Assembly (NCBI GenBank): GCA_049521175.1
Contig: JBEKPB010000012.1
Span: 3,929 to 67,928 of the forward strand
Length of the DNA: 64,000 nt
Source of the DNA: Candidatus Limnocylindrales bacterium
GTDB taxonomy: Bacteria; Chloroflexota; Limnocylindria; Limnocylindrales; CSP1-4
Direction of reading: 5' to 3'
Each line of letters starts with the position of its first letter. Position 1 is the first letter of the stretch. The notes under the pieces were generated by a model. That model was not told the origin of the DNA, ran no database searches, and worked only from the letters and a program-made list of their open reading frames with translations. Below, piece after piece: positions 1 to 64,000 of this stretch. A program made the position numbers and the translations under genes.

Positions 1-576
1 TACGTGGACGTTCGCGAGGCGATCCTGAGCCTCTCGACGCCTGTGCCATCCGACCGGGGAGTGGTTGCAGCCCTCGAGGAGTACGCGGCCCTGTACGCCG
101 AATCGTCAAAGCTTGCGGTCAGGTTCCAGGCCAGCGCCGAGGCTGCCAGGGCTCAGCTGTCGGCAGCGGTCCAGGCGGAGATCTTCAGCATCGCCCGCGA
201 AGCCCTGACCAACGTCCGCAAGCACGCCCGCGCCCAGCGCGTGAGCGTGACCTTGGCCGTCGAAGAGGGCGGGATGGTGCTGCGCATCCAGGACGACGGG
301 GTCGGCTTCGAGGCCGAGCTGCTCGCGACCGGACCGGAGCGGTGGCCGCACTTCGGTCTGGCGGGCATGCGCGAGCGAGCCGAATCGGTCGGCGGGCGGA
401 TCACCTGGCGCAGCCGTCCCGGCGCCGGCGCCCTGGTCGAGCTACATGTTCCTGTGGGAAACGACCCATTGACCTACCCACTCAATAGAGTTGCTTCGTC
501 CGGTGAGACGGAGCATCCTGAAGCGCAGCATCAGGCGGTCCGATCGCCCGCTGCGGCCGCAACGGAGGCAGACTGA
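1..576 (+). CDS. Sensor histidine kinase, NarX/DesK (HisKA_3) type; C-terminal part only, 5' end outside the window
   Basis: HATPase motifs EALTNVRKHA, IQDDGVGF, GLAGMRER and PGAGALV; NarL-type regulator directly downstream. Confidence 0.92.
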   Translation, partial: YVDVREAILSLSTPVPSDRGVVAALEEYAALYAESSKLAVRFQASAEAARAQLSAAVQAEIFSIAREALTNVRKHARAQRVSVTLAVEEGGMVLRIQDDGVGFEAELLATGPERWPHFGLAGMRERAESVGGRITWRSRPGAGALVELHVPVGNDPLTYPLNRVASSGETEHPEAQHQAVRSPAAAATEAD

Positions 577-580
577 CGCC

Positions 581-1276
581 ATGAGAACTGTGCTCGTCGA
601 TGACCATGCGCTCTTCCGTGACGGGGTCGCATCGCTGCTGCTGGCGTGGGGCCACGAGGTAGTTGGCCAGGCCGCCGACGGCGCCGCGGCCGTGGAAATC
701 GTGGACGAAACGTCGCCGGACGTCGTTCTCATGGACGTTCGCATGCCAAACGTGTCCGGTCTGGAGGCCACGGCCAGGATCAAGGAGCGCCATCCTGAGG
801 TCGCCATCGTCATGCTGACGGTGAGCGAGGATGAGGCGGACCTCTTCCGCGCTATCAAGGCCGGCGCTCAGGGTTACCTGCTCAAGAACCTGGAAGCGCC
901 GCAGCTGCGATCGATGCTCGAAGGGGTCGCCCGCGGGGAGCCTGCGATCACTCCGGCCACGGCAGCCCGGATCATCGACGAGTTCCTCAGGACGCCAGGC
1001 GGAACGCCTCAGACGAACCAGCGCCTGACCGATCGCGAGATCGAGGTTCTGCAGCTCGTCACGGCAGGCCAGCGCAACCGCGAGATTGCCAGCGAGCTCG
1101 GGATCAGCGAGAACACCGTCAAGTTCCACCTCAAGAACATCGTGGAGAAGCTCCACGCGCAGAACCGGGCCGAGCTGGCCGCTCGGGCGGTACGCGAGGG
1201 GCTGGTGCCTGACCTTCCGCGCGACGGGTCCGCCCACGAGCGACCGCGCCACGATCTGTCGTATCGCCGCCGCTGA
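581..1276 (+). CDS. NarL/LuxR-family response regulator
   Basis: REC domain (VLVDDH, LMDVRMP, GYLLK) plus LuxR HTH (LTDREIEVL...NREIA...TVKFHLKNI); ATG 581 after GGAGG. Confidence 0.95.
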   Translation: MRTVLVDDHALFRDGVASLLLAWGHEVVGQAADGAAAVEIVDETSPDVVLMDVRMPNVSGLEATARIKERHPEVAIVMLTVSEDEADLFRAIKAGAQGYLLKNLEAPQLRSMLEGVARGEPAITPATAARIIDEFLRTPGGTPQTNQRLTDREIEVLQLVTAGQRNREIASELGISENTVKFHLKNIVEKLHAQNRAELAARAVREGLVPDLPRDGSAHERPRHDLSYRRR

Positions 1277-1370
1277 TTTCGAGCTGGCCTCTTCCTAAGC
1301 GCTGGCTCCCTGACTGCTGAACCAATCGGCCTCGATCGGCCGCGGTCCGGTCATGGGGTGGGCAGCCGGC

Positions 1371-1416
1371 CCACCTTGCAGGGTAGGGCAACTCCTTCCC
1401 TCCGGCAGTGTACGAC
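1371..1416 (+). promoter_or_regulatory. Candidate response-regulator site (CCACC-N6-GGTAG imperfect palindrome, 1371-1386) upstream of a -10-like TACGAC (1411-1416)
   Basis: Palindrome seen in sequence, placed like a class II activator site; binding is inferred. Confidence 0.4.
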
Positions 1417-1472
1417 GGGGGCCCTCGGACGCCATCCTCAGGCCGAGCAAATTCGCATGGCCGAGGCGTTCT

Positions 1473-3485
1473 ATGGGCTACCGGATCCAGATCGAAAACG
1501 CGGGTTGTTTGAACTGCGGCGTCTGCATGGACGTCTGCCCGGTTCAGGCCCTCGACATGAGCCGGCCTCAACGGCCCGGGGTTGAAGGAGCCGGAGTCTT
1601 CGGCAAACCCTTCGACTGGATGATGGAGTACCCGCTCCAGGTCGGGGAGTGCATCGGCTGTGGGATCTGCGTCCGCGAGTGCCCGACCCACGTCGTTCTC
1701 CTCGACGGCGTTGCCGGCGCGACCCCGCTGGCCTCTCGCCAGGGCCCGATCAACCGGCCCGCCGAGCCGGCGCCCGCCTGGCAGCCGCTCAGCGAAGTCA
1801 CCAGCGAATCGCTCAAGCCGGCCCGCGTCTCACCGTGGGGCCATCTGTTCCAGTGGAACGTCAGCGAACGGCCCCAGGACTGGCAGGTCTGGCGGTCCAT
1901 GGTGACCGACTCTCGCGTGGATCCGATAGCCCCGTGCCAGGAAGCCTGCCCCGCCGGGACGGACGCCGGTCGGTACGTCGGCCTCATCGGCCAGGGCCGG
2001 TACGACGAGGCCTACGCCGTCGCCGCGGAAGTCAACCCATTCCCGTCCGTGTGCGGATGGATCTGCACCGCTCCGTGCGAATCGGCCTGCCGGCGCGGCA
2101 CCCTCGACGAACCGATCTCGATCCGGCGGCTGAAGCGTTTCGCTGCCGAGCAGGGCAAGCTGCCCCCCGTCGCTTCCCCCGCAAAGCGGTTGAACAAGAA
2201 GGTGGCGATCGTGGGCGGTGGACCGGCCGGCATGTCGGCCGCGTACTACCTGGCCAGGCTCGGATACACCGTCACCGTCTTCGAGGCGATGCCGGTGCCG
2301 GGCGGAATGATGGCCATCGGCATCCCCGAATACCGCCTGCCGCGAGTGGTTCTGCGCGAGGAGATCGACCGCATCGTCGGCCTCGGCGTGGAGCTCAAGC
2401 TCGACAACGCCATGGGCCGCGACTTCACCCTGGCGGATCTCGAGTCCAAGTACGACGCCATCTTCCTGGCCACGGGCGCTTCGCGAAGCCGCAAGCTTGG
2501 GGTGCCGGGCGACGGCCTGCCGGGCGTGGTTCCCGCGACGTTGTTCCTCAAGCAGGTCAACCTCGGCGAGAAGCCGTTCATCAAGGGTGCGGTCGTCGTC
2601 GTCGGCGGTGGCAGCACAGCCATGGACGCGGCCCGATCGGCTCTCCGGTCCGGTGCCTCGTCGGTGACGGTTCTCTATCGCCGCGGCCGGGCCGAGATGC
2701 CCGCCCAGTCCGAAGAGGTCGAGGCCGCCGAGCACGAAGGCATCAAGATCCTGTTCGAGGCTGCCGTAACCGAAGTCAAGGGCACCGACAAGGGCGTGAC
2801 CTCTGCCAGGTACCTGAGTCAGCGCCCGACCGGCAGGTTCGAGGGCGGGCGTGCGGTCTACGAGCCGATCCCCGGCAGCGATCGCGCCATCGACGCGGGG
2901 ACGGTCATGGTGGCCGTCGGCGAAGAGCCCGACCCTTCCATCCTGCCCCCCGGTGCCGGTATCGAGACGAGCGGCTTCTCCGGGATCGTGGCGGACTCCG
3001 GCCTGGCTACCGGTCGCAAGGGCGTCTTCGCTGGAGGCGACGTCGTTTCGGGCGCCAAGACGATCATCCATGCCGTCGGCGCGGGTCGCCGCGCCGCCGG
3101 TTCGATCCACGAATACCTCTCCGGCAGCAAGAACGGCGAGGCCGAGATCATGGCCAGCGTCCGGGTGCCCAAGGCTCCCGAACCGGTTCTGACCGTAGAC
3201 CTGGCCACGCGGCCGCGCGTCGGCATGGAGTTGCCGGCCTACACGCCTGGCTCCTTTGCCGCCACGCAACCGAGCCTCGAGCCGGCCGCGGCAAGAGCGG
3301 AAGCGTCGCGCTGCTTCCGGTGCGATGCCGTGTACCGCTGCGAGACCGTGCATGTCCAGTCGGGGCGCGGGCCGAGGGACGGCCCAGGTGCCCAGCCCAA
3401 CGAACCACCGCCGGCGGTTGGCGGCCGGCCCAATCTCGCCGCTTCGGCGAGCACTCCTCCGTCGATCTCAGGAGGTCGCGACTGA
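1473..3485 (+). CDS. FAD/NADP(H)-dependent Fe-S oxidoreductase (GltD/NfnB/SudA family) with an N-terminal 2x[4Fe-4S] ferredoxin domain
   Basis: CLNCGVCMDVCP and CIGCGICVRECP; APCQEACP and CGWICTAPCESAC; GGGPAG FAD motif; GGGSTAMD...LYRR NADP-type motif; C-terminal EASRCFRC. Confidence 0.88.
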   Translation: MGYRIQIENAGCLNCGVCMDVCPVQALDMSRPQRPGVEGAGVFGKPFDWMMEYPLQVGECIGCGICVRECPTHVVLLDGVAGATPLASRQGPINRPAEPAPAWQPLSEVTSESLKPARVSPWGHLFQWNVSERPQDWQVWRSMVTDSRVDPIAPCQEACPAGTDAGRYVGLIGQGRYDEAYAVAAEVNPFPSVCGWICTAPCESACRRGTLDEPISIRRLKRFAAEQGKLPPVASPAKRLNKKVAIVGGGPAGMSAAYYLARLGYTVTVFEAMPVPGGMMAIGIPEYRLPRVVLREEIDRIVGLGVELKLDNAMGRDFTLADLESKYDAIFLATGASRSRKLGVPGDGLPGVVPATLFLKQVNLGEKPFIKGAVVVVGGGSTAMDAARSALRSGASSVTVLYRRGRAEMPAQSEEVEAAEHEGIKILFEAAVTEVKGTDKGVTSARYLSQRPTGRFEGGRAVYEPIPGSDRAIDAGTVMVAVGEEPDPSILPPGAGIETSGFSGIVADSGLATGRKGVFAGGDVVSGAKTIIHAVGAGRRAAGSIHEYLSGSKNGEAEIMASVRVPKAPEPVLTVDLATRPRVGMELPAYTPGSFAATQPSLEPAAARAEASRCFRCDAVYRCETVHVQSGRGPRDGPGAQPNEPPPAVGGRPNLAASASTPPSISGGRD

Positions 3486-4117
3486 TGGATTCCGCAGCAT
3501 TCGGCGCAGCCGAGCAGTTCGTCGAAGGGACGATCGCCGCCGCCCTGGTAGCCCTGTGGCTGCTCGCCGTCGCACTGCACCTGGCGAGGCCCTATATGCT
3601 CGCCCTGACCCGCAAGTTCACCCTACGGCTCGGCGCCGACCTGTGGTGGACGATCTACGTCGGGATGCGAGACATCTTCCTTCTCCAGGTCTTCCTGGGC
3701 AGCTTAATCTTCTTCTACCCGGACGTCGTCAAGAACAACGATCTGCCGATCACCGGCGGGTTGGCGGCGGTCTTCGCTTTCGGGGCGCTGCTGCTCAAGC
3801 TGATGACCAGGGCCGATGCCGACCCGCGCAGCTTCAACGCCCAGACGTTCCTGATCGGTGCCGGCGCGACCCTGTACCTGGTGCCGTATCTCCTCGGGAC
3901 GCAGGTCACGACCGTGGGCAGCAGCATCTCCAACCAGCTGGCCTCCGTCCTGGTCAGCTCGCAGAACCAGACGATCGCCCTTGCACTGTGCTACCTGTCC
4001 GGCTTCCTCGTGGGGGTCATGGGTCTTGTAGCCGTCTTCTACAACCTCCGTCTTGCCGGGTCGGCCCCGCGCAAGAGCGATGCCGGCGCTGCCTCCCAGC
4101 CCGCGGCCCAGAGCTAG
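3485..4117 (+). CDS. Uncharacterised integral membrane protein (~5 TM), paralogue A
   Basis: TGATG coupling to the upstream gene, AGGAGG RBS, hydrophobic helices, clear similarity to the next ORF. Confidence 0.85.
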   Translation: MDSAAFGAAEQFVEGTIAAALVALWLLAVALHLARPYMLALTRKFTLRLGADLWWTIYVGMRDIFLLQVFLGSLIFFYPDVVKNNDLPITGGLAAVFAFGALLLKLMTRADADPRSFNAQTFLIGAGATLYLVPYLLGTQVTTVGSSISNQLASVLVSSQNQTIALALCYLSGFLVGVMGLVAVFYNLRLAGSAPRKSDAGAASQPAAQS

Positions 4118-4126
4118 GAGATCACC

Positions 4127-4753
4127 ATGTCTGACCAGCAAGCTTTCGTCCAGGGCGCGCAGTACTGGCTGATCCTGTCGGTCGCGGCGATACTGCCGAT
4201 CCTGTGGGCCTTCACCCTGGCGCTCCACTTCGCCCGCCCGTACGTCATTCGCTATCTGCAGGGCCTGACCCTGCGGTTCGGCGGCGACGTATGGTGGCTC
4301 AGCTACGTCCTGATTCGCGACGGCCTGCTCGTCGTGACCTTCGCCCTGAGCGCCATCTTCCTCTTCCCGAACGTCTACATGAGCGCCGACCTGGCCGTGC
4401 CGATCACGGCTCCGATCGCGGCGCTTGTGCTCTTCTGGGCGCTTCTGGCCAAGCTGACCGGCGATTCCGACGACGACCCGAAGACCTTCCGCATCGTCTC
4501 GGTGCTCCTCGTGGTGGCATCGATGCTCTACATCATTCCGCAGATATACGGCGTCGAGGCAGGCGACCAGGTGGACTCTCTCAATTCGATCGCCAACCTG
4601 GGCGGCATCCCCGGCGCCCTGGTCAGCGGCTCGAACCCCAGCCTCTCCTATCCGATCCTGAACCTCAGCCTTCTTGGCTTTGCGGCCACGGGTGCCGTCA
4701 TCTTCTTCTGGTTCATGAGCAAGACCAAGTTCGAGGCGGCCGATATCGCGTAA
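4127..4753 (+). CDS. Uncharacterised integral membrane protein (~5 TM), paralogue B
   Basis: AGGAG RBS; shares LHxARPY...TLRxGxDxWW..YV..RD motif with the previous ORF. Confidence 0.85.
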   Translation: MSDQQAFVQGAQYWLILSVAAILPILWAFTLALHFARPYVIRYLQGLTLRFGGDVWWLSYVLIRDGLLVVTFALSAIFLFPNVYMSADLAVPITAPIAALVLFWALLAKLTGDSDDDPKTFRIVSVLLVVASMLYIIPQIYGVEAGDQVDSLNSIANLGGIPGALVSGSNPSLSYPILNLSLLGFAATGAVIFFWFMSKTKFEAADIA

Positions 4754-4786
4754 CCGGCGAACCAGTCACTCGCTGCATACGCACAG

Positions 4787-4818
4787 GGACCGCCGCTCTT
4801 CGGAGCGGCGGTCCTTCT
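4787..4818. terminator. Perfect 12-bp hairpin with a cUUCGg loop between convergent operons
   Basis: GGACCGCCGCTC-TTCG-GAGCGGCGGTCC followed by only a short T tract. Confidence 0.7.
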
Positions 4819-4847
4819 GATTCCAGCGGGTATCGGCCGTTGAGTTG

Positions 4848-5741
4848 TTAGCGGTGCGGGCGATCCCGATCGATACCGCGCATGCCGGTCGGGATCCCCG
4901 TCGCGGCGGCCTCGTCCACGATCCAGATCGCGCCGGTCCGGCGAGTGCGCTGGACCGGCCAGCGGCGGCCGTCTCTGACCTCCCCGAACACATGACCGAT
5001 CGCCTCGGCCTTGGCCGTGCCGTAGGTAACGACCAGAACCGGCGCCGCTTCGAGGAGCCGCGGATTGATGGTCACGCGCGGCAAATGCGGCCCGATGTGT
5101 GCCGGCGCCGGCACGCCCATCGTCCAGGCCATGCTGTCCAGCGCCGGCGAACCCGGGAAGCACGACAGCACGTGACCGTCGTTGCCTACACCGACAAGGA
5201 TGAGGTCGAAGGCCGGCCAATTGCCCTCGACGAGCGGCAGGTGAGCGGCGAGCTCCTCTGCGTATCGGGCCGCGCACCAGTGGGTGTCTCGGTATTCGGC
5301 GAGGGCGCGGTCCGTCGGGAAGGGGTGGATGTTGGCCGACGGCACGGGTGCGCCGCCGGTCGATCCCGCGCCACCGAGCAGAACGTCATCGAAGGAGCTG
5401 ACGCACGACTCGGGGTGGCCGCGGGGCACGAAGCGGTCGTCGCCCCACCAGACGTGGACGTTTGCCCAGGGGATCCGATCTACCAGGGGCGACTGCGACA
5501 GAAACCGGTAGATCGGGATCGGCGTGTTGCCGCCGGTCGTGCAGAAATCGGCCCGACCGCGCCTGTCGACGGCGGCGACGAGCGCCGCCGCGATCATCTC
5601 AGCCGCCTCTCGGGCCGCATCGTCCGGGCTCGCGGCCACAACGATTTCGGGTTCGCCTTTGTTGGGAGCAGGCAGCGCAGCGACCGTCGTGCCGGACATC
5701 ACCTCGGCCCGCGGCGCGAGGTCAGGCTCCTGCTCGCTCAT
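4848..5741 (-). CDS. pgl: 6-phosphogluconolactonase
   Basis: TGGNTP, WWGDDRFVP and GVGNDGHVLSCFP motifs; zwf/opcA context. Confidence 0.93.
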   Translation of the reverse strand: MSEQEPDLAPRAEVMSGTTVAALPAPNKGEPEIVVAASPDDAAREAAEMIAAALVAAVDRRGRADFCTTGGNTPIPIYRFLSQSPLVDRIPWANVHVWWGDDRFVPRGHPESCVSSFDDVLLGGAGSTGGAPVPSANIHPFPTDRALAEYRDTHWCAARYAEELAAHLPLVEGNWPAFDLILVGVGNDGHVLSCFPGSPALDSMAWTMGVPAPAHIGPHLPRVTINPRLLEAAPVLVVTYGTAKAEAIGHVFGEVRDGRRWPVQRTRRTGAIWIVDEAAATGIPTGMRGIDRDRPHR

Positions 5742-5782
5742 TGTCCTGGCTCCTGTACCGGGCGGGTGGGTCCGATCCTGAA

Positions 5783-7105
5783 CTAGCCGTTGCCCCGGTC
5801 CTCGAGTGGCCGCCCGGCGTTCTGCCGCGCCTGCCCGTTGGATCCGGCCTTGTGAGAACCCGAATCTACGCCTAGAAGTCGATGGGCCATGGCCAGCGCG
5901 CCCACCGCGACAGGGTCGGAGGCACCTTCCTCCACGGCACGAGCCAGAAGATCGACGTCGGAGAGGCGTGGCGCGGCATAGCTGCGCCGGATCCGCTCGC
6001 GGCCGTCGTCATACACCGATACGTTGACGGTCCGATCGTCGGCGGCAACCCGGCCGATCAGTTCCGCGCCGCGCAGTCGGGACGTTATCTCCACCCGAGC
6101 GGTCGAGCCCGGCCCGAGATCGGACGAGACAGGCCGCAGGACGACCTCCACCGCGTGGTCCCGCTGACGCAGAGTGGCGAGCCGCCGCCCGCGCTCGGCC
6201 CGGCTCAGCGGAGCGACCACGGTCATCCCCAGTCGCGACGCCAGCCAGGCGACGTGGTAGAGCGGCCGGACCACGTTGGTCGTCCAGCCTGGGTCTCCCG
6301 GAGCGGCTGCGGCGTAGTCCACGTCGATGCGGCGGACCGCCCCGAGATGCGGCCGCAAGTCCGGCAGGTCGTACATGGATGCCATGGCCTCGCGCCACCG
6401 GGACTGCCGAAGCAACGCCCAATCCGCGACCACCAGGCGGCGCTCTTCGGCGACCACCGCCAGCTTGTCCAAGAGGTCGAGGCCGTCACCGGACCAGTCC
6501 GACCCGTCGACGATCAGCCGGTCGGCGATGGGCAACAGGCGATCGGCCCGATGGGTGCCGAACGGCGGGTCGTTCGGCATCCACATCGCGACGGGGAGAT
6601 CGTGCACGAGCAGCGGCACGATGATCGAAGCCAGGTGGTTGCCGGTCTCGCCCCGTGCCGTGACGTAGATGGTCTCGGCCCCGGTCTCGGCTCGGCCGTC
6701 GGCCGTGGTCAGCGACAGCGCCTCGATCCGAGCCTCGATACCCGCTGCCCCCCCGGTATCTTGTGCGGAGAGGATCAGCGACCGTGATGCGTGGCGGCTG
6801 GCCGTCGCGGTGATGGTGGCCGCGCACCGCTCCGCCGTGCGGCTGTCGCCGGCCAGCACGACCAGGTTCAAAACGCTGGTGCGGGCCGCGACGTGGTGGG
6901 CGGCGGCATCGATCGTCTCCCCGGCGGCGGCCAGCGAGGCTGCGGCTCGAGCCGCAGCCTCGGCCTGGGCGGCGACCAGCGCCACCTCGGCCTTCGCCGC
7001 TTCGGCCCTGGCGACGGCGGCGCGGGCCCACAGCTTGCCCAGCTGGCCCTCGATCTCCGAGACGGAGCGGGCCAGTGGACGCGGCGCGGTCAGATCCTTC
7101 GCCAC
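5783..7105 (-). CDS. opcA: Glucose-6-phosphate dehydrogenase assembly protein OpcA
   Basis: PLLVHDLPVAMW, RLIVDGSDW, DWALLRQSRWRE and WLASRLG; directly after zwf; GTG 7105 chosen as start. Confidence 0.88.
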   Translation of the reverse strand: MAKDLTAPRPLARSVSEIEGQLGKLWARAAVARAEAAKAEVALVAAQAEAAARAAASLAAAGETIDAAAHHVAARTSVLNLVVLAGDSRTAERCAATITATASRHASRSLILSAQDTGGAAGIEARIEALSLTTADGRAETGAETIYVTARGETGNHLASIIVPLLVHDLPVAMWMPNDPPFGTHRADRLLPIADRLIVDGSDWSGDGLDLLDKLAVVAEERRLVVADWALLRQSRWREAMASMYDLPDLRPHLGAVRRIDVDYAAAAPGDPGWTTNVVRPLYHVAWLASRLGMTVVAPLSRAERGRRLATLRQRDHAVEVVLRPVSSDLGPGSTARVEITSRLRGAELIGRVAADDRTVNVSVYDDGRERIRRSYAAPRLSDVDLLARAVEEGASDPVAVGALAMAHRLLGVDSGSHKAGSNGQARQNAGRPLEDRGNG

Positions 7106-8718
7106 CGTCTGCCGTCCCGTTCCATCAGCTCGTCGGCCGGCTCGGGCCCCCACGATCCGGCGGCGTAGTTGGGGAAATGCGGCGCCTGCATCTCGGACCA
7201 GGCGTTGATGATCGGCGTGACCACGGCCCAGGCGGCCTCGACCTCGTCCGATCGGGTGAACAGCGAGGCGTCGCCCAGCAGCGCGTCGAGGATCAGCGTC
7301 TCGTAGGCGTCGGGCGAGTCGACCACGAATGACGTGTCGTACGCGAAGTCCATGTTTACGGTCCGTACGTCCAGACCCAACCCCGGCACCTTGGCCGCGA
7401 AGCGGAGCATGATCCCTTCGTCGGGCTGGATACGCATCGCCAGGACGTTGGGCGTGGGGTCGCCGGCGGACTCACGGAAGAGTCGCAGTGGCGTCTCCTT
7501 GAACTGGATGGCGATCTCGGTAGCGCGCTTCGGAAGTCGCTTGCCGGCGCGCAGGTAGAACGGGACGCCGCTCCAGCGCCAATCGTCGATCTCGAACCGG
7601 CCCGCGACGTAGGTCTCGGTCTCGGACTCCGGATCGACCTCGGGCTCCTCGCGGTAGCCGGGGGCGGGCTCGCCCTGGACCCAGCCGGGGCCGTATTGAC
7701 CGCGGACCACGTTCCGGCGGACGTGCTCGGCGTCCGGGGCCGCGATCGCCCGCAGGACCTGGAGCTTCTGGTCGCGCAGCGCATCGGCCTGGAACGAAGA
7801 CGGCGGCTCCATCGCGACGAGGGTCATCAGCTGCAGGAGGTGGTTCTGGAGGATGTCGCGGCTGGCGCCGGTTTCCTCGTAGAAAGCGCCGCGGTTCTCG
7901 ACGCCGATCGATTCGGCCACTGTGATCTGGACGTGGTCCACGAAACTGCGATTCCAGACCGGTTCGAAGATGCCGTTACCGAACCGGAAGACGAGCAGAT
8001 TGCGGACGGTCTCCTTGCCCAGGTAGTGGTCGATGCGATAGACCTGCGATTCGCGGAAGACCTTGTTCACCTCGTGGTTGAGGTGGCGGGCCGATTCGAA
8101 GTCGCGTCCAAACGGCTTCTCGACGATCACGCGCCGCCAGCCCGCCCCGCGGACCTCGTGGTCCAGCCCGACACGGCCAATCTGGCGCACGATCTCGGTG
8201 ACCTGCGAGGGCTGGGTTGCGAGGTAGAAGAGCCGGTTGCCGGCCGTGCCGCATTTCGCGTCGAGCCTGTCCAGCGCCTCGACCAGCCGGTCGAACCCGG
8301 CGTCGTCCGAGAAGTCGAGCTGCTGGTAGGTGATTCGCTTGGCCAGCTCGGACCAGGAGGCTTCGTCTATCGGCTGGACTCGGGAGTACTTCTCCAGCGA
8401 GGCCCGCAGCTCCGCTGCGAACGCCTCGCTGGAATACGGCCGGCGAGCGACCGCGACCAGGCTGAATTCGGCAGGCAGCAGGTTGGTGCGCCACAGCTGG
8501 TAGATCGCCGGCACGACTTTGCGATGGGCGAGGTCGCCCGTGGCACCGAAGAGGACAAAGGCGCACGGATCCGGCACCCGCTCCAGGCGGAGCCCCTGCC
8601 GGAGGGGGTTGACGTCGGCGTCGGACCGCGCGCGTCGACGGGCGGCCGTGGCCGCCTCGCGGAGCTGGCGTGCGGTGCGGGCCGGGGGTGGCGCGCTGGG
8701 CGCTCGAGGTGGGCTCAT
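7090..8718 (-). CDS. zwf: Glucose-6-phosphate 1-dehydrogenase
   Basis: GATGDLA, EKPFG, RIDHYLGKE and QNHLLQ. Confidence 0.97.
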   Translation of the reverse strand: MSPPRAPSAPPPARTARQLREAATAARRRARSDADVNPLRQGLRLERVPDPCAFVLFGATGDLAHRKVVPAIYQLWRTNLLPAEFSLVAVARRPYSSEAFAAELRASLEKYSRVQPIDEASWSELAKRITYQQLDFSDDAGFDRLVEALDRLDAKCGTAGNRLFYLATQPSQVTEIVRQIGRVGLDHEVRGAGWRRVIVEKPFGRDFESARHLNHEVNKVFRESQVYRIDHYLGKETVRNLLVFRFGNGIFEPVWNRSFVDHVQITVAESIGVENRGAFYEETGASRDILQNHLLQLMTLVAMEPPSSFQADALRDQKLQVLRAIAAPDAEHVRRNVVRGQYGPGWVQGEPAPGYREEPEVDPESETETYVAGRFEIDDWRWSGVPFYLRAGKRLPKRATEIAIQFKETPLRLFRESAGDPTPNVLAMRIQPDEGIMLRFAAKVPGLGLDVRTVNMDFAYDTSFVVDSPDAYETLILDALLGDASLFTRSDEVEAAWAVVTPIINAWSEMQAPHFPNYAAGSWGPEPADELMERDGRRWRRI

Positions 8719-8770
8719 CGGGCGGTCGCCCCGAGGGTCGGGAGTGGATTCGCAGCTGTGTCGATCATGG

Positions 8771-9676
8771 CTACTCGGTCTTCACGGCGTGACCGCCGAA
8801 CTCGTTGCGGAGCGCCGCCAACACCTTAGCCTGGTAGCTGTCCTCCTGGCGCGATCGGAACCGGTTGAGCAGGCTGAGGGTGATGACCGGCGCGGGGACG
8901 TCCCGGTCGATGGCCTCCTGAACTGTCCAGCGCCCCTCGCCCGAGTCCGCTACCCAGCCCTTGAGGTGAGCCAGTTCCGGGTCCTGCGAGAATGCCGAGG
9001 CGGCAAGCTCCAGGAGCCATGACCGCACCACCGATCCGTGCATCCAGAGGTCGGAGATGGCCGCCACATCGAGCTTGTACTCCGAAGCGTGGAGGATCTC
9101 GAAGCCCTCGGCGTAGGCCTGCATCAGGCCGTACTCGATGCCGTTGTGGACCATCTTCACGTAATGCCCGGCACCCGGGCCGCCCGCGTGGAGGTAGCCG
9201 TCCGCCGGAGCCAGCGAGCGGAAGATCGGCTCGAGGCGTTTCACGGGCTCGGGCTCGCCGCCGACCATCAGGCAATACCCGATCTCGAGGCCCCAGATCC
9301 CGCCCGACGTCCCGGCGTCGATGAAGTCGAGGCCGGCCGAGGCGATTTTGTCGTGGCGGCGGACGGTGTCGTGGAAGTTGCTGTTGCCGCCGTCGACGAT
9401 CGTGTCTCCCGGCTCCAGGACCTTCAGCAGCTCGTCGATCATGGACTCCGTGGCGTCTCCGGACGGGACCATGACCCACACGGCACGCGGCCGTTCGAGC
9501 TTCCCGACGAGCTCCTGTAGCGAGAAGGCGCCCTCCGCTCCCTCGGCCATGATCTCGCGGGTCTTCTCGGCGGTCCGGTTGTAGGCGACGATCCGGTGCT
9601 TGTCGAGTAGCAGGCGGCGGACCATGTTGGCGCCCATCCGGCCGAGTCCGACGAAGCCCAGGTCCATCTGCGTCAC
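8771..9676 (-). CDS. gnd: 6-phosphogluconate dehydrogenase, decarboxylating (short YqeC/GntZ type)
   Basis: GLGRMG, DGGNS, GHYVKMVHNGIEYG and RNEFGGH. Confidence 0.95.
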   Translation of the reverse strand: MTQMDLGFVGLGRMGANMVRRLLLDKHRIVAYNRTAEKTREIMAEGAEGAFSLQELVGKLERPRAVWVMVPSGDATESMIDELLKVLEPGDTIVDGGNSNFHDTVRRHDKIASAGLDFIDAGTSGGIWGLEIGYCLMVGGEPEPVKRLEPIFRSLAPADGYLHAGGPGAGHYVKMVHNGIEYGLMQAYAEGFEILHASEYKLDVAAISDLWMHGSVVRSWLLELAASAFSQDPELAHLKGWVADSGEGRWTVQEAIDRDVPAPVITLSLLNRFRSRQEDSYQAKVLAALRNEFGGHAVKTE

Positions 9677-11421
9677 GCCTCCCCGAGCGCCGCGGCCAGG
9701 GCCCGACCGAGCGCGGCCAGCCCAGTGTCCGGGTCGCCGCCGAGATTAACTCTCAGGATCGGGAGCTTGTGGGCTTCGATCGTCCGGGCATCTCCGATAG
9801 CCTGGGCGCCGATCAGCTGGCCGAAGGTATAGGCCTGACCGGGGATCTCGCGATCATCGGGGTGCTCGGCCACGAGCTGCAGGAACCAGCCGATCGGGGC
9901 GCCGCCCTTGTGGAGCTGTCCTGTGGAGTGCAGGAAACGAGGTCCGTACCCGACGGTCGTGGCCCGATGGGTCCTGTCGCGGAGCTGGGTTCGGATCGCG
10001 GCCAGGGCCGCATCGCGCGCCGGCGTCTGGGCAATGTACGCCTGGATCGAGGCGTAGCCATTCGGGACCAGGTTGGCGAGGTGCGCCTTGATGGCCGCGG
10101 ATAGGGCCTTCTCATCGGCGACGCCGAGTGCCGACGCCGCATCCTCGGCCGCGCTCCCACCTGACTCGAACCCGGCCAGAACGGCGCGGGTGTTCGTCTT
10201 CGCTTCCTCGACGTTGGGCTGGTCGAACGGGTCGATGCCCAGGACGGCGCCGGCGAAGGCGGTGGCAATCTCCCAGCGAACGAACTCGGCGCCTATCTCG
10301 ATCGTCGAGCCGACGTCGATACGGATGACCGGATGACCGGCGGCGGCGAGCTTCGCCAGGCGGGCGTCGACGTTCGTGCCGATCGATGGCTCCGGACCGG
10401 CGGAGCCGGTCAGCGCGATGCGGACGAAGACCCGGTCGTTGCCGTATGCCGGGACGGTGCCCAGCGGCTCTCCGTCCACCGGTACCACGCCGACGCCGTG
10501 CTTGCCGGTCGACTCGGCGATCAGCTGCTCGACCCACGGCCCGAAGGCGGCCAGCTCGCGGTCGATGACGAATGTCAGCTTGTCGCGCCCTTCACGGGCG
10601 AAGACACCCATCGCCAAACCCAGGGCCAAGCCGGGGTTCGCGGCCGGATCCGAGACCGTGCAGGCATCGACCATCGCCCGGGCCTTGTCGAGCAGAGTGT
10701 CGAGTTCGACCCCCAGCAGCGCGCCGGGCACAAGTCCCACATACGTCAGCGCGGAATAGCGGCCGCCCACGTCCGGCGGGTTGAGGAAGACCTCGCGCAG
10801 GTGGTCGTGGTGGGGGATCGACCGCAGGCTCTTGCCTGGGTCGGTGATCGCGGCCATGAAGTTGCCCGGCTCGGCCGGCCAGACGCCGGCCATTTCCTGC
10901 GCCCTGGCGATGCGGGCCCACTGGTAGGCCTGGAACGAGAGCGACTCGGCCGTTGTCCCGGACTTGGTGGAGACGATGAACAGAGTCGTCAGCGGGTCCA
11001 GGTCGTCGAGGACCGAACTGACCGCGGCCGGGTCCGTGGAGTCGAGAACGCGGACCGCGATGCCGTCCGCGGACGAACCGAAGACGTGGGTCAGCAGCGC
11101 CGGCGCCAGGCTGCTGCCGCCCATACCGCCGAGGACGGCAGTGCTGAAGCCCTCGGCGCGAAGCTCGCCCGCGAATGCCTTGAGCTCGGCCGTCTCGTCG
11201 GCGAAGTGGAACGGCGCCTCGAGCCAGCCAAGGCGCGTGGCCACAGCCCGCTGGACGACCTCTTCCTTGCTCCAGACCGATGGGTCGCGCCGGCCGATCG
11301 CCCGCTCGGCCCAATCCTCAGTGACGGCCCGGTCGCGTGCCGCGGCCAACGCCTCATCCAGCTTCGCGTCTGCGAGCGTGAGGTTCAGAGCGAGGGAACG
11401 GGCAGCTGTCGGTTCGGTCAT
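9673..11421 (-). CDS. pgi: Glucose-6-phosphate isomerase (type found as the Pgi half of Tal-Pgi fusions)
   Basis: GMGGSS, STKSGTT, GGRYS, EQLIAESTGK, DPFDQPNVEEAK and HSTGQLHKGG. Confidence 0.88.
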   Translation of the reverse strand: MTEPTAARSLALNLTLADAKLDEALAAARDRAVTEDWAERAIGRRDPSVWSKEEVVQRAVATRLGWLEAPFHFADETAELKAFAGELRAEGFSTAVLGGMGGSSLAPALLTHVFGSSADGIAVRVLDSTDPAAVSSVLDDLDPLTTLFIVSTKSGTTAESLSFQAYQWARIARAQEMAGVWPAEPGNFMAAITDPGKSLRSIPHHDHLREVFLNPPDVGGRYSALTYVGLVPGALLGVELDTLLDKARAMVDACTVSDPAANPGLALGLAMGVFAREGRDKLTFVIDRELAAFGPWVEQLIAESTGKHGVGVVPVDGEPLGTVPAYGNDRVFVRIALTGSAGPEPSIGTNVDARLAKLAAAGHPVIRIDVGSTIEIGAEFVRWEIATAFAGAVLGIDPFDQPNVEEAKTNTRAVLAGFESGGSAAEDAASALGVADEKALSAAIKAHLANLVPNGYASIQAYIAQTPARDAALAAIRTQLRDRTHRATTVGYGPRFLHSTGQLHKGGAPIGWFLQLVAEHPDDREIPGQAYTFGQLIGAQAIGDARTIEAHKLPILRVNLGGDPDTGLAALGRALAAALGEA

Positions 11422-11494
11422 TGCTGAGGCCTCATGTTTGGCTGGAGCGTTGCTGCGACCGACCGAGCTTGGTGCGATCGCCGGTCGTGGTGGA

Positions 11495-11965
11495 CTAACC
11501 GGGCCGCTCCATGCGGGCGGCTTCCTTCTCGATGGCTCTGATCTTGCCGACGCGGCGGACGTGGCGAGCGGCCCCGCTGAATCGTGCCGCAAGGAAACTC
11601 TCGGCGCACGAGACGGCCGTCTCCACGCCGATCACGCGGGCTCCCAGAGCCAGCACGTTCATGTCGTCATGCTCGACACCCTGGCCGGCGGAGTAGGTGT
11701 CGTGGCAGAGCCCGGCCCGTATTCCGGGCATCTTCGATGCCGCGATCGAGGCACCGACGCCGCTGCCGCACACGAGTATGCCGCGATCGGCCCGACCGTC
11801 GAGGATCGCCAGGGCCAGGGCCCGGGCGTAGTCAGGGTAGTCGTCTTGCGGGTTCGAGCCATCGCCGCCGAGGTCCACCAGTTCGTGCCCCAGCGGCCGC
11901 AGGCGGTCGAGCAACTCGGCCTTGAGCTCGAAGCCCGCGTGGTCGGCCGCAAATGCGATCCTCAT
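11495..11965 (-). CDS. rpiB: Ribose-5-phosphate isomerase B
   Basis: ADHAG, DDYPD, CGSGVG and EHDDMNVL. Confidence 0.95.
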
Positions 11966-11973
11966 CTCGCTCC

Positions 11974-14037
11974 TCAGCAGCTTTCCGGTCCGTGTTCGGC
12001 GGTTCGAACGCGCCCGCTGAAGCCGTCGCGCACGACCTTCCGGCCGATCTCGGCCACTCGATCGACTGTGAACCCGAAGCGGCGCAATATCTCGTCGCCC
12101 GGTGCCGACGCTCCGAAATGGTCGATGCCGACGATCGCCCCGTCCGTGCCGGCATAGCGTTCCCAGCCGAACGGGCTCAGGGCCTCGACGCTGACTCGCT
12201 TGCGGGAGGAATGCGGCAGAACGGACTCTCGGTAAGCCGCATCCTGAGCCTCGAAGCGTTCCCAGCAGGGCAGGCTCACGACTCTGGTTCGGATGCCCTC
12301 CCGCTCCAGCGACTCCGCCGCGCCGAATGCCAGCTCGAGCTCCGAACCGGTGGCGATGACGATCAGGTCCGGATTCGCGGCATCGCCGGAGGCGTCGCGG
12401 AGGACGTATCCGCCCCGCGCCACGCCGTCGCGGGCCTTCTCGGCCGTGCCGGCCATCGTCGTCAACTTCTGGCGGGTCAGGATCAGCGCCGTGGGGCCGT
12501 TACGGCGCTCGATTGCGCAACACCACGCCGCCGCCGCTTCGTTGGCGTCGCCTGGCCGTATGACGTCGAGGTTGGGGATCGCCCGGAGCGCCGCCACGTG
12601 CTCCACCGGTTGATGCGTCGGCCCGTCCTCGCCGAGCGCGACCGAGTCGTGGGTCCAGACGTAGATGACTCCCAGGCAGCTCAACGCCGCCAGGCGGACC
12701 GCCCCGCGCATGTAGTCGCTGAAGGTAAGGAACGTGGCCGCGTACGGGATGAAGCCGCCATAGAGCGCGATGCCGTTCGCAATCGAGCCCATGCCGTGCT
12801 CGCGGACGCCGAAGCGGATGTTGCGGCCGCCTGCCTCGGCCGGCTCGAACAAGCCTCCGCCGGCAACGTCGGTGAGGTTGGATTCAGAGAGGTCGGCCGA
12901 ACCGCCGAAGAGCTCCGGCAATCTGCCGGCCAGCGCGTTTATCGCCTCGCTGCTGGCCTTGCGAGTCGGCACGCCTTCGCCGGCGGCGTATGTCGTGAGG
13001 CCGCTTGCCCAGGCGTCGGGCAGCCGGCGGCTCCAGCGGCGGTCCAGCTCCGCGGCCTCGGCCGGGAAGTCTCTGCGGTAGCGAGCCAACCGCTCGTTCC
13101 ACTCTGCCACCAGCTTCTCGCCCGCCGGGACGGCGGCACGGAAGACGTCCAGCGCGGAGTCGGGGACGAAGAAGTGCTTGTCCGGATCCCAGCCGTAGGA
13201 CAGCTTTGCACCGCGGACCTCGTCTTCGCCGAGCGGCGCCCCGTGCGCCTTCTGCGAATCGTGCTTGGTGGGAGCGCCGTAGCCGATATGCGTCCTGACG
13301 GCTATGAGGCTGGGTCGCTCGTCCGCTTTGGCCGCGGCGATGGCCGCCCCTATGGCCTCGATGTCGTTGCCGTCCTCTACCGAAGCCGTGTCCCAACCGT
13401 AGGCGTCGAAACGCTCGAGCACGCTCTCGGAGAACGCCATGCTCGTGGGGCCGTCGAGCTGGATCCTGTTGTCGTCGTACAGCATCACCAGCTTGCCCAG
13501 GCGGAGGTGACCGGCGAGAGAGGCCGCCTCGGCCGCGACGCCCTCCTGGAGGTCGCCGTCGGAGCAGATGGCGTAGATGGCGTGGTCGATCAGGTCGTGG
13601 CCCGGCCTGTTGAATTCCTGTGCCAGGCGTCGCTGGGCGATCGCCATGCCGACGGCGTTCCCGACGCCCTGGCCGAGCGGGCCGGTCGTGGCTTCGACAC
13701 CGGGTGTCGGGCCGTGCTCGGGATGGCCGGGCGTCCGAGAGCCCCACTGCCGGAACGACTCGAGATCCTCGAGGGTGAGCCCGTAGCCGGTCAGGTAGAG
13801 CAGGGAGTAGAGAAGCATGCTGGCGTGACCGGCCGACAGAACGAAGCGGTCTCGGTTCGGCCAGCCCGGAGCGGTTGGGGCGTGGCGCAAGAAGCGGGTC
13901 CACAGCGTGTAGGCCATCGGGGCCATGCCCATCGGCGCGCCCGGGTGGCCGGAGTTGGCCTTCTGCACCGCGTCAATGGACAGCGTGCGGATCGTGTCGA
14001 TCGCCAGCTGGTCGAGATCCCCGGCCGCTTCCGTCAT
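11974..14037 (-). CDS. tkt: Transketolase
   Basis: [24 protein letters not shown] and GEDGPTHQP. Confidence 0.97.
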
Positions 14038-14452
14038 TCCGTTTCCAACTCTCCTTGCCGGCGCGATGACCCGATGCGCCGTCTGAGCGGCAGTGCCGCG
14101 ATAGGTGGCCGCGCAGGTCGCGCCTGCCGAGCCCTATTCGTCCTCTCCCGAAGTCCCGGAGCGAGCCCGGCAGCAACCGAGGCTCGGTTCCCGGGCGGGC
14201 TGGATGGCGGCGACCCCATCTCGGTCGGCGCTCCCGGCCCGATCACGACGCCATTCTACGGCTCCGTGCTCTCGTACCCGCAGATGTAAGAGGTGGGACC
14301 GGCGTACGTTCCTGTAGCAGAGCCTTGCGAGGGCGTGGGCGGCTGGTACACTCGACCGACGGGCAGCGAAAATCCGAGGGTCGGGCGAGACCTGCCCGGC
14401 AGGGCCCGGCCGACAGTCCAACCCAGAGGTCGGCGGAGCGCGAGGAATCCAG

Positions 14453-14962
14453 ATGCGGATCTACGACGGGAGTCCGCGCCAGGACTTCGAGGAGGTCCTG
14501 CGGTCGATCGGGGCCTTTCTCGACCAGCGCGGCATGCACGAGGTCATGGTCGTCGAGGCGCCGGACGGTCTCATCGTCCAGGGTCTGGTGGTGGAGACTG
14601 CCTCCTCTGGGACGTGGTCCGAACAGGTCGGCCAGCAGAGCAAGGAAACCTTCACCTTCTTGGACGACGACATCGCCCGCTTCATGGAAGAGGGACACGC
14701 CCGCCGCGGCGATCCGCAACGTGCGGCCACTTGGGGTCAGGCGGGCTACTATGAGCAGGCGTTCCGCGTTGTCGGCCGATACGTCGACGAACAGAAGCCG
14801 CGCGATGTCTTCTTCTTCGAGCAAGACGGCGCGTTTGTGTTGCGGCTCCTGATGTCGACTCAGACAGGCAGCCGGCACGTCATTGCCGAGTTCACACGGG
14901 ACGAGGTCGAGGCGATGGTCGCCCAGGCCCCGGCCCTCAGAGGCGAAAAGGCCAAGCCCTAG
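14453..14962 (+). CDS. Hypothetical protein made of two internal repeats
   Basis: GAGGA RBS; upstream TTGCGA (14325)...TG-TACACT (14347); repeats FEEVLRSIGAFLD and YEQAFRVVGRYVD. Confidence 0.8.
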   Translation: MRIYDGSPRQDFEEVLRSIGAFLDQRGMHEVMVVEAPDGLIVQGLVVETASSGTWSEQVGQQSKETFTFLDDDIARFMEEGHARRGDPQRAATWGQAGYYEQAFRVVGRYVDEQKPRDVFFFEQDGAFVLRLLMSTQTGSRHVIAEFTRDEVEAMVAQAPALRGEKAKP

Positions 14963-15010
14963 CCGGGCGCCTGAGCCCGGGAGCGGCGGCAGGCGGTAGG
15001 AGGATGGACC

Positions 15011-15166
15011 ATGAAGCTCGTAAAGATCCTGGCGACGTTCCTGCTGGTCGTGCTCGCCGCGCTCGTCGTCATTCCGTTGCTGGTGCTGGCCGGCCTCTTC
15101 GTCTGGCTGAAACTGACCGAGGAGGGTGACGAGGAGTCGCTCGAGCTCGATCAGGAGAACGTCTGA
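15011..15166 (+). CDS. Small (51 aa) membrane protein with an acidic tail; absent from the ORF track
   Basis: AGGAGG 7 nt before ATG; MKLVKILATFLLVVLAALVVIPLLVLAGLFVWLKLTEEGDEESLELDQENV. Confidence 0.7.
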   Translation: MKLVKILATFLLVVLAALVVIPLLVLAGLFVWLKLTEEGDEESLELDQENV

Positions 15167-15302
15167 CCCACAACGCGACTCCAGCCATTGGAATGTCGCC
15201 CGGGCCGCAAGGTCCGGGCGATCGCCTTTTCCGGGCGTGACCAAGCCCCGCGAGCGGCTTCTGCCACTCCCGTCCGACCTACCACTGCCGTCCGACCCGC
15301 AG

Positions 15303-16262
15303 ATGCAGGAGCAAGCCATCGCTGCCGCGTCCGAGTTGGATAGATCCGCACGCCCGCGACATCCTGCAGCAGGGACTCGCTATCTCGCCGAGATTGGCGT
15401 CGTGCTGGTAATGGCTTCCTGGGGCGCGAACGTGGTCGCCGTCAAGGCCGCCCTGGTGGCCATGCCGCCTGTGCTCTTCGCGTTCGCCCGGTTCGCGACG
15501 GCCTTCCTGGTTCTCCTGGCGGTCTTGCGCTGGCGCGAGGGAAGTGTCGGCCTGCCGCGACGCGACATCGTGCCTCTGCTCCTTCTCGGCCTGGCCGGCT
15601 TCGGGCTGTATCAGGATCTCTGGGCGACCGCGTTGGGACAGACGACCGCGGCCAACTCCGCGCTTATCACCGCGGCCACGCCCGTCTCGACGATGCTGAT
15701 TGCTGCGGCCATTGGGTCGGATACGCTCTCGAGGCCGAAGGTCGCCGGTGCGACGATCGCGCTCTCGGGAGCGGTGGGTGTGGTCTGGGTGACGCATGGT
15801 TTCGGCTTCACCGGCGCCTCCGCCGGCGACGTGATGACGTTCGTGGCAACCGTCTGCTGGGCCTGCTATGTGGCCTTTGGGACGCCGGTCCTGCGCCGCC
15901 ACTCCCCATTGAAGACCGCCACGTGGGCCATCGGCCTGGGTTGCCTCGGCATGCTGCCCTTCGCGCTGTGGCAGGCAGCCACGTTCGATACGTCGCGGGT
16001 CGGCGCCGGCACCGTGGGCCTGGTCCTATTCACTGCTCTCGTTCCGGCGGCCGCGGCCAACGTGGTTATGTTCGAGGCGGTCAAGATCCTCGGTCCCGCC
16101 CGAACCATGCTGTTCCAATTCCTCGTTCCGGCCTTTGCGCTGATCCTCGCCGCGATCTTCCTTGGAGAGGTGATCGTGCTCGGCCAACTCATCGGCGGCG
16201 CTGTCATCGTGGTGGGCATCCTTGTGTCGCGGCTGGGTCCCGCCCGCGTGCCTATGACCTGA
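15303..16262 (+). CDS. DMT/EamA family transporter
   Basis: About 10 TM in two EamA repeats (WGANVVAVK, TTAANSALI, CWACY, LGEVI); start uncertain. Confidence 0.9.
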   Translation: MQEQAIAAASELDRSARPRHPAAGTRYLAEIGVVLVMASWGANVVAVKAALVAMPPVLFAFARFATAFLVLLAVLRWREGSVGLPRRDIVPLLLLGLAGFGLYQDLWATALGQTTAANSALITAATPVSTMLIAAAIGSDTLSRPKVAGATIALSGAVGVVWVTHGFGFTGASAGDVMTFVATVCWACYVAFGTPVLRRHSPLKTATWAIGLGCLGMLPFALWQAATFDTSRVGAGTVGLVLFTALVPAAAANVVMFEAVKILGPARTMLFQFLVPAFALILAAIFLGEVIVLGQLIGGAVIVVGILVSRLGPARVPMT

Positions 16263-16573
16263 GACGCCGGCGCACTTCTGCGAGATACCGATGGCGGCGG
16301 TGCCATGCGCATTGTTCTGCGCACGATTCGTGTTCGGGCGCGGCCCAGAGGCCCAAACAGCGCGCAGCGACGCTCAGCGTGCTCCGGAACGCGGTGTTTG
16401 GGCGCCACCCGGTCCCAATGTGTGCCACGGTCCAACTTGGTACCGCCCCCATCGGTAGACCGCGGAAACTAGCTGCGCGGCGGCGCCGCAGCGAGCCGGG
16501 AGGCGGACCCGGAGTCGCCCCAGCCCTGATCGCGCTCGGGTCGATCCCGTTCGCGGCGGGTATCCTCTCCGCC

Positions 16574-17404
16574 ATGCCACTCCACCGAACCGGACGCGCC
16601 GGCGGCGAAGCCGCTGCGCCGGCGCCGGTGCCCGTCCCGCCGCTTCGCCGGGGCCAGCCGCCGCTCGCGATCCTGGTGGATTACGACGGCACGATCGCCC
16701 AGACCGACGTCGCCGACAGGATCCTCTACACGTTCATCGGTGAGCGGTACGCGCACGACGACGCGCTGTACGACCTAGGCCAGGTGGGGTCGCGAACGCT
16801 CTTCGAGAGCCAGGTGAAGCTGCTCCCCGGCTCCCCGGACGCGGTCGTGGCCCTGGCCGAAGCCCAACCGCACGACCCCACGTTCCGTCCGTTCGTAGCC
16901 CGAGCCCTGGAGCTGGAGATCCCCATCGAGGTCGTCAGCGACGGTTTCGGCTTCTACATCGAGCCGGCCCTCACTCGCATGGGCGTTCCGGAGATCCCCG
17001 TCGTCACCGCCAGGACAACCTTCGACGGCCGCCAGGCATCGATGACATTCCCGTTCGGTCACCCCGACTGCCTGGTCTGTGGGACATGCAAGCGGCAGCG
17101 GGTGCTGGCTCATCAAGCCGCCGGCCGGACTGTCGCGTTCGTCGGCGATGGCGAAAGTGACCGCTACGCCGCCGCGTATTCGGACGTGATCTTCGCCAAA
17201 CGCGCCCTCATCGCGCTGTGCCGGAAGGAAGGCTGGTCGTTCACCGAGTGGCACGACTTCGCCGAGCTGCGCGAGTGGCTCGACGCGACGGTCGAGGCGT
17301 GGCGAACCGAGGCGGGCGCCATACCGCGCCACGTGCCGAAGCCGTTCATCTGCGGCCCCGAACTGTGGGGCCACGGCCGGACCAACCCGGTGGCCCGCCG
17401 CTGA
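16574..17404 (+). CDS. HAD-IB phosphatase, MtnX-like
   Basis: DYDGTI, VVSDG, CLVCGTCK, GDGESD and DVIFAK. Confidence 0.85.
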   Translation: MPLHRTGRAGGEAAAPAPVPVPPLRRGQPPLAILVDYDGTIAQTDVADRILYTFIGERYAHDDALYDLGQVGSRTLFESQVKLLPGSPDAVVALAEAQPHDPTFRPFVARALELEIPIEVVSDGFGFYIEPALTRMGVPEIPVVTARTTFDGRQASMTFPFGHPDCLVCGTCKRQRVLAHQAAGRTVAFVGDGESDRYAAAYSDVIFAKRALIALCRKEGWSFTEWHDFAELREWLDATVEAWRTEAGAIPRHVPKPFICGPELWGHGRTNPVARR

Positions 17405-17451
17405 CGCGCCTCGTAGCCCCGCCGCTGACGCGCCTCGTAGCCCCGCCGCTG
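17394..17451 (+). repeat. 24-bp tandem repeat, about 2.4 copies (CTGACGCGCCTCGTAGCCCCGCCG)
   Basis: Exact copies at 17401-17424 and 17425-17448, with partial flanks. Confidence 0.9.
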
Positions 17452-17491
17452 GCCCGCGGCCGTGCTCGACTACCCTTGACGGACTCGCTGA

Positions 17492-19246
<1,755 letters not shown>

Positions 19247-19587
19247 CCAACTCATTCGCCGAAAACGACTTTCGCCCGGACCGAACCATTTCGTTCGCTA
19301 ATTCGTCTCTTGGACGAGCGACGATTTCAAGCTCGCGAAGCATGGTGAAGTCGAGCGGCACAGGCCGGAGCGCCGGTTGAGGCGGCGATCTCACCACTTC
19401 GGTCGAGGGGTATGACCGAAGGCCGGGCTGCATCGTTGCCACCCAGCTGCCCGCCATTCGCAATCGCCCATCGCTAACGCCATAGTCGGGGGGCCTCGAT
19501 GGTACGATCCCGGCTGAAGGACGAGCGAAGAGCGCGGGCTCCGAACCATGCGGCCACGGCCCGTCCGAACGAGCCAGGAGCAGCCAC

Positions 19588-20250
19588 GTGAAGATCTTCC
19601 TCGACACCGCCGAAATAGAAGAAATCAGGACGGCCGCCCGTTGGGGCGTTCTCGACGGCGTAACGACGAACCCCAGCCTCTACGCCAAGGTTGGCGGCTC
19701 TTACGACGCGATCCTGCAGGAGATCTGCAAGATCACGCCCGGGCCGGTGTCGGCCGAGGTGATCTCGGACGACGTGGCTGGGATGCTCGACGAGGGGCGC
19801 CATTTCGCCAAGCTCGCGCCGAACATCGTCGTCAAGGTGGCGATGAGCGAGAACGGGCTCGAGGCCATCTCCCGATTCGCCGACGAGGGCATCAAGACCA
19901 ACTGCACTCTCATCTTCAGCACCAACCAGGGTCTGCTCGCCGCCAAGGCCGGGGCGAGCATCGTATCCCCGTTCGTCGGCCGGCTCGACGACATCAACCA
20001 GGACGGCATGACCGTCATCCGCGAACTGGCCGAGGTCTTCTCGCTGTACGAGATCGAGACGGAGGTTCTGGCGGCGTCGATCCGGAACCCGCTCCATGTC
20101 ACCCAGTCGGCACTCGCCGGTGCGCACATCGCTACGCTGCCCTTCAAGGTCCTCCAGCAGATGGTCCACCACCCGCTGACCGACAAGGGCATCGTCCAGT
20201 TCAAGAAGGACTGGGAGGCCGCTCGTCAGGCTGCCGGCAAGACTGCCTAG
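19588..20250 (+). CDS. tal: Transaldolase / fructose-6-phosphate aldolase (short type)
   Basis: KIFLDTA, GVTTNPS, SPFVGRLDD, AASIR and HPLTDKG. Confidence 0.92.
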   Translation: MKIFLDTAEIEEIRTAARWGVLDGVTTNPSLYAKVGGSYDAILQEICKITPGPVSAEVISDDVAGMLDEGRHFAKLAPNIVVKVAMSENGLEAISRFADEGIKTNCTLIFSTNQGLLAAKAGASIVSPFVGRLDDINQDGMTVIRELAEVFSLYEIETEVLAASIRNPLHVTQSALAGAHIATLPFKVLQQMVHHPLTDKGIVQFKKDWEAARQAAGKTA

Positions 20251-20274
20251 CCGGATCGTCTGACCGCCCGTTCC

Positions 20275-21234
20275 ATGACGGCGGAATCCAACATGCCCGC
20301 GATCGCAGCCGATGGTTCGCCCGGGAGCGAGTCCTCATCCGAGGCGCAGGGTCGCCCCCGGCTTGATTCGGTGCCACCGGAGTTGCTCATCCTGACCGGG
20401 GCCCTCTCGGTGCAGTGCGGCGCGGGCGTTGCCACCACGCTTCTGCACGAATACGGGCCGCTGCCCGTCGTCTCGATGCGGATTGTCTTCGGCGCGTTGA
20501 TGTTGCTGGCGTTCCAGCCAGTTGGTTTGCGCCGCGCGTCGCGCGAGGCCCTGGCTTCTTGCGTGGTTCTCGGCCTGATCCTCGCAGCGATGAACTCGCT
20601 CTTCTACGTTGCCCTGTCGCGCATCCCACTCGGTGTGGCCGTGACGATCGAGTTCTCAGGTCCGCTGACCCTGGCGGTCCTGGGCTCGCGTCGCTGGCTC
20701 GACCTCGTCTGGGTGGCGCTGGCCGCTGCCGGGGTCTATACGCTGGCCGGTGGGCGCCTCTTAGCCGACGACGCCGTCGGCATCGCCGCCGTATTCGGTG
20801 CCGGTTTCTGCTGGGCGCTGTATATCGTGACCGGGCGCCACCTGGCGGGATACTGGCCGGACGGCCGTGGGCTGACCCTGGCGATGGTCGTGGCTTCTGC
20901 CGTCGTGTTGCCCGTGACGCTCGGGTTCTCGGACATCAGGCCCCTGCTGGCGGCGCCCCTGGCGGTTGGCGGCGGGGTGGTCGTCGCCCTCTTCAGCAGC
21001 GCCATCCCGTACACGGCGGAGATCGCCGCGCTGCGGCGGCTGCCGGCCGCGACCTTCGGCGTGCTGATGAGCCTCGAGCCGGCAATTGCCGCGGGCGTCG
21101 GTTTCGTGCTGCTGGGCCAGGTGCTCCATCTTCCGGATCTGCTGGCGATCGCCTGCGTCACGCTGGCCAGTGCGGGAGCGAGCATATCGGCCCGGCGGCT
21201 GACGGTCACCGCAGGCGAGCTGGAAGCGGCCTGA
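20275..21234 (+). CDS. EamA family transporter (RhtA-like)
   Basis: SVQCGA, RIPLGVAVTIEF and FGVLMSLEPA. Confidence 0.88.
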   Translation: MTAESNMPAIAADGSPGSESSSEAQGRPRLDSVPPELLILTGALSVQCGAGVATTLLHEYGPLPVVSMRIVFGALMLLAFQPVGLRRASREALASCVVLGLILAAMNSLFYVALSRIPLGVAVTIEFSGPLTLAVLGSRRWLDLVWVALAAAGVYTLAGGRLLADDAVGIAAVFGAGFCWALYIVTGRHLAGYWPDGRGLTLAMVVASAVVLPVTLGFSDIRPLLAAPLAVGGGVVVALFSSAIPYTAEIAALRRLPAATFGVLMSLEPAIAAGVGFVLLGQVLHLPDLLAIACVTLASAGASISARRLTVTAGELEAA

Positions 21235-21322
21235 CCCAGAGCGCGAGTCCGCGCCGCCGCGATGTTGCGGTGCCGGACCGGCCCCTCGACGCCGAAATCC
21301 GGGACTGGCGTCCAGATCGGAA

Positions 21323-21351
21323 TTGACGTCTACCGCCGCGGCTTGTATTCT
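21323..21351 (+). promoter_or_regulatory. Sigma70-type promoter of rho
   Basis: TTGACG-17 bp-TATTCT. Confidence 0.75.
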
Positions 21352-21438
21352 CCGCGTCGCCCCGACCGTGCACACCCGCTGCGCAACGATTCCGCGCGAT
21401 CCGCCTGCACGGCACCTTCCCAACACGAGCCAACCCCC

Positions 21439-22800
21439 ATGCCCCTCAACGGTCCTGACCAGCGTTCTCGCAACCGCCGCCCTCGCCGGCGCCCCGCCGG
21501 ACGTGCGCCTATGGCCGAGTACGACGATTTCCAGGACGGTGACAACCGCGACCTCGATATCAACGAGCTCAGCGGCATGACCGTCAACGAGCTTCAAACC
21601 GTCGGGCGCGACCTCGAGATGGAAGAGGAGGCGGCCGGCAAGGAAGAGCTCGTCGACCGAATCCTGGTTCGCCAGAGCGAGCTGGCCGGCCATGCCTACG
21701 CGACCGGGATCCTCGACATCGTCGAGGAAGGGTTCGGGTTCATGCGCCGCCACGGCCTGATGCCCACGCCCGACGACGTATACGTGTCGTCCAGCCAGAT
21801 CCGCCGCTTCGGCCTGCGGATCGGCGACCGCGTCAGCGGCTCGGTCCGCGCGCCGCGCGAGGGCGAGAAGTACTGGGGCATGATCCGCGTCGACCGCGTC
21901 AACGGCGTCGACCCCGACACCGCCCGCCGCCGGCCGCGGTTCGAAGATCTGACGCCGGTCCATCCCGACGTTCTCATCAACCTCGAAACCGATGCCAAGA
22001 ACTTGAGCCAGCGTCTCGTCAACCTGGTCAACCCGATCGGCAAGGGTCAGCGAGCTCTCATCGTCAGCCCGCCCAAGGCCGGCAAGACGATGCTCCTCAA
22101 GCACATCGCCAACGGAATCAGCACCAACTACCCCGAGATCCTGCTCATGGTCGCGCTGATCGGCGAGCGGCCTGAGGAGGTCACGGACATGCGCCGCTCG
22201 GTCAAGGGTGAGGTCATCAGCTCCACCTTCGACGAGCCGACGGAGAACCACACCCACGTCGCCGAGATGGCGCTCGAGATCGCCAAGCGCCAGGTCGAGA
22301 CCGGCCGCGATGTCGTCATCCTGCTCGACTCGATCACCCGCCTGGCGCGTGCGTATAACCTGGCGTTGCCGCCATCCGGACGAACCCTCTCCGGCGGCCT
22401 CGACCCGATTGCTCTCTACCCGCCCAAGCGCTTCTTCGGCGCCGCCCGCAACATCGAGGAAGGCGGCTCGCTGACGATCATCGGCACATGCCTGGTCGAT
22501 ACCGGATCCCGGATGGACGACGTCATCTACGAGGAGTTCAAGGGCACCGGCAACAGCGAGCTCATCCTCGACCGAAAGCTGGCCGAGAAGCGCATCTTCC
22601 CCGCCATCGACGTCCAGCGCTCCGGCACCCGCCGCGAGGAGCTCCTGCTCGAGGAGCCGGTCCTCAAGATGGTCTGGACGATGCGGCGCATGCTCTCCGC
22701 GGTCGGGACGAACGAGGGGATCGAGCTCTTGCTGAACCGACTTTCCAAGACGGACAACAACGTCCAGTTCCTGGCAACACTGACCAAGAGCCTCGACTAG
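21439..22800 (+). CDS. rho: Transcription termination factor Rho (start 21439 or 21511)
   Basis: [34 protein letters not shown] and EEFKGTGN. Confidence 0.97.
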
Positions 22801-22907
22801 TAAGGCGCGCTGCCGCCACGGTTCGACGAGGCCCGCGCACGACGCAACCGGCCCGAGTCAGCCTCTCCGGACTCGGCCGCGAGCCGGTCGCATGCGAGAA
22901 TTGAGCC

Positions 22908-24200
22908 ATGTTCCTCGACCGCGTCCGAATCTTCTTGCACGCCGGTGACGGCGGGGACGGCGCTGCCACGTTCCGGCGAGAGGCCCACGTGCCTCGCGGC
23001 GGTCCCGACGGCGGCGACGGCGGCCGGGGCGGTTCCATCTACATGAAGGTGGATCCGGGCGAGACCAGCCTGCGCGACTACCGCCACGCCCACCATTTCA
23101 AGGGTACGCCCGGTGGCCGCGGGTTCGGCGCGCGGATGCACGGCAAGGCCGGGAACGACCTGGTCCTCAAGGTCCCGCCGGGGACGGGCGTCTTCGACGA
23201 CGCGACGGGGGAGTTGCTCGGCGACCTCGTGGGCGAGGAACAGACGCTGATGGTGGCCCGCGGCGGAAAGGGTGGGCTCGGCAACGTCCACTTCGCCACA
23301 TCGACTCACCAGGCTCCGCGCCACGCTCAGAAGGGCGAGCCGGGCCAGGAGACATGGATCCGCCTCGAGCTCCGGCTGATCGCCGACGTCGGGCTCGTCG
23401 GACTGCCCAACGCGGGCAAGTCCACGCTGCTCGCGGCGCTGACGGCGGCCCGACCGAAGATCGCGGACTACCCTTTCACCACGCTCGAACCCAACCTCGG
23501 CGTCCTCGACCTGGGCGACGGTGACGTGCGGCGGCCCACGATCGCCGACGTGCCGGGCCTCATCGAAGGCGCGAGCAGCGGAGCCGGTTTGGGCCACGCA
23601 TTCCTGCGCCACGTCGAGCGGACGCGGATCCTGGTCCATGTCGTCGACGGGGCCGACCGCGACCCTGAGTGGAGCTACAACGTGATCCGCGACGAGCTCG
23701 AGGCCCACGACCCCGCGCTGCTCGAGAAGCCGACGCTGGTGGCCTTCAACAAGATGGACCAGCCTCAGGCTGCCGAGGCGTGGCCGCCCTTCGAGCTGGC
23801 GCGCCGGGCCCAGGGCGTCCCGGCGGTCGCAATCTCTGCCGCCGACGGTGACGGGCTGGGGGCGCTGCGCGCCCGCGTTGCGTCATTGCTGCCCGAGGCC
23901 GGAGAGATGGAGGAGCCGCCCGGGTCGGCCGGCGTGGTCGTCCATCGCATCGAATCCATGGGCGATTCGTTCCGCGTGGAGCGCGACGACGAGGTCTTCG
24001 TGGTCCATGGCCGGAAGATCGAGCGGCTCGCCTCTCAGACCAACTTCGAGGTCGAGGAGTCCGCGGAGCGGTTCCAGCGCGAGCTGGTCCGGCTCGGCGT
24101 GGACGAAGAGCTGCGGCGGCAGGGTGTGACTCCGGGAGTGACCGTCCGCATAGGCTCGACCGAGCTCGAATGGGAGCCGGACAGCTGGGACGACCGTTGA
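22908..24200 (+). CDS. obgE: GTPase ObgE/CgtA with C-terminal DUF1967-like domain
   Basis: GGPDGGDGG, GLPNAGKST, DYPFTT, DVPG and NKMD. Confidence 0.97.
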   Translation: MFLDRVRIFLHAGDGGDGAATFRREAHVPRGGPDGGDGGRGGSIYMKVDPGETSLRDYRHAHHFKGTPGGRGFGARMHGKAGNDLVLKVPPGTGVFDDATGELLGDLVGEEQTLMVARGGKGGLGNVHFATSTHQAPRHAQKGEPGQETWIRLELRLIADVGLVGLPNAGKSTLLAALTAARPKIADYPFTTLEPNLGVLDLGDGDVRRPTIADVPGLIEGASSGAGLGHAFLRHVERTRILVHVVDGADRDPEWSYNVIRDELEAHDPALLEKPTLVAFNKMDQPQAAEAWPPFELARRAQGVPAVAISAADGDGLGALRARVASLLPEAGEMEEPPGSAGVVVHRIESMGDSFRVERDDEVFVVHGRKIERLASQTNFEVEESAERFQRELVRLGVDEELRRQGVTPGVTVRIGSTELEWEPDSWDDR

Positions 24201-24223
24201 CGCCCCCAACGACCGGCCGATCG

Positions 24224-24916
24224 ATGGCGGCTCGCCGGGCTGGCCGGGAGGTTCCCTGGATCGATCCGGGCGATCTGCGGGTCGGCATCCTGGGCGGCAC
24301 CTTCGATCCGATCCATTACGGCCACCTCGCGATCGCGGAGCAGGTGCGCGAGGCTCTTGCGCTGGACCGCGTGCTGTTCGTGCCCGCGGCCCAGCCGCCG
24401 CACAAGCTGGACGAGGAACTGGCTCCCGCCGCCGACCGGGCCGCCATGGTGGCCCTGGCCATCGCCGGAAACCAGCACTTCTCCCTGAGCGAGATCGAGC
24501 TCGAGCGAGACGGTCCGTCGTACACCGCCGACACCCTGGCGGAGCTGGCAGACGAAACCGCTCGCCAGGGAGTGGCCCGGGACCTGTACTTCATCCTCTC
24601 GACTGAGGCTCTGGCGGACCTGCGCCGCTGGCACGAGCCGGACAGGGTACTCGAGCTTGCCCGTCTGGCCGTGGTCGCGCGGCCGGGAGCTCCTCTCCCG
24701 GATGCCACTCAGCTCGCGGACATGCTCCCAGGCGGAGCGGCTTCCCTGGCTCGGGCCGAGCGTGTCGAGACGGTGCCGCTCGCTTACTCCTCGTCGGACG
24801 TTCGCCGTCGCGCGGCCGGCGGCCGTTCGATCCGCTATCTCGTTCCCGCAGCCGTGGAGGCGTACATCCGCGACCGTCGGCTGTATCGTTCGCAGAACCC
24901 TCGGAGGACCGCCTGA
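24224..24916 (+). CDS. nadD: Nicotinate-nucleotide adenylyltransferase
   Basis: GGTFDPIHYGH, SYTADTL and SSSDVR; start uncertain. Confidence 0.94.
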   Translation: MAARRAGREVPWIDPGDLRVGILGGTFDPIHYGHLAIAEQVREALALDRVLFVPAAQPPHKLDEELAPAADRAAMVALAIAGNQHFSLSEIELERDGPSYTADTLAELADETARQGVARDLYFILSTEALADLRRWHEPDRVLELARLAVVARPGAPLPDATQLADMLPGGAASLARAERVETVPLAYSSSDVRRRAAGGRSIRYLVPAAVEAYIRDRRLYRSQNPRRTA

Positions 24917-24917
24917 C

Positions 24918-25451
24918 GTGACCGACTCATCGACCTCGACCGAAACGACCCCCAGCCCCGACGGCCTGCCGCGGCGGCGCAAGCCCGTCGCCGTCGAGGA
25001 GTCCCTGGCCGACGCGCTGGAGGCTGCCGTCGAGGCGGAGGCGGTTGCCGCGGAGATGCCGGCCGAGCCCGAGATCGAGGAGTCGCTTCGGGAGCGAGGC
25101 GCCCGCCTGAGCGCGCTCGAGGTCGCCCGCAAGATCGTGGACGCGGCCGAAGACAAGAAGGCCGCCGACATCGTCCTGCTCGACGTCTCGGAACTGACGT
25201 CGATGGCCGACTACTTCGTGATCTGCTCCGGTGGCTCGGAGCGCCAGCTCGGCGCCATCGGCGACGGCATCGCGGAGAAGCTGCGAGCGGATGGCGTTCG
25301 CCCCATCGGTCGTGAAGGCGGATCCAACTCGCATTGGACCCTGCTGGACTTCGGGGCGGTCATCGTCCACATATTTGCCGTTCCGGAGCGGGACTACTAC
25401 CAGCTGGAGCGCCACTGGGCCAAGGCCAAAACGGTGCTCCGGGTCCAGTAG
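24918..25451 (+). CDS. rsfS: Ribosome silencing factor with acidic N-terminal extension
   Basis: DKKAADI, DYFVICSG, WTLLDFG and RDYYQLE. Confidence 0.93.
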   Translation: MTDSSTSTETTPSPDGLPRRRKPVAVEESLADALEAAVEAEAVAAEMPAEPEIEESLRERGARLSALEVARKIVDAAEDKKAADIVLLDVSELTSMADYFVICSGGSERQLGAIGDGIAEKLRADGVRPIGREGGSNSHWTLLDFGAVIVHIFAVPERDYYQLERHWAKAKTVLRVQ

Positions 25452-25589
25452 CAAGCGCCAATCGAGTCGATCGCCGCGTCGTCCAACGGGCCGAACTGTC
25501 AAAGGTCAGCGCTCGAACGCTCGATTCCGTAAACTTCAACGAGCCGAAGCCCAACGGGGTACATCGACCGCTCTGGAGAATCAGCCACG

Positions 25590-26018
25590 ATCGCTCCATA
25601 CACCGCCGAAAGACGACCACACCGCGCCCCAACGATCGTCGACTACGTCAACATCCGGTGGGTGGACGAGTGGTGCAAACGCTGCAACATCTGCGTCGAG
25701 ATCTGCCCGAAGGACAGCCTCCTCCTGACGCACGACGCGATCATCGAGGCAACGGACTGCATCCGCTGCGGCTTGTGCGAACGCTACTGCCCTGACCTCG
25801 CTATCGAGGTCCTGCCCAAGCGTGACGAGAACGGTCGGCTTCCTCTGGAGACCGAGTTGGAAGAGGCCGCCTCAGCCAGGCACGCCGCAGCGCCGCACGC
25901 TGTCGCGCCGCACGTTCCGGACGTAGCCCGCGGGCCGGCAGTGGCCGGCAACAATCCGCAACGCGGCCTGACCGACACGGAGAGCGCTCCGGACGTCGAC
26001 CGCGACAACCCGACCTGA
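25590..26018 (+). CDS. 2x[4Fe-4S] ferredoxin, delta subunit of 2-oxoacid:ferredoxin oxidoreductase; start uncertain (first canonical start GTG 25662)
   Basis: CKRCNICVEICP and CIRCGLCERYCPDLAI; first gene of the alpha-beta-gamma cluster. Confidence 0.85.
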   Translation: MAPYTAERRPHRAPTIVDYVNIRWVDEWCKRCNICVEICPKDSLLLTHDAIIEATDCIRCGLCERYCPDLAIEVLPKRDENGRLPLETELEEAASARHAAAPHAVAPHVPDVARGPAVAGNNPQRGLTDTESAPDVDRDNPT

Positions 26019-26035
26019 TCGGACAGGGAACACCG

Positions 26036-27136
26036 ATGACCAAGCGACTCGTCCAGGGTAACGAGGCCATGCTGCTCGGCGCGGTCCGCGCCGGCGCGAC
26101 CTACTTCGCCGGCTATCCGATCAGCCCATCGTCGGAGATCCTGGCCCAGGCCTCCGTGTACGCGAGCAAGCACCCCGAATTCCGCTTCCTCCAGGCCGAG
26201 GACGAGATCGCCAGCGCAAACGCCATCCTCGGCGCCAGCCTGGCCGGTGCGAAGTCCTTCACCGCCACGTCCGGCCCGGGCTTCAGCCTGATGCAGGAAG
26301 CGATCGGATACGGCCACAAGGTCGGCATCCCGACCGTGATCGTCGACGTCATGCGCGTCGGGCCGGCGACGGGAATGCCCACGATGCCAGGCCAGGGTGA
26401 CCTCAACCAGGCGCGCTACGGCTCGACCGGCGACTACACCAGCTTCGCCTTCTATCCGTCGACGGTCGCCGAATGCTACGAGTACACGATCCATTCGTTC
26501 AACGCCGCGGAGGAGAGCTGTAGCCCGGTCATCATCCTCTCGGATGCGTTTCTCGGGCACCTCAACGAAGTCGCCGACCTCGATTCGATCGACGTGCCGG
26601 TAGTCCCGCGGACGATTGAACCGCTGGCGTCGGGCAGCACCCGGCTGTTCTCGGGTGTGGCCACGTACCCGGACGGCGAACCCGCCACCGCCGACGCGGA
26701 CGAGTTCATCCGCCAGTACTACGAAGCGCGCGACCAGCGCCTCAAGGTCGCCGAGCGCTACGCCTTCTACGAGTACGGATGGAACAAGGAGGCCGAGACG
26801 CTGGTCATCGCGTTCGGCATCACCCGCCGCATCGCCCAGCCGCTGGCCGCTCACTTCGCGCTCTTCCGCCCGATCCGGATCTGGCCCACTCTCGACAAGG
26901 AGCTCACCGAGATCGCGGCGCGCTACAAGAAGATCATCGTCATCGAAGGCAGCGATGGGCAGTACGCCAATGTCGTGGAGCGGATGCTCCTGCGGCGTGT
27001 CGAGCGCGTGCCCCTGCTCGGCGGCCGAATGAGCATCGAGGCGATCCGCGAGGGTCTCGATGCGATCGACATGCTGCCTGCAGAGTCGCCGAAGTCAGCG
27101 AAGTCAGCTTCTGCGTCGCCGGCCAAGGTCGGCTGA
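26036..27136 (+). CDS. korA: 2-oxoacid:ferredoxin oxidoreductase alpha subunit
   Basis: GNEA, GYPISPSSE, QAEDEIA, TSGPGFSLMQE and RVGPATG. Confidence 0.92.
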   Translation: MTKRLVQGNEAMLLGAVRAGATYFAGYPISPSSEILAQASVYASKHPEFRFLQAEDEIASANAILGASLAGAKSFTATSGPGFSLMQEAIGYGHKVGIPTVIVDVMRVGPATGMPTMPGQGDLNQARYGSTGDYTSFAFYPSTVAECYEYTIHSFNAAEESCSPVIILSDAFLGHLNEVADLDSIDVPVVPRTIEPLASGSTRLFSGVATYPDGEPATADADEFIRQYYEARDQRLKVAERYAFYEYGWNKEAETLVIAFGITRRIAQPLAAHFALFRPIRIWPTLDKELTEIAARYKKIIVIEGSDGQYANVVERMLLRRVERVPLLGGRMSIEAIREGLDAIDMLPAESPKSAKSASASPAKVG

Positions 27137-27162
27137 CCCGCGTCCCGAAGAGGTTCACCACT

Positions 27163-27945
27163 ATGGCAGTCAAGGACAAGCTGAAGACCGATCTCTTCCC
27201 AACGATCTGGTGCCCGGGTTGCGGGATCGGCCTGATCATGCAGCAGCTCGCCACGGTCATGGACGAGCTCAATCTGGACAAGACGAACACTGTCCTGGTC
27301 ACCGGCATAGGTTGCACCGGACGCATGGGCGCCTACATGAACTTCGAGTCCGTGTACACGCTCCACGGCCGCACGCTTCCTGTCGCCGAGGCGATCAAGA
27401 CGGTCCGGCCCGAGCTCAACGTGATCGTGGTCTCGGGTGACGGCGACACGGCCTCGATCGGCGGGAACCACCTGCTCCACTCGATCCGCCGCAACCCGAA
27501 CATCACGGTCATCTGCAACAACAACGAGATCTACGGCCTGACCGGCGGCCAGACCGGGCCCACCACGCCACAGGGCACGAACACGATTTCGTCGCCGGTC
27601 GGTGCCGCCTACTCGCCGATCAACCTGCAGGGCGTCGTCAACACCAACCCGAACTCGTACTACGCCAAGACGACCGTCTACCACCAGGGTCCGATGCGCA
27701 AGGCGATCAGGGAAGCGATCGAGTGGCCCGGCTTCTCGTTCGTCGACGTGGCCAGCCAGTGCATCGAGAACAACGGCCGGCGGATCGGGTTCGCCAGCGC
27801 CAACGACATGCTCCAGAACTATCGTACCGAGTACAAGGCCGCTCCTCCCGGCTCGACTCATCTGGAGTCGCACCAGCTCGGCATCGTCAAGGGCAAGCCG
27901 CTGCCAGTGGGCGCCGGCGGGTCCGGCAACGGCTCGGGCGAGTAG
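27163..27945 (+). CDS. korB: 2-oxoacid:ferredoxin oxidoreductase beta subunit (TPP-binding)
   Basis: WCPGCG, GIGC, GDGD...IGGNH and NNEIYGLTGGQ. Confidence 0.92.
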   Translation: MAVKDKLKTDLFPTIWCPGCGIGLIMQQLATVMDELNLDKTNTVLVTGIGCTGRMGAYMNFESVYTLHGRTLPVAEAIKTVRPELNVIVVSGDGDTASIGGNHLLHSIRRNPNITVICNNNEIYGLTGGQTGPTTPQGTNTISSPVGAAYSPINLQGVVNTNPNSYYAKTTVYHQGPMRKAIREAIEWPGFSFVDVASQCIENNGRRIGFASANDMLQNYRTEYKAAPPGSTHLESHQLGIVKGKPLPVGAGGSGNGSGE

Positions 27946-27967
27946 CGGTCAGGGCGAGGAGATTCCG

Positions 27968-28582
27968 ATGGCAGCCAAGTCAATCGTCATCGACGGAGTC
28001 GGCGGTCAGGGCGTCCGCGTCATTGGCAACACCATGGCCAGCCTGCTTGCGGTCATGGGCTACGAGGTCACGCTCCTCTTCGACTACGACTCGTCGGTGC
28101 GCGGCGGCATGAGCGAGGCGTTCCTCGAATACGACCGCGAGCCCATTTCGAACTTCGTGGTCGAGTGCGCCGACGTGGTCGTCCGGCTGGCCGACCGCGG
28201 CCCCGTCCACCTCAAGGCGAACTACGTGATCGCCGACATCGGGCTGACGAAGCGCGGCGAGACCGGCGAGGAGATCCCGTTCCTTCAGTTGGGCGTCGAG
28301 AAGTTCGGCCGTGACCTCTTCGGAAACATGATCGCCCTGGGCAGACTGCTGTGTGTCTGCGACGTCGAGTTCACCGAGGAGCACCTCCTGGCCGCGCTGC
28401 CCAAGAAGTACGCCGAGGAGAACATCGCGGCCATCAAATACGGCTACGGGCTGGACAAGGCCGCGATCAAGGAAATCGTGCCGGAACAGGCGGCGAGCAG
28501 CTTTGCCGAACGCTACGCGGCCAGGGTCCTTGCCGGCACGGCGCCTGCGGAGGCCGTCGAGCTGGCCGCCGCGCGGCGATAG
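27968..28582 (+). CDS. 2-oxoacid:ferredoxin oxidoreductase gamma subunit
   Basis: GVGGQG, YDSSVRGG, NMIALG and ENIAA...GY. Confidence 0.88.
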   Translation: MAAKSIVIDGVGGQGVRVIGNTMASLLAVMGYEVTLLFDYDSSVRGGMSEAFLEYDREPISNFVVECADVVVRLADRGPVHLKANYVIADIGLTKRGETGEEIPFLQLGVEKFGRDLFGNMIALGRLLCVCDVEFTEEHLLAALPKKYAEENIAAIKYGYGLDKAAIKEIVPEQAASSFAERYAARVLAGTAPAEAVELAAARR

Positions 28583-28596
28583 GTCGGGTTGACCCG

Positions 28597-29229
28597 ATGA
28601 GTCCCCGAAGACACGGCCGCGGACGCGGGATGGGGGGCACGGCCGTAGTCGCCCCACCCGGAGCTGCGAGCGCGCTACCCACTGAAGCCGGTCAGAACGC
28701 AGTTGGCGATGCCGGGGCGCAGCCGACCCAGCCGGTGCGGATCGGCGGCCCGGCACGGCCGGCGCGGATCGCCGGCCCGGCCGCAAGCGAGGGCCAGGTC
28801 GGCGCCGGCTCGCGCAGCGAGGCCGCCGCCCGGCCGAATCCGGCCTCCCGCAGCGACGCCGGTTCCCGAGCCGCAGCCGCGGTTCCGCGCCACGGGCCCA
28901 GGCCCGCAGTTCAGGCCGCCACGACGGACCAGGAGGCCCCGGGGCAGAAGGCATCGTGCACCCTCGCCCAGATGCGGCGATTCATCAAGAGCCGTCCCTA
29001 CGTGCCCGTCCACGAGCTGCGCCGTCGCTTCCTGATCGACGGCATCGAGGACGAGGTCAGCCCGATGACGGTCGAAAAGGGCACGCTCTACGTCGGCCTC
29101 CCGGAGCGTGAAGCCGGCTTCCTCGGTGAGCTGGTCAAGTCGGGCGAAGTCGGCTGCGAGCTCCTCCTCGACCCTACAAGCCCCGCCGTCGTGGGCGTGT
29201 TCCCGATGAGGCCCGTCGCGCGCCAGTAG
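28597..29229 (+). CDS. Hypothetical protein: low-complexity N-terminus plus ~90-aa globular C-terminal domain
   Basis: Coding-like C-terminal segment (TLAQMRRFIKSRPYVPVHELRRRF...VVGVFPMRP); 14 nt after the gamma subunit gene. Confidence 0.7.
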   Translation: MSPRRHGRGRGMGGTAVVAPPGAASALPTEAGQNAVGDAGAQPTQPVRIGGPARPARIAGPAASEGQVGAGSRSEAAARPNPASRSDAGSRAAAAVPRHGPRPAVQAATTDQEAPGQKASCTLAQMRRFIKSRPYVPVHELRRRFLIDGIEDEVSPMTVEKGTLYVGLPEREAGFLGELVKSGEVGCELLLDPTSPAVVGVFPMRPVARQ

Positions 29230-29294
29230 CGCCCTCGAGCGGTCGAGATTGGAGCGAAGTCCACCAGACCCGCATACCCGGTCTGTCGCGGCCG

Positions 29295-30290
29295 TCATCG
29301 CATCGTCAACACCGCCGCGCCGTGGATCCTGCCCGCGGCCAGGGCCTGGAGGGCTTCGTTGCCGACCTCGAGCGGGAAGACGTCGACCTGTGTGCGGATC
29401 GGGATCGAAGCGGCCAGCTCCATGAACTCGGCGGCGTCGCGGCGCGTGACGTTCGCGACGCTGCGGAGCTGGCGCTCCCACCACAGCAACTCATACCGGA
29501 ACTCCGGGATTCGGTCGAGGTGGATGGCGTTCACGGCGACGACGCCGCCACGGTCTACCGCGCGAAGAGCGGCAACGACTACGTCCCCTGCCGGCGCCGT
29601 GGTGATCGCGGCGTCGAGCGGCGGTGTCGGGTCGGCGTACGCGCCAACGCTGGCCGCTCCCATCTCCGCCGCGCGCTCGCGTTCGGTCTCCGATCGAGTC
29701 CGAACATGGACCTCGCAACCCCAGTGGCGCGCCACCTGGATGCACAGCAGCGCCGATGCGCCGAACCCGAAGAGACCGAGGCGTCCGCCCGGCTCGATAC
29801 CGCAAACTCGTAACGCTCGATAACCGATCACGCCGCCGCAGAGCAGGGGAGCGGCCTCCAGGTCGGCGAAGGCGTCGGGGATCCTGACGGCGACGTCCGC
29901 ACGCACGACCATCGCCTCGGCGAAGCCGCCGTCGCGGTCCCAGCCGGTGAATTCCGCGGCTTCGCACAAGTTCTCGCGCCCCCTCAGGCAGAAGCGGCAC
30001 GTCCCGTCGGCACCGTAGAGCCAGTACGCCCCGGCTCGGTCGCCGATAACCCACCCGGTTACGCCCTTACCCACGGCGGCCACCCGGCCGACGGCCTGGT
30101 GCCCCGGCACGATCGGGAGACGCCGGGCCGTCAGGTCGCCCTCGGCCAGCTGGAGGTCGGTCCGGCAGACTGCGCAGGCCTCGACGCGGAGCAGCAGCTC
30201 GCCCTGCCCAGGCGCAGGCATGTCTCGCTCGATCAACCGGAGTGGGTTCTCGGCCGCCGGCCTCGGCTGCCCGAGTTCGAGCGCACGCAC
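29295..30290 (-). CDS. Zinc-binding alcohol dehydrogenase family protein
   Basis: CRTDL, PGHQ, CRFC...ENLC, PLLCGG and GFGASA. Confidence 0.92.
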   Translation of the reverse strand: MRALELGQPRPAAENPLRLIERDMPAPGQGELLLRVEACAVCRTDLQLAEGDLTARRLPIVPGHQAVGRVAAVGKGVTGWVIGDRAGAYWLYGADGTCRFCLRGRENLCEAAEFTGWDRDGGFAEAMVVRADVAVRIPDAFADLEAAPLLCGGVIGYRALRVCGIEPGGRLGLFGFGASALLCIQVARHWGCEVHVRTRSETERERAAEMGAASVGAYADPTPPLDAAITTAPAGDVVVAALRAVDRGGVVAVNAIHLDRIPEFRYELLWWERQLRSVANVTRRDAAEFMELAASIPIRTQVDVFPLEVGNEALQALAAGRIHGAAVLTMR

Positions 30291-30437
30291 GGCGTCAGGT
30301 TACCGCTCCTGTCGGGCGCGAACTAGCGAAACGCGGACCGCCTTCGGTCCCGGCTCGCAGGACTGCAGCGGCGGTCCGGGTCGCGCAGGGGGAGCCATCC
30401 GTGCGCTCGGTCGATCCGTGGGTCATGATCGGCGCTC

Positions 30438-30785
30438 ATGGAAGCGATCGCCTTCTTGCTCGGGATCCTGCTGCTGAGCCTCGTCGGGTGGGACCTCTTC
30501 GAAACGATCGTCGTCCCGCGCCCATCGCCCGGCTGGTTCCGTCTGGGGCGCTACCTGGTCCGCGGGCTGTGGCGGGTCTTCCGGTTCGCCGGGCGCCGCC
30601 GCGGTGGAGAGGCACGCGACACGCTCTTGGGCCTCTTTGCGCCTGCGGCGACGCTTGTGTTGTTGGCCACCTGGCTTGCGGCGCTCGTCATCGGATACGG
30701 CCTCGTCCTGTTCGCCCTCCGCGACCAACTGAGCCCAAGACCGCAGGACCTCGAGACCGGCATCGCGGCACCGCCGTCAATCTGA
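30438..30785 (+). pseudogene. Potassium-channel-family membrane protein, truncated before the pore loop
   Basis: N-terminus WDLFETIVVPR...LLATWLAALVIGYGL typical of Ion_trans_2 proteins; no TxGxGD filter; ORF ends overlapping the convergent ogt. Confidence 0.6.
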
Positions 30786-31340
30786 GGGCCAGGAACCCTC
30801 CACGCCGAGGAGGGCTCGCTTGATGGCGAGCGCTGCCTCGCGACCGGCGTAGGTGTCACCGCCATAGCCGCCGAGAGCCCCGTGCGCACCGACGATGCGG
30901 TGGCATGGAATGAGGATCGGGACGGGATTCCGACCCATCGCTCCGCCTACTGCCTGGGCAGCGCCCGGCCGGCCGATCCGACCCGCCAGCTCGCCGTAGC
31001 TGGCCGTCTCCCCGTAGCTGAGCCGCGCCGCGCCCGACAGCACGAGGCGATCCCAATCGGAGACTCGCAGATCGACGGGGAGATCGAAGGCGCGGCGCTC
31101 GCCCGCGAGGTACTCGCGGATCTGCCGCGTGGCTTCGTCCAGCGTCCCTCGCCATTCGGGGGGAACCTCGCCGTCCTCTGCCGGTAGCACGGTGCCGTGG
31201 AGCCGTCGGGCGAGTCCGTCGACGAAGGCCGGCGTCTCAGTGTCGAGCCCAACGGCCACAATCCCGTCCGCGGTCGTGGCCACGTGAAGCACTCCCCAGG
31301 GGACCGGGCACGTGGTGAAGGCGGCGATCACCGGCGTCAT
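30777..31340 (-). CDS. ogt: Methylated-DNA--protein-cysteine methyltransferase
   Basis: GETASYGELA and AVGGAMGRNPVPILIPCHR. Confidence 0.95.
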   Translation of the reverse strand: MTPVIAAFTTCPVPWGVLHVATTADGIVAVGLDTETPAFVDGLARRLHGTVLPAEDGEVPPEWRGTLDEATRQIREYLAGERRAFDLPVDLRVSDWDRLVLSGAARLSYGETASYGELAGRIGRPGAAQAVGGAMGRNPVPILIPCHRIVGAHGALGGYGGDTYAGREAALAIKRALLGVEGSWPSD

Positions 31341-31425
31341 CGACGTAGTTTGACGCTTGTGCGTCGCGGCGGAAAGAAGCCCCGGTTGTCGTGGCGGCGA
31401 CTCGTGCGGTATACTCCCCGGGAGT

Positions 31426-33756
31426 ATGCAGACAGCCGGCCCCGCTCCCACTCTTCCGACCGCCCTATCCGCCGAGATCCAGCTGCCGATCGAGGGCATG
31501 AGCTGCGCGTCGTGTGTGAACCGCATCGAGCGGTACCTGCGCAAGACCCCAGGCGTGGCCGAGGCGAGCGTCAACCTGGCGACCGAGGTCGCGACGGTCC
31601 GCTACCTGCCGGAGATCGCTGGCTTCGATGAGCTGGCTCGCGCCATCGAGGCGGCAGGATACGAGGTCCGCGAGCTCCCGAAGGCGACCGACGGGGCAGC
31701 CATGAGCCTGGTCGACGAGGCCGACGCCGAGGCAGCCGGGCGTGCGCGCGAGCAGCGCTCCCTGGGCCTCGCGGCAGCGGTCGCCTTGGCCGTAGCCGCG
31801 GTCACTATGGTCCTCATGTACGCGCCGGGCGTCCCGCTCAGCATGGAGGGGCTGGCCTGGGTGCTCATCGGACCGGCGACCTTCGTCCAGTTCTGGGCCG
31901 GCCGCCGCTTCTACCGCGCGGCCTGGCGGGCGGCCATCCACCGCTCGACCAGCATGGACACTCTCGTCGTGGTCGGAACCTCGGCCGCGTGGGCCTACAG
32001 CGTCTTCGTCACGCTGGCGCCTGGGATCTTCCGATCGGCCGGGATCGAACCGCAGACCTACTTCGACAGCTCGACCGCGATCGTCGGCCTGGTCTTGATG
32101 GGCCGCTGGCTCGAAGCTCGAGCGAAGGCTCAGACCGTCGGCGCGATAAAGAGTCTCCTCGGGCTTCAGGCCCGATCGGCCCGGATCGTGCGCGGCGGGT
32201 GGGAGATCGACGTCCCGCTCGAAGAGGTTCGGGTGGGAGACCTGGTTCGTGTCCGGCCGGGAGAGCGCGTGCCCGTGGATGGGCGCGTTGTCGACGGCAA
32301 TTCCGCGGTCGATGAGTCGATGCTGACCGGCGAGCCGGTTCCCGTCGAGAAGAAGCCGGGGGACGAGGTGATCGGCGGCACCATGAACCGCAATGGGTCG
32401 CTGCTGTTCCGAGCAGTTCGAGTCGGACGCGACACAGCGCTGGCCCATATCGTCGAGCTTGTCAGGCGCGCGCAGGGTTCCAAGGCGCCGATCCAGCGGC
32501 TGGCCGACCGGATCGGCGGCGTCTTCGTCCCGGTCGTCCTCGGATTGGGGGCCCTCACTTTCGCCGTGTGGTTCGCTCTCGGGCCGGAGCCGCGGCCAAC
32601 CCACGCCCTTGTAGCGTTCATCACAGTGGTCGTCATCTCGTGTCCCTGCGCGATGGGCCTGGCCACCCCGACGGCGATCATGGTCGGCACGGGCAAGGGC
32701 GCCGAGGCGGGTGTGCTGATCCGCGGCGGCGAGGCGCTCGAGATGGCCGCTCGGATCGATGCCGTCGTCTTCGACAAGACCGGCACGCTGACGCGCGGCC
32801 GGCCGTCGCTTGGCGACGTCGTTGCGGCACCGGGGTTCACCCGCGACGAAGTTCTAGATCTGGCCGCTTCGGTAGAGCGGGGCAGCGAGCACCCACTGGC
32901 CGCGGCGATCCTGGCAAGTGCCGGCGAAGCGGGCCTGGGTCGTCGAGAGGTCGAGGGGTTCGAGGCGGTCGCAGGTCGGGGCGTGCGCGGCCGCGTCGAG
33001 GGTCGGGAGGTGCTGGTCGGCACGGCCGCGTTCCTCGAGGGGAGTGGCGTGAACACGGATCCCCCCGCGGCTGCCAGTGCCGCTTCTGCCGTGACCTACC
33101 TGGCCGTCGACGGCGTCCTCGCCGGTGCGCTGCCGACCGTGGACGAGGTCAAGCCGGAGGCTGCGAGCGCCGTCCGTGAGCTCGCGGACGCCGGCATCGA
33201 GGTCTGGCTGGTCACGGGCGACGTTGCGAGAGTCGCCGGATCGGTCGCGGCCGCCGTCGGCATTCCCGCCGAACGGGTGATGGCCGAGGTCCTTCCGGCC
33301 GGCAAGGCGGACGCCGTGGCCGCGCTCCAGGCGCGAGGCCTTCGAGTGGCGATGGTCGGTGACGGCATCAACGACGCACCTGCCCTTGCGCGGGCCGACG
33401 TCGGGATCGCGATCGGAACCGGCGCCGACGTGGCCATGGAGGCCTCCGACGTGACGCTGGTCGGGGGCGATCCGCGAGCGGTGGCAACCGCGATCAGCCT
33501 GTCACGCCAGACTCGCCGGGTCATACGCCAGAACCTGTTCTGGGCCTTCGGCTACAACGTCGTCCTCATCCCAGTCGCGATGGGCGCCCTGTTCCCGATG
33601 TTCGGGGTGACGCTCAATCCCGCCCTGGCGGCCGCCGCGATGGCCTTCTCCTCGGTCAGCGTCGTCTCGAACTCGCTGCGGCTTCGGCGCGCCTCGCTGG
33701 GACGGCGAGCCGCATCGGCCGGTACATCGGCCGCGGCCACGGCCGGCGCGGCCTAG
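31426..33756 (+). CDS. copA: Cu(I)-translocating P1B-type ATPase
   Basis: GMSCASC HMA domain, [24 protein letters not shown] and MAFSS. Confidence 0.95.
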
Positions 33757-33766
33757 CCGGCGCGCG

Positions 33767-34273
33767 TCACACGGTGTAAGCGACCGCGACGACCAGAATC
33801 AGCCCGAGGGCCGCGCCACCGAGGGCGGAGCGGAATCCCGCTGACCTGCCGAACCCGAACGGCGCGGTCAGCTGCCCGACCAGCAGGCCTGCGGCAGCGA
33901 CCGGCAATGCCAGCGCCGCAGCGACGACGCCGAGTGGCAGGTTGCGGCCCAACGGGTGGATCATCACCGCTTCGCGAGCCACGAACGAGACGATGAGCAA
34001 CGCGTCGGCGGCCACGAAGAACGCGGCTATCGCACCCAGCACGGCATCGCTGCGCGTGGCCGCGAGGAAGGTCGGATATGCGACGACCAGGACCCCCAGA
34101 GCGACGACCGCCGGCGTGAGGATCAGCGCGCCGTCGAGTCCGTTGGGAAGGGTCAAGCGCGGCGCTGGCCGGCTGGCCTGGAAGGCCACGGGCGTGGCAA
34201 TCGAGATGAAGGCGCCGACTACGCCGGCCTCGACTCCGCGTCGCAGCCAGGGTGGGAGAATTCGGCGCAACAC
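33767..34273 (-). CDS. Hypothetical membrane protein
   Basis: Multiple TM helices; TACGAT 6 nt before GTG 34273 suggests this start. Confidence 0.7.
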   Translation of the reverse strand: MLRRILPPWLRRGVEAGVVGAFISIATPVAFQASRPAPRLTLPNGLDGALILTPAVVALGVLVVAYPTFLAATRSDAVLGAIAAFFVAADALLIVSFVAREAVMIHPLGRNLPLGVVAAALALPVAAAGLLVGQLTAPFGFGRSAGFRSALGGAALGLILVVAVAYTV

Positions 34274-34387
34274 GGGCGAATCGTACACTGCCCGATCGAT
34301 CGACCCCGACGCCTTGTGGGGCCGGGCTTTTCGCGCGCTCGACTATCGCGTCGAGCGCCTGGTTTCGGCGCGATCGACTACCGGAGG

Positions 34388-35653
34388 CTAGGCCTCGAAC
34401 CGGCGGAAGACCGCGACCGCGTTCTGGCCGCCGAAGCCGAAGCCGTTGATGATCGCGGTGTCGACCTTCTTGGCGCGCTTCACGTTCGGGATGTAGTCCA
34501 GGTCGCACTCCGGATCCGGGTTCTGCAGGTTGGCCGTGGGCGGCATTACGCCTTCGCGGATGGCTCCGATCGCGGCCAGGCCGCTCACCGCGCCGGCGGC
34601 GCCGAGCAGGTGGCCGACCATCGATTTGGGCGAGCTGATGGCCGTCTTGTAGGCATGGGCGCCGAATGCGGACTTGATCGCCCGGGTTTCGGTCATGTCG
34701 TTGAGCGGCGTGGAAGTGCCGTGGGCGACGATGTAGTCCACCTCGTCGGGGGCGATCTCGGCGTTGCGGAGTGCCTTGGTCATCGCGGCGGCGGCGCCAC
34801 GTCCGGTCGGCTCGGGGGCGCTGATGTGGAACGCGTCGGCGGTGATGCCTCCGCCGATCACCTCGCACAGGATGTTCGCGCCGCGGGCCATGGCGTGCTC
34901 GGCCGACTCGAGGACCGCTACCGCCGCGCCCTCACCGAAGACGAAGCCGTCGCGGTCGCGATCGAACGGGCGGGATGCATGCGTAGGATCGTCGTTGCGG
35001 CGTGAGAGGGCGCCCATGTTCCCGAGCGCAGCGAATGCGATCGGCAGGAGGGAGCCTTCCGTCCCGCCGACGAGCGCGACGTCGACCTCGCCATCGCGGA
35101 TCATACGCAGGCCGTCGATGAAGGCGATGACGCTGCTCGCGCAGGCAGCAACCTGGGTCAGGACCGGGCCCGTGATGCAGTATTTCATCGAGATCTGGCA
35201 GGCCGCCATCGAGCCCGAGAGGGCCGGTATAGCAAACGGCGAGACCTGGCCGGGCCCCTTTTCGGCGAGGACTTGCGTGCCCGTGATCACTTGATCCATG
35301 CCGCCGCCGCCGGTGTTCATGCACACGGCGACTCGATCGCGCTGGTCCTGGTCGTAGGCCGCGAAGTCGATGCCGGCGTCGTCCACGGCCTCGGTCGCCG
35401 CGGCCACGGCCAGGTGGATGAAGCGGCTCATGCGGCGCGCCATCTTGCGGTCCATGGCTACGTTGGGGTCGAAGTCCTTGACCTCGGCCGCGATCCGGAC
35501 GTCAAGCCCCGAGGAATCGAATTGGGTGATCGGGCCCACACCCGAGACGCCCGCCAGGAGACTCTCCCAGTAGGCCTTGGCCGTGTTGCCGATCGGGGTT
35601 ACGGCTCCCAGACCGGTGACGACAGCGCGACGGGCAGGATCCTTGGTGGGCAC
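34388..35653 (-). CDS. fabF: Beta-ketoacyl-ACP synthase II, paralogue 1
   Basis: VVTGLG, AACASS, AHGTST, KSMVGH and NGFGFGGQN; AGGAG RBS. Confidence 0.93.
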   Translation of the reverse strand: MPTKDPARRAVVTGLGAVTPIGNTAKAYWESLLAGVSGVGPITQFDSSGLDVRIAAEVKDFDPNVAMDRKMARRMSRFIHLAVAAATEAVDDAGIDFAAYDQDQRDRVAVCMNTGGGGMDQVITGTQVLAEKGPGQVSPFAIPALSGSMAACQISMKYCITGPVLTQVAACASSVIAFIDGLRMIRDGEVDVALVGGTEGSLLPIAFAALGNMGALSRRNDDPTHASRPFDRDRDGFVFGEGAAVAVLESAEHAMARGANILCEVIGGGITADAFHISAPEPTGRGAAAAMTKALRNAEIAPDEVDYIVAHGTSTPLNDMTETRAIKSAFGAHAYKTAISSPKSMVGHLLGAAGAVSGLAAIGAIREGVMPPTANLQNPDPECDLDYIPNVKRAKKVDTAIINGFGFGGQNAVAVFRRFEA

Positions 35654-35832
35654 GGGCCATCTCCTAGGACGTGTAGCAAGCGGAGGCGACCACCGCTGGC
35701 GGCGCCTGGCTATCTGGCCCGGCGGAACGTAGTGTCGTCCGCCGGTGGGACGGCGGTCGGGGCAACCAGGCCTCACACGGCACGGCTACATCCGACGTGT
35801 GGATTGTACCGGCTCGGGACCGGCACGGCGGT

Positions 35833-36378
35833 CTACCGCCGCTCGGCTGCCCCCTCGCGGAGCAGCTCCGTCACGCGTCGAAGGAAGAGGCGTACGGCAC
35901 CCCTTTCGGACTCGCTGAGCGGATCGAGAGCTTCCTCGACTGCCCGCCCGCGCCAGTGATAGGCGCGCTCGACGTCCTCCAGAACGTCCGGGTTCAGCCG
36001 CACGCGGACGATTCGGCGGTCGTCGGAGTCGCGTTCGCGAATGACGTAGCGAGCCGCCTCCAGCTCTTCGACGACGCGGCTGGCCCAGCCATAGGAAATC
36101 CCCAGGCCCGATGCCAGCTGTCCGACGGTCCGCTCTCCATGCTGGTAGACGTGGATGGCGGCCCGGACCGCGTGGTTCGAGATGCCGGTCCGACCCGTGG
36201 CACTGTCCCCGCCGCCGTTCCCACTCCCGCGAGGGGAGACGCCGTCGTCCTCATCCTCCCGGCGTATCGCGTAGGCCGCATGCAGGAACTCGACCAGCAG
36301 GCGGCTCGTCTCGAGGGCGTCGTCGGAGAGTCGGGCCCGAGGTACGTCGAGTCCCCGAGTGGGGATCCCGTCAGCCAT
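35833..36378 (-). CDS. MarR-family regulator
   Basis: TVGQLASGLGIS...SRVVEELE...RERDSDDRR. Confidence 0.9.
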   Translation of the reverse strand: MADGIPTRGLDVPRARLSDDALETSRLLVEFLHAAYAIRREDEDDGVSPRGSGNGGGDSATGRTGISNHAVRAAIHVYQHGERTVGQLASGLGISYGWASRVVEELEAARYVIRERDSDDRRIVRVRLNPDVLEDVERAYHWRGRAVEEALDPLSESERGAVRLFLRRVTELLREGAAERR

Positions 36379-36491
36379 GTCGCGACTATACCATGACGAC
36401 TTTACTAAACATTCCCCAGGGCAAGATTTGGCCACGCTCGAACGCATTGTCTCGGCCGGCGGAATCCCGGTCGGATGGTTTGGCGGCGGGC

Positions 36492-36941
36492 CTACAGCGC
36501 GTCGACGCCGCCGAAGTCGAGCTCCACCGTCGCCTTGACGAGGCTGTTCGCGGCCGAGTCGACGAAGCCGGCGAAACCGGCGGACTCGTCGAGCTCGGTC
36601 GTCGGGCCGGCCCAGACGAGCCGCGGAACCCGTTCGGTCAGCATGATGTAGGGCAGGGCGAGCCAGCGGGTCGGGCCGGCGACGACATCCAGGCAGCTAG
36701 CCAGGCGCCGGCCATCCGTAAGCAGCGTCTCGATCGACACTCTGACGACGACCGCCTCCGGGCCGTTGAGGTTCCACTCACGCCACGGCCCCCGATCGTC
36801 CGAGGCCTTCACGATCGTGAAGTGTTCGGCCGTGGGCAGGCGCGCCTTCTCCCAGATCTGGGGCCGGGCCGTCGCGAGTATCTGTCGCGCGCGTGTCACT
36901 ACCATGAGCAGTTCCCAGGCCACCGTGAGATCGCGCGCCAT
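36492..36941 (-). CDS. Hypothetical protein
   Basis: GAGGAG RBS; own promoter-like TTGTAG-17-TACGCT (37038-37010). Confidence 0.7.
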   Translation of the reverse strand: MARDLTVAWELLMVVTRARQILATARPQIWEKARLPTAEHFTIVKASDDRGPWREWNLNGPEAVVVRVSIETLLTDGRRLASCLDVVAGPTRWLALPYIMLTERVPRLVWAGPTTELDESAGFAGFVDSAANSLVKATVELDFGGVDAL

Positions 36942-37081
36942 CGCCGCTCCTCTACCCCGCGGCCCAGGGACGCTCCCACCTCGCCGCTCCGTCGTCCGCA
37001 GGCATTCGAAGCGTACGCCTCACCCCGTGGCGCTACAACAGCATTTCCTGGCGGTGGGTGGTTCGAGCGGACGTCGCCGGT

Positions 37082-38344
37082 TCAGTCGCCTGTGTAGTGC
37101 TTGAAGATTACCGCCGCGTTGTGGCCGCCCAGGCCGATGTTGTTCGAGAGGGCATAGCGAAGCGGCTTCTCGATCGTCTCCGTCGCGATGTTGATGTTGC
37201 AGTCGGGATCCGGCTCGCGGTAGTTGAGGGTCGGCGGAACGGTCTGGTGGTAGAGGGAGAGGACGGTCGCCACGCCCTCGAAGGCGCCGCCGGCGCCCAT
37301 CATGTGGCCCGTCATCGACTTCGTTGCGGAGATCAGAATGTTCGGCGTGTGGCTACCGAAGGCACCCCAGATGGCCTCGCTCTCGCGTTTGTCCCCGATA
37401 GGAGTGGAGACCCCGTGGGGATTGATCATGCCCACCTCATCTGCCGGCACGCCGCGTCGCTCGAGGGCCATCTTCATGGCCCTGGTCGAACCCTCTCCTC
37501 CGTCCGCCGGGGCGATCATGTCGAAGCCATCCGCGGCCGAGCCGTAGCCGACGACCTCGGCGTAGATCGTGGCCCCGCGCGCTTTGGCGAGCTCGAGGTC
37601 CTCGAGGATCAGGGCGCCGGCACCTTCCCCGAGTACGAAGCCGTCGCGAGTGCGATCGAAGGGTCGGCAGACCGTTCCGATCGGCTCGCCCGGTAACGGA
37701 GAGCCCATGCCGCGCATGTTGGTGAAGCCAATGTGGACGAGCTCCAGGAGCGGCGACTCGGCCGCGCCGGCGATAACGGCGGTGCAGTCGCCTCGGCGGA
37801 TTGCTTCGGCGGCCTCGCCGATTGCCGTTGTGCCAGTCGAGCAAGCCGACACCGGGCAGAAGTTGTGGCCCTTGGCGCCCGTTTCGATGGCAATGGTTCC
37901 GGAGGAGGCATCGACCAGACCGTTGGCGATGAAGAACGGGCTGACCAATCGCGCGCCCTTTGTGTGCCAGACCTCCTGGTTGGAGATGAAGAGACCCTGT
38001 CCGCCGCCGCCTGACCCGTATATGACGCCTATGTCGTACCGGTTCTCGTCAGTGATCTCGAGACCGGAGTCCTGAACCGCCATCTTCGCGGATGCCACGG
38101 CGAAATGAACGGTGGTCTCCGTTCGGCGGGCGTCCTTGAAGTTCCAGTACTTCGTGATGTCAAAGTCACGGACCTCGGCACCGGCCTTGTGCTCGTAGGG
38201 CGTGGTGTCGAAATGCGTGATCTCGCCGATGCCGGAACGGCCGGATACGAGGCTCTCCCAGACGGCGTCCTTGTCGTTGCCGATCGGGCTGACAACACCG
38301 AGCCCGGTAACGACAACGCGCCTGGTGTAATCGGGCTTGCGCAC
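37082..38344 (-). CDS. fabF: Beta-ketoacyl-ACP synthase II, paralogue 2
   Basis: RRVVVTGLG, SACSTG, PHGVST, KSMTGH and NNIGLGGHN; AGGAGG RBS. Confidence 0.92.
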   Translation of the reverse strand: MRKPDYTRRVVVTGLGVVSPIGNDKDAVWESLVSGRSGIGEITHFDTTPYEHKAGAEVRDFDITKYWNFKDARRTETTVHFAVASAKMAVQDSGLEITDENRYDIGVIYGSGGGGQGLFISNQEVWHTKGARLVSPFFIANGLVDASSGTIAIETGAKGHNFCPVSACSTGTTAIGEAAEAIRRGDCTAVIAGAAESPLLELVHIGFTNMRGMGSPLPGEPIGTVCRPFDRTRDGFVLGEGAGALILEDLELAKARGATIYAEVVGYGSAADGFDMIAPADGGEGSTRAMKMALERRGVPADEVGMINPHGVSTPIGDKRESEAIWGAFGSHTPNILISATKSMTGHMMGAGGAFEGVATVLSLYHQTVPPTLNYREPDPDCNINIATETIEKPLRYALSNNIGLGGHNAAVIFKHYTGD

Positions 38345-38400
38345 TTGATCGGTATCCTCCTGGACTTGGCTCGGCCGCGGGCACGCCGCCCGCTGATTGC

Positions 38401-39375
38401 TCAGTGAGTGAGTGTCCTGTCGTCGACGAAGGGCACGGCTATGGCGCCGGGCGCCGCCGCGTCGTCGACGGCCACGGCTTCTGCTTCCGGTGCGATCCGC
38501 TTGATCAGGCCGGTAAGCACCTTGCCGGGCCCAACCTCGACGAACGTGGTGACGCCGTCGGCAGACATCTTCTGGACGGCGGCGATCCAATCGACACCGC
38601 GGGTGAGGTGCTCGATCAGTTCGTCGCGAGCTCCGGCCGCCGTCGCTATGGGGCGCGCATCCGCGTTGGCCAGAAGCGGGATCGAGGGGTCGGAGAAGGT
38701 CACGGGTGCAAGGACGCGGGCCATGCCCGTAGCGGCCTCGGCCATGAGTGACGAATGCGCCGCGACCGAGACCGGCAGCACTTTGACCAGCCGCGCGCCA
38801 AGACCCTTTGCCCCGGCGGCGGCGGCCTCCACGGCGGCGCGATCGCCCGAGATGACCACCTGGCCGGGCGCGTTGCGATTCGCGACCGTCAGGCTGCCGT
38901 GGGCAGCGCCCAGCGCGACGAGCTCCTCGAGGCGAGCGTTGTCCAGGCCGATGATCGCGGCCATTGCCCCCGAGCGACCCTGTCCGGAAGCCTGCATCTG
39001 GCGGCCGCGCTCTCGGACGAGCCGCACTGCATCGCCGAGCGAGATGACTCCGGCAGCCACCATGGCGCTGTACTGACCCATCGAATGGCCGGCCGCATAC
39101 CTGGGCTCGGGAGCCGTGACCCCGGTGGTTGCCCATCGTTCGCGCATCGCGGCCAGGAAGGCGATCGAGACCGCGACCAGGGCCGGCTGGGCATTGACGG
39201 TCAAATCGAGCTCTTCGGCGGGTCCGTCGAACGCCAGCCGGCTGATCGGCTCGCCCAAGGCCCGATCGGCCTCGGCCAGGACGTCTGCAGCGGCCGGCGA
39301 CGCCTCCGCCAGCGCCTTGCCCATCCCCACCGCCTGAGATCCCTGCCCGGGGAATACGAATGCGATGCGATCCAT
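38401..39375 (-). CDS. fabD: Malonyl-CoA:ACP transacylase
   Basis: FPGQGSQ, AGHSMGQY, VAAHS and EVGPGKVL. Confidence 0.95.
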   Translation of the reverse strand: MDRIAFVFPGQGSQAVGMGKALAEASPAAADVLAEADRALGEPISRLAFDGPAEELDLTVNAQPALVAVSIAFLAAMRERWATTGVTAPEPRYAAGHSMGQYSAMVAAGVISLGDAVRLVRERGRQMQASGQGRSGAMAAIIGLDNARLEELVALGAAHGSLTVANRNAPGQVVISGDRAAVEAAAAGAKGLGARLVKVLPVSVAAHSSLMAEAATGMARVLAPVTFSDPSIPLLANADARPIATAAGARDELIEHLTRGVDWIAAVQKMSADGVTTFVEVGPGKVLTGLIKRIAPEAEAVAVDDAAAPGAIAVPFVDDRTLTH

Positions 39376-39533
39376 GTGGTCTGTCTGGTCTCCTTGGCTC
39401 GGGGGTCGCGCCGGGGAAGGCGGACCACTCACGGCCGGGGCTGTGAACCGATTTCGACCGACCGTCCGGCGGTCGACTTGGTTGCGTAGCGTAATGGTCC
39501 AGCTCCTCACCATGAGGGAAAACGTGTGCAGCT

Positions 39534-39562
39534 TTGCATATATCAGTCCGGGAGCGTAGATT
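39534..39562 (+). promoter_or_regulatory. Sigma70-type promoter of the divergent MarR gene, overlapping a TGCA-N4-TGCA palindrome
   Basis: TTGCAT-17 bp-TAGATT, with GTG 6 nt downstream. Confidence 0.65.
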
Positions 39563-39568
39563 TGGGAG

Positions 39569-40390
39569 GTGCCGCAGTTCAGACCGAAGCTCCCGAACCT
39601 TGGGTCGCGACCGCCGGAAGGCGGGTCGGGTCAGACGTCGCGACCGGCGCCCGAGGTGGCCGTCAACGACGGAACGGCCTGGCCGGTGGGCGTCGATGCG
39701 ACTCCCGAGGCAGGGTCGCACGGGCCGGCGGGCGCGCCGGCAAGCGGAACTGCGCAGCAAGACATCGAAGGCACGAGGCCCGATAGGACGGCGCCACTCC
39801 GGCTGCTGCGGGGCACGCCACGACCGTTCTTGCACATGCCGACGCTGACCGTGCCGAGCCGCGCGGCCGTCGAGTCCGCCGCGCGAGAGCTCCTGTCGGC
39901 GCCGGTGGAGGCGGCTCGCCATCGTCTCCAGAACCCGCGTGAGCTGTCCGACCGGATCGCCATGGGCCGGGCCATCTGGCGCGACCTTGTCATCGGGTTC
40001 GCGGCCCAGCTGGGCGAGCTGAACCTCGGCTTCACTCAACTTGCGGCCCTGTACGCACTCGCCGACAGCGGCACCATGACCGTCGCAGATCTGGCCGATG
40101 CCCTCGGCCGCTCCCAGTCGGCGGCGAGCCGCCTTGTCGATGGCCTGGTACAGCGCCAGCTCATCGAACGCAATCAAGATGCGGAGGATCGACGTCAACG
40201 GACCCTGACGCTGACGGGACGCGGTCAGGCCCTGCTCGGTCTCGTCGACCGAGCGAGGGCGCAGGAGTTCCTGTCGATCGTGCGGCCGTTGCCGACCGCC
40301 GAGCGCGCGCTCGTGGCAATGGGGGTGGCCGCGCTATCCACGCATGCCATCTCGAGGCGCGGGAGACTGATCAAGCAGCGTCCGCGCTGA
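39569..40390 (+). CDS. MarR-family regulator with a long N-terminal extension (alternative start 39836)
   Basis: TVADLADALGRSQSAASRLVDGL...EDRR...LTGRG. Confidence 0.88.
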   Translation: MPQFRPKLPNLGSRPPEGGSGQTSRPAPEVAVNDGTAWPVGVDATPEAGSHGPAGAPASGTAQQDIEGTRPDRTAPLRLLRGTPRPFLHMPTLTVPSRAAVESAARELLSAPVEAARHRLQNPRELSDRIAMGRAIWRDLVIGFAAQLGELNLGFTQLAALYALADSGTMTVADLADALGRSQSAASRLVDGLVQRQLIERNQDAEDRRQRTLTLTGRGQALLGLVDRARAQEFLSIVRPLPTAERALVAMGVAALSTHAISRRGRLIKQRPR

Positions 40391-40606
40391 TCGCTGGTCG
40401 GTGCGAGAGGTGTTGGACACGCGTTAACAACCTATCGCATCCCGATCGGACGGCAGGCGCTCGACATCGCTGCCGGCTGGGTACGGCGCAAGCTGGCACC
40501 GGGGACGGTCGCCGAAGGCGGCGCGGTCACGGAGAATGGGCCCTGATGGACGTACCCGCGGTGCCTGGGTCAGCGGGCACGGGCTGTCGATCCGGGATCC
40601 TCGGCC

Positions 40607-41038
40607 TCAGGGTGCGCCGACTGGCTGAGGTCTCTGCATCAGCCCGAGCTGCATGAGCATGCCGAGCTGATCGGGTACGCCCCAATGCTCGACGAGCTTG
40701 CCGTCCACGAAGCGGGCAATGTCGATGACGTCGATCTCGATCGATTTGCCGGTGGGTGGGTTACCGAAGATCGAGCCCGTGTTCACGCCGCGGGCGCGGT
40801 TGAGCGCCCAGACTGTGTCACCGTCGGCCGCGAGCCTGGCGACCGTCAGCTCGAAATCCGAGAACCAGTCGTGCAGGGTGGTGATCGTGGCCTTTACGCC
40901 ATCAATGCCAGGTTTGCTCCCTCGCTGGTGCTCGATCGCCGCGGGGGAGACCAGTTCCTCGACGACACCAAGGTCGCCTTGGGTGAACCCGACTTCGATT
41001 AGCCTGCGAAACGCGACGATGTTGTCTTCTGTCGACAT
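40607..41038 (-). CDS. SnoaL-like ester cyclase (NTF2 fold)
   Basis: PPTGKSI, RFVDGKLVEHW and DQLGMLMQLG. Confidence 0.9.
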   Translation of the reverse strand: MSTEDNIVAFRRLIEVGFTQGDLGVVEELVSPAAIEHQRGSKPGIDGVKATITTLHDWFSDFELTVARLAADGDTVWALNRARGVNTGSIFGNPPTGKSIEIDVIDIARFVDGKLVEHWGVPDQLGMLMQLGLMQRPQPVGAP

Positions 41039-41057
41039 GCCATTCTCTTTCAGTGAT

Positions 41058-41093
41058 TGGAGTTGTACTCTATATGGATAGACTGATACTCTA
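41058..41093. promoter_or_regulatory. Two putative TetR operators, TGGAGTTGTACTCTA and TAGACTGATACTCTA
   Basis: Related imperfect palindromes 21 bp apart in the divergent spacer. Confidence 0.6.
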
Positions 41094-41098
41094 CTGAC

Positions 41099-41731
41099 AT
41101 GGGCGATGTCAAAGAGAGGCCTACCCTGCGGGACGAGCGGGCAGGAGTAACCCGCCGGCGCATTGCCGATGCGGCACGGACTCTCTTCCGCACTCGCGGC
41201 TACGGCGCGTCCACGCTCCAGGCCGTCGCACAGGAGGCGGGCGTCGCGGTTCAGACCGTGTACGCGGTCTATGGTTCGAAGGCGGGGATCCTCCACGAGC
41301 TTCGCGACACGGTCCTGCGCCAACCGGCCGCCGAGGCGCTGTACGAGGATGCAATGCGAGAGCCCAGAGCGGAGCGGAAGCTCGAGTTGTTCGCGCGCTC
41401 GATCCGGCGACGCTGGGAGTTCGGGCACGATGTTGTCGCGATCCATCGCGACGCAGGCGCGACCGATCCGTCCGTGCGGGCCGAGGTTGAGCAGGTGCTC
41501 GACATGCGGCGCAACGGCATCGCTCGTCTGGCTCGTTCGCTTGAGACCGAGCTGACGCCTGGGATTGACGTTGCCTACGCGACGGCGGTCCTCGATGCGC
41601 TGACGTTGCCGGAAGTCTATGCAGAACTCACGGACAGCCAGGGATGGAGCGCCGAACAGTTCGAAGCATGGCTGGCGAGGTGCCTCAAGAACCAGCTGCT
41701 AGGAATACGGCCTCGAGCAGTCCGCACTTAG
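41099..41731 (+). CDS. TetR/AcrR-family regulator
   Basis: TRRRIADAA..LF..RGY...VAQEAGVAVQTVYAVYGSK. Confidence 0.93.
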   Translation: MGDVKERPTLRDERAGVTRRRIADAARTLFRTRGYGASTLQAVAQEAGVAVQTVYAVYGSKAGILHELRDTVLRQPAAEALYEDAMREPRAERKLELFARSIRRRWEFGHDVVAIHRDAGATDPSVRAEVEQVLDMRRNGIARLARSLETELTPGIDVAYATAVLDALTLPEVYAELTDSQGWSAEQFEAWLARCLKNQLLGIRPRAVRT

Positions 41732-41831
41732 GCGTCGTTCCCACTCACATCGTCGACACCATGACACCGTCGTGTCGTGGCCTCGTCAGCGACAGTCTCT
41801 CAAGGCTGTGCCGTTCACCTAGACTTGTCGC

Positions 41832-42758
41832 ATGGACGTGCAGACGAGCCAGGCAGCGCTCACAACGGACGGTCCGGCGATCCATATCGAGGGCCTAGTC
41901 AAGGACTACGGCGCGGTGCACGCAGTTCGGGGGATCAACCTCGACGTGCGTCGCGGCGAGGTTTTCGGTTTCCTTGGACCGAACGGCGCAGGCAAGACCA
42001 CCACGATCCGCTGCCTGCTCGACCTGCTCCGGCCGACCGCGGGACGCGTCGATGTCCTAGGCCTTGACCCGCGACGGGACAACCTTGCCCTCCGTCGCCG
42101 GGTCGCTTACATGCCCGGGGAGCTACGCCTGCCCGAAAGAATGACTGGCGCGGGATTGGTCGCGGCCATCAGCCGTCTGCGCGGCGGCCTCGACACACGG
42201 CGGCGAGATTCACTGGCGGCACGTCTGGACCTCGATCTCTCACGGCGCCTGCGGGACCTCTCGAGCGGCAATCGGCGCAAGGTCGCCCTGCTGCTGGCGT
42301 TCGTCGTCGAAGCGGAACTGCTCGTTCTCGACGAGCCGACAAACGGGCTCGACCCGTTGATGCAGCGTGAGTTTCTGGCGCTCGTTCGGGAAGCAAAGGC
42401 ACAGGGCAGGACCATCTTCCTCTCATCGCATGTGCTAAGTGAAGTGCAGCGAGCCGCCGACCGCGTGGCCGTCCTGCGTGGGGGCACCCTGCTTGCGGTC
42501 GGCGGCGTGGACGAGCTGCGGCGACGAGCGCGTCAGCGCGTTGAAGTGTGGTTCGACGGCCCGGCGCCGGTAGAAGAACTAGCGGCGCTGCCGGAACTCG
42601 TGGACCAACACACGGAAGACCATCGGTTCACGGCATTGCTGGCTGGATCTATCGAGCCGCTCCTCGCGGTTCTCGCCGGACAGCATGTCGTGAGCCTGCT
42701 CGTAGAGGAGCCCGATCTGGAGGAGGCATTCCTGGACCTCTACGAGGCGGCGTCATGA
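41832..42758 (+). CDS. ABC-2 type exporter, ATP-binding protein
   Basis: GPNGAGKTT, LSSG, LDEP and SSH. Confidence 0.95.
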   Translation: MDVQTSQAALTTDGPAIHIEGLVKDYGAVHAVRGINLDVRRGEVFGFLGPNGAGKTTTIRCLLDLLRPTAGRVDVLGLDPRRDNLALRRRVAYMPGELRLPERMTGAGLVAAISRLRGGLDTRRRDSLAARLDLDLSRRLRDLSSGNRRKVALLLAFVVEAELLVLDEPTNGLDPLMQREFLALVREAKAQGRTIFLSSHVLSEVQRAADRVAVLRGGTLLAVGGVDELRRRARQRVEVWFDGPAPVEELAALPELVDQHTEDHRFTALLAGSIEPLLAVLAGQHVVSLLVEEPDLEEAFLDLYEAAS

Positions 42759-43561
42759 GAGGGCGGTGGGCCGAGCTCGTCGGCGGTCCGTTCCGTGCCT
42801 CGTGGCGGGCCGGCCTTGGCTGGAGCATCGCGCTCGTGGTGCTGATCGTTAGCACGGTGGCCTTCTGGCCAGCCTTCCGGGGCGCCTCCGGCATCACGCA
42901 GGCGATCGATCAGATGCCCGCGCCGCTGCTTGACGCCTTCGGCTTACAAGGCCTCGGGACCCCCGCCGGCTACCTGAGAGGTGGCCTGTACGAGTTGCTG
43001 ATACCGCTCGTGTTCGCCGCTGCCGCCGTCCTGTTCGCCAACAGTGCGACCGCGGGCGAGGAGGACGCCGGGCGCCTCGAGCTGTTCGTCTCCCAGCCTG
43101 TCTCGCGGGTCGCCTTCTTCGCCGGTCGCAGCGTTGCCGTCTTCGCCTGGCTCGCCGTGCTCACGCTCGTGGCGCTAGCTTCGCAGCTGGCCTCGGATCA
43201 GATATTCGGTGTGCCGATCGACGCCGGACCGGTGATAGCCACGGTCGTGCTATGCGGGCTGTTGGGCGCGTTCGTGGCCGGCGTGTGTCTGACCGTGGCT
43301 GGTCTCGTCGCCCGACCGCAGCTAGTTCAATCGGTCGGCTTCAGTGTGGCTTACCTCAGCTACCTGATCCTGGCGCTCTTCCCGCTCAGCTCGCTCCTCG
43401 CCCCCTGGCGCCAGATCGCGCCGTGGGGCTGGGCGCTCGGCGGCGACCCCCTCGTCAACGGTGGCGAGATCTGGCGCTACCTCCTACTGGGCGGGCCCGC
43501 CGTCCTTCTCGCAGTCGTCGGCGCTCTCGCGTTCGAGCGGCGCGACATCCGGTCGGCGTAG
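42755..43561 (+). CDS. ABC-2 type exporter, permease
   Basis: ATGA overlap, about 6 TM, AGEEDAGRLEL and FERRDI. Confidence 0.9.
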   Translation: MRGRWAELVGGPFRASWRAGLGWSIALVVLIVSTVAFWPAFRGASGITQAIDQMPAPLLDAFGLQGLGTPAGYLRGGLYELLIPLVFAAAAVLFANSATAGEEDAGRLELFVSQPVSRVAFFAGRSVAVFAWLAVLTLVALASQLASDQIFGVPIDAGPVIATVVLCGLLGAFVAGVCLTVAGLVARPQLVQSVGFSVAYLSYLILALFPLSSLLAPWRQIAPWGWALGGDPLVNGGEIWRYLLLGGPAVLLAVVGALAFERRDIRSA

Positions 43562-43868
43562 GGCACCGTCCATCGTCGCTGGTCCGAGACCCCGTCTCGC
43601 GCTCTCTCGATGTCGTCTCATAGCACGCTCGGAAGCCCGCACGATGGCTGATTCGTGGGGGATGGCAGCTTTGGTGGCTTGGTTCGGTGACGCAACCCGT
43701 GGCCATTCCTTCGAGGTTCGGTCGCCAGCTGTGGCAAGGCGCCGGATCTCGGTCCTGCCGGAAATCCGCGATGAAGTCGAAGTCCGCATCCGCCGCGAGG
43801 CCCTGACCGCCGCCAGCCTGTTGCATGACTAGATGGGCCGGCCTGGCGTCGGCGACTCGGAACGTGCT

Positions 43869-46103
<2,235 letters not shown>

Positions 46104-46638
46104 CGGTCGGATTCCTTCTCCGCGATAGCCAACGCGAGCCCCTCATCACACTGGACCGAGGCCGATGAAAGCCCGACTGGAGAGTCGATCATCAACACCG
46201 GCAACGCCAGCGCGCCGCGAGGGCGGATCCCCGGTCTCTGAAGCCGGTTATGGCGTCGGCCGCGGCCTCCGGATAGCCGACCTCCCCAGAAGCGGCATTG
46301 CCCCCGTCGCTGCGCGACGCAATCCCATCGATATCGTTCATGTGCGGCTTCCCGAGCCCCCAGCGTGTGTCAGGACCGCCCCGGTCCTCCCCGTCCCAGA
46401 TCGGAGCGATCGACCCTCGGCGCAGCATAGACATGCCTCCCCTTTCCGCCCGCCCACGGAATTGACCAGCAGTCTATGGCGTAGGGCCAAGGCGGTCATC
46501 ACGAACCTGACGTAGGTCTGGTGCGTTGACGCAGCGCCGGGCCGCGTCGGCCGTGGGCCAGTTCGCATCGAGCACTCCGCCCGCTCCCGGCTCGCCCGCG
46601 CTGGACGTTCGTGGAAGAGCCCGCAGGCGACGGAACCC

Positions 46639-47211
46639 GTGCACGCTATCGATCGTCCAATCGGCGTGATCAGAGCTTCGATCTTCGTGCTCGCTCTACT
46701 GGCTGTTGCCGGATGCGGCGCGCCGGTCGCGACCGCAGGTGCCACATTCCAATCGCCGGCCTCGGTCATGGCCGTCGCGGATGCCCAGGCTGTGCCGATA
46801 CCCGGGTTCCCCAACGCCGTCATCGTCAGCGCGACTATCACCAACGGAACCGGACGCGACGATAAGCTCCTCGGAGGGTCGTCCCCGGTCGCGACGGCCG
46901 TGGGCCTCTACGCGACGTGCTCGTGCATGCCACCCGAACCCACGGACCCTGTCACCGGAATATCAGGTCTCGCGCAGATGCCGTGGTTGCTGATTACGGC
47001 CGGCGAGACAGTCCAGCTCATAGCGGGCGACGGCGAGATGGTCCTGAGCGGTCTGTCGGCACCTCTGACCGCCGGCCAGACGGTCGAGGTGACCTTCAAG
47101 TTCGCCTACGCCTCTCCCGTCACCGTCGAGATCCCGGTCGTCTCCGGCATCGGCGCGGAGGCGACCACACGTCCCGAGCCACCTCATGGTGGAGTGGAGG
47201 TCACCAACTGA
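46639..47211 (+). CDS. PCu(A)C-like lipoprotein with non-canonical metal ligands
   Basis: Lipobox LAVAGC; ITNGTGRDDKLLGGSSPVA...AGETVQL...PLTAGQTVEVTFKF matches the PCuAC pattern. Confidence 0.7.
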   Translation: MHAIDRPIGVIRASIFVLALLAVAGCGAPVATAGATFQSPASVMAVADAQAVPIPGFPNAVIVSATITNGTGRDDKLLGGSSPVATAVGLYATCSCMPPEPTDPVTGISGLAQMPWLLITAGETVQLIAGDGEMVLSGLSAPLTAGQTVEVTFKFAYASPVTVEIPVVSGIGAEATTRPEPPHGGVEVTN

Positions 47212-47361
47212 CAGCGGATTGGACGCACGTCAAGTCTTGGCGACAGGCGGCTCGAGGGCGCACCCACCAACGGATCCTGGCGGGCTGGCGTTTTACGCGG
47301 AAGTCGATGCGTGGTCCAAGCATGGCCCCGGAACGCATAGCAGAGCAGAGGGAGGCGTCGA

Positions 47362-47928
47362 ATGCATAGACGGCGCGTTGAGGAGTTCGCTGTTGGGCTG
47401 GCGGCAGTCGCATTGGCTTTGGGGATGGCTGGTTGTGGTGCCGGACCTGCAGCTCCGACAGGGACAGCGGCGCCAGCGCGAGCCGAGGACGCCCAGGGGC
47501 GGTACCGGCTGGTGTTCGAGCTGCCCAGGACTGACTGGCACACGAGCGACTCGATCACAGGCGTGGCGACTCTCTCACTCACCGGGTCCGGCGGCGCCGA
47601 CTTCGGCTCCTCGGGCGGTGGACCGCTGGGGTTCGGGTTCGACGAGGTGGGCGGCACCAGGCAGATGGGTCCGGCCTGGACCTCAAACTGCAAGTCCTCC
47701 CATCTCGATGCCGGCCAGTCGATCTCATCGCCGATCGGGAAGTCCGGCGGGTTCAACGGCGAGGACCCGAATGCCGGCTTCTACCGCTCGTTCTTCGCGG
47801 ACCCGCTGGTCCATTTGCCGGCAGGCGACTGGACGATTACGGCTGTCGCATCGTTGGTCGAAGGCTCCGGCTGCTCAGGTGCGAGCTACACCCTGAGGGC
47901 AGCCGTTCTCGTGCATGTGACTGCGTGA
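47362..47928 (+). CDS. Hypothetical lipoprotein (beta-rich)
   Basis: GGAGG RBS; lipobox LGMAGC; two further Cys. Confidence 0.75.
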   Translation: MHRRRVEEFAVGLAAVALALGMAGCGAGPAAPTGTAAPARAEDAQGRYRLVFELPRTDWHTSDSITGVATLSLTGSGGADFGSSGGGPLGFGFDEVGGTRQMGPAWTSNCKSSHLDAGQSISSPIGKSGGFNGEDPNAGFYRSFFADPLVHLPAGDWTITAVASLVEGSGCSGASYTLRAAVLVHVTA

Positions 47929-48182
47929 CGCCGGGCCGAACCTGGTGCCCCAAGGGGAATCGGCCCTACACCATACGGGTGAAGATAAGGAGCGGACTGT
48001 CTGGTGCCCGGCGCGACGGATCTCGGCTTGACGTGGTCTAGGGACCAGGCCGACGATGGCATCTCGCAAACCAGGGAACGGATTAGGGCTACCAGGGTCG
48101 CAGAGCCGCAACGCAGTGTGACCGACCGGCACCTCGCTCTCACCGGGATCGGCTCTGCCTGTTTCCTGGCGACTGCTAGAGG

Positions 48183-48623
48183 ATGGCTGCAGTGTCGGAA
48201 GTGAGGCTACTCAACCGGCTCGTGTGGGCGCCGGTAGGGCCACGATGGTTGTGGGCGGCTGGAGTGGGTATCGGTCTGGTCGGCGGTATCGCCACACTGG
48301 AGCTAAACCCGTTCCTCGCCATACCTCTTGCCATGGCTTGGGTCTATGTCGGATTCAGAAAGCCTCCCCTCGTGGGCGTCGCTGGCGCTCTGGTAGGGCA
48401 TGGAACTGCCTGGATCTGGCTGCTGCTGACCGCCGGCATGGGCTGTGCGTCCACCTGCTGGTGGTCCCTACCGTACGGGCCGACCCATACCTTGGACGAC
48501 ACGGATGCATGGCGGGCGTCAGAATGGCAATGGATTACCTTTTCTGCAGTATTGCTGATCTTGGGCATCGTCCTGACCGTCCAACTCGCGCGGCGCCTCC
48601 GTGGGCCGCGGGCTGCGCGGTAG
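48183..48623 (+). CDS. Hypothetical membrane protein
   Basis: About 4 TM helices, Trp-rich; lower GC than surroundings. Confidence 0.6.
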   Translation: MAAVSEVRLLNRLVWAPVGPRWLWAAGVGIGLVGGIATLELNPFLAIPLAMAWVYVGFRKPPLVGVAGALVGHGTAWIWLLLTAGMGCASTCWWSLPYGPTHTLDDTDAWRASEWQWITFSAVLLILGIVLTVQLARRLRGPRAAR

Positions 48624-48747
48624 CCCGCCACGATTGCCGGTAGCGCCGAAACGGATCGGTGTCGGCGGTCGCTCTGGAGTTGAGCCTCCGACCGACGCCG
48701 AGGTTGAGCTTGAGCGCGCCTCGCAGCTGGCGGCGCCTCCCTGGAGG

Positions 48748-49170
48748 CTAGTGCGCGACCGTCTCCGGTTCCTCGACCGCGGGCGGGATGCCAAGGACCT
48801 CCCGGGCCCGGTTCTCTTTGTCCACCGAAAGCGCCCAGGTCGCAATGCCGTTGGCTCGACCCAGAATGCAGCAGCCCTTGATGTTGACGCCGGCGTGGGC
48901 GAGCCGGTCGCTGACCTCGCCCAGGGCGCAGGCCGTGTCTTCGATCTCGATGGTCAAACCCGGACCGGCCACGAAGGGGTAGCCCATGCTCTTGAGGACC
49001 TCGGTCGTGTCGTCATCGCAGCAGTCGGTGTATATCTCAGTGCATGTGAGGTTGCCGGCGGTGGTTTGATGGACCTGGACGATGTTGACGCCGCGCGCAC
49101 ACAGGGCCTTGGCCAGATGGGCCAGCTCGCCCGGTCGATTTGGCAGCTGGACGACGAATTGCTGGCTCAT
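48748..49170 (-). CDS. Tandem ACT-domain protein, Cys-rich
   Basis: LPNRPGELAHLAKAL...GVNI and IEDTACALGEVSDRLAHAGVNI; GGAGG RBS; ATGA overlap with the hypA-like gene. Confidence 0.85.
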   Translation of the reverse strand: MSQQFVVQLPNRPGELAHLAKALCARGVNIVQVHQTTAGNLTCTEIYTDCCDDDTTEVLKSMGYPFVAGPGLTIEIEDTACALGEVSDRLAHAGVNIKGCCILGRANGIATWALSVDKENRAREVLGIPPAVEEPETVAH

Positions 49171-49439
49171 GTCTTCCTCCCGGCTTCGGCTGTGGCTCGT
49201 TCGACGTCCATGGCGGCCAGGCGCAGACCATCGCCGGGCGTTCGTTCGATCACTAGATCGGCGCCCTGCGCGCACGACCCGACGGAAACCTCGCTCCAGG
49301 CGAAACGCAGCGCTTCCTCGGTGTGTTCGTCATCCTCGCCGAGCAGGACGTGAACCGCGGCGACGCGCGTGATTCCGAGCGCGACCGCGCGCTCCGACAC
49401 CTTGTCGAGCACGGCCTGGGCGAGCATGGCTTGATGCAT
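49167..49439 (-). CDS. HypA/HybF-like nickel metallochaperone lacking the zinc finger
   Basis: MHQ N-terminus, VHVLLGE, EALRFAW, AQGADLVIE, then GDGLRLAAMDVE with no CxxC pairs. Confidence 0.75.
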   Translation of the reverse strand: MHQAMLAQAVLDKVSERAVALGITRVAAVHVLLGEDDEHTEEALRFAWSEVSVGSCAQGADLVIERTPGDGLRLAAMDVERATAEAGRKT

Positions 49440-49442
49440 TTC

Positions 49443-49964
49443 CTACCCCGTCCCGTCCAGGAGGTCGATGACAGCCCCGGCTGCCGCAGGTATGGCGGCG
49501 GCGACCTCGGGGCTCAGGCTCTCGCTGAACTCGTCGGTTCGATGGGCCTGGACGGTTACCGCGTAGATGCTCGCCGGAAGCGCCGCTCCGAGGCGCCGGC
49601 CCAGCGCCAGCGCGGTGCGAAGCGAGGCATCGTGAGCCGAGTCCAGGTGGCCCGCCGCGAATTCGGCCAGGTCTTCGAACGAACACGAGCGTACCTCGCC
49701 GGCGGGCCGGCCGGGGAACTCGGCGGCGTCCACCAGGATGGCCGCCTCGTAGCCGGTGAGGCACTCCATGAGGCGCAGGCCCCCGACGCCGAGGCGTTCG
49801 ATCTCGACGCCGGGGCGGCCAGGGGGGATTGCCCGGTCGGCGTGAAGCAAGGCTTCGACTTCGTCGGCGACGCGCCAGCCCACGCCGTCGTCGCCGAGCA
49901 GGGGGTTGCCCAACCCGATGACGACGGTCCGGGGCTGCGGGTCGGCTGATGGCTGGTCGGCCAC
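49443..49964 (-). CDS. Hydrogenase maturation protease
   Basis: VIGLGNPLLGDDGVG, ILVDA and SAHD. Confidence 0.93.
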   Translation of the reverse strand: MADQPSADPQPRTVVIGLGNPLLGDDGVGWRVADEVEALLHADRAIPPGRPGVEIERLGVGGLRLMECLTGYEAAILVDAAEFPGRPAGEVRSCSFEDLAEFAAGHLDSAHDASLRTALALGRRLGAALPASIYAVTVQAHRTDEFSESLSPEVAAAIPAAAGAVIDLLDGTG

Positions 49965-49977
49965 GCGGGTATCCGAT

Positions 49978-51465
49978 CTAGCAGTTCTGGGAGAGGACCT
50001 CGATGACCTCGCCGTCCGAGTTGCGAATCGCGACCTGGAGCGGCATCTCACCGGGGAATGAGTGAGTGGCGCAGCCGAAGCATGGGTCGTACAGGCGGAA
50101 TGCCATTTCGACCCGGTTCAGCAAACCCTGATGAACGACCGTGCCGTTGTGGATCAGGCTCTGGGCGGCCTTCTTGATCGACATCGCCATTGGCGCGTAG
50201 TTGTTGGTCGTGCCCACGACCAGGTTGACCGCGGTCAGGATGCCGCGTTCATCTGTCCAGTAGTGGTGGGTGAGCGTGCCGCGCGGCGCCTCGACCGTGC
50301 CGACGCCCTCGGTCGGCTTCTCGGTGGGGACGGTGCGGACGTTCGGTGACGTGATCTCCGGATCCGTGGCCAGCTCTACCATCCGCTCGGCCGCGTACAG
50401 CAGCTCGATCAGCCGAGCCCAGTGCGTGGCCAGTCGGTGATGGACTAGGCGCTTGCCGCCCGACTCCGGGGTGGGAGCCAGCGTGTCGTAGAAACGCTCG
50501 TAGGCGGCCTGGGCCAGCGGCGTGGCCATGCCGTCGGCGGTATTGAGCCGCGACAGGGGAGTCGCGCAGTAGACGCCGGACTCGGCTCCGTCGACGAATC
50601 CCTTCCAGCCGACCTTCTTCAGGTACGGGAACTTGAGGTACGTCCACGGCTCGACGTGCTCGGCGATCCAGTCCCGGTATTCGGCCGGGGCGTAGGTCCC
50701 GACGCGCGTGCCGTCGGGCGACATGATGCTGACGTTGCCGTCGTAGAAATTGACCTTGCCGTTCGGGTCGACGAGGCCCATGTAGTAGGTCCGGTGGGTG
50801 TAGCCGTCGGAGAGGACCATCTCCTTGTACTCGGCGTTGCCGAGGACGATCTGGTCGAAGATCCCCAGGCTGAACTGGGCGAACTCGATCGACCAGCGGC
50901 CGATCTTCTCGATCTCGGCCCGCTGCTCCTCGGTGATGCCCTGGGTCATCCCGCCCGGAACCGCGGTCGCGGGATGGATCTTCCTGCCGCCGATCATCTC
51001 GATGACGTGGTGGCCGTTCTTGCGGGCCTCGATGACCTTGCCGCCAACCTCCATGCCCACCTTGGCCAGCACGCCGAGGATGTTGCGCTCGGATGCTGGG
51101 GCGTCGGGACCGACCACGAAGTCCGGGCCGCCGAGGGCGTAGAAATGCGTGGTGTGATCGGTGACGTAGAAGGCGCTATAGAGCAGCTCGCGGAGGAGCT
51201 TAGCCGCCCGAGGCGGATCGACGTGATAGACCGCGTCGGCGGCCTTGGCGGCGGCCATGTGATGGGCTTCCGGGCATACGCCGCAGATGCGGTTGGTCAG
51301 CGTCGGCATCTCCTCGACCGGCCGGCCGACGCAGAAGCGCTCGAAGCCGCGCAGCTCGGGGATCTGGAAGTAGGCGTTCGCAACCTCGCCGTCCGGATCG
51401 AGGAATATCTCGATCTTGCCGTGGCCCTCGAGCCTGGTGACGGGGTCGATGGTGATTCGTTCCAT
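49978..51465 (-). CDS. mvhA: [NiFe]-hydrogenase large subunit, group 3c-like
   Basis: TRLEGHG, L1 RICGVCPEAH, EAPRG and L2 RLYDPCFGCATH plus cleavable C-terminal tail. Confidence 0.93.
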   Translation of the reverse strand: MERITIDPVTRLEGHGKIEIFLDPDGEVANAYFQIPELRGFERFCVGRPVEEMPTLTNRICGVCPEAHHMAAAKAADAVYHVDPPRAAKLLRELLYSAFYVTDHTTHFYALGGPDFVVGPDAPASERNILGVLAKVGMEVGGKVIEARKNGHHVIEMIGGRKIHPATAVPGGMTQGITEEQRAEIEKIGRWSIEFAQFSLGIFDQIVLGNAEYKEMVLSDGYTHRTYYMGLVDPNGKVNFYDGNVSIMSPDGTRVGTYAPAEYRDWIAEHVEPWTYLKFPYLKKVGWKGFVDGAESGVYCATPLSRLNTADGMATPLAQAAYERFYDTLAPTPESGGKRLVHHRLATHWARLIELLYAAERMVELATDPEITSPNVRTVPTEKPTEGVGTVEAPRGTLTHHYWTDERGILTAVNLVVGTTNNYAPMAMSIKKAAQSLIHNGTVVHQGLLNRVEMAFRLYDPCFGCATHSFPGEMPLQVAIRNSDGEVIEVLSQNC

Positions 51466-51471
51466 GCTTGG

Positions 51472-52557
51472 CTACTCCCCGTCGTTCTGCCAGGCCGAGC
51501 GGCCGCTGCGGAGTAGCGAGCCAGCCAGGCTGAAGCGGTAGAACTGGCCCACCGGGTCGGGGATGCCGTCGAGCACCTTGTCGATCTCCTCGGGCGTGTT
51601 CGCCTCGATCACCGAGGCGTAGGCCGACATCAGGCGGGCGCCGTAGTCGATGACTCCTTCCGCGGCCCCGTAGCAGCCGATGCACGGAGCGCTTACGGCG
51701 GGGCAGAGAGCGCCGCAACCGCTGCGGGTCGCCGGTCCATTACACGGCAGGCCTTGCTCCAGCAGGCAGATCTCCGGATCGAACCGCGCGACCTGCTGGA
51801 CCCGGACGAACTGCCTGATCCGCTTGACGTCTCGTTTGCGGGCGCACTCGTCGCATACGGTCGAGTCGCCGGCGCCCAGGACAGAGCCCTTTGGCGGAAG
51901 CGGCCCGGTGCCGTTCAGAGCCTTGACGACCGCCTCGAGCGCGGCCCAGATCTGCCCCGACTCGGGCGGGCAGCCGGGGATGGTGTAGTCCACGTCCACG
52001 ACCTGGTCGAGGGTCCGCAGCACGGGCTCGAACTCCGGCAGGTGGAGGACGCCTTCCGGCGCCTGGAATTCCCAGACCGGACGGAGGCCTTCGGGGTTGT
52101 CCGTGCTGGATGTGGAGAAGGCCGTGTCGATGATCTCCTTGCGGCTCGTCAGGTTGGCGAGGCCCGGGATGCAGCCTTCGCCCGCGCAGGAGCCGAACGA
52201 GACGAGGAGCTGCGACTTGCGCCGCAGGAGCCTGGCCAGGTGGATGGTCTCGTCCGTGCGCATGCTGCCCGACACGAGGGTGACGGCGATCTCGCCGTCG
52301 GCCATGGCTTCGATGTCGCTGTACTTGCCGTCCATGATGGTTGGCCACAGGACGATCTCGAAGGCCGCGGCGACCTCCACGATGTGCTCGTGGATGTTGA
52401 CGATGGCGATGTCGCAGCCGCCGCACGAGGCGGCGCCGAAGATCGCGAGCTTTGGCTTGCCGGCCGGCTTCGCGGCCGGTGCCGCGTGTTTCGAGGCCGG
52501 CTTAGCGGAGGGTGCCGCGGGCTCTGAGCCGCCGTTGTTGCGAGCGGTCGGGCTCAT
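51472..52557 (-). CDS. mvhG: [NiFe]-hydrogenase small subunit
   Basis: SCGGC, FGSCA, PGCPP, CDEC and CLLEQG..CNGPAT..GC..LCP....CIGC. Confidence 0.92.
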   Translation of the reverse strand: MSPTARNNGGSEPAAPSAKPASKHAAPAAKPAGKPKLAIFGAASCGGCDIAIVNIHEHIVEVAAAFEIVLWPTIMDGKYSDIEAMADGEIAVTLVSGSMRTDETIHLARLLRRKSQLLVSFGSCAGEGCIPGLANLTSRKEIIDTAFSTSSTDNPEGLRPVWEFQAPEGVLHLPEFEPVLRTLDQVVDVDYTIPGCPPESGQIWAALEAVVKALNGTGPLPPKGSVLGAGDSTVCDECARKRDVKRIRQFVRVQQVARFDPEICLLEQGLPCNGPATRSGCGALCPAVSAPCIGCYGAAEGVIDYGARLMSAYASVIEANTPEEIDKVLDGIPDPVGQFYRFSLAGSLLRSGRSAWQNDGE

Positions 52558-53141
52558 TGCAGCGCCTCCACGGCATGGTCCGGGTTGGCTCCACCCGGGA
52601 CTTCGGGCGGTCCGCTTTCATCCCCGCCGGTGGCCTCCCAGGCCGCGTCGAGGTTCACGCCGTCGACGTCGACGATGTCTCCCGCGGGCCAGTCGAGCGG
52701 CCCGAGCGCTCGTACCTCCTCGGTCACGCGAGCGATCTCGCCGGCCAGTCGCACCCCCTCCGCGGCGCTCGCCCAGACCAGCTGCAGGCGCTCAGGTTCT
52801 ATGCCGAGAGCCTCGATAGTCCGCTGCAGCAGCCGGAACCGCCGCAGGGCCTTGTAGTTCTGCTCGATGTAGTGGCATTCGCCGGGGTGGCAGCCGCTGA
52901 CCATCACCGCGTCGGCGCCCTCCGCGAAGGCCTTGAGGACGAAGGTCGGATCGAGGCGACCCGAGCACATCAGCCTGATGAGCCGGACGTTGGGCGGGTA
53001 CTTGGTGCGAGCCGTGCCGGCCAGGTCCGCTGCCCGGTAGCTGCACCAGTTGCAGGTGAAGCCGATGATCACCGGCTCGAAGGTCGTGGCCGTTGCCGCG
53101 CCTTCGACTGGAACGGGTGCGACGGGTGCCTGCGTGCTCAT
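52554..53141 (-). CDS. mvhD: [2Fe-2S] subunit MvhD
   Basis: FTCNWCSY, LMCSGR, GCHPGECHY and WASAAEG. Confidence 0.95.
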   Translation of the reverse strand: MSTQAPVAPVPVEGAATATTFEPVIIGFTCNWCSYRAADLAGTARTKYPPNVRLIRLMCSGRLDPTFVLKAFAEGADAVMVSGCHPGECHYIEQNYKALRRFRLLQRTIEALGIEPERLQLVWASAAEGVRLAGEIARVTEEVRALGPLDWPAGDIVDVDGVNLDAAWEATGGDESGPPEVPGGANPDHAVEALQ

Positions 53142-55222
53142 GCTCGCACCGCCTCCTCGATCGTCTCGTGGTGAGCCACCGGGTAGGACGACCGCTTGAG
53201 CGGCTCCCCGTCCGCTCCGACTCTGAGCAGACCCTCGATCTGGGCCAGGACCTGCTCATCGGTGAAGCCGGTGCCGGTGATGGCGTCGGCCGGGCAAGCG
53301 GCCACACACGTTCCGCAGCCCTGGCACATCGCGGCGTTGATGCTCGAGACCGCTTTGGCGGAGTCGAAGGTGATGGCGTTGTAGGGGCACAGGGCGTTGC
53401 AGATCCGGCAACCGGAACAACTCTCGGCGTCGATCGTGGCCTTGATCGGCTCGAGGTTCATCTGCTTCTGCTGAATGCGGCCAAGGACGCGAGCGGCGGC
53501 CGCGGCGCCCTGCGAGACCGACGCCGGGATGTCCTTGGGGCCGCTCACGCAGCCGGCGATGAAGACGCCTTCGGTCATGGTCGCGACCGGATCGAGCTTC
53601 GGATGCTTCTCGATGGCCCAGCCGTCGAAGCTGCACGAGATGCCGAAACGGACGGCCATCTCCTTGGCGTCCGCGCGGGGCTGGAGGCCAACCGAAAGCA
53701 CGACCATGTCGACCGGGATGCGGCGCTGGCGGCCGGTCAGCGTGTCTTCGACCTGGACGATGAGCTTGCCCTCTTCGCCGGGCAGCCGCCCGGCTTCGGT
53801 CACCTCGGCCGGCTTGCCGCGGACGAAGAGCGTGCCCTCTTCGAGCACGCGCTGGTAGAACTCGTCGTAGCCCTTGGCCGCGGTCCGCATGTCGATGTAG
53901 AAGTCGTAGACCGTGGCGCCGGTATGCTCCTTCACCAGGTGGGCGAACTTGAGGCTCTGCATACAGCAGATCGCAGAGCAGTAGTTGTTGAAATTGCGGT
54001 CGCGACTGCCGACGCAGTGGATGATGCCGACCGTCTTGGGCTCGGTCACGCCGTCGCGGAGGACGACCCGGCCGTTAGTGGGGCCGGCCGAGTTGGAGAG
54101 CCGCTCGAACTCGAGGCTGGTGAACACGTTCGGCAGACGGCCGTAACCGTACTGGGCGATCTGGCGGGCGTCGAAGATGTCGTACCCGGTGGCAAGGATG
54201 ATGTTGCCGACCTTGATGGTGATCTCTTCGTCCTGCTGATCGAAGCGGATGGCGTCCTTCTCGCAGAACTTCTCGCAGGCCTTGCAGGTCCCCTTCTCGA
54301 AGTAGGTGCAGTTCTCACGGTCGATGACCGGGATCCGCGGCACGGCCTGGTCGAACGGCGTGTAGATGGCCTTGCGGTACCCGAGTCCGGCCTCGTAAAC
54401 CTCGTCGATTACGTTCTTCGGGCACTTCTCCTGGCAGATGCCGCAGCCCGTGCACAGCGACTCGTCGACGTAACGGGCCTTCTTGCGGATCGTCGCGGTG
54501 AAGTTCCCGACGAAGCCATCCACGTGCGTCACCTCGCTCCAGGTGAGCAGCGTGACGTTCGGATGGGTGCCGGCGGAGACCATACGCGGTGTCAGGATGC
54601 AGGCCGCGCAGTCGAGGGTCGGGAAGGTCTTGTCGAATTGGGCCATGTGGCCGCCGATGGAGGCGTCCTTCTCGACCAGATAGACGGGGAAGCCGGCGTC
54701 GGCGATCTCGAGCGTCGCCTGGATGCCGGCGATGCCGCCACCCACGACCAGCGTCGCGGGGTTGATGTCGACAGTGATGGGCTCGAGCGGCGTATTGCGC
54801 CGGACCCGTTCCACACCGCCGGCCAGGATAGCCTTGGCCTTGGCCGTGGCGGCGGCCTTGTCCGTGTGAACCCAGGAGTCCTGCTCGCGGATCGAGACCA
54901 GCTCGCACAGGTACGGGTTGAGCCCGCCCCGAGCCGTGGCGGTGCGGAACGTGTTCTCGTGGAGATGGGGCGAGCACGCCGCCACGACGATGCGGTTCAG
55001 CCCGAGGTTGACGATGTCGTCTGTGACCAGCTCCTGGCCGGGGCTCGAGCACATGAACCTGTAGTCGCGGGCGATCACGACGCCCTGGTCCTTGAGCTCC
55101 TCGGCCGCCCAGCGGGCGACCTCGGGTACGTCGACCGTGCCGGCGATGTTGCTGCCGCAGTGGCAGACGTAGACGCCGATGCGGATCTCGCCCTCGGCCG
55201 GCTGGTGGCCGTTGCCGCTCAT
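53138..55222 (-). CDS. hdrA: Heterodisulfide reductase subunit A (flavin-based bifurcating subunit)
   Basis: CHCGSNIA, ACSP, GGGIAG, KTFPTLDCAAC, HCVGSR, CSAICC, GPKDIP and ferredoxin motifs. Confidence 0.95.
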   Translation of the reverse strand: MSGNGHQPAEGEIRIGVYVCHCGSNIAGTVDVPEVARWAAEELKDQGVVIARDYRFMCSSPGQELVTDDIVNLGLNRIVVAACSPHLHENTFRTATARGGLNPYLCELVSIREQDSWVHTDKAAATAKAKAILAGGVERVRRNTPLEPITVDINPATLVVGGGIAGIQATLEIADAGFPVYLVEKDASIGGHMAQFDKTFPTLDCAACILTPRMVSAGTHPNVTLLTWSEVTHVDGFVGNFTATIRKKARYVDESLCTGCGICQEKCPKNVIDEVYEAGLGYRKAIYTPFDQAVPRIPVIDRENCTYFEKGTCKACEKFCEKDAIRFDQQDEEITIKVGNIILATGYDIFDARQIAQYGYGRLPNVFTSLEFERLSNSAGPTNGRVVLRDGVTEPKTVGIIHCVGSRDRNFNNYCSAICCMQSLKFAHLVKEHTGATVYDFYIDMRTAAKGYDEFYQRVLEEGTLFVRGKPAEVTEAGRLPGEEGKLIVQVEDTLTGRQRRIPVDMVVLSVGLQPRADAKEMAVRFGISCSFDGWAIEKHPKLDPVATMTEGVFIAGCVSGPKDIPASVSQGAAAAARVLGRIQQKQMNLEPIKATIDAESCSGCRICNALCPYNAITFDSAKAVSSINAAMCQGCGTCVAACPADAITGTGFTDEQVLAQIEGLLRVGADGEPLKRSSYPVAHHETIEEAVRA

Positions 55223-56214
55223 CGTCGAACCTCGTCGCTATCGGTCATGCGCGGCATGGGCAAGGCCCGCTTGTCCGGTCGTGGCCTGCGGACGGGTCCC
55301 GCCTCGACGGCTACCGGCTCAGGCTGCCTGCCGATCTTCTTGAGAGCAGGGCGAGCGTCAGTCAGTTCGCGCCCGATGCCCATCTTCTTTGGGTCGAGCC
55401 CAAACGCCACGCCCATCAGCTGGGTGAAGAAGACGATCGGCATCCTGTGCTTCGTATGGAACAGGGCGTTCATCTCGCCCTGGTACGCGTCGATGTTGAT
55501 CTGGCACATCGGGCAGACCGTGACCATCATGTCGGCCAGGTGGTGCTCGGCCTCGTCGACCAGGCGCTTGATGAGCTCGAGGCCCACCTTCGGCGCGATC
55601 TGGGTCATGTGGCCGCCGCAGCATTCGGTCTTGAGCGGGAAGTCCACCACGTCGGCGCCGAGCGCCGCGAGCAACCGGTCGAGGTCATCCGGACGTTCGT
55701 GGTTCTTCCAGCGGTGGTCCGGGTCGGGGCGGGGGAGCATGCAGCCCAGGTACGGCGCCACTCGAAGGCCGGCTAGCGGCTTGACCACATTGGCCTTGAC
55801 CGCGTCAAGACCGACGTCGTTCATGATCACTTCGAGGAGATGGCGGATCTCGACCGAACCCGGGTCGTAGTGGAGGCCGCCGGCGTCGAGGGCGACGTTG
55901 ACGCGGTCGTTGAGGAGCGGCCGCTCCTTCATGTACGCGTCCGCTTTGGCGAGGTTGAGGTAGCAGGCGCTGCAGGCGGCGACGAGCGGCTCGTGGTCCG
56001 ACTTGGACTTCGAGGCGATCGCCAGGTTGCGGGCGATGAGCGCGTAGGCCGGGCTCAGGCTTACGCCGACGTACTCTGTCGCTCCGCAGCAGTTCCAGTC
56101 CTCGAGCTCGGCGAGCGTGAGGCCGAGCTTGTCGCAGACGGCGGTCAACGACTCGCCGTACGCGCGCCCGCTGCCGTCCATAGAACAGCCGGGATAGTAG
56201 AGGTAGCGGCTCAC
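55219..56214 (-). CDS. hdrB: Heterodisulfide reductase subunit B
   Basis: Two CCG domains: YPGC..WNCCG..CSAC and YLGC..ECCGG..CPMCQ. Confidence 0.93.
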   Translation of the reverse strand: MSRYLYYPGCSMDGSGRAYGESLTAVCDKLGLTLAELEDWNCCGATEYVGVSLSPAYALIARNLAIASKSKSDHEPLVAACSACYLNLAKADAYMKERPLLNDRVNVALDAGGLHYDPGSVEIRHLLEVIMNDVGLDAVKANVVKPLAGLRVAPYLGCMLPRPDPDHRWKNHERPDDLDRLLAALGADVVDFPLKTECCGGHMTQIAPKVGLELIKRLVDEAEHHLADMMVTVCPMCQINIDAYQGEMNALFHTKHRMPIVFFTQLMGVAFGLDPKKMGIGRELTDARPALKKIGRQPEPVAVEAGPVRRPRPDKRALPMPRMTDSDEVRR

Positions 56215-56798
56215 GACACCCGCTCCAGCTCTTCCGCCCGACGCAAGATCGCGTGGAGCTGCTGCCGATCCTTGATCCGGCGTGGAAGGATGCCGATGCG
56301 GCCGCGGAAGAAGAGGCGGGCGGCCATGGGCGCCATCCGCGGCAGCCGCAGGATGAAGTGGCGCAGGTAGTGTCGCGCGGTCAGACCCAGCTCCCAGCTG
56401 CGCCCGAACGTCTCCACCTGGCCGACGAACACGCGAGCGAAGCCCGGCGGGGTGCTGTCGCGGTAGGACTTCCGCTGCTCGGCCATGCCCTTGAGCGTGT
56501 ACATGACGTCGGCGATGTGGACGCCCTGGGGGCACCGGACGACGCAGTGGTAGCACGACACGCACATCCACGGCGTGTTGCTGCGCAGCGCTTCGTCCTC
56601 CATCCCTGCCCGGATCATCGCGAAGAGCATCCGCGGGGTGTGGTCCATGTCGTCGGCGGACGGGCATGACCCTCCGCACGTGCCGCACTGGATGCACATC
56701 TCGAGACGGGAGACGCCCGCCGTCTTCGCGCTGACCTCTTCGAGGAAGCGGACGCCCGAATCGGCTGCCAGAGGAGGTGAGACCTGAGCCACGACCAT
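56211..56798 (-). CDS. hdrC: Heterodisulfide reductase subunit C
   Basis: CIQCGTCGGSCP and WMCVSCYHCVVRCP. Confidence 0.93.
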   Translation of the reverse strand: MVVAQVSPPLAADSGVRFLEEVSAKTAGVSRLEMCIQCGTCGGSCPSADDMDHTPRMLFAMIRAGMEDEALRSNTPWMCVSCYHCVVRCPQGVHIADVMYTLKGMAEQRKSYRDSTPPGFARVFVGQVETFGRSWELGLTARHYLRHFILRLPRMAPMAARLFFRGRIGILPRRIKDRQQLHAILRRAEELERVS

Positions 56799-57212
56799 CC
56801 AATCGCCCCTTTGGCCTGCCCGGATTCGCTTCGTCGATCCGTTCCGCGCCGGTTCCGTACCTGGACCGGCGTTCGCGCCGCCTCGTGGGCGGGCGTCCGG
56901 TCAGCGGGACCGGTCGGCTTGGATCGCTGTGGGCTCAGCCGGGATTCCGAATATGTGAAGCGGGACGTCGCGCCCTCTTCGGTGGCGGGCCGCGCCGGCG
57001 CCAGCGGCAACAACTCCGACGCCGACCTGATGGGGCCGCAAGAGGCGGCCGACCTGTACGTTGCCTTGAATGGATTCTCGGAGGCTGTCCCGCCTGCCGA
57101 TAGGGCCGCATGACCCGGCCCCCCAGGGGCCAACCCGCCCGCGTTTTTGGGCTCGAAATCATCTCCTCGCAAGTCGGTGATTCGGGTTGGTTCGGCGACT
57201 CAACGGGGACAC

Positions 57213-58661
57213 CTACGAACAGAACGCCCTGACCGCCTCGAACAGGATGGGGGCACCCCAACGCAGCGCGTCGAGGCTCACCCGCTCGTCGTCGCCGTGC
57301 ATCAGTTCGAGGAGGCCGTCGTCGGGACCTGTTCTCAGCGGCGAGAAGCCGTACGTCGGGACGCCTATCCGGGCCAGGTGTTTCGCGTCGGTGGCGAACG
57401 GCGCCAGGAACGGCAGAGGCACGCCCCGCGGATCGTGCTTCGCGAGGACGCCCTCGATTGTCCGATACAGCTGGTTGTCGCGCGGGGCCTGGACCGCGGG
57501 GCCGATCTGCTCGCATTCGACTTCCATGCGATCCCAGAGCTCGTCGCCGACACGCTGCCGCAGCTCCTCGCGCATGGCCGGCTCGTCCGTGCCGGGCAGG
57601 GTTCGGCAGTCCAGCTCGATCTCGGCCGTGCCGGGAATGACGTTGTACTTGACGCCGGCACGAACGATCCCGACCGAGATCGTGTCGTGGATCATCGCCG
57701 AGGCGGTTCGAGCGAGAACGGGGTCGCAGAGCTCCCGGAGCGCGCCCTCGACTCGGGCGGGGTCCGAAGCGGCGCGCGAGGTCCCGTTGCCCGCCGCCGG
57801 CCCGGTGGCCGCGACCGGTGCCAGCGCCCGGATCGCCGCCGCCGCGCGGGCCGTCAGGTGGGGGATTGCCCGCGTCAGCGAGGCGAGCAGCGGCTCCGTC
57901 AAACGCACCGGCCCGGGTTCGGCCAGCCGGGCGATGATCCTGGCGGCAAGGACCGCGGCGTTGTCCGGCGTCGGCACCGAGCCATGTCCCCAGCGACCCT
58001 TGACCCGAATCTTGTAGACGACGAAACCCTTCTCGGCGACCTGGATCGGGTAGAAGCGGACGCCGCCGTACGTGGTCGACATCCCGCCTGCCTCGTTGAG
58101 CGCGCCTGCGGCCCGGAGCCATTCCGGGTGGTTGTCGACGATCCAGCTCGCGCCCTGCCAGCCGCCCGCCTCCTCGTCGGCGGTCGAACAGAAGATGACG
58201 TCGCGCCGGAGTCCGGGGATGGGATCACGGGCGGGGTCGCGGCCGGCGGCGCGCCCGGCACGGGCGAGGCGGCGCATGACCTGGACCTCCATCGCCACCA
58301 TCGACTTCATATCGACGGCGCCGCGCCCCCAGACGTAGCCGTCCGCCAGATCGCCGCCGAACGGGTCATGGGTCCAACCGGCCGAATCGGCCGGCACCAC
58401 GTCAAGGTGCGACATGAGCAGCAGCGGCTCGCCGCCGGTGCCGTCGCCGTGGAGCCTGGCCACGATCGAGCCCCGGCCGGGGAACGGCTCCACCACCATC
58501 GACGGGATGCCCTCGTCCGCGAGGGTTCTCTCCAGGTAGCGAGCGGCCAGGATCTCGTCGCCGGGCGGGTTGACACTCTTGATTCGAATCAGCGACCGGA
58601 GCAGCTCGACTAGCTCCGATAGCTCGGCGTCGGAAAGCTCGAGATCTGGCTCGCTGCTCAT
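57213..58661 (-). CDS. M20/M25/M40 family metallohydrolase (ArgE/DapE-like)
   Basis: SHLDVVP, GRGAVDMK, DEEAGG, GHGS, ATDAK and HGDDER. Confidence 0.92.
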   Translation of the reverse strand: MSSEPDLELSDAELSELVELLRSLIRIKSVNPPGDEILAARYLERTLADEGIPSMVVEPFPGRGSIVARLHGDGTGGEPLLLMSHLDVVPADSAGWTHDPFGGDLADGYVWGRGAVDMKSMVAMEVQVMRRLARAGRAAGRDPARDPIPGLRRDVIFCSTADEEAGGWQGASWIVDNHPEWLRAAGALNEAGGMSTTYGGVRFYPIQVAEKGFVVYKIRVKGRWGHGSVPTPDNAAVLAARIIARLAEPGPVRLTEPLLASLTRAIPHLTARAAAAIRALAPVAATGPAAGNGTSRAASDPARVEGALRELCDPVLARTASAMIHDTISVGIVRAGVKYNVIPGTAEIELDCRTLPGTDEPAMREELRQRVGDELWDRMEVECEQIGPAVQAPRDNQLYRTIEGVLAKHDPRGVPLPFLAPFATDAKHLARIGVPTYGFSPLRTGPDDGLLELMHGDDERVSLDALRWGAPILFEAVRAFCS

Positions 58662-58768
58662 CTGATGAATCAACCTCGACTCGGGATCGGGCGATACGCG
58701 ATCACTGGGGGATCACTCCTCAGGCCCCGATAAGCGGCTGTGAATTGCCAGACTCTAGCTTGCGTCGA

Positions 58769-59028
58769 ATGCCAGTGGTCAGCCGCTTCTTCGGAATCGT
58801 GATCAGGCTCCACTACGCCGACCACAACCCGCCCCATTCCACGCTACCTACCAGGGGCATACGGTGGAAGTCGACATCCGCACGCTCCGCACCAATGACG
58901 GGTCCATTCCAAGCCGAGCCATGGGGCTCGTGATGGAGTGGGCTGCCGAGCATCAGGGCGAACTGGCCGAAGATTGGCATCGAGCCTCATTCGGCGAGCC
59001 GATTCTCAGAATCCCGCCTCTTGCCTAG
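58769..59028 (+). pseudogene. DUF4160 (DhiT-like) protein with a 1-nt frameshift near 58837
   Basis: MPVVSRFFGIVIRLHYADHNPPH continues in another frame as (F)HATYQG...GLVMEWAAEHQGELAEDW...IPPLA*. Confidence 0.8.
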
Positions 59029-59033
59029 AATGC

Positions 59034-59342
59034 ATGGCGATGCTGACGATTCGAACCGCTGAGGCCCTCGACGATTACTGGTTGCGGCTGACTCTATCCG
59101 ATGGGTCGGCCATCGAACGCAACGTCCGCGACTTGCTGCTCGGGCCGGTATTCGAATGCCTGAGATCGGACTACTCCAAGTTCCGGCGTGCGCGTGCCAG
59201 GCACGGAACGGTGGAATGGCCAGGCAATCTCGACCTGGCCCCGGAAACGCTGATCTGGAACGGCCCGACGCCCAGGGGCGGTTCTCAGACGCCGCCCGCT
59301 CGGCTCGTCCTCCACCACCCGACGGCACAGCCGGCAGGCTGA
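59034..59342 (+). CDS. DUF2442 (DhiA-like) protein
   Basis: DYWLRLTLSDG...GPVFECL...GTVEWPGNLDLAPETL; directly after the DUF4160 gene. Confidence 0.85.
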   Translation: MAMLTIRTAEALDDYWLRLTLSDGSAIERNVRDLLLGPVFECLRSDYSKFRRARARHGTVEWPGNLDLAPETLIWNGPTPRGGSQTPPARLVLHHPTAQPAG

Positions 59343-59366
59343 CCGGCGAGGTCCAGCACGGGCTGT

Positions 59367-61127
59367 CTATTCGGGGACCGTCGACGCCTCCAGGCGCTCC
59401 GCCATCCGCTCGCCGGTCGTGACCGCCCCGAGGGACGCCGACGACACGAGGGCCGCGTATTTGGCCATGACGCCGCTCCTGTAGCGCGGCGCCGGAGGGG
59501 TCCAGCGGCCGCGCCGCTCGGCGAGGACCGAGGCCGGAACGTTGAGGTCCAGGGCGTGGCGGTCGACGTCGATGACGATCTCGTCGCCCTCCTCGACCAG
59601 CGCGATTGGGCCGCCCAACGCCGCCTCCGGGGCCACGTGGCCGATCATCAACCCGTGGGTGCCGCCCGAGAAGCGGCCGTCGGTGAGCAGCGCGACGTGC
59701 TCGCCCATGCCCTCGCCGACCAATGCCGCGGTGACCGACAGCATCTCCTGCATGCCGGGGCCGCCGACCGGGCCCTCGTACCGGATAACGATCACGTCGC
59801 CCGCCTTGATGCTCTGCTTGCGGACGGCGTCGTAGCAGGCGTTCTCGTTTTCGAACACGCGAGCGGGGCCTTTGTGGTAGCGGCGCTCGTGGCCGGCCAG
59901 CTTGATCACGCAACCGTCCGGGGCCAGCGTTCCGTGGAGGATCGTCAGTCCGCCGGTGGCCTTCAGCGGCGTCTCGATCGGTACGACCACCTTCTGGCCC
60001 GCCGTCTCGACGGCCGCCGCAGCCGCGCTCGCGATCGTCCCGCCGTCGACGTTCGGCGTGCTCCCGTCGATCAGGCCCTGCTTGAGCAGCTCGCGCGTGA
60101 CCAGCGAGAGACCGCCGGCTTCGAACAGGTCTGCGGCGGCGTAACGCCCGCCCGGGACCAGGTCGCCGACGATCGGCGTGCGATCGGCGATCTCGCCGAA
60201 CTCGTCGATCCCCAGGGGCAGGCCGTACTCGTGGGCGATGGCCAGCAGATGCAGGACCGCGTTGGTCGAACCGCCGGTCGCCGCGACGCAGGCGATGGCG
60301 TTCTCGATCGAGCGGCGGGTGACGAACTCCTTTGGCCGGACGTCGCGCCGGATCAGGTCCATGACGATCTCGCCGCAGCGGTAGGCGGCCTTGTCCTTGT
60401 CCGGATGCTCAGCCGGGATGCCGTTGAGCCCGGCCGGCGAGAGGCCCAGGATCTCGAGGACCATCGACATGGTGTTGGCCGTGTACTGGCCGCCGCAAGC
60501 CCCCGCGCCGGGGCAGCTCACCGACTCGATCTCGTACAGCTCTTCGGCCTTCATCTTGCCGGCCCGGTAGGCCCCGATGGCCTCGAAGATGGTAACGACC
60601 GTGGCGTCGCGCTTGCCCTTGTACGTGCCCGGATAGATCGTGCCGTTGTAGAGGATCACGCCGGGCCGGTCGAGCCGGCCGAGGGCGATCGCGGCGCCGG
60701 GGATCGTCTTGTCGCAGCCCACCAGGCAGACCACGCCGTCGAGCATGTGGCCGCGGACGCACAGCTCGATCGAATCAGCGATGACCTCACGGCTGATGAG
60801 GCTGGCCTTCATCCCCTCGGTGCCCATCGAGGTACCGTCCGACACGGAGATGGTGCTGAACTCCATCGGTGTACCGCCGGCCGCCCGGATGCCCGCCTTG
60901 ACGTGCTCCGCCAGCCGGCGCTGGTTGTAGTTGCACGGCATGGTCTCGATCCAGGTCGTGGCCACGCCGATGAGCGGCCGGGCCAGGTCCTTGTCGTCGA
61001 AGCCGATGGCCTTGAGCATGCCACGCGCCGCGGCGCGGTCGGGGCCGTCGGTCAGGGCAGCGCTGTGGCGCTTGGCCGGGTCGCTGGGCACGTCGTAGGG
61101 CAGGGGACGGGGGGCGTCGTCAGGCAT
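59367..61127 (-). CDS. ilvD: Dihydroxy-acid dehydratase
   Basis: [36 protein letters not shown] and TDGRFSG. Confidence 0.97.
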
Positions 61128-61225
61128 GGTGGCTCTCTCCGCGGGGATGGGCGGTGCGCTTCCGTGACAAGTCTAGAGCGTCCGGGGTGCGCGACGGGCG
61201 ACCCTCGTGCCCGTGCCGCTACTTC

Positions 61226-63544
61226 CTAGAAGTGATCCAGGTACTCGATCTGCGGCAGGATGCCGACGATCTGCGCTTCCGGTACCGGTTGCCGGTACAG
61301 GGATGAGTAACGGTCCACCCCGCCATTCGGCTGGGGGATTGGCTCACCGAAGGTGACACGGGCGATCGGGGCGCCTCCCGCGAACCCGTCGGCCAGCCAA
61401 GCCCCATATCGGGCGACCAGGTCCGGCTCGTTGTGCCGGGCCGCGACCAGCTGACACCACGTCGCTGGCGCAGCGGCGAGAGGGTTGCGCTCGGCGAGCT
61501 GCTGGAGGGCGGCTTCGGCCCCGGGGAGTCCTTGCCAGGCGTCGGCGGCTTGCTCGTAGAGGGCCCGGTCGGCGGCCGATAGAGGCGCTAGGGCCGCCTC
61601 CGCTGCGGCTGGCTCCCCCGCGAGCAGCTTCAGTTCGAAAAGCAATGGGGCGCCGCTCCGATTTGGCCCAATGTACTGCCACAACTTGTCGAGGATCGCC
61701 GGCCGGGCGGCGCTCAATTCGGGAGTTGAGCTCCAGAAGGGATCGTTTGCGAGCGTCGGTGCTTGCAGAATAGCCAACGCATAATCGGTGATCGCGGCCG
61801 TGCGATCCCCCAGCTGCCACCGAAGCCAGCCTGCCGCGACGTCCACCGGGACTCGCTGAAGGCCCAGACGTTCTGCTCTCGCGAGGGCCGAATGGGCTCC
61901 CGCGTCGTCGCCCAGCCGCCATCGAACCGCTGCGAGGTCGACCCATGCGATGCAGTAGTCGTCCGCGGCGGCGCTCCGGCCCAGGGCATAGGCTGCCGTG
62001 GCGAGATCTCCGGCGTTCGCGGCCGCGACCCCTACCTCAAACCAGTGGGAGGTCACCGAGGAATCGTTCGCGGCTGCATTTCCAGCCGGGGCGATAGCCT
62101 CTGCCCAGAGTCCGGCGTTCGCTTGTTGCACGCCCTCCTCCGCCTCGACCGCAATCGTTTCGATCCGGAAGAGCCCCGCCCCGACGATGAGGGTGATTGC
62201 TGCCATCGCGATCACGAGCGTGCGAGCCAGCACCCTTCGTGGTGGTCGACGTGCCTCGGATCGGAGGCCAGCTGGTTCTGGAGCAGGCTCAGGCGCCGTC
62301 GCGTCGAGCCACGCCAGCGGTATCGCCAGTGCCAGGAGTAGCGCCGGAACATTCATCAACATGTCTACGAGCTGTTGGCCGGCGAGCACGATGACCCCGA
62401 ACAGCGTGGCGAGGCCGACACGCCGGCGAGTCTCATCGTCCGACCGGATCGCGCCCAAGAGCAGCTTCGCGACCGAGGCGACCACGACAAGGCCGGCAAT
62501 GATCCCGACGACTCCGAACTCCGCGAGCGTCTGCAGGTAGATGTTGTGGGCATGTGGGACGTAGACATCGGTCTCCCAGCCGGCCGCGTACGAAGCGCGG
62601 AGCACCTGCCAGACCCCGGGGCCAATCCCGACGAGGGGTGACGACTCGAACATCCGCAGGCTCGCCGCCGCGAATGATTCGCGGTACGCCGTGCCTTCGA
62701 GGGTAAGCCGGCCGGTGATGGCAGCGAGCAAGCCGGCCGCCACCAGGGCGGCGAGACCGGTTACCACTGCGGCAGCACCCAGGCGCGTGCGGAGGAACGC
62801 AATCGCTTTGCGACTGGTGGCCGGAGCCGTGTAGGCAATTGCCAGCGCACAGATCACGAGCCCCGCGCCCGCCCCGAGCCATGCTCCGCGGGACCCGGTT
62901 ACCAGCGTGGTGACTGCGACAGGAACCAACAGGAGGCTAGACACGACCCACCTGACTCGCCCGCGCAGCCGGATCGTTGCAAGTGAGAATGCGCCCAACA
63001 GAAGGACGAGCGTCGCGATTGGGTTGGGGGAACCGAGGCTCAGGCCCAGGTAGGCCGGGCGCAGCGGCGGGATCGTGAGACGCCCAACAACGCCCCACCA
63101 GAGCTGCCACGATTGGAACACCTGAAGGAGGTACTGGACGCAAACGAGGAGGCAGAGCCCAAGGGCCAAGCGCTCGAAGTGCGCTCGCAGCCGAACCCCG
63201 CGCATGAGAACGACAAGGAGCAGATATAGCTCGGCGAGCAGGATCGCGTATCCCAGCATCTCGGCGCTAAGCCGGGGGACCCTCGACGTGACCGTTGCGA
63301 TGGCGAAGGCCGTTAGAATCGCCGCGATCGCGGGCACCAGCCTGCTGGACGGCAGCCAGTCGCGCCGGAACGCCGCCGCGATCAGCCACGGGATTGTCGC
63401 GACGACTGCCATGCCGTCGTAGACCAAGCGGTAGGGCCACAGCTCTAGCTGGCCGGACCCACCGGCGACCAGCACCGTGAACATCGCCCAGGCCGTCGTC
63501 GCGACGACGAGGAGCGCCGTGCCGAAGCGCTGCGCAAACGTCAT
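61226..63544 (-). CDS. O-antigen ligase (Wzy_C/WaaL-like) membrane protein with a TPR-like C-terminus
   Basis: About 12 TM, TGSRGAW, GIGPG and HAHNIYLQTLAEFG; helical-repeat tail. Confidence 0.85.
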   Translation of the reverse strand: MTFAQRFGTALLVVATTAWAMFTVLVAGGSGQLELWPYRLVYDGMAVVATIPWLIAAAFRRDWLPSSRLVPAIAAILTAFAIATVTSRVPRLSAEMLGYAILLAELYLLLVVLMRGVRLRAHFERLALGLCLLVCVQYLLQVFQSWQLWWGVVGRLTIPPLRPAYLGLSLGSPNPIATLVLLLGAFSLATIRLRGRVRWVVSSLLLVPVAVTTLVTGSRGAWLGAGAGLVICALAIAYTAPATSRKAIAFLRTRLGAAAVVTGLAALVAAGLLAAITGRLTLEGTAYRESFAAASLRMFESSPLVGIGPGVWQVLRASYAAGWETDVYVPHAHNIYLQTLAEFGVVGIIAGLVVVASVAKLLLGAIRSDDETRRRVGLATLFGVIVLAGQQLVDMLMNVPALLLALAIPLAWLDATAPEPAPEPAGLRSEARRPPRRVLARTLVIAMAAITLIVGAGLFRIETIAVEAEEGVQQANAGLWAEAIAPAGNAAANDSSVTSHWFEVGVAAANAGDLATAAYALGRSAAADDYCIAWVDLAAVRWRLGDDAGAHSALARAERLGLQRVPVDVAAGWLRWQLGDRTAAITDYALAILQAPTLANDPFWSSTPELSAARPAILDKLWQYIGPNRSGAPLLFELKLLAGEPAAAEAALAPLSAADRALYEQAADAWQGLPGAEAALQQLAERNPLAAAPATWCQLVAARHNEPDLVARYGAWLADGFAGGAPIARVTFGEPIPQPNGGVDRYSSLYRQPVPEAQIVGILPQIEYLDHF

Positions 63545-63838
63545 GCGGGGACGAAGCGGATGTCAGGAACGCGGTCGAGAATGTCGACGGGCATCGGGGG
63601 GCAGGCGGGGTAGTGAACAACTTCCACTCGCACGGAACCATCGACGAGCTGGAGGCGGCGTTCGAATTCAAGCACGGCCCGAATGCTAGCAGCAGGCCTA
63701 GCGCTCAGCGCCCCCGCCGCTGCCGCATAGCCTCTCCCAGGCATCGCTCGCCTTCTCCGGCTCAGCCGGAATCGGCACGGCCGTCCGGATGAGAGACAAG
63801 ATGCGCCTCGAAGTCTCCGACCCCGCTCGGCCATCCCG

Positions 63839-63998
63839 CTATAGCTTCGAGATAAGCCATCCCAGGGCGGTTCCCGGGCCCGTGGAGGCGCCCGGTTCGA
63901 CGATCAGGGCGACCGTCGTCCGCGTTCCGTCGGGTCCGGTGACGACGGCCGCGACCCACCACGCGGGATCTCGAGGGAGCTTCGCCAGATCGAGCGCA
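63839..63998 (-). CDS. Probable 3' end of a gene starting beyond the window
   Basis: Open frame ...VWVAAVVTGPDGTRTTVALIVEPG...ALGWLISKL*; no family recognised. Confidence 0.4.
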   Translation of the reverse strand, partial: ALDLAKLPRDPAWWVAAVVTGPDGTRTTVALIVEPGASTGPGTALGWLISKL

Positions 63999-64000
63999 TG

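Follow-up and report, generated by a model that had tools for sequence, protein, structure and literature searches.

A conserved ferredoxin–membrane protein module, joined in Chloroflexota to an NAD(P)H-type flavoprotein, as a candidate membrane-bound electron-transfer enzyme

To our knowledge, the routes by which NAD(P)H or ferredoxin feed electrons into the quinone pool are few and well catalogued, namely complex I and its relatives, NDH-2, NQR and Rnf. In PsrB/PsrC, NrfC/NrfD, DmsB/DmsC, E. coli FrdB/FrdCD and NuoI/NuoH, a ferredoxin-type subunit sits on cofactor-free membrane subunits that form the quinone site, and in FrdC/FrdD and ActC/ActF the anchors are a paralogous pair. Among the flavoproteins, GltD, SudA and the NfnB of NfnAB share one superfamily and cofactor set (Fer4_20 plus Pyr_redox_2), and NfnA (of NfnABC, the Bfu family) and StnC (of StnABC) combine Fer4_20 with FAD and NAD(P)H folds and a C-terminal RC..C motif, in subunits of 963–1178 residues that also have a 2Fe-2S N-terminus, a formate-dehydrogenase-like domain and soluble NuoE/F-like B and C partners. 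According to the passages of PMC11829005 on NfnABC- and StnABC-type enzymes, NADPH binds beside the FAD, at which it is oxidised, and single electrons leave via the [4Fe-4S] clusters (see also PMC12018979 and PMC10482914).

The window, i.e., the whole stretch of 64,000 nucleotides analysed here, comes from a Candidatus Limnocylindrales bacterium (Chloroflexota; contig JBEKPB010000012.1) and contains three genes, one for an iron-sulfur flavoprotein and two for membrane proteins, Mem1 and Mem2, that an earlier note on this DNA had described as a tightly linked redox module closed by a strong hairpin (Table 1). This layout was confirmed in every detail. The true start of the flavoprotein is the ATG at 1473, as orthologue alignments begin at residue 1, and its TGA stop (3483–3485) overlaps the Mem1 start (ATG at 3485) by one nucleotide in the sequence TGATG (3483–3487), with AGGAGG at 3470–3475, 5′ of the Mem1 start. 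Mem1 ends with TAG (4115–4117) and is separated by a 9-nt gap (4118–4126) from the ATG of Mem2 at 4127. These junctions show translational coupling within the module. The hairpin folds with −38.7 kcal/mol (z −6.6), which none of 200 shuffles equalled, and is likely to be a terminator, although a simple terminator scan missed it because the T-tail is weak. Convergent pentose-phosphate genes come next; they adjoin the module only in the organism’s own genus and one neighbour.

Table 1. Features of the module and its surroundings; positions are those of the window.
Feature	Position	Strand	Evidence
Sensor histidine kinase, C-terminal part	4..576	+	Pfam
NarL/LuxR-type response regulator (Response_reg + GerE)	581..1276	+	Pfam
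Iron-sulfur flavoprotein, 670 aa	1473..3485	+	ORF, Pfam, NCBIfam, PDB matches, orthologue conservation
N-terminal ferredoxin domain, flavoprotein residues 1–143	1473..1901	+	Alignment of 65 sequences; stand-alone homologues
GltD/NfnB-like core, flavoprotein residues 143–560	1899..3152	+	Pfam, PDB matches, conservation
C-terminal motif C614-x2-C617-x5-C623	3312..3341	+	Invariant in 33 orthologues; aligns with same stretch of NfnA/StnC-type proteins
Mem1, 210 aa, five long membrane helices, unnamed family	3485..4117	+	
Mem2, 208 aa, Mem1 paralogue	4127..4753	+	
14-bp G+C-rich hairpin between convergent operons	4785..4816	+	Folding

The kinase/NarL pair reported upstream of the module was borne out by Pfam, with HisKA_3 and HATPase_c in the kinase and Response_reg and GerE in the regulator, i.e., a NarL-type two-component system. 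The full kinase gene (G000:C12:3086-4504) starts upstream of the window and encodes two hydrophobic helices in its N-terminal part, followed by GAF, HisKA_3 and HATPase_c. The upstream placement of the regulator is conserved within the same class. Of the 42 longer metagenome loci, 24 have a NarL-like gene no more than a few kb from the module, directly beside it in 18; the link holds in the organism’s own class and is not universal.

The flavoprotein consists of an N-terminal 2×[4Fe-4S] ferredoxin, a GltD/NfnB-like NAD(P)H/FAD core, a C-terminal cysteine motif and an unconserved tail. The core has the order of the GltD/NfnB/DPD-type superfamily, with Fer4_20 (residues 153–227, E 1.1e-16) ahead of FAD and NAD(P)H Rossmann folds (Pyr_redox_2, 242–538, E 1.1e-38). 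Across 33 orthologues all 17 cysteines are invariant, six of them in the Fer4_20 region. The best solved matches to residues 143–560/625 are PDB 9n5u, 9bov and 8oh5 (E 3e-106, 3e-101 and 2e-89), i.e., StnC and the NfnB-like part of NfnA, followed by the GltD/NfnB/SudA-type entries 4ylf, 5jca, 6s6s and 2vdc (E 1e-82 to 1e-59). A conserved stretch of the core, GGGSTAMDAARSALR..LYRR..EMPAQ, includes YRR..EMPA, which we take to be a motif favouring NADPH over NADH; this motif, together with the homology, suggests that the pyridine nucleotide is most likely NADPH.

The protein cannot be placed in any of the named families of this superfamily. It stays under all curated NCBIfam cut-offs (TIGR01317, 189.8 vs 447.7 bits; TIGR01318, 250.9 vs 482.95; TIGR01316, 310.3 vs 471.75), including that of PRK12771, ‘NAD(P)-binding protein’ (470.1 vs 516 bits, with profile positions 42–519 of 566 matched). 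Unlike GltD, NfnB and SudA it carries an additional N-terminal ferredoxin, and the earlier note was right that the usual partners are missing: according to the ORF list of the window, the operon holds no GltB, no NfnA/SudB-type small subunit (FAD + 2Fe-2S) and no dehydrogenase subunit, and no GltB-type ORF was found beside it either. With NfnA and StnC the flavoprotein shares the domains and C-terminal motif described above, but only its residues 143–625 align; at 670 residues it is shorter, has a dicluster ferredoxin in place of the 2Fe-2S N-terminus and lacks the formate-dehydrogenase-like domain, and the locus has two membrane proteins instead of B and C genes. Elsewhere in the same genome there are other GltD-like genes, and a different paralogue on contig C2 has an NfnA/StnC-like architecture.

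Like bacterial-type 2×[4Fe-4S] ferredoxins, the ferredoxin domain carries two CxxCxxCxxxCP motifs (C12–C22 and C60–C70), here with a 37-residue insert between them. Their cysteines, C12/15/18/22 and C60/63/66/70, do not vary in the 65-sequence alignment. Pfam matches it to Fer4_7 and Fer4, and its fold matches dicluster ferredoxin domains, with NdhI/NuoI and PsaC among the weak matches. Homology and the invariant cysteines make it fairly probable that an electron wire leads from NAD(P)H to this domain at the membrane. The domain includes an extension with the motifs QGP / LS.YT / PWG, of which residues 90–150 are conserved, yet reach a pLDDT of only 50–65 when modelled alone, as expected of a stretch that may fold on a partner. 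A complex prediction of Mem1 and Mem2 with ferredoxin residues 1–150 as partner gave 0.18 and 0.16 (mark 0.32) and yields no verdict.

The partner of the membrane proteins turned out to be narrower than the earlier note had proposed. The flavoprotein as a whole is linked to them in the bacterial form, but the part that is conserved in evolution is the ferredoxin domain alone. Stand-alone homologues of residues 1–143, 146 residues long and without the flavin part, sit beside a single membrane gene or a pair. Of 35 distant loci, which are mostly archaeal (chiefly Micrarchaeota), 31 have such a ferredoxin no more than 400 nt away on the same strand, often with a stop/start overlap, and genome G110 has ferredoxin, Mem1 and Mem2 without the flavin core. 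The conserved core of the module, newly recognised here, is thus the ferredoxin domain plus the membrane protein, and the NADPH-flavin part is an add-on of the bacterial form.

The linkage was followed across genomes with the neighbourhood check that the earlier note had called for, and it held. Of 38 Chloroflexota loci, 35 have the genes in the order flavoprotein–Mem1–Mem2, even where the identity of the flavoprotein drops to 45%. The 80 metagenome loci comprised 37 full modules, 20 that were partial or cut by the contig edge, 13 with the ferredoxin only and 10 partnerless ones that end at a contig edge; none was partnerless with room for the partner. That the genes are mere neighbours without joint action is very improbable, given the stop/start overlap in the window and an adjacency that persists from Chloroflexota families and metagenome lineages to archaea, even as the gene order varies (Fd-Mem-Mem, Mem-Fd-Mem and Mem-Fd). 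The loci support a conserved unit of three genes, and on the strength of this linkage the three very probably also work as a functional unit. ORF clustering of 38 + 35 loci found no further gene common to all of them. Nine Chloroflexota loci share tandem USP genes, and a few loci have DoxX-like genes. In the titles and opening lines of abstracts of the literature on Limnocylindria, on Micrarchaeota electron transport and on Chloroflexi NfnB, no description of the module was found.

Mem1 and Mem2 are paralogues, as had been suggested from the sequence, with 36% identity over 192 residues (E 2e-31) and five membrane helices each. The N-terminus of Mem1 is placed outside, because homologues with a signal peptide and ectodomain place it there, and the C-terminus inside; 10 K/R residues lie inside and one outside. 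The earlier view of the pair as unknown membrane proteins also stood. Neither protein matched a Pfam family at E ≤ 0.1 (NrfD, DmsC and the Sdh/Frd anchors included), an NCBIfam entry or a named ESM Atlas cluster, and the family profile matched no PDB sequence at E ≤ 10. The Mem1 model is confident (pLDDT 94), and Foldseek found nothing in the PDB at E ≤ 0.001 (best TM 0.32); a distant fold match may still exist. These searches support the view that Mem1 and Mem2 fall outside the characterised families. Their own family comprises about 1,500 database sequences, and among the 120 matches listed all named sequences are ‘hypothetical’, bar one dubious label, the JGI ‘MnhF subunit’ (P0117), which Pfam did not bear out. 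Apparent flavoprotein–Mem fusions (P0132, P0180, P0181, P0224) look like products of frameshifts in the gene calling of high-GC DNA rather than true fusions. No longer relatives of the archaeal Mem were found, which is weak evidence.

The most conserved stretch of the family, R35-P-Y37 ... R48-L-G-A-D52-L-W-W55, spans the loop on the cytoplasmic side and the first part of helix 2. Charged or polar residues are also conserved outside (E10, E14, T16, N161), within helix 2 (R62-D63) and inside (D52, D111, D113), as is an acidic DxDxD loop. The family alignment contains no conserved Cys or His, and therefore there is no obvious cofactor. A bis-His haem anchor as in SdhCD, suggested by a helix 1 histidine that the two paralogues share (H32 in Mem1), was discarded when many homologues proved to have Gln there, and the idea of a half-NrfD found no Pfam or fold support. 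As to the earlier proposal that the pair forms an anchor or an electron/ion conduit, it can be an anchor or a quinone or ion site, and a conduit carrying its own cofactor drops out for want of conserved Cys or His. The conserved polar residues at either membrane face and midway along helix 2 (E10, E14, T16, R62, D63, N161) are equally compatible with an ion path and a quinone pocket.

Some homologues carry ectodomains, either behind a signal peptide and rich in His, Asp and Glu repeats (P0144, P0158, P0161, P0170) or Ig-like (P0135, P0139, P0142). Along with the DxDxD loop, and with locus L109, in which the ferredoxin lies between two ectodomain-bearing Mem genes followed by BlaI/BlaR-like and CcdA-like genes, these domains could suggest metal handling, i.e., a permease pair with a cytoplasmic Fe-S reductase for the metal that passes, e.g., Fe(III) or Cu(II), in analogy to the CcoG cupric reductase or MerA/MerT. 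The window’s own proteins lack an ectodomain, and no metal-transporter family or fold was matched, the sole Zip match (E 0.0021, below its cut-off) lying in the N-terminal ectodomain region of P0158. Metal-resistance or uptake genes do not recur among the neighbours of the loci, and we consider a metal-handling role unlikely, somewhat more so than the two roles weighed below.

The respiratory context was approached by counting terminal oxidases. A match to cytochrome bd subunit I was found in all 37 module-bearing Chloroflexota genomes vs 136 of the 364 others (401 sampled). The count includes related genomes, which are no independent cases, and two weak matches among the 37 (G129 and G320; E 1e-16 to 1e-22). 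Family f3 has just two genomes with the module, and within this family cytochrome bd is confined to these two (lists compared by eye). Of the 61 genomes of the class, 55 have COX1, whether or not they carry the module; the organism’s own genome has a complex I operon and two cydA, and COX1 was not found in it. CydAB lies near the module in only one of 153 fetched loci, and the co-occurrence may stem from a low-oxygen lifestyle in common and not from a joint pathway. It would also suit a mere tether, in which Mem1 and Mem2 hold the ferredoxin/flavoprotein for a separately encoded membrane enzyme (cytochrome bd, a desaturase or a reductase), as would the missing cofactor ligands and a ferredoxin–anchor core that is kept across domains of life while its neighbours change. 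A tether, though, would need neither two paralogues nor a nearly invariant buried Arg-Asp and surface Arg, Tyr, Asp and Trp from Chloroflexota to archaea, and a third conserved gene was not found in the clustered loci; we regard it as improbable.

The five cassette-bearing DPANN genomes examined are small (about 0.8–1.1 Mb). Cytochrome bd was found in two, an SdhA-type flavoprotein in three and POR_N in one, and none of these in G402, all being MAGs and possibly incomplete. A quinone role is thus not obviously universal. The occurrence in tiny genomes, some with no quinone-linked enzyme found, would suit an ion path formed by Mem1/Mem2 and gated or driven by an NADPH/flavin-poised ferredoxin, i.e., a redox-regulated channel or transporter with Kv-beta, KefF/KefC and KTN domains as analogies. 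The charged and polar residues on both faces and in mid-membrane, the absence of cofactor ligands and the two-component regulators that adjoin many loci agree with this. As a sensor, however, a 520-residue FAD/Fe-S enzyme with 17 invariant Cys would be costly, electrons delivered to a ferredoxin require a sink, and Foldseek matched no channel or transporter fold, and this role is about as improbable as the tether.

The preferred reading, held at slightly less than even confidence, is electron flow from NADPH via FAD and four Fe-S clusters to the membrane heterodimer, which would probably reduce quinone. The three genes would then encode one membrane-bound electron-transfer enzyme. At its FAD, the flavoprotein would oxidise NAD(P)H, in all likelihood NADPH. 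The GltD/NfnB-like core, with its two [4Fe-4S] clusters, would then pass single electrons on to the two [4Fe-4S] clusters of the ferredoxin domain, and this domain would dock on the cytoplasmic face of the Mem1/Mem2 heterodimer. The heterodimer, without a cofactor of its own, would serve as anchor and offer a pocket at the membrane surface, lined by the conserved Arg-Pro-Tyr, Arg..Asp..Trp and Arg-Asp, in which a lipid-soluble acceptor could be reduced, most likely menaquinone feeding cytochrome bd. The assignment of quinone as acceptor, drawn from co-occurrence and residue type, is tentative. Such an enzyme would resemble the Psr/Nrf/Dms/Frd type, but with five helices in each membrane subunit, which have no sequence or fold relation to NrfD, DmsC, the Sdh/Frd anchors or NuoH, and with a fused NADPH flavoprotein on the cytoplasmic side as donor. 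The proposed reaction, from pyridine nucleotide to membrane quinone, is that of type II NADH dehydrogenase, Na+-NQR and complex I, whereas subunits, cofactors and membrane fold are unrelated.

More speculatively, and with rather low expectation, Mem1/Mem2 and their special dicluster ferredoxin could be the core of a very small enzyme for respiratory input that has so far gone unrecognised and whose membrane fold is new. In DPANN archaea it would act as a ferredoxin:quinone oxidoreductase, and in Chloroflexota the NfnB-like fusion would have made it an NADPH:quinone oxidoreductase, maybe ion-translocating via the buried Arg-Asp pair, and feeding cytochrome bd at low oxygen. The module occurs in soil and freshwater Chloroflexota and, in a stripped-down form, in DPANN archaea, and a membrane family of about 1,500 sequences gains a name and a testable partner. 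If the preferred reading is true, these organisms would have a compact additional route into the quinone pool, with a membrane part of no known family or fold, as a separate solution from type II NADH dehydrogenase, Na+-NQR and complex I, and this would help explain how carriers are re-oxidised in organisms without complex I or with an NADPH-rich metabolism.

The flavoprotein (670 aa) and the two membrane proteins, Mem1 (210 aa) and Mem2 (208 aa), are encoded in a genome of 2.84 Mb that is 94% complete, by three closely spaced genes that follow a histidine kinase gene and a gene for a NarL-type regulator on the same strand. The earlier note had described this layout, and the analysis recovered it to the nucleotide: the flavoprotein and Mem1 genes meet in a TGATG at 3483-3487 with AGGAGG just before it, a 9-nt gap with a Shine-Dalgarno-like AGGAG precedes Mem2 at 4127, and both the regulatory pair (Pfam) and the closing hairpin are present. 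The hairpin is common to the module and to a convergent, NADPH-producing set of oxidative pentose-phosphate genes (pgl, opcA, zwf and a short one resembling gnd). This set adjoins the module only within the organism's genus and, in part, within a single neighbouring genus. Farther up the contig, outside the window, the kinase gene is preceded by a citrate synthase gene in the opposite orientation (contig positions 119-1321, minus strand; locus L189).

Features of the module and its immediate surroundings in the window
Feature	Position	Strand	Remarks
Histidine kinase, end of gene	4-576	+	whole gene in contig: two hydrophobic helices, GAF, HisKA_3, HATPase_c
NarL-type regulator	581-1276	+	
Gap between NarL-type regulator and flavoprotein gene		+	196 nt
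Flavoprotein	1473-3485	+	
Mem1	3485-4117	+	
Mem2	4127-4753	+	
Hairpin	4785-4816		14 bp, -38.7 kcal/mol, z -6.6
6-Phosphogluconolactonase, OpcA, glucose-6-phosphate dehydrogenase, 6-phosphogluconate-dehydrogenase-like gene	4848-9676	-	Pfam

The Mem family was found in 37 of 401 sampled genomes of the phylum, nearly always as two adjacent copies, and 38 loci were fetched from these genomes. Mem homologues that rarely sat beside the flavoprotein would have counted against the proposal in the earlier note; a full-length flavoprotein gene was found directly upstream on the same strand in 35 of the 38 loci, at identities down to 45%, the other three having a partial copy (L040), a ferredoxin only (L048) or no flavoprotein (L053, a second copy in genome G320, whose other copy, L073, has one). 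Scanning metagenome contigs with ectodomain-bearing Mem members gave 80 loci, comprising 37 with a full flavoprotein, 20 with one that is partial or cut by the contig end, 13 with a ferredoxin only (some of which may be truncations on short contigs) and 10 with no partner but a contig edge; none of the 80 had room for a partner and lacked one. On long contigs, the order Mem-ferredoxin-Mem is clear in L109, L127, L160, L169/L170 and L182, and ferredoxin-Mem-Mem in L132 and L133. These sequences show that the module is a conserved, translationally coupled unit. Some copies show signs of decay: the Mem2 match is fragmented in G233:C1:2200337-2200874 (L070) and G265:C2:48160-48701 (L071), one of them with an in-frame TGA, and in L040 (genome G293) only flavoprotein residues 246-637 match, running into the NarL gene. 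In G320, the Mem1-Mem2 pair occurs twice on contig C2 with identical scores, at 318194-319408 (L053) and, 14.4 kb away, at 332594-333808 (L073), where the flavoprotein match is in two pieces; L053 has no flavoprotein upstream, and the double copy may reflect recent duplication, an assembly repeat or decay.

The regulatory neighbours recur as well. A NarL match stands upstream of the module in 12 of the 13 loci of the organism's class, with the kinase as well in 11; among the 42 longer metagenome loci, 24 have a NarL-like gene no more than a few kb from the module, 18 of them directly beside it. An OmpR/PAS-kinase pair takes the place of the kinase/NarL pair in L109, and tandem universal-stress-protein genes flank the module in nine Chloroflexota loci.

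Mem1 and Mem2 are paralogues, as the earlier note had proposed (36% identity, E 2e-31), and its description of them as unknown also holds: neither has a match in Pfam-A or NCBIfam, a 33-sequence profile retrieved nothing from the PDB sequences even at E <= 10, and the ESM Atlas returned unnamed Chloroflexota clusters only. The family is small: of 1.84 billion cluster representatives, 195 match at E <= 0.001, and in the 90% database 1,491 of the 2,715 candidates scored belong to it. The AlphaFold2 model of Mem1 has five long helices (pLDDT 94, pTM 0.87), and a Foldseek search of the PDB with this model gave no chain at E <= 0.001 and a top TM-score of 0.32. The N-terminus of Mem1 is predicted to lie outside and the C-terminus inside, because several homologues carry a signal peptide and ectodomain ahead of helix 1, and because the sequence has 10 Lys/Arg residues in loops 1 and 3 and the C-tail combined vs one in the remaining loops. 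A comparison of 33 diverse members shows D52 and R62 to be invariant, with next to no variation at R35, Y37, R48, A51, W55, D63 and P79. The cytoplasmic loop and the initial turns of helix 2 hold R35-Y37 and R48-W55, and R62-D63 lies some ten residues further in. These members share no conserved Cys or His, and His32 of Mem1, considered as a ligand, is often Gln in homologues, which makes a haem or Fe-S site in either protein unlikely. The ectodomains are of two types, one rich in His/Asp/Glu repeats (P0144, P0158, P0161, P0170) and one an Ig-like beta domain (P0135, P0139, P0142). In L109 (7989-10206), two ectodomain-bearing Mem genes stand on either side of the ferredoxin gene, followed by BlaI-, BlaR1-, CcdA- and NrfD-like genes. 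The His-rich ectodomains, present in a minority of homologues, suggest metal reduction or transport by the module as a less likely alternative.

The flavoprotein itself could be placed more readily, its Pfam domains (dicluster ferredoxin 5-74, Fer4_20 153-227, Pyr_redox_2 242-538) bearing out the ferredoxin-fused, GltD/NfnB-like protein of the earlier note. All NCBIfam matches fell under the curated cut-offs, the best being PRK12771 with 470 vs 516 bits, and within its well-known superfamily the flavoprotein forms a new branch. All 17 of its Cys are invariant among 33 orthologues: the N-terminal ferredoxin has eight, the Fer4_20 region six and a C-terminal C-x2-C-x5-C motif (residues 614-623) three. 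The last 35 residues are without conservation. A conserved stretch, GGGSTAMDAARSALR..LYRR..EMPAQ, may indicate a preference for NADPH over NADH, by analogy with GltD/NfnB. Among solved chains, the nearest are the NfnA subunits from two NfnABC enzymes (9n5u_A, 9bov_A) and StnC (8oh5_C), which cover residues 143-560 or 143-625. The NfnB-like domain of NfnA is described with NADPH bound beside FAD and with [4Fe-4S] clusters that pass electrons singly (PMC11829005).

The remaining N-terminal part, residues 1-143, is homologous to a stand-alone protein of about 146 aa (31-38% identity in a 65-sequence alignment of fused and free forms). Scanning GTDB genome contigs with the most distant Mem subgroup gave 35 loci, which by record title belong to Micrarchaeota/Micrarchaeia/Micrarchaeaceae (26), "archaeon" (3), Nitrosopumilales (1), Woesearchaeota (1), Planctomycetota/Phycisphaerae (3) and Bacteroidota (1). 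In 31 of them, a Mem gene or a pair of Mem genes is followed within 400 nt by the stand-alone ferredoxin gene, frequently with a stop overlap. The distance is 950 nt in L099, the ferredoxin matches of L106 and L107 are weak and 0.8-1.7 kb from Mem, and in L108 an adjoining 112-aa ORF clusters with the ferredoxin family. The flavin core is absent from all 35, as it is from the Chloroflexota genome G110, where a 145-aa ferredoxin, Mem1 and Mem2 follow genes that by eye resemble purA and dnaB. In the complete archaeal genome ARM-1, the cassette's neighbours are unrelated housekeeping genes (PriX, beta-CASP nuclease). Throughout the alignment, both CxxCxxCxxxCP motifs are invariant, a 37-residue insert carries LDMTRP..WMME.P.QV, and the C-terminal extension has QGP, LS.YT and PWG motifs common to fused and free forms. 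Modelled alone, the domain has a confident core and a pLDDT of 50-65 at residues 90-150; its fold matches are generic dicluster domains (FwdF, PFOR delta subunit, HydB, NdhI/NuoI, PsaC, RnfB). What stays constant in these sequences is the special dicluster ferredoxin together with a single Mem protein or a pair of them, which form a new family; in most bacterial members, an NfnB-type NAD(P)H/FAD/2x[4Fe-4S] module is fused behind the ferredoxin.

Cytochrome bd (PF01654) was matched in 173 of the 401 genomes, in all 37 that bear the module vs 136 of the 364 others, a pattern that is descriptive only because the genomes are related, with lists compared by eye, weak matches in G129 and G320, and three unpublished genomes (G272, G344, G173) entering the background count only. 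In one family (f3), the two genomes with cytochrome bd are the same two that have the module; in another (f1), the module is absent from all of the seven genomes without it. The distribution of COX1 does not follow that of the module: 55 of the 61 genomes of the class have it, and it is missing in the organism's genus and one other. Two cydA and three NuoH-like genes but no COX1 match came from the own genome, nor was COX1 found in any of the four other sampled genomes of the genus, which may respire by bd oxidases only. Among five cassette-bearing archaeal genomes, cytochrome bd was found in two, Succ_DH_flav_C in three and POR_N in one, and one genome had none of these. In one of 153 loci, cydA and cydB lie near the module (L059:8829-11318, contig G377:C39), 3.4 kb downstream on the same strand, beyond a MurB-like and a trehalose-synthase-like gene.

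In the mechanism proposed, electrons from NADPH would travel via the core clusters to the ferredoxin, which would dock onto a Mem dimer at its conserved cytoplasmic face, and a lipid-soluble acceptor would be reduced at the interface. Quinone is favoured as this acceptor because the Mem proteins lack cofactor ligands, carry the conserved Arg/Tyr/Asp/Trp set at the membrane surface and belong to a module nested in cytochrome-bd-bearing genomes. Residues of this kind occur at quinone sites in cofactor-free anchors. Two other, less likely readings are that Mem forms a redox-gated or redox-driven ion path, or that it is a mere tether for another enzyme.

In the literature searched, no description of the Mem proteins or the three-gene unit was found, and no name, family or structure for them was found in Pfam-A, NCBIfam, the PDB, Foldseek or the ESM Atlas. 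The general design, with an Fe-S wire seated on membrane subunits that lack cofactors, is already known, unlike the fold of the Mem proteins, the make-up of the module and its two-domain distribution. There is a substantial, though minority, chance that the module represents a separate kind of respiratory input enzyme not recognised before. Elsewhere in the own genome, locus L191 carries a second GltD-like paralogue (C6:47836-49101), which is 39% identical to the core of the flavoprotein, and, some 3.7 kb from it, another NuoH-like gene (C6:52819-53616). A complex I operon (L190, C2:139000-153700) with NuoB-, NuoC-, NuoH-, NuoF-, NuoJ- and NuoL/M-type genes includes, next to NuoF, an ORF of 942 aa in which a NuoG-type 2Fe-2S N-terminus (Fer2_4) is combined with a GltD/NfnB-like NAD(P)H module (Fer4_20, Pyr_redox_2) and a dicluster ferredoxin/Fer4_Nqo3 end, like NfnA of NfnABC. 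Its presence there might mean that NADPH is an input, or that complex I has a Bfu-like head; with a GltD-like module inside a NuoG-like gene of a complex I operon, the organism therefore uses such modules as input to a membrane complex at least once more.
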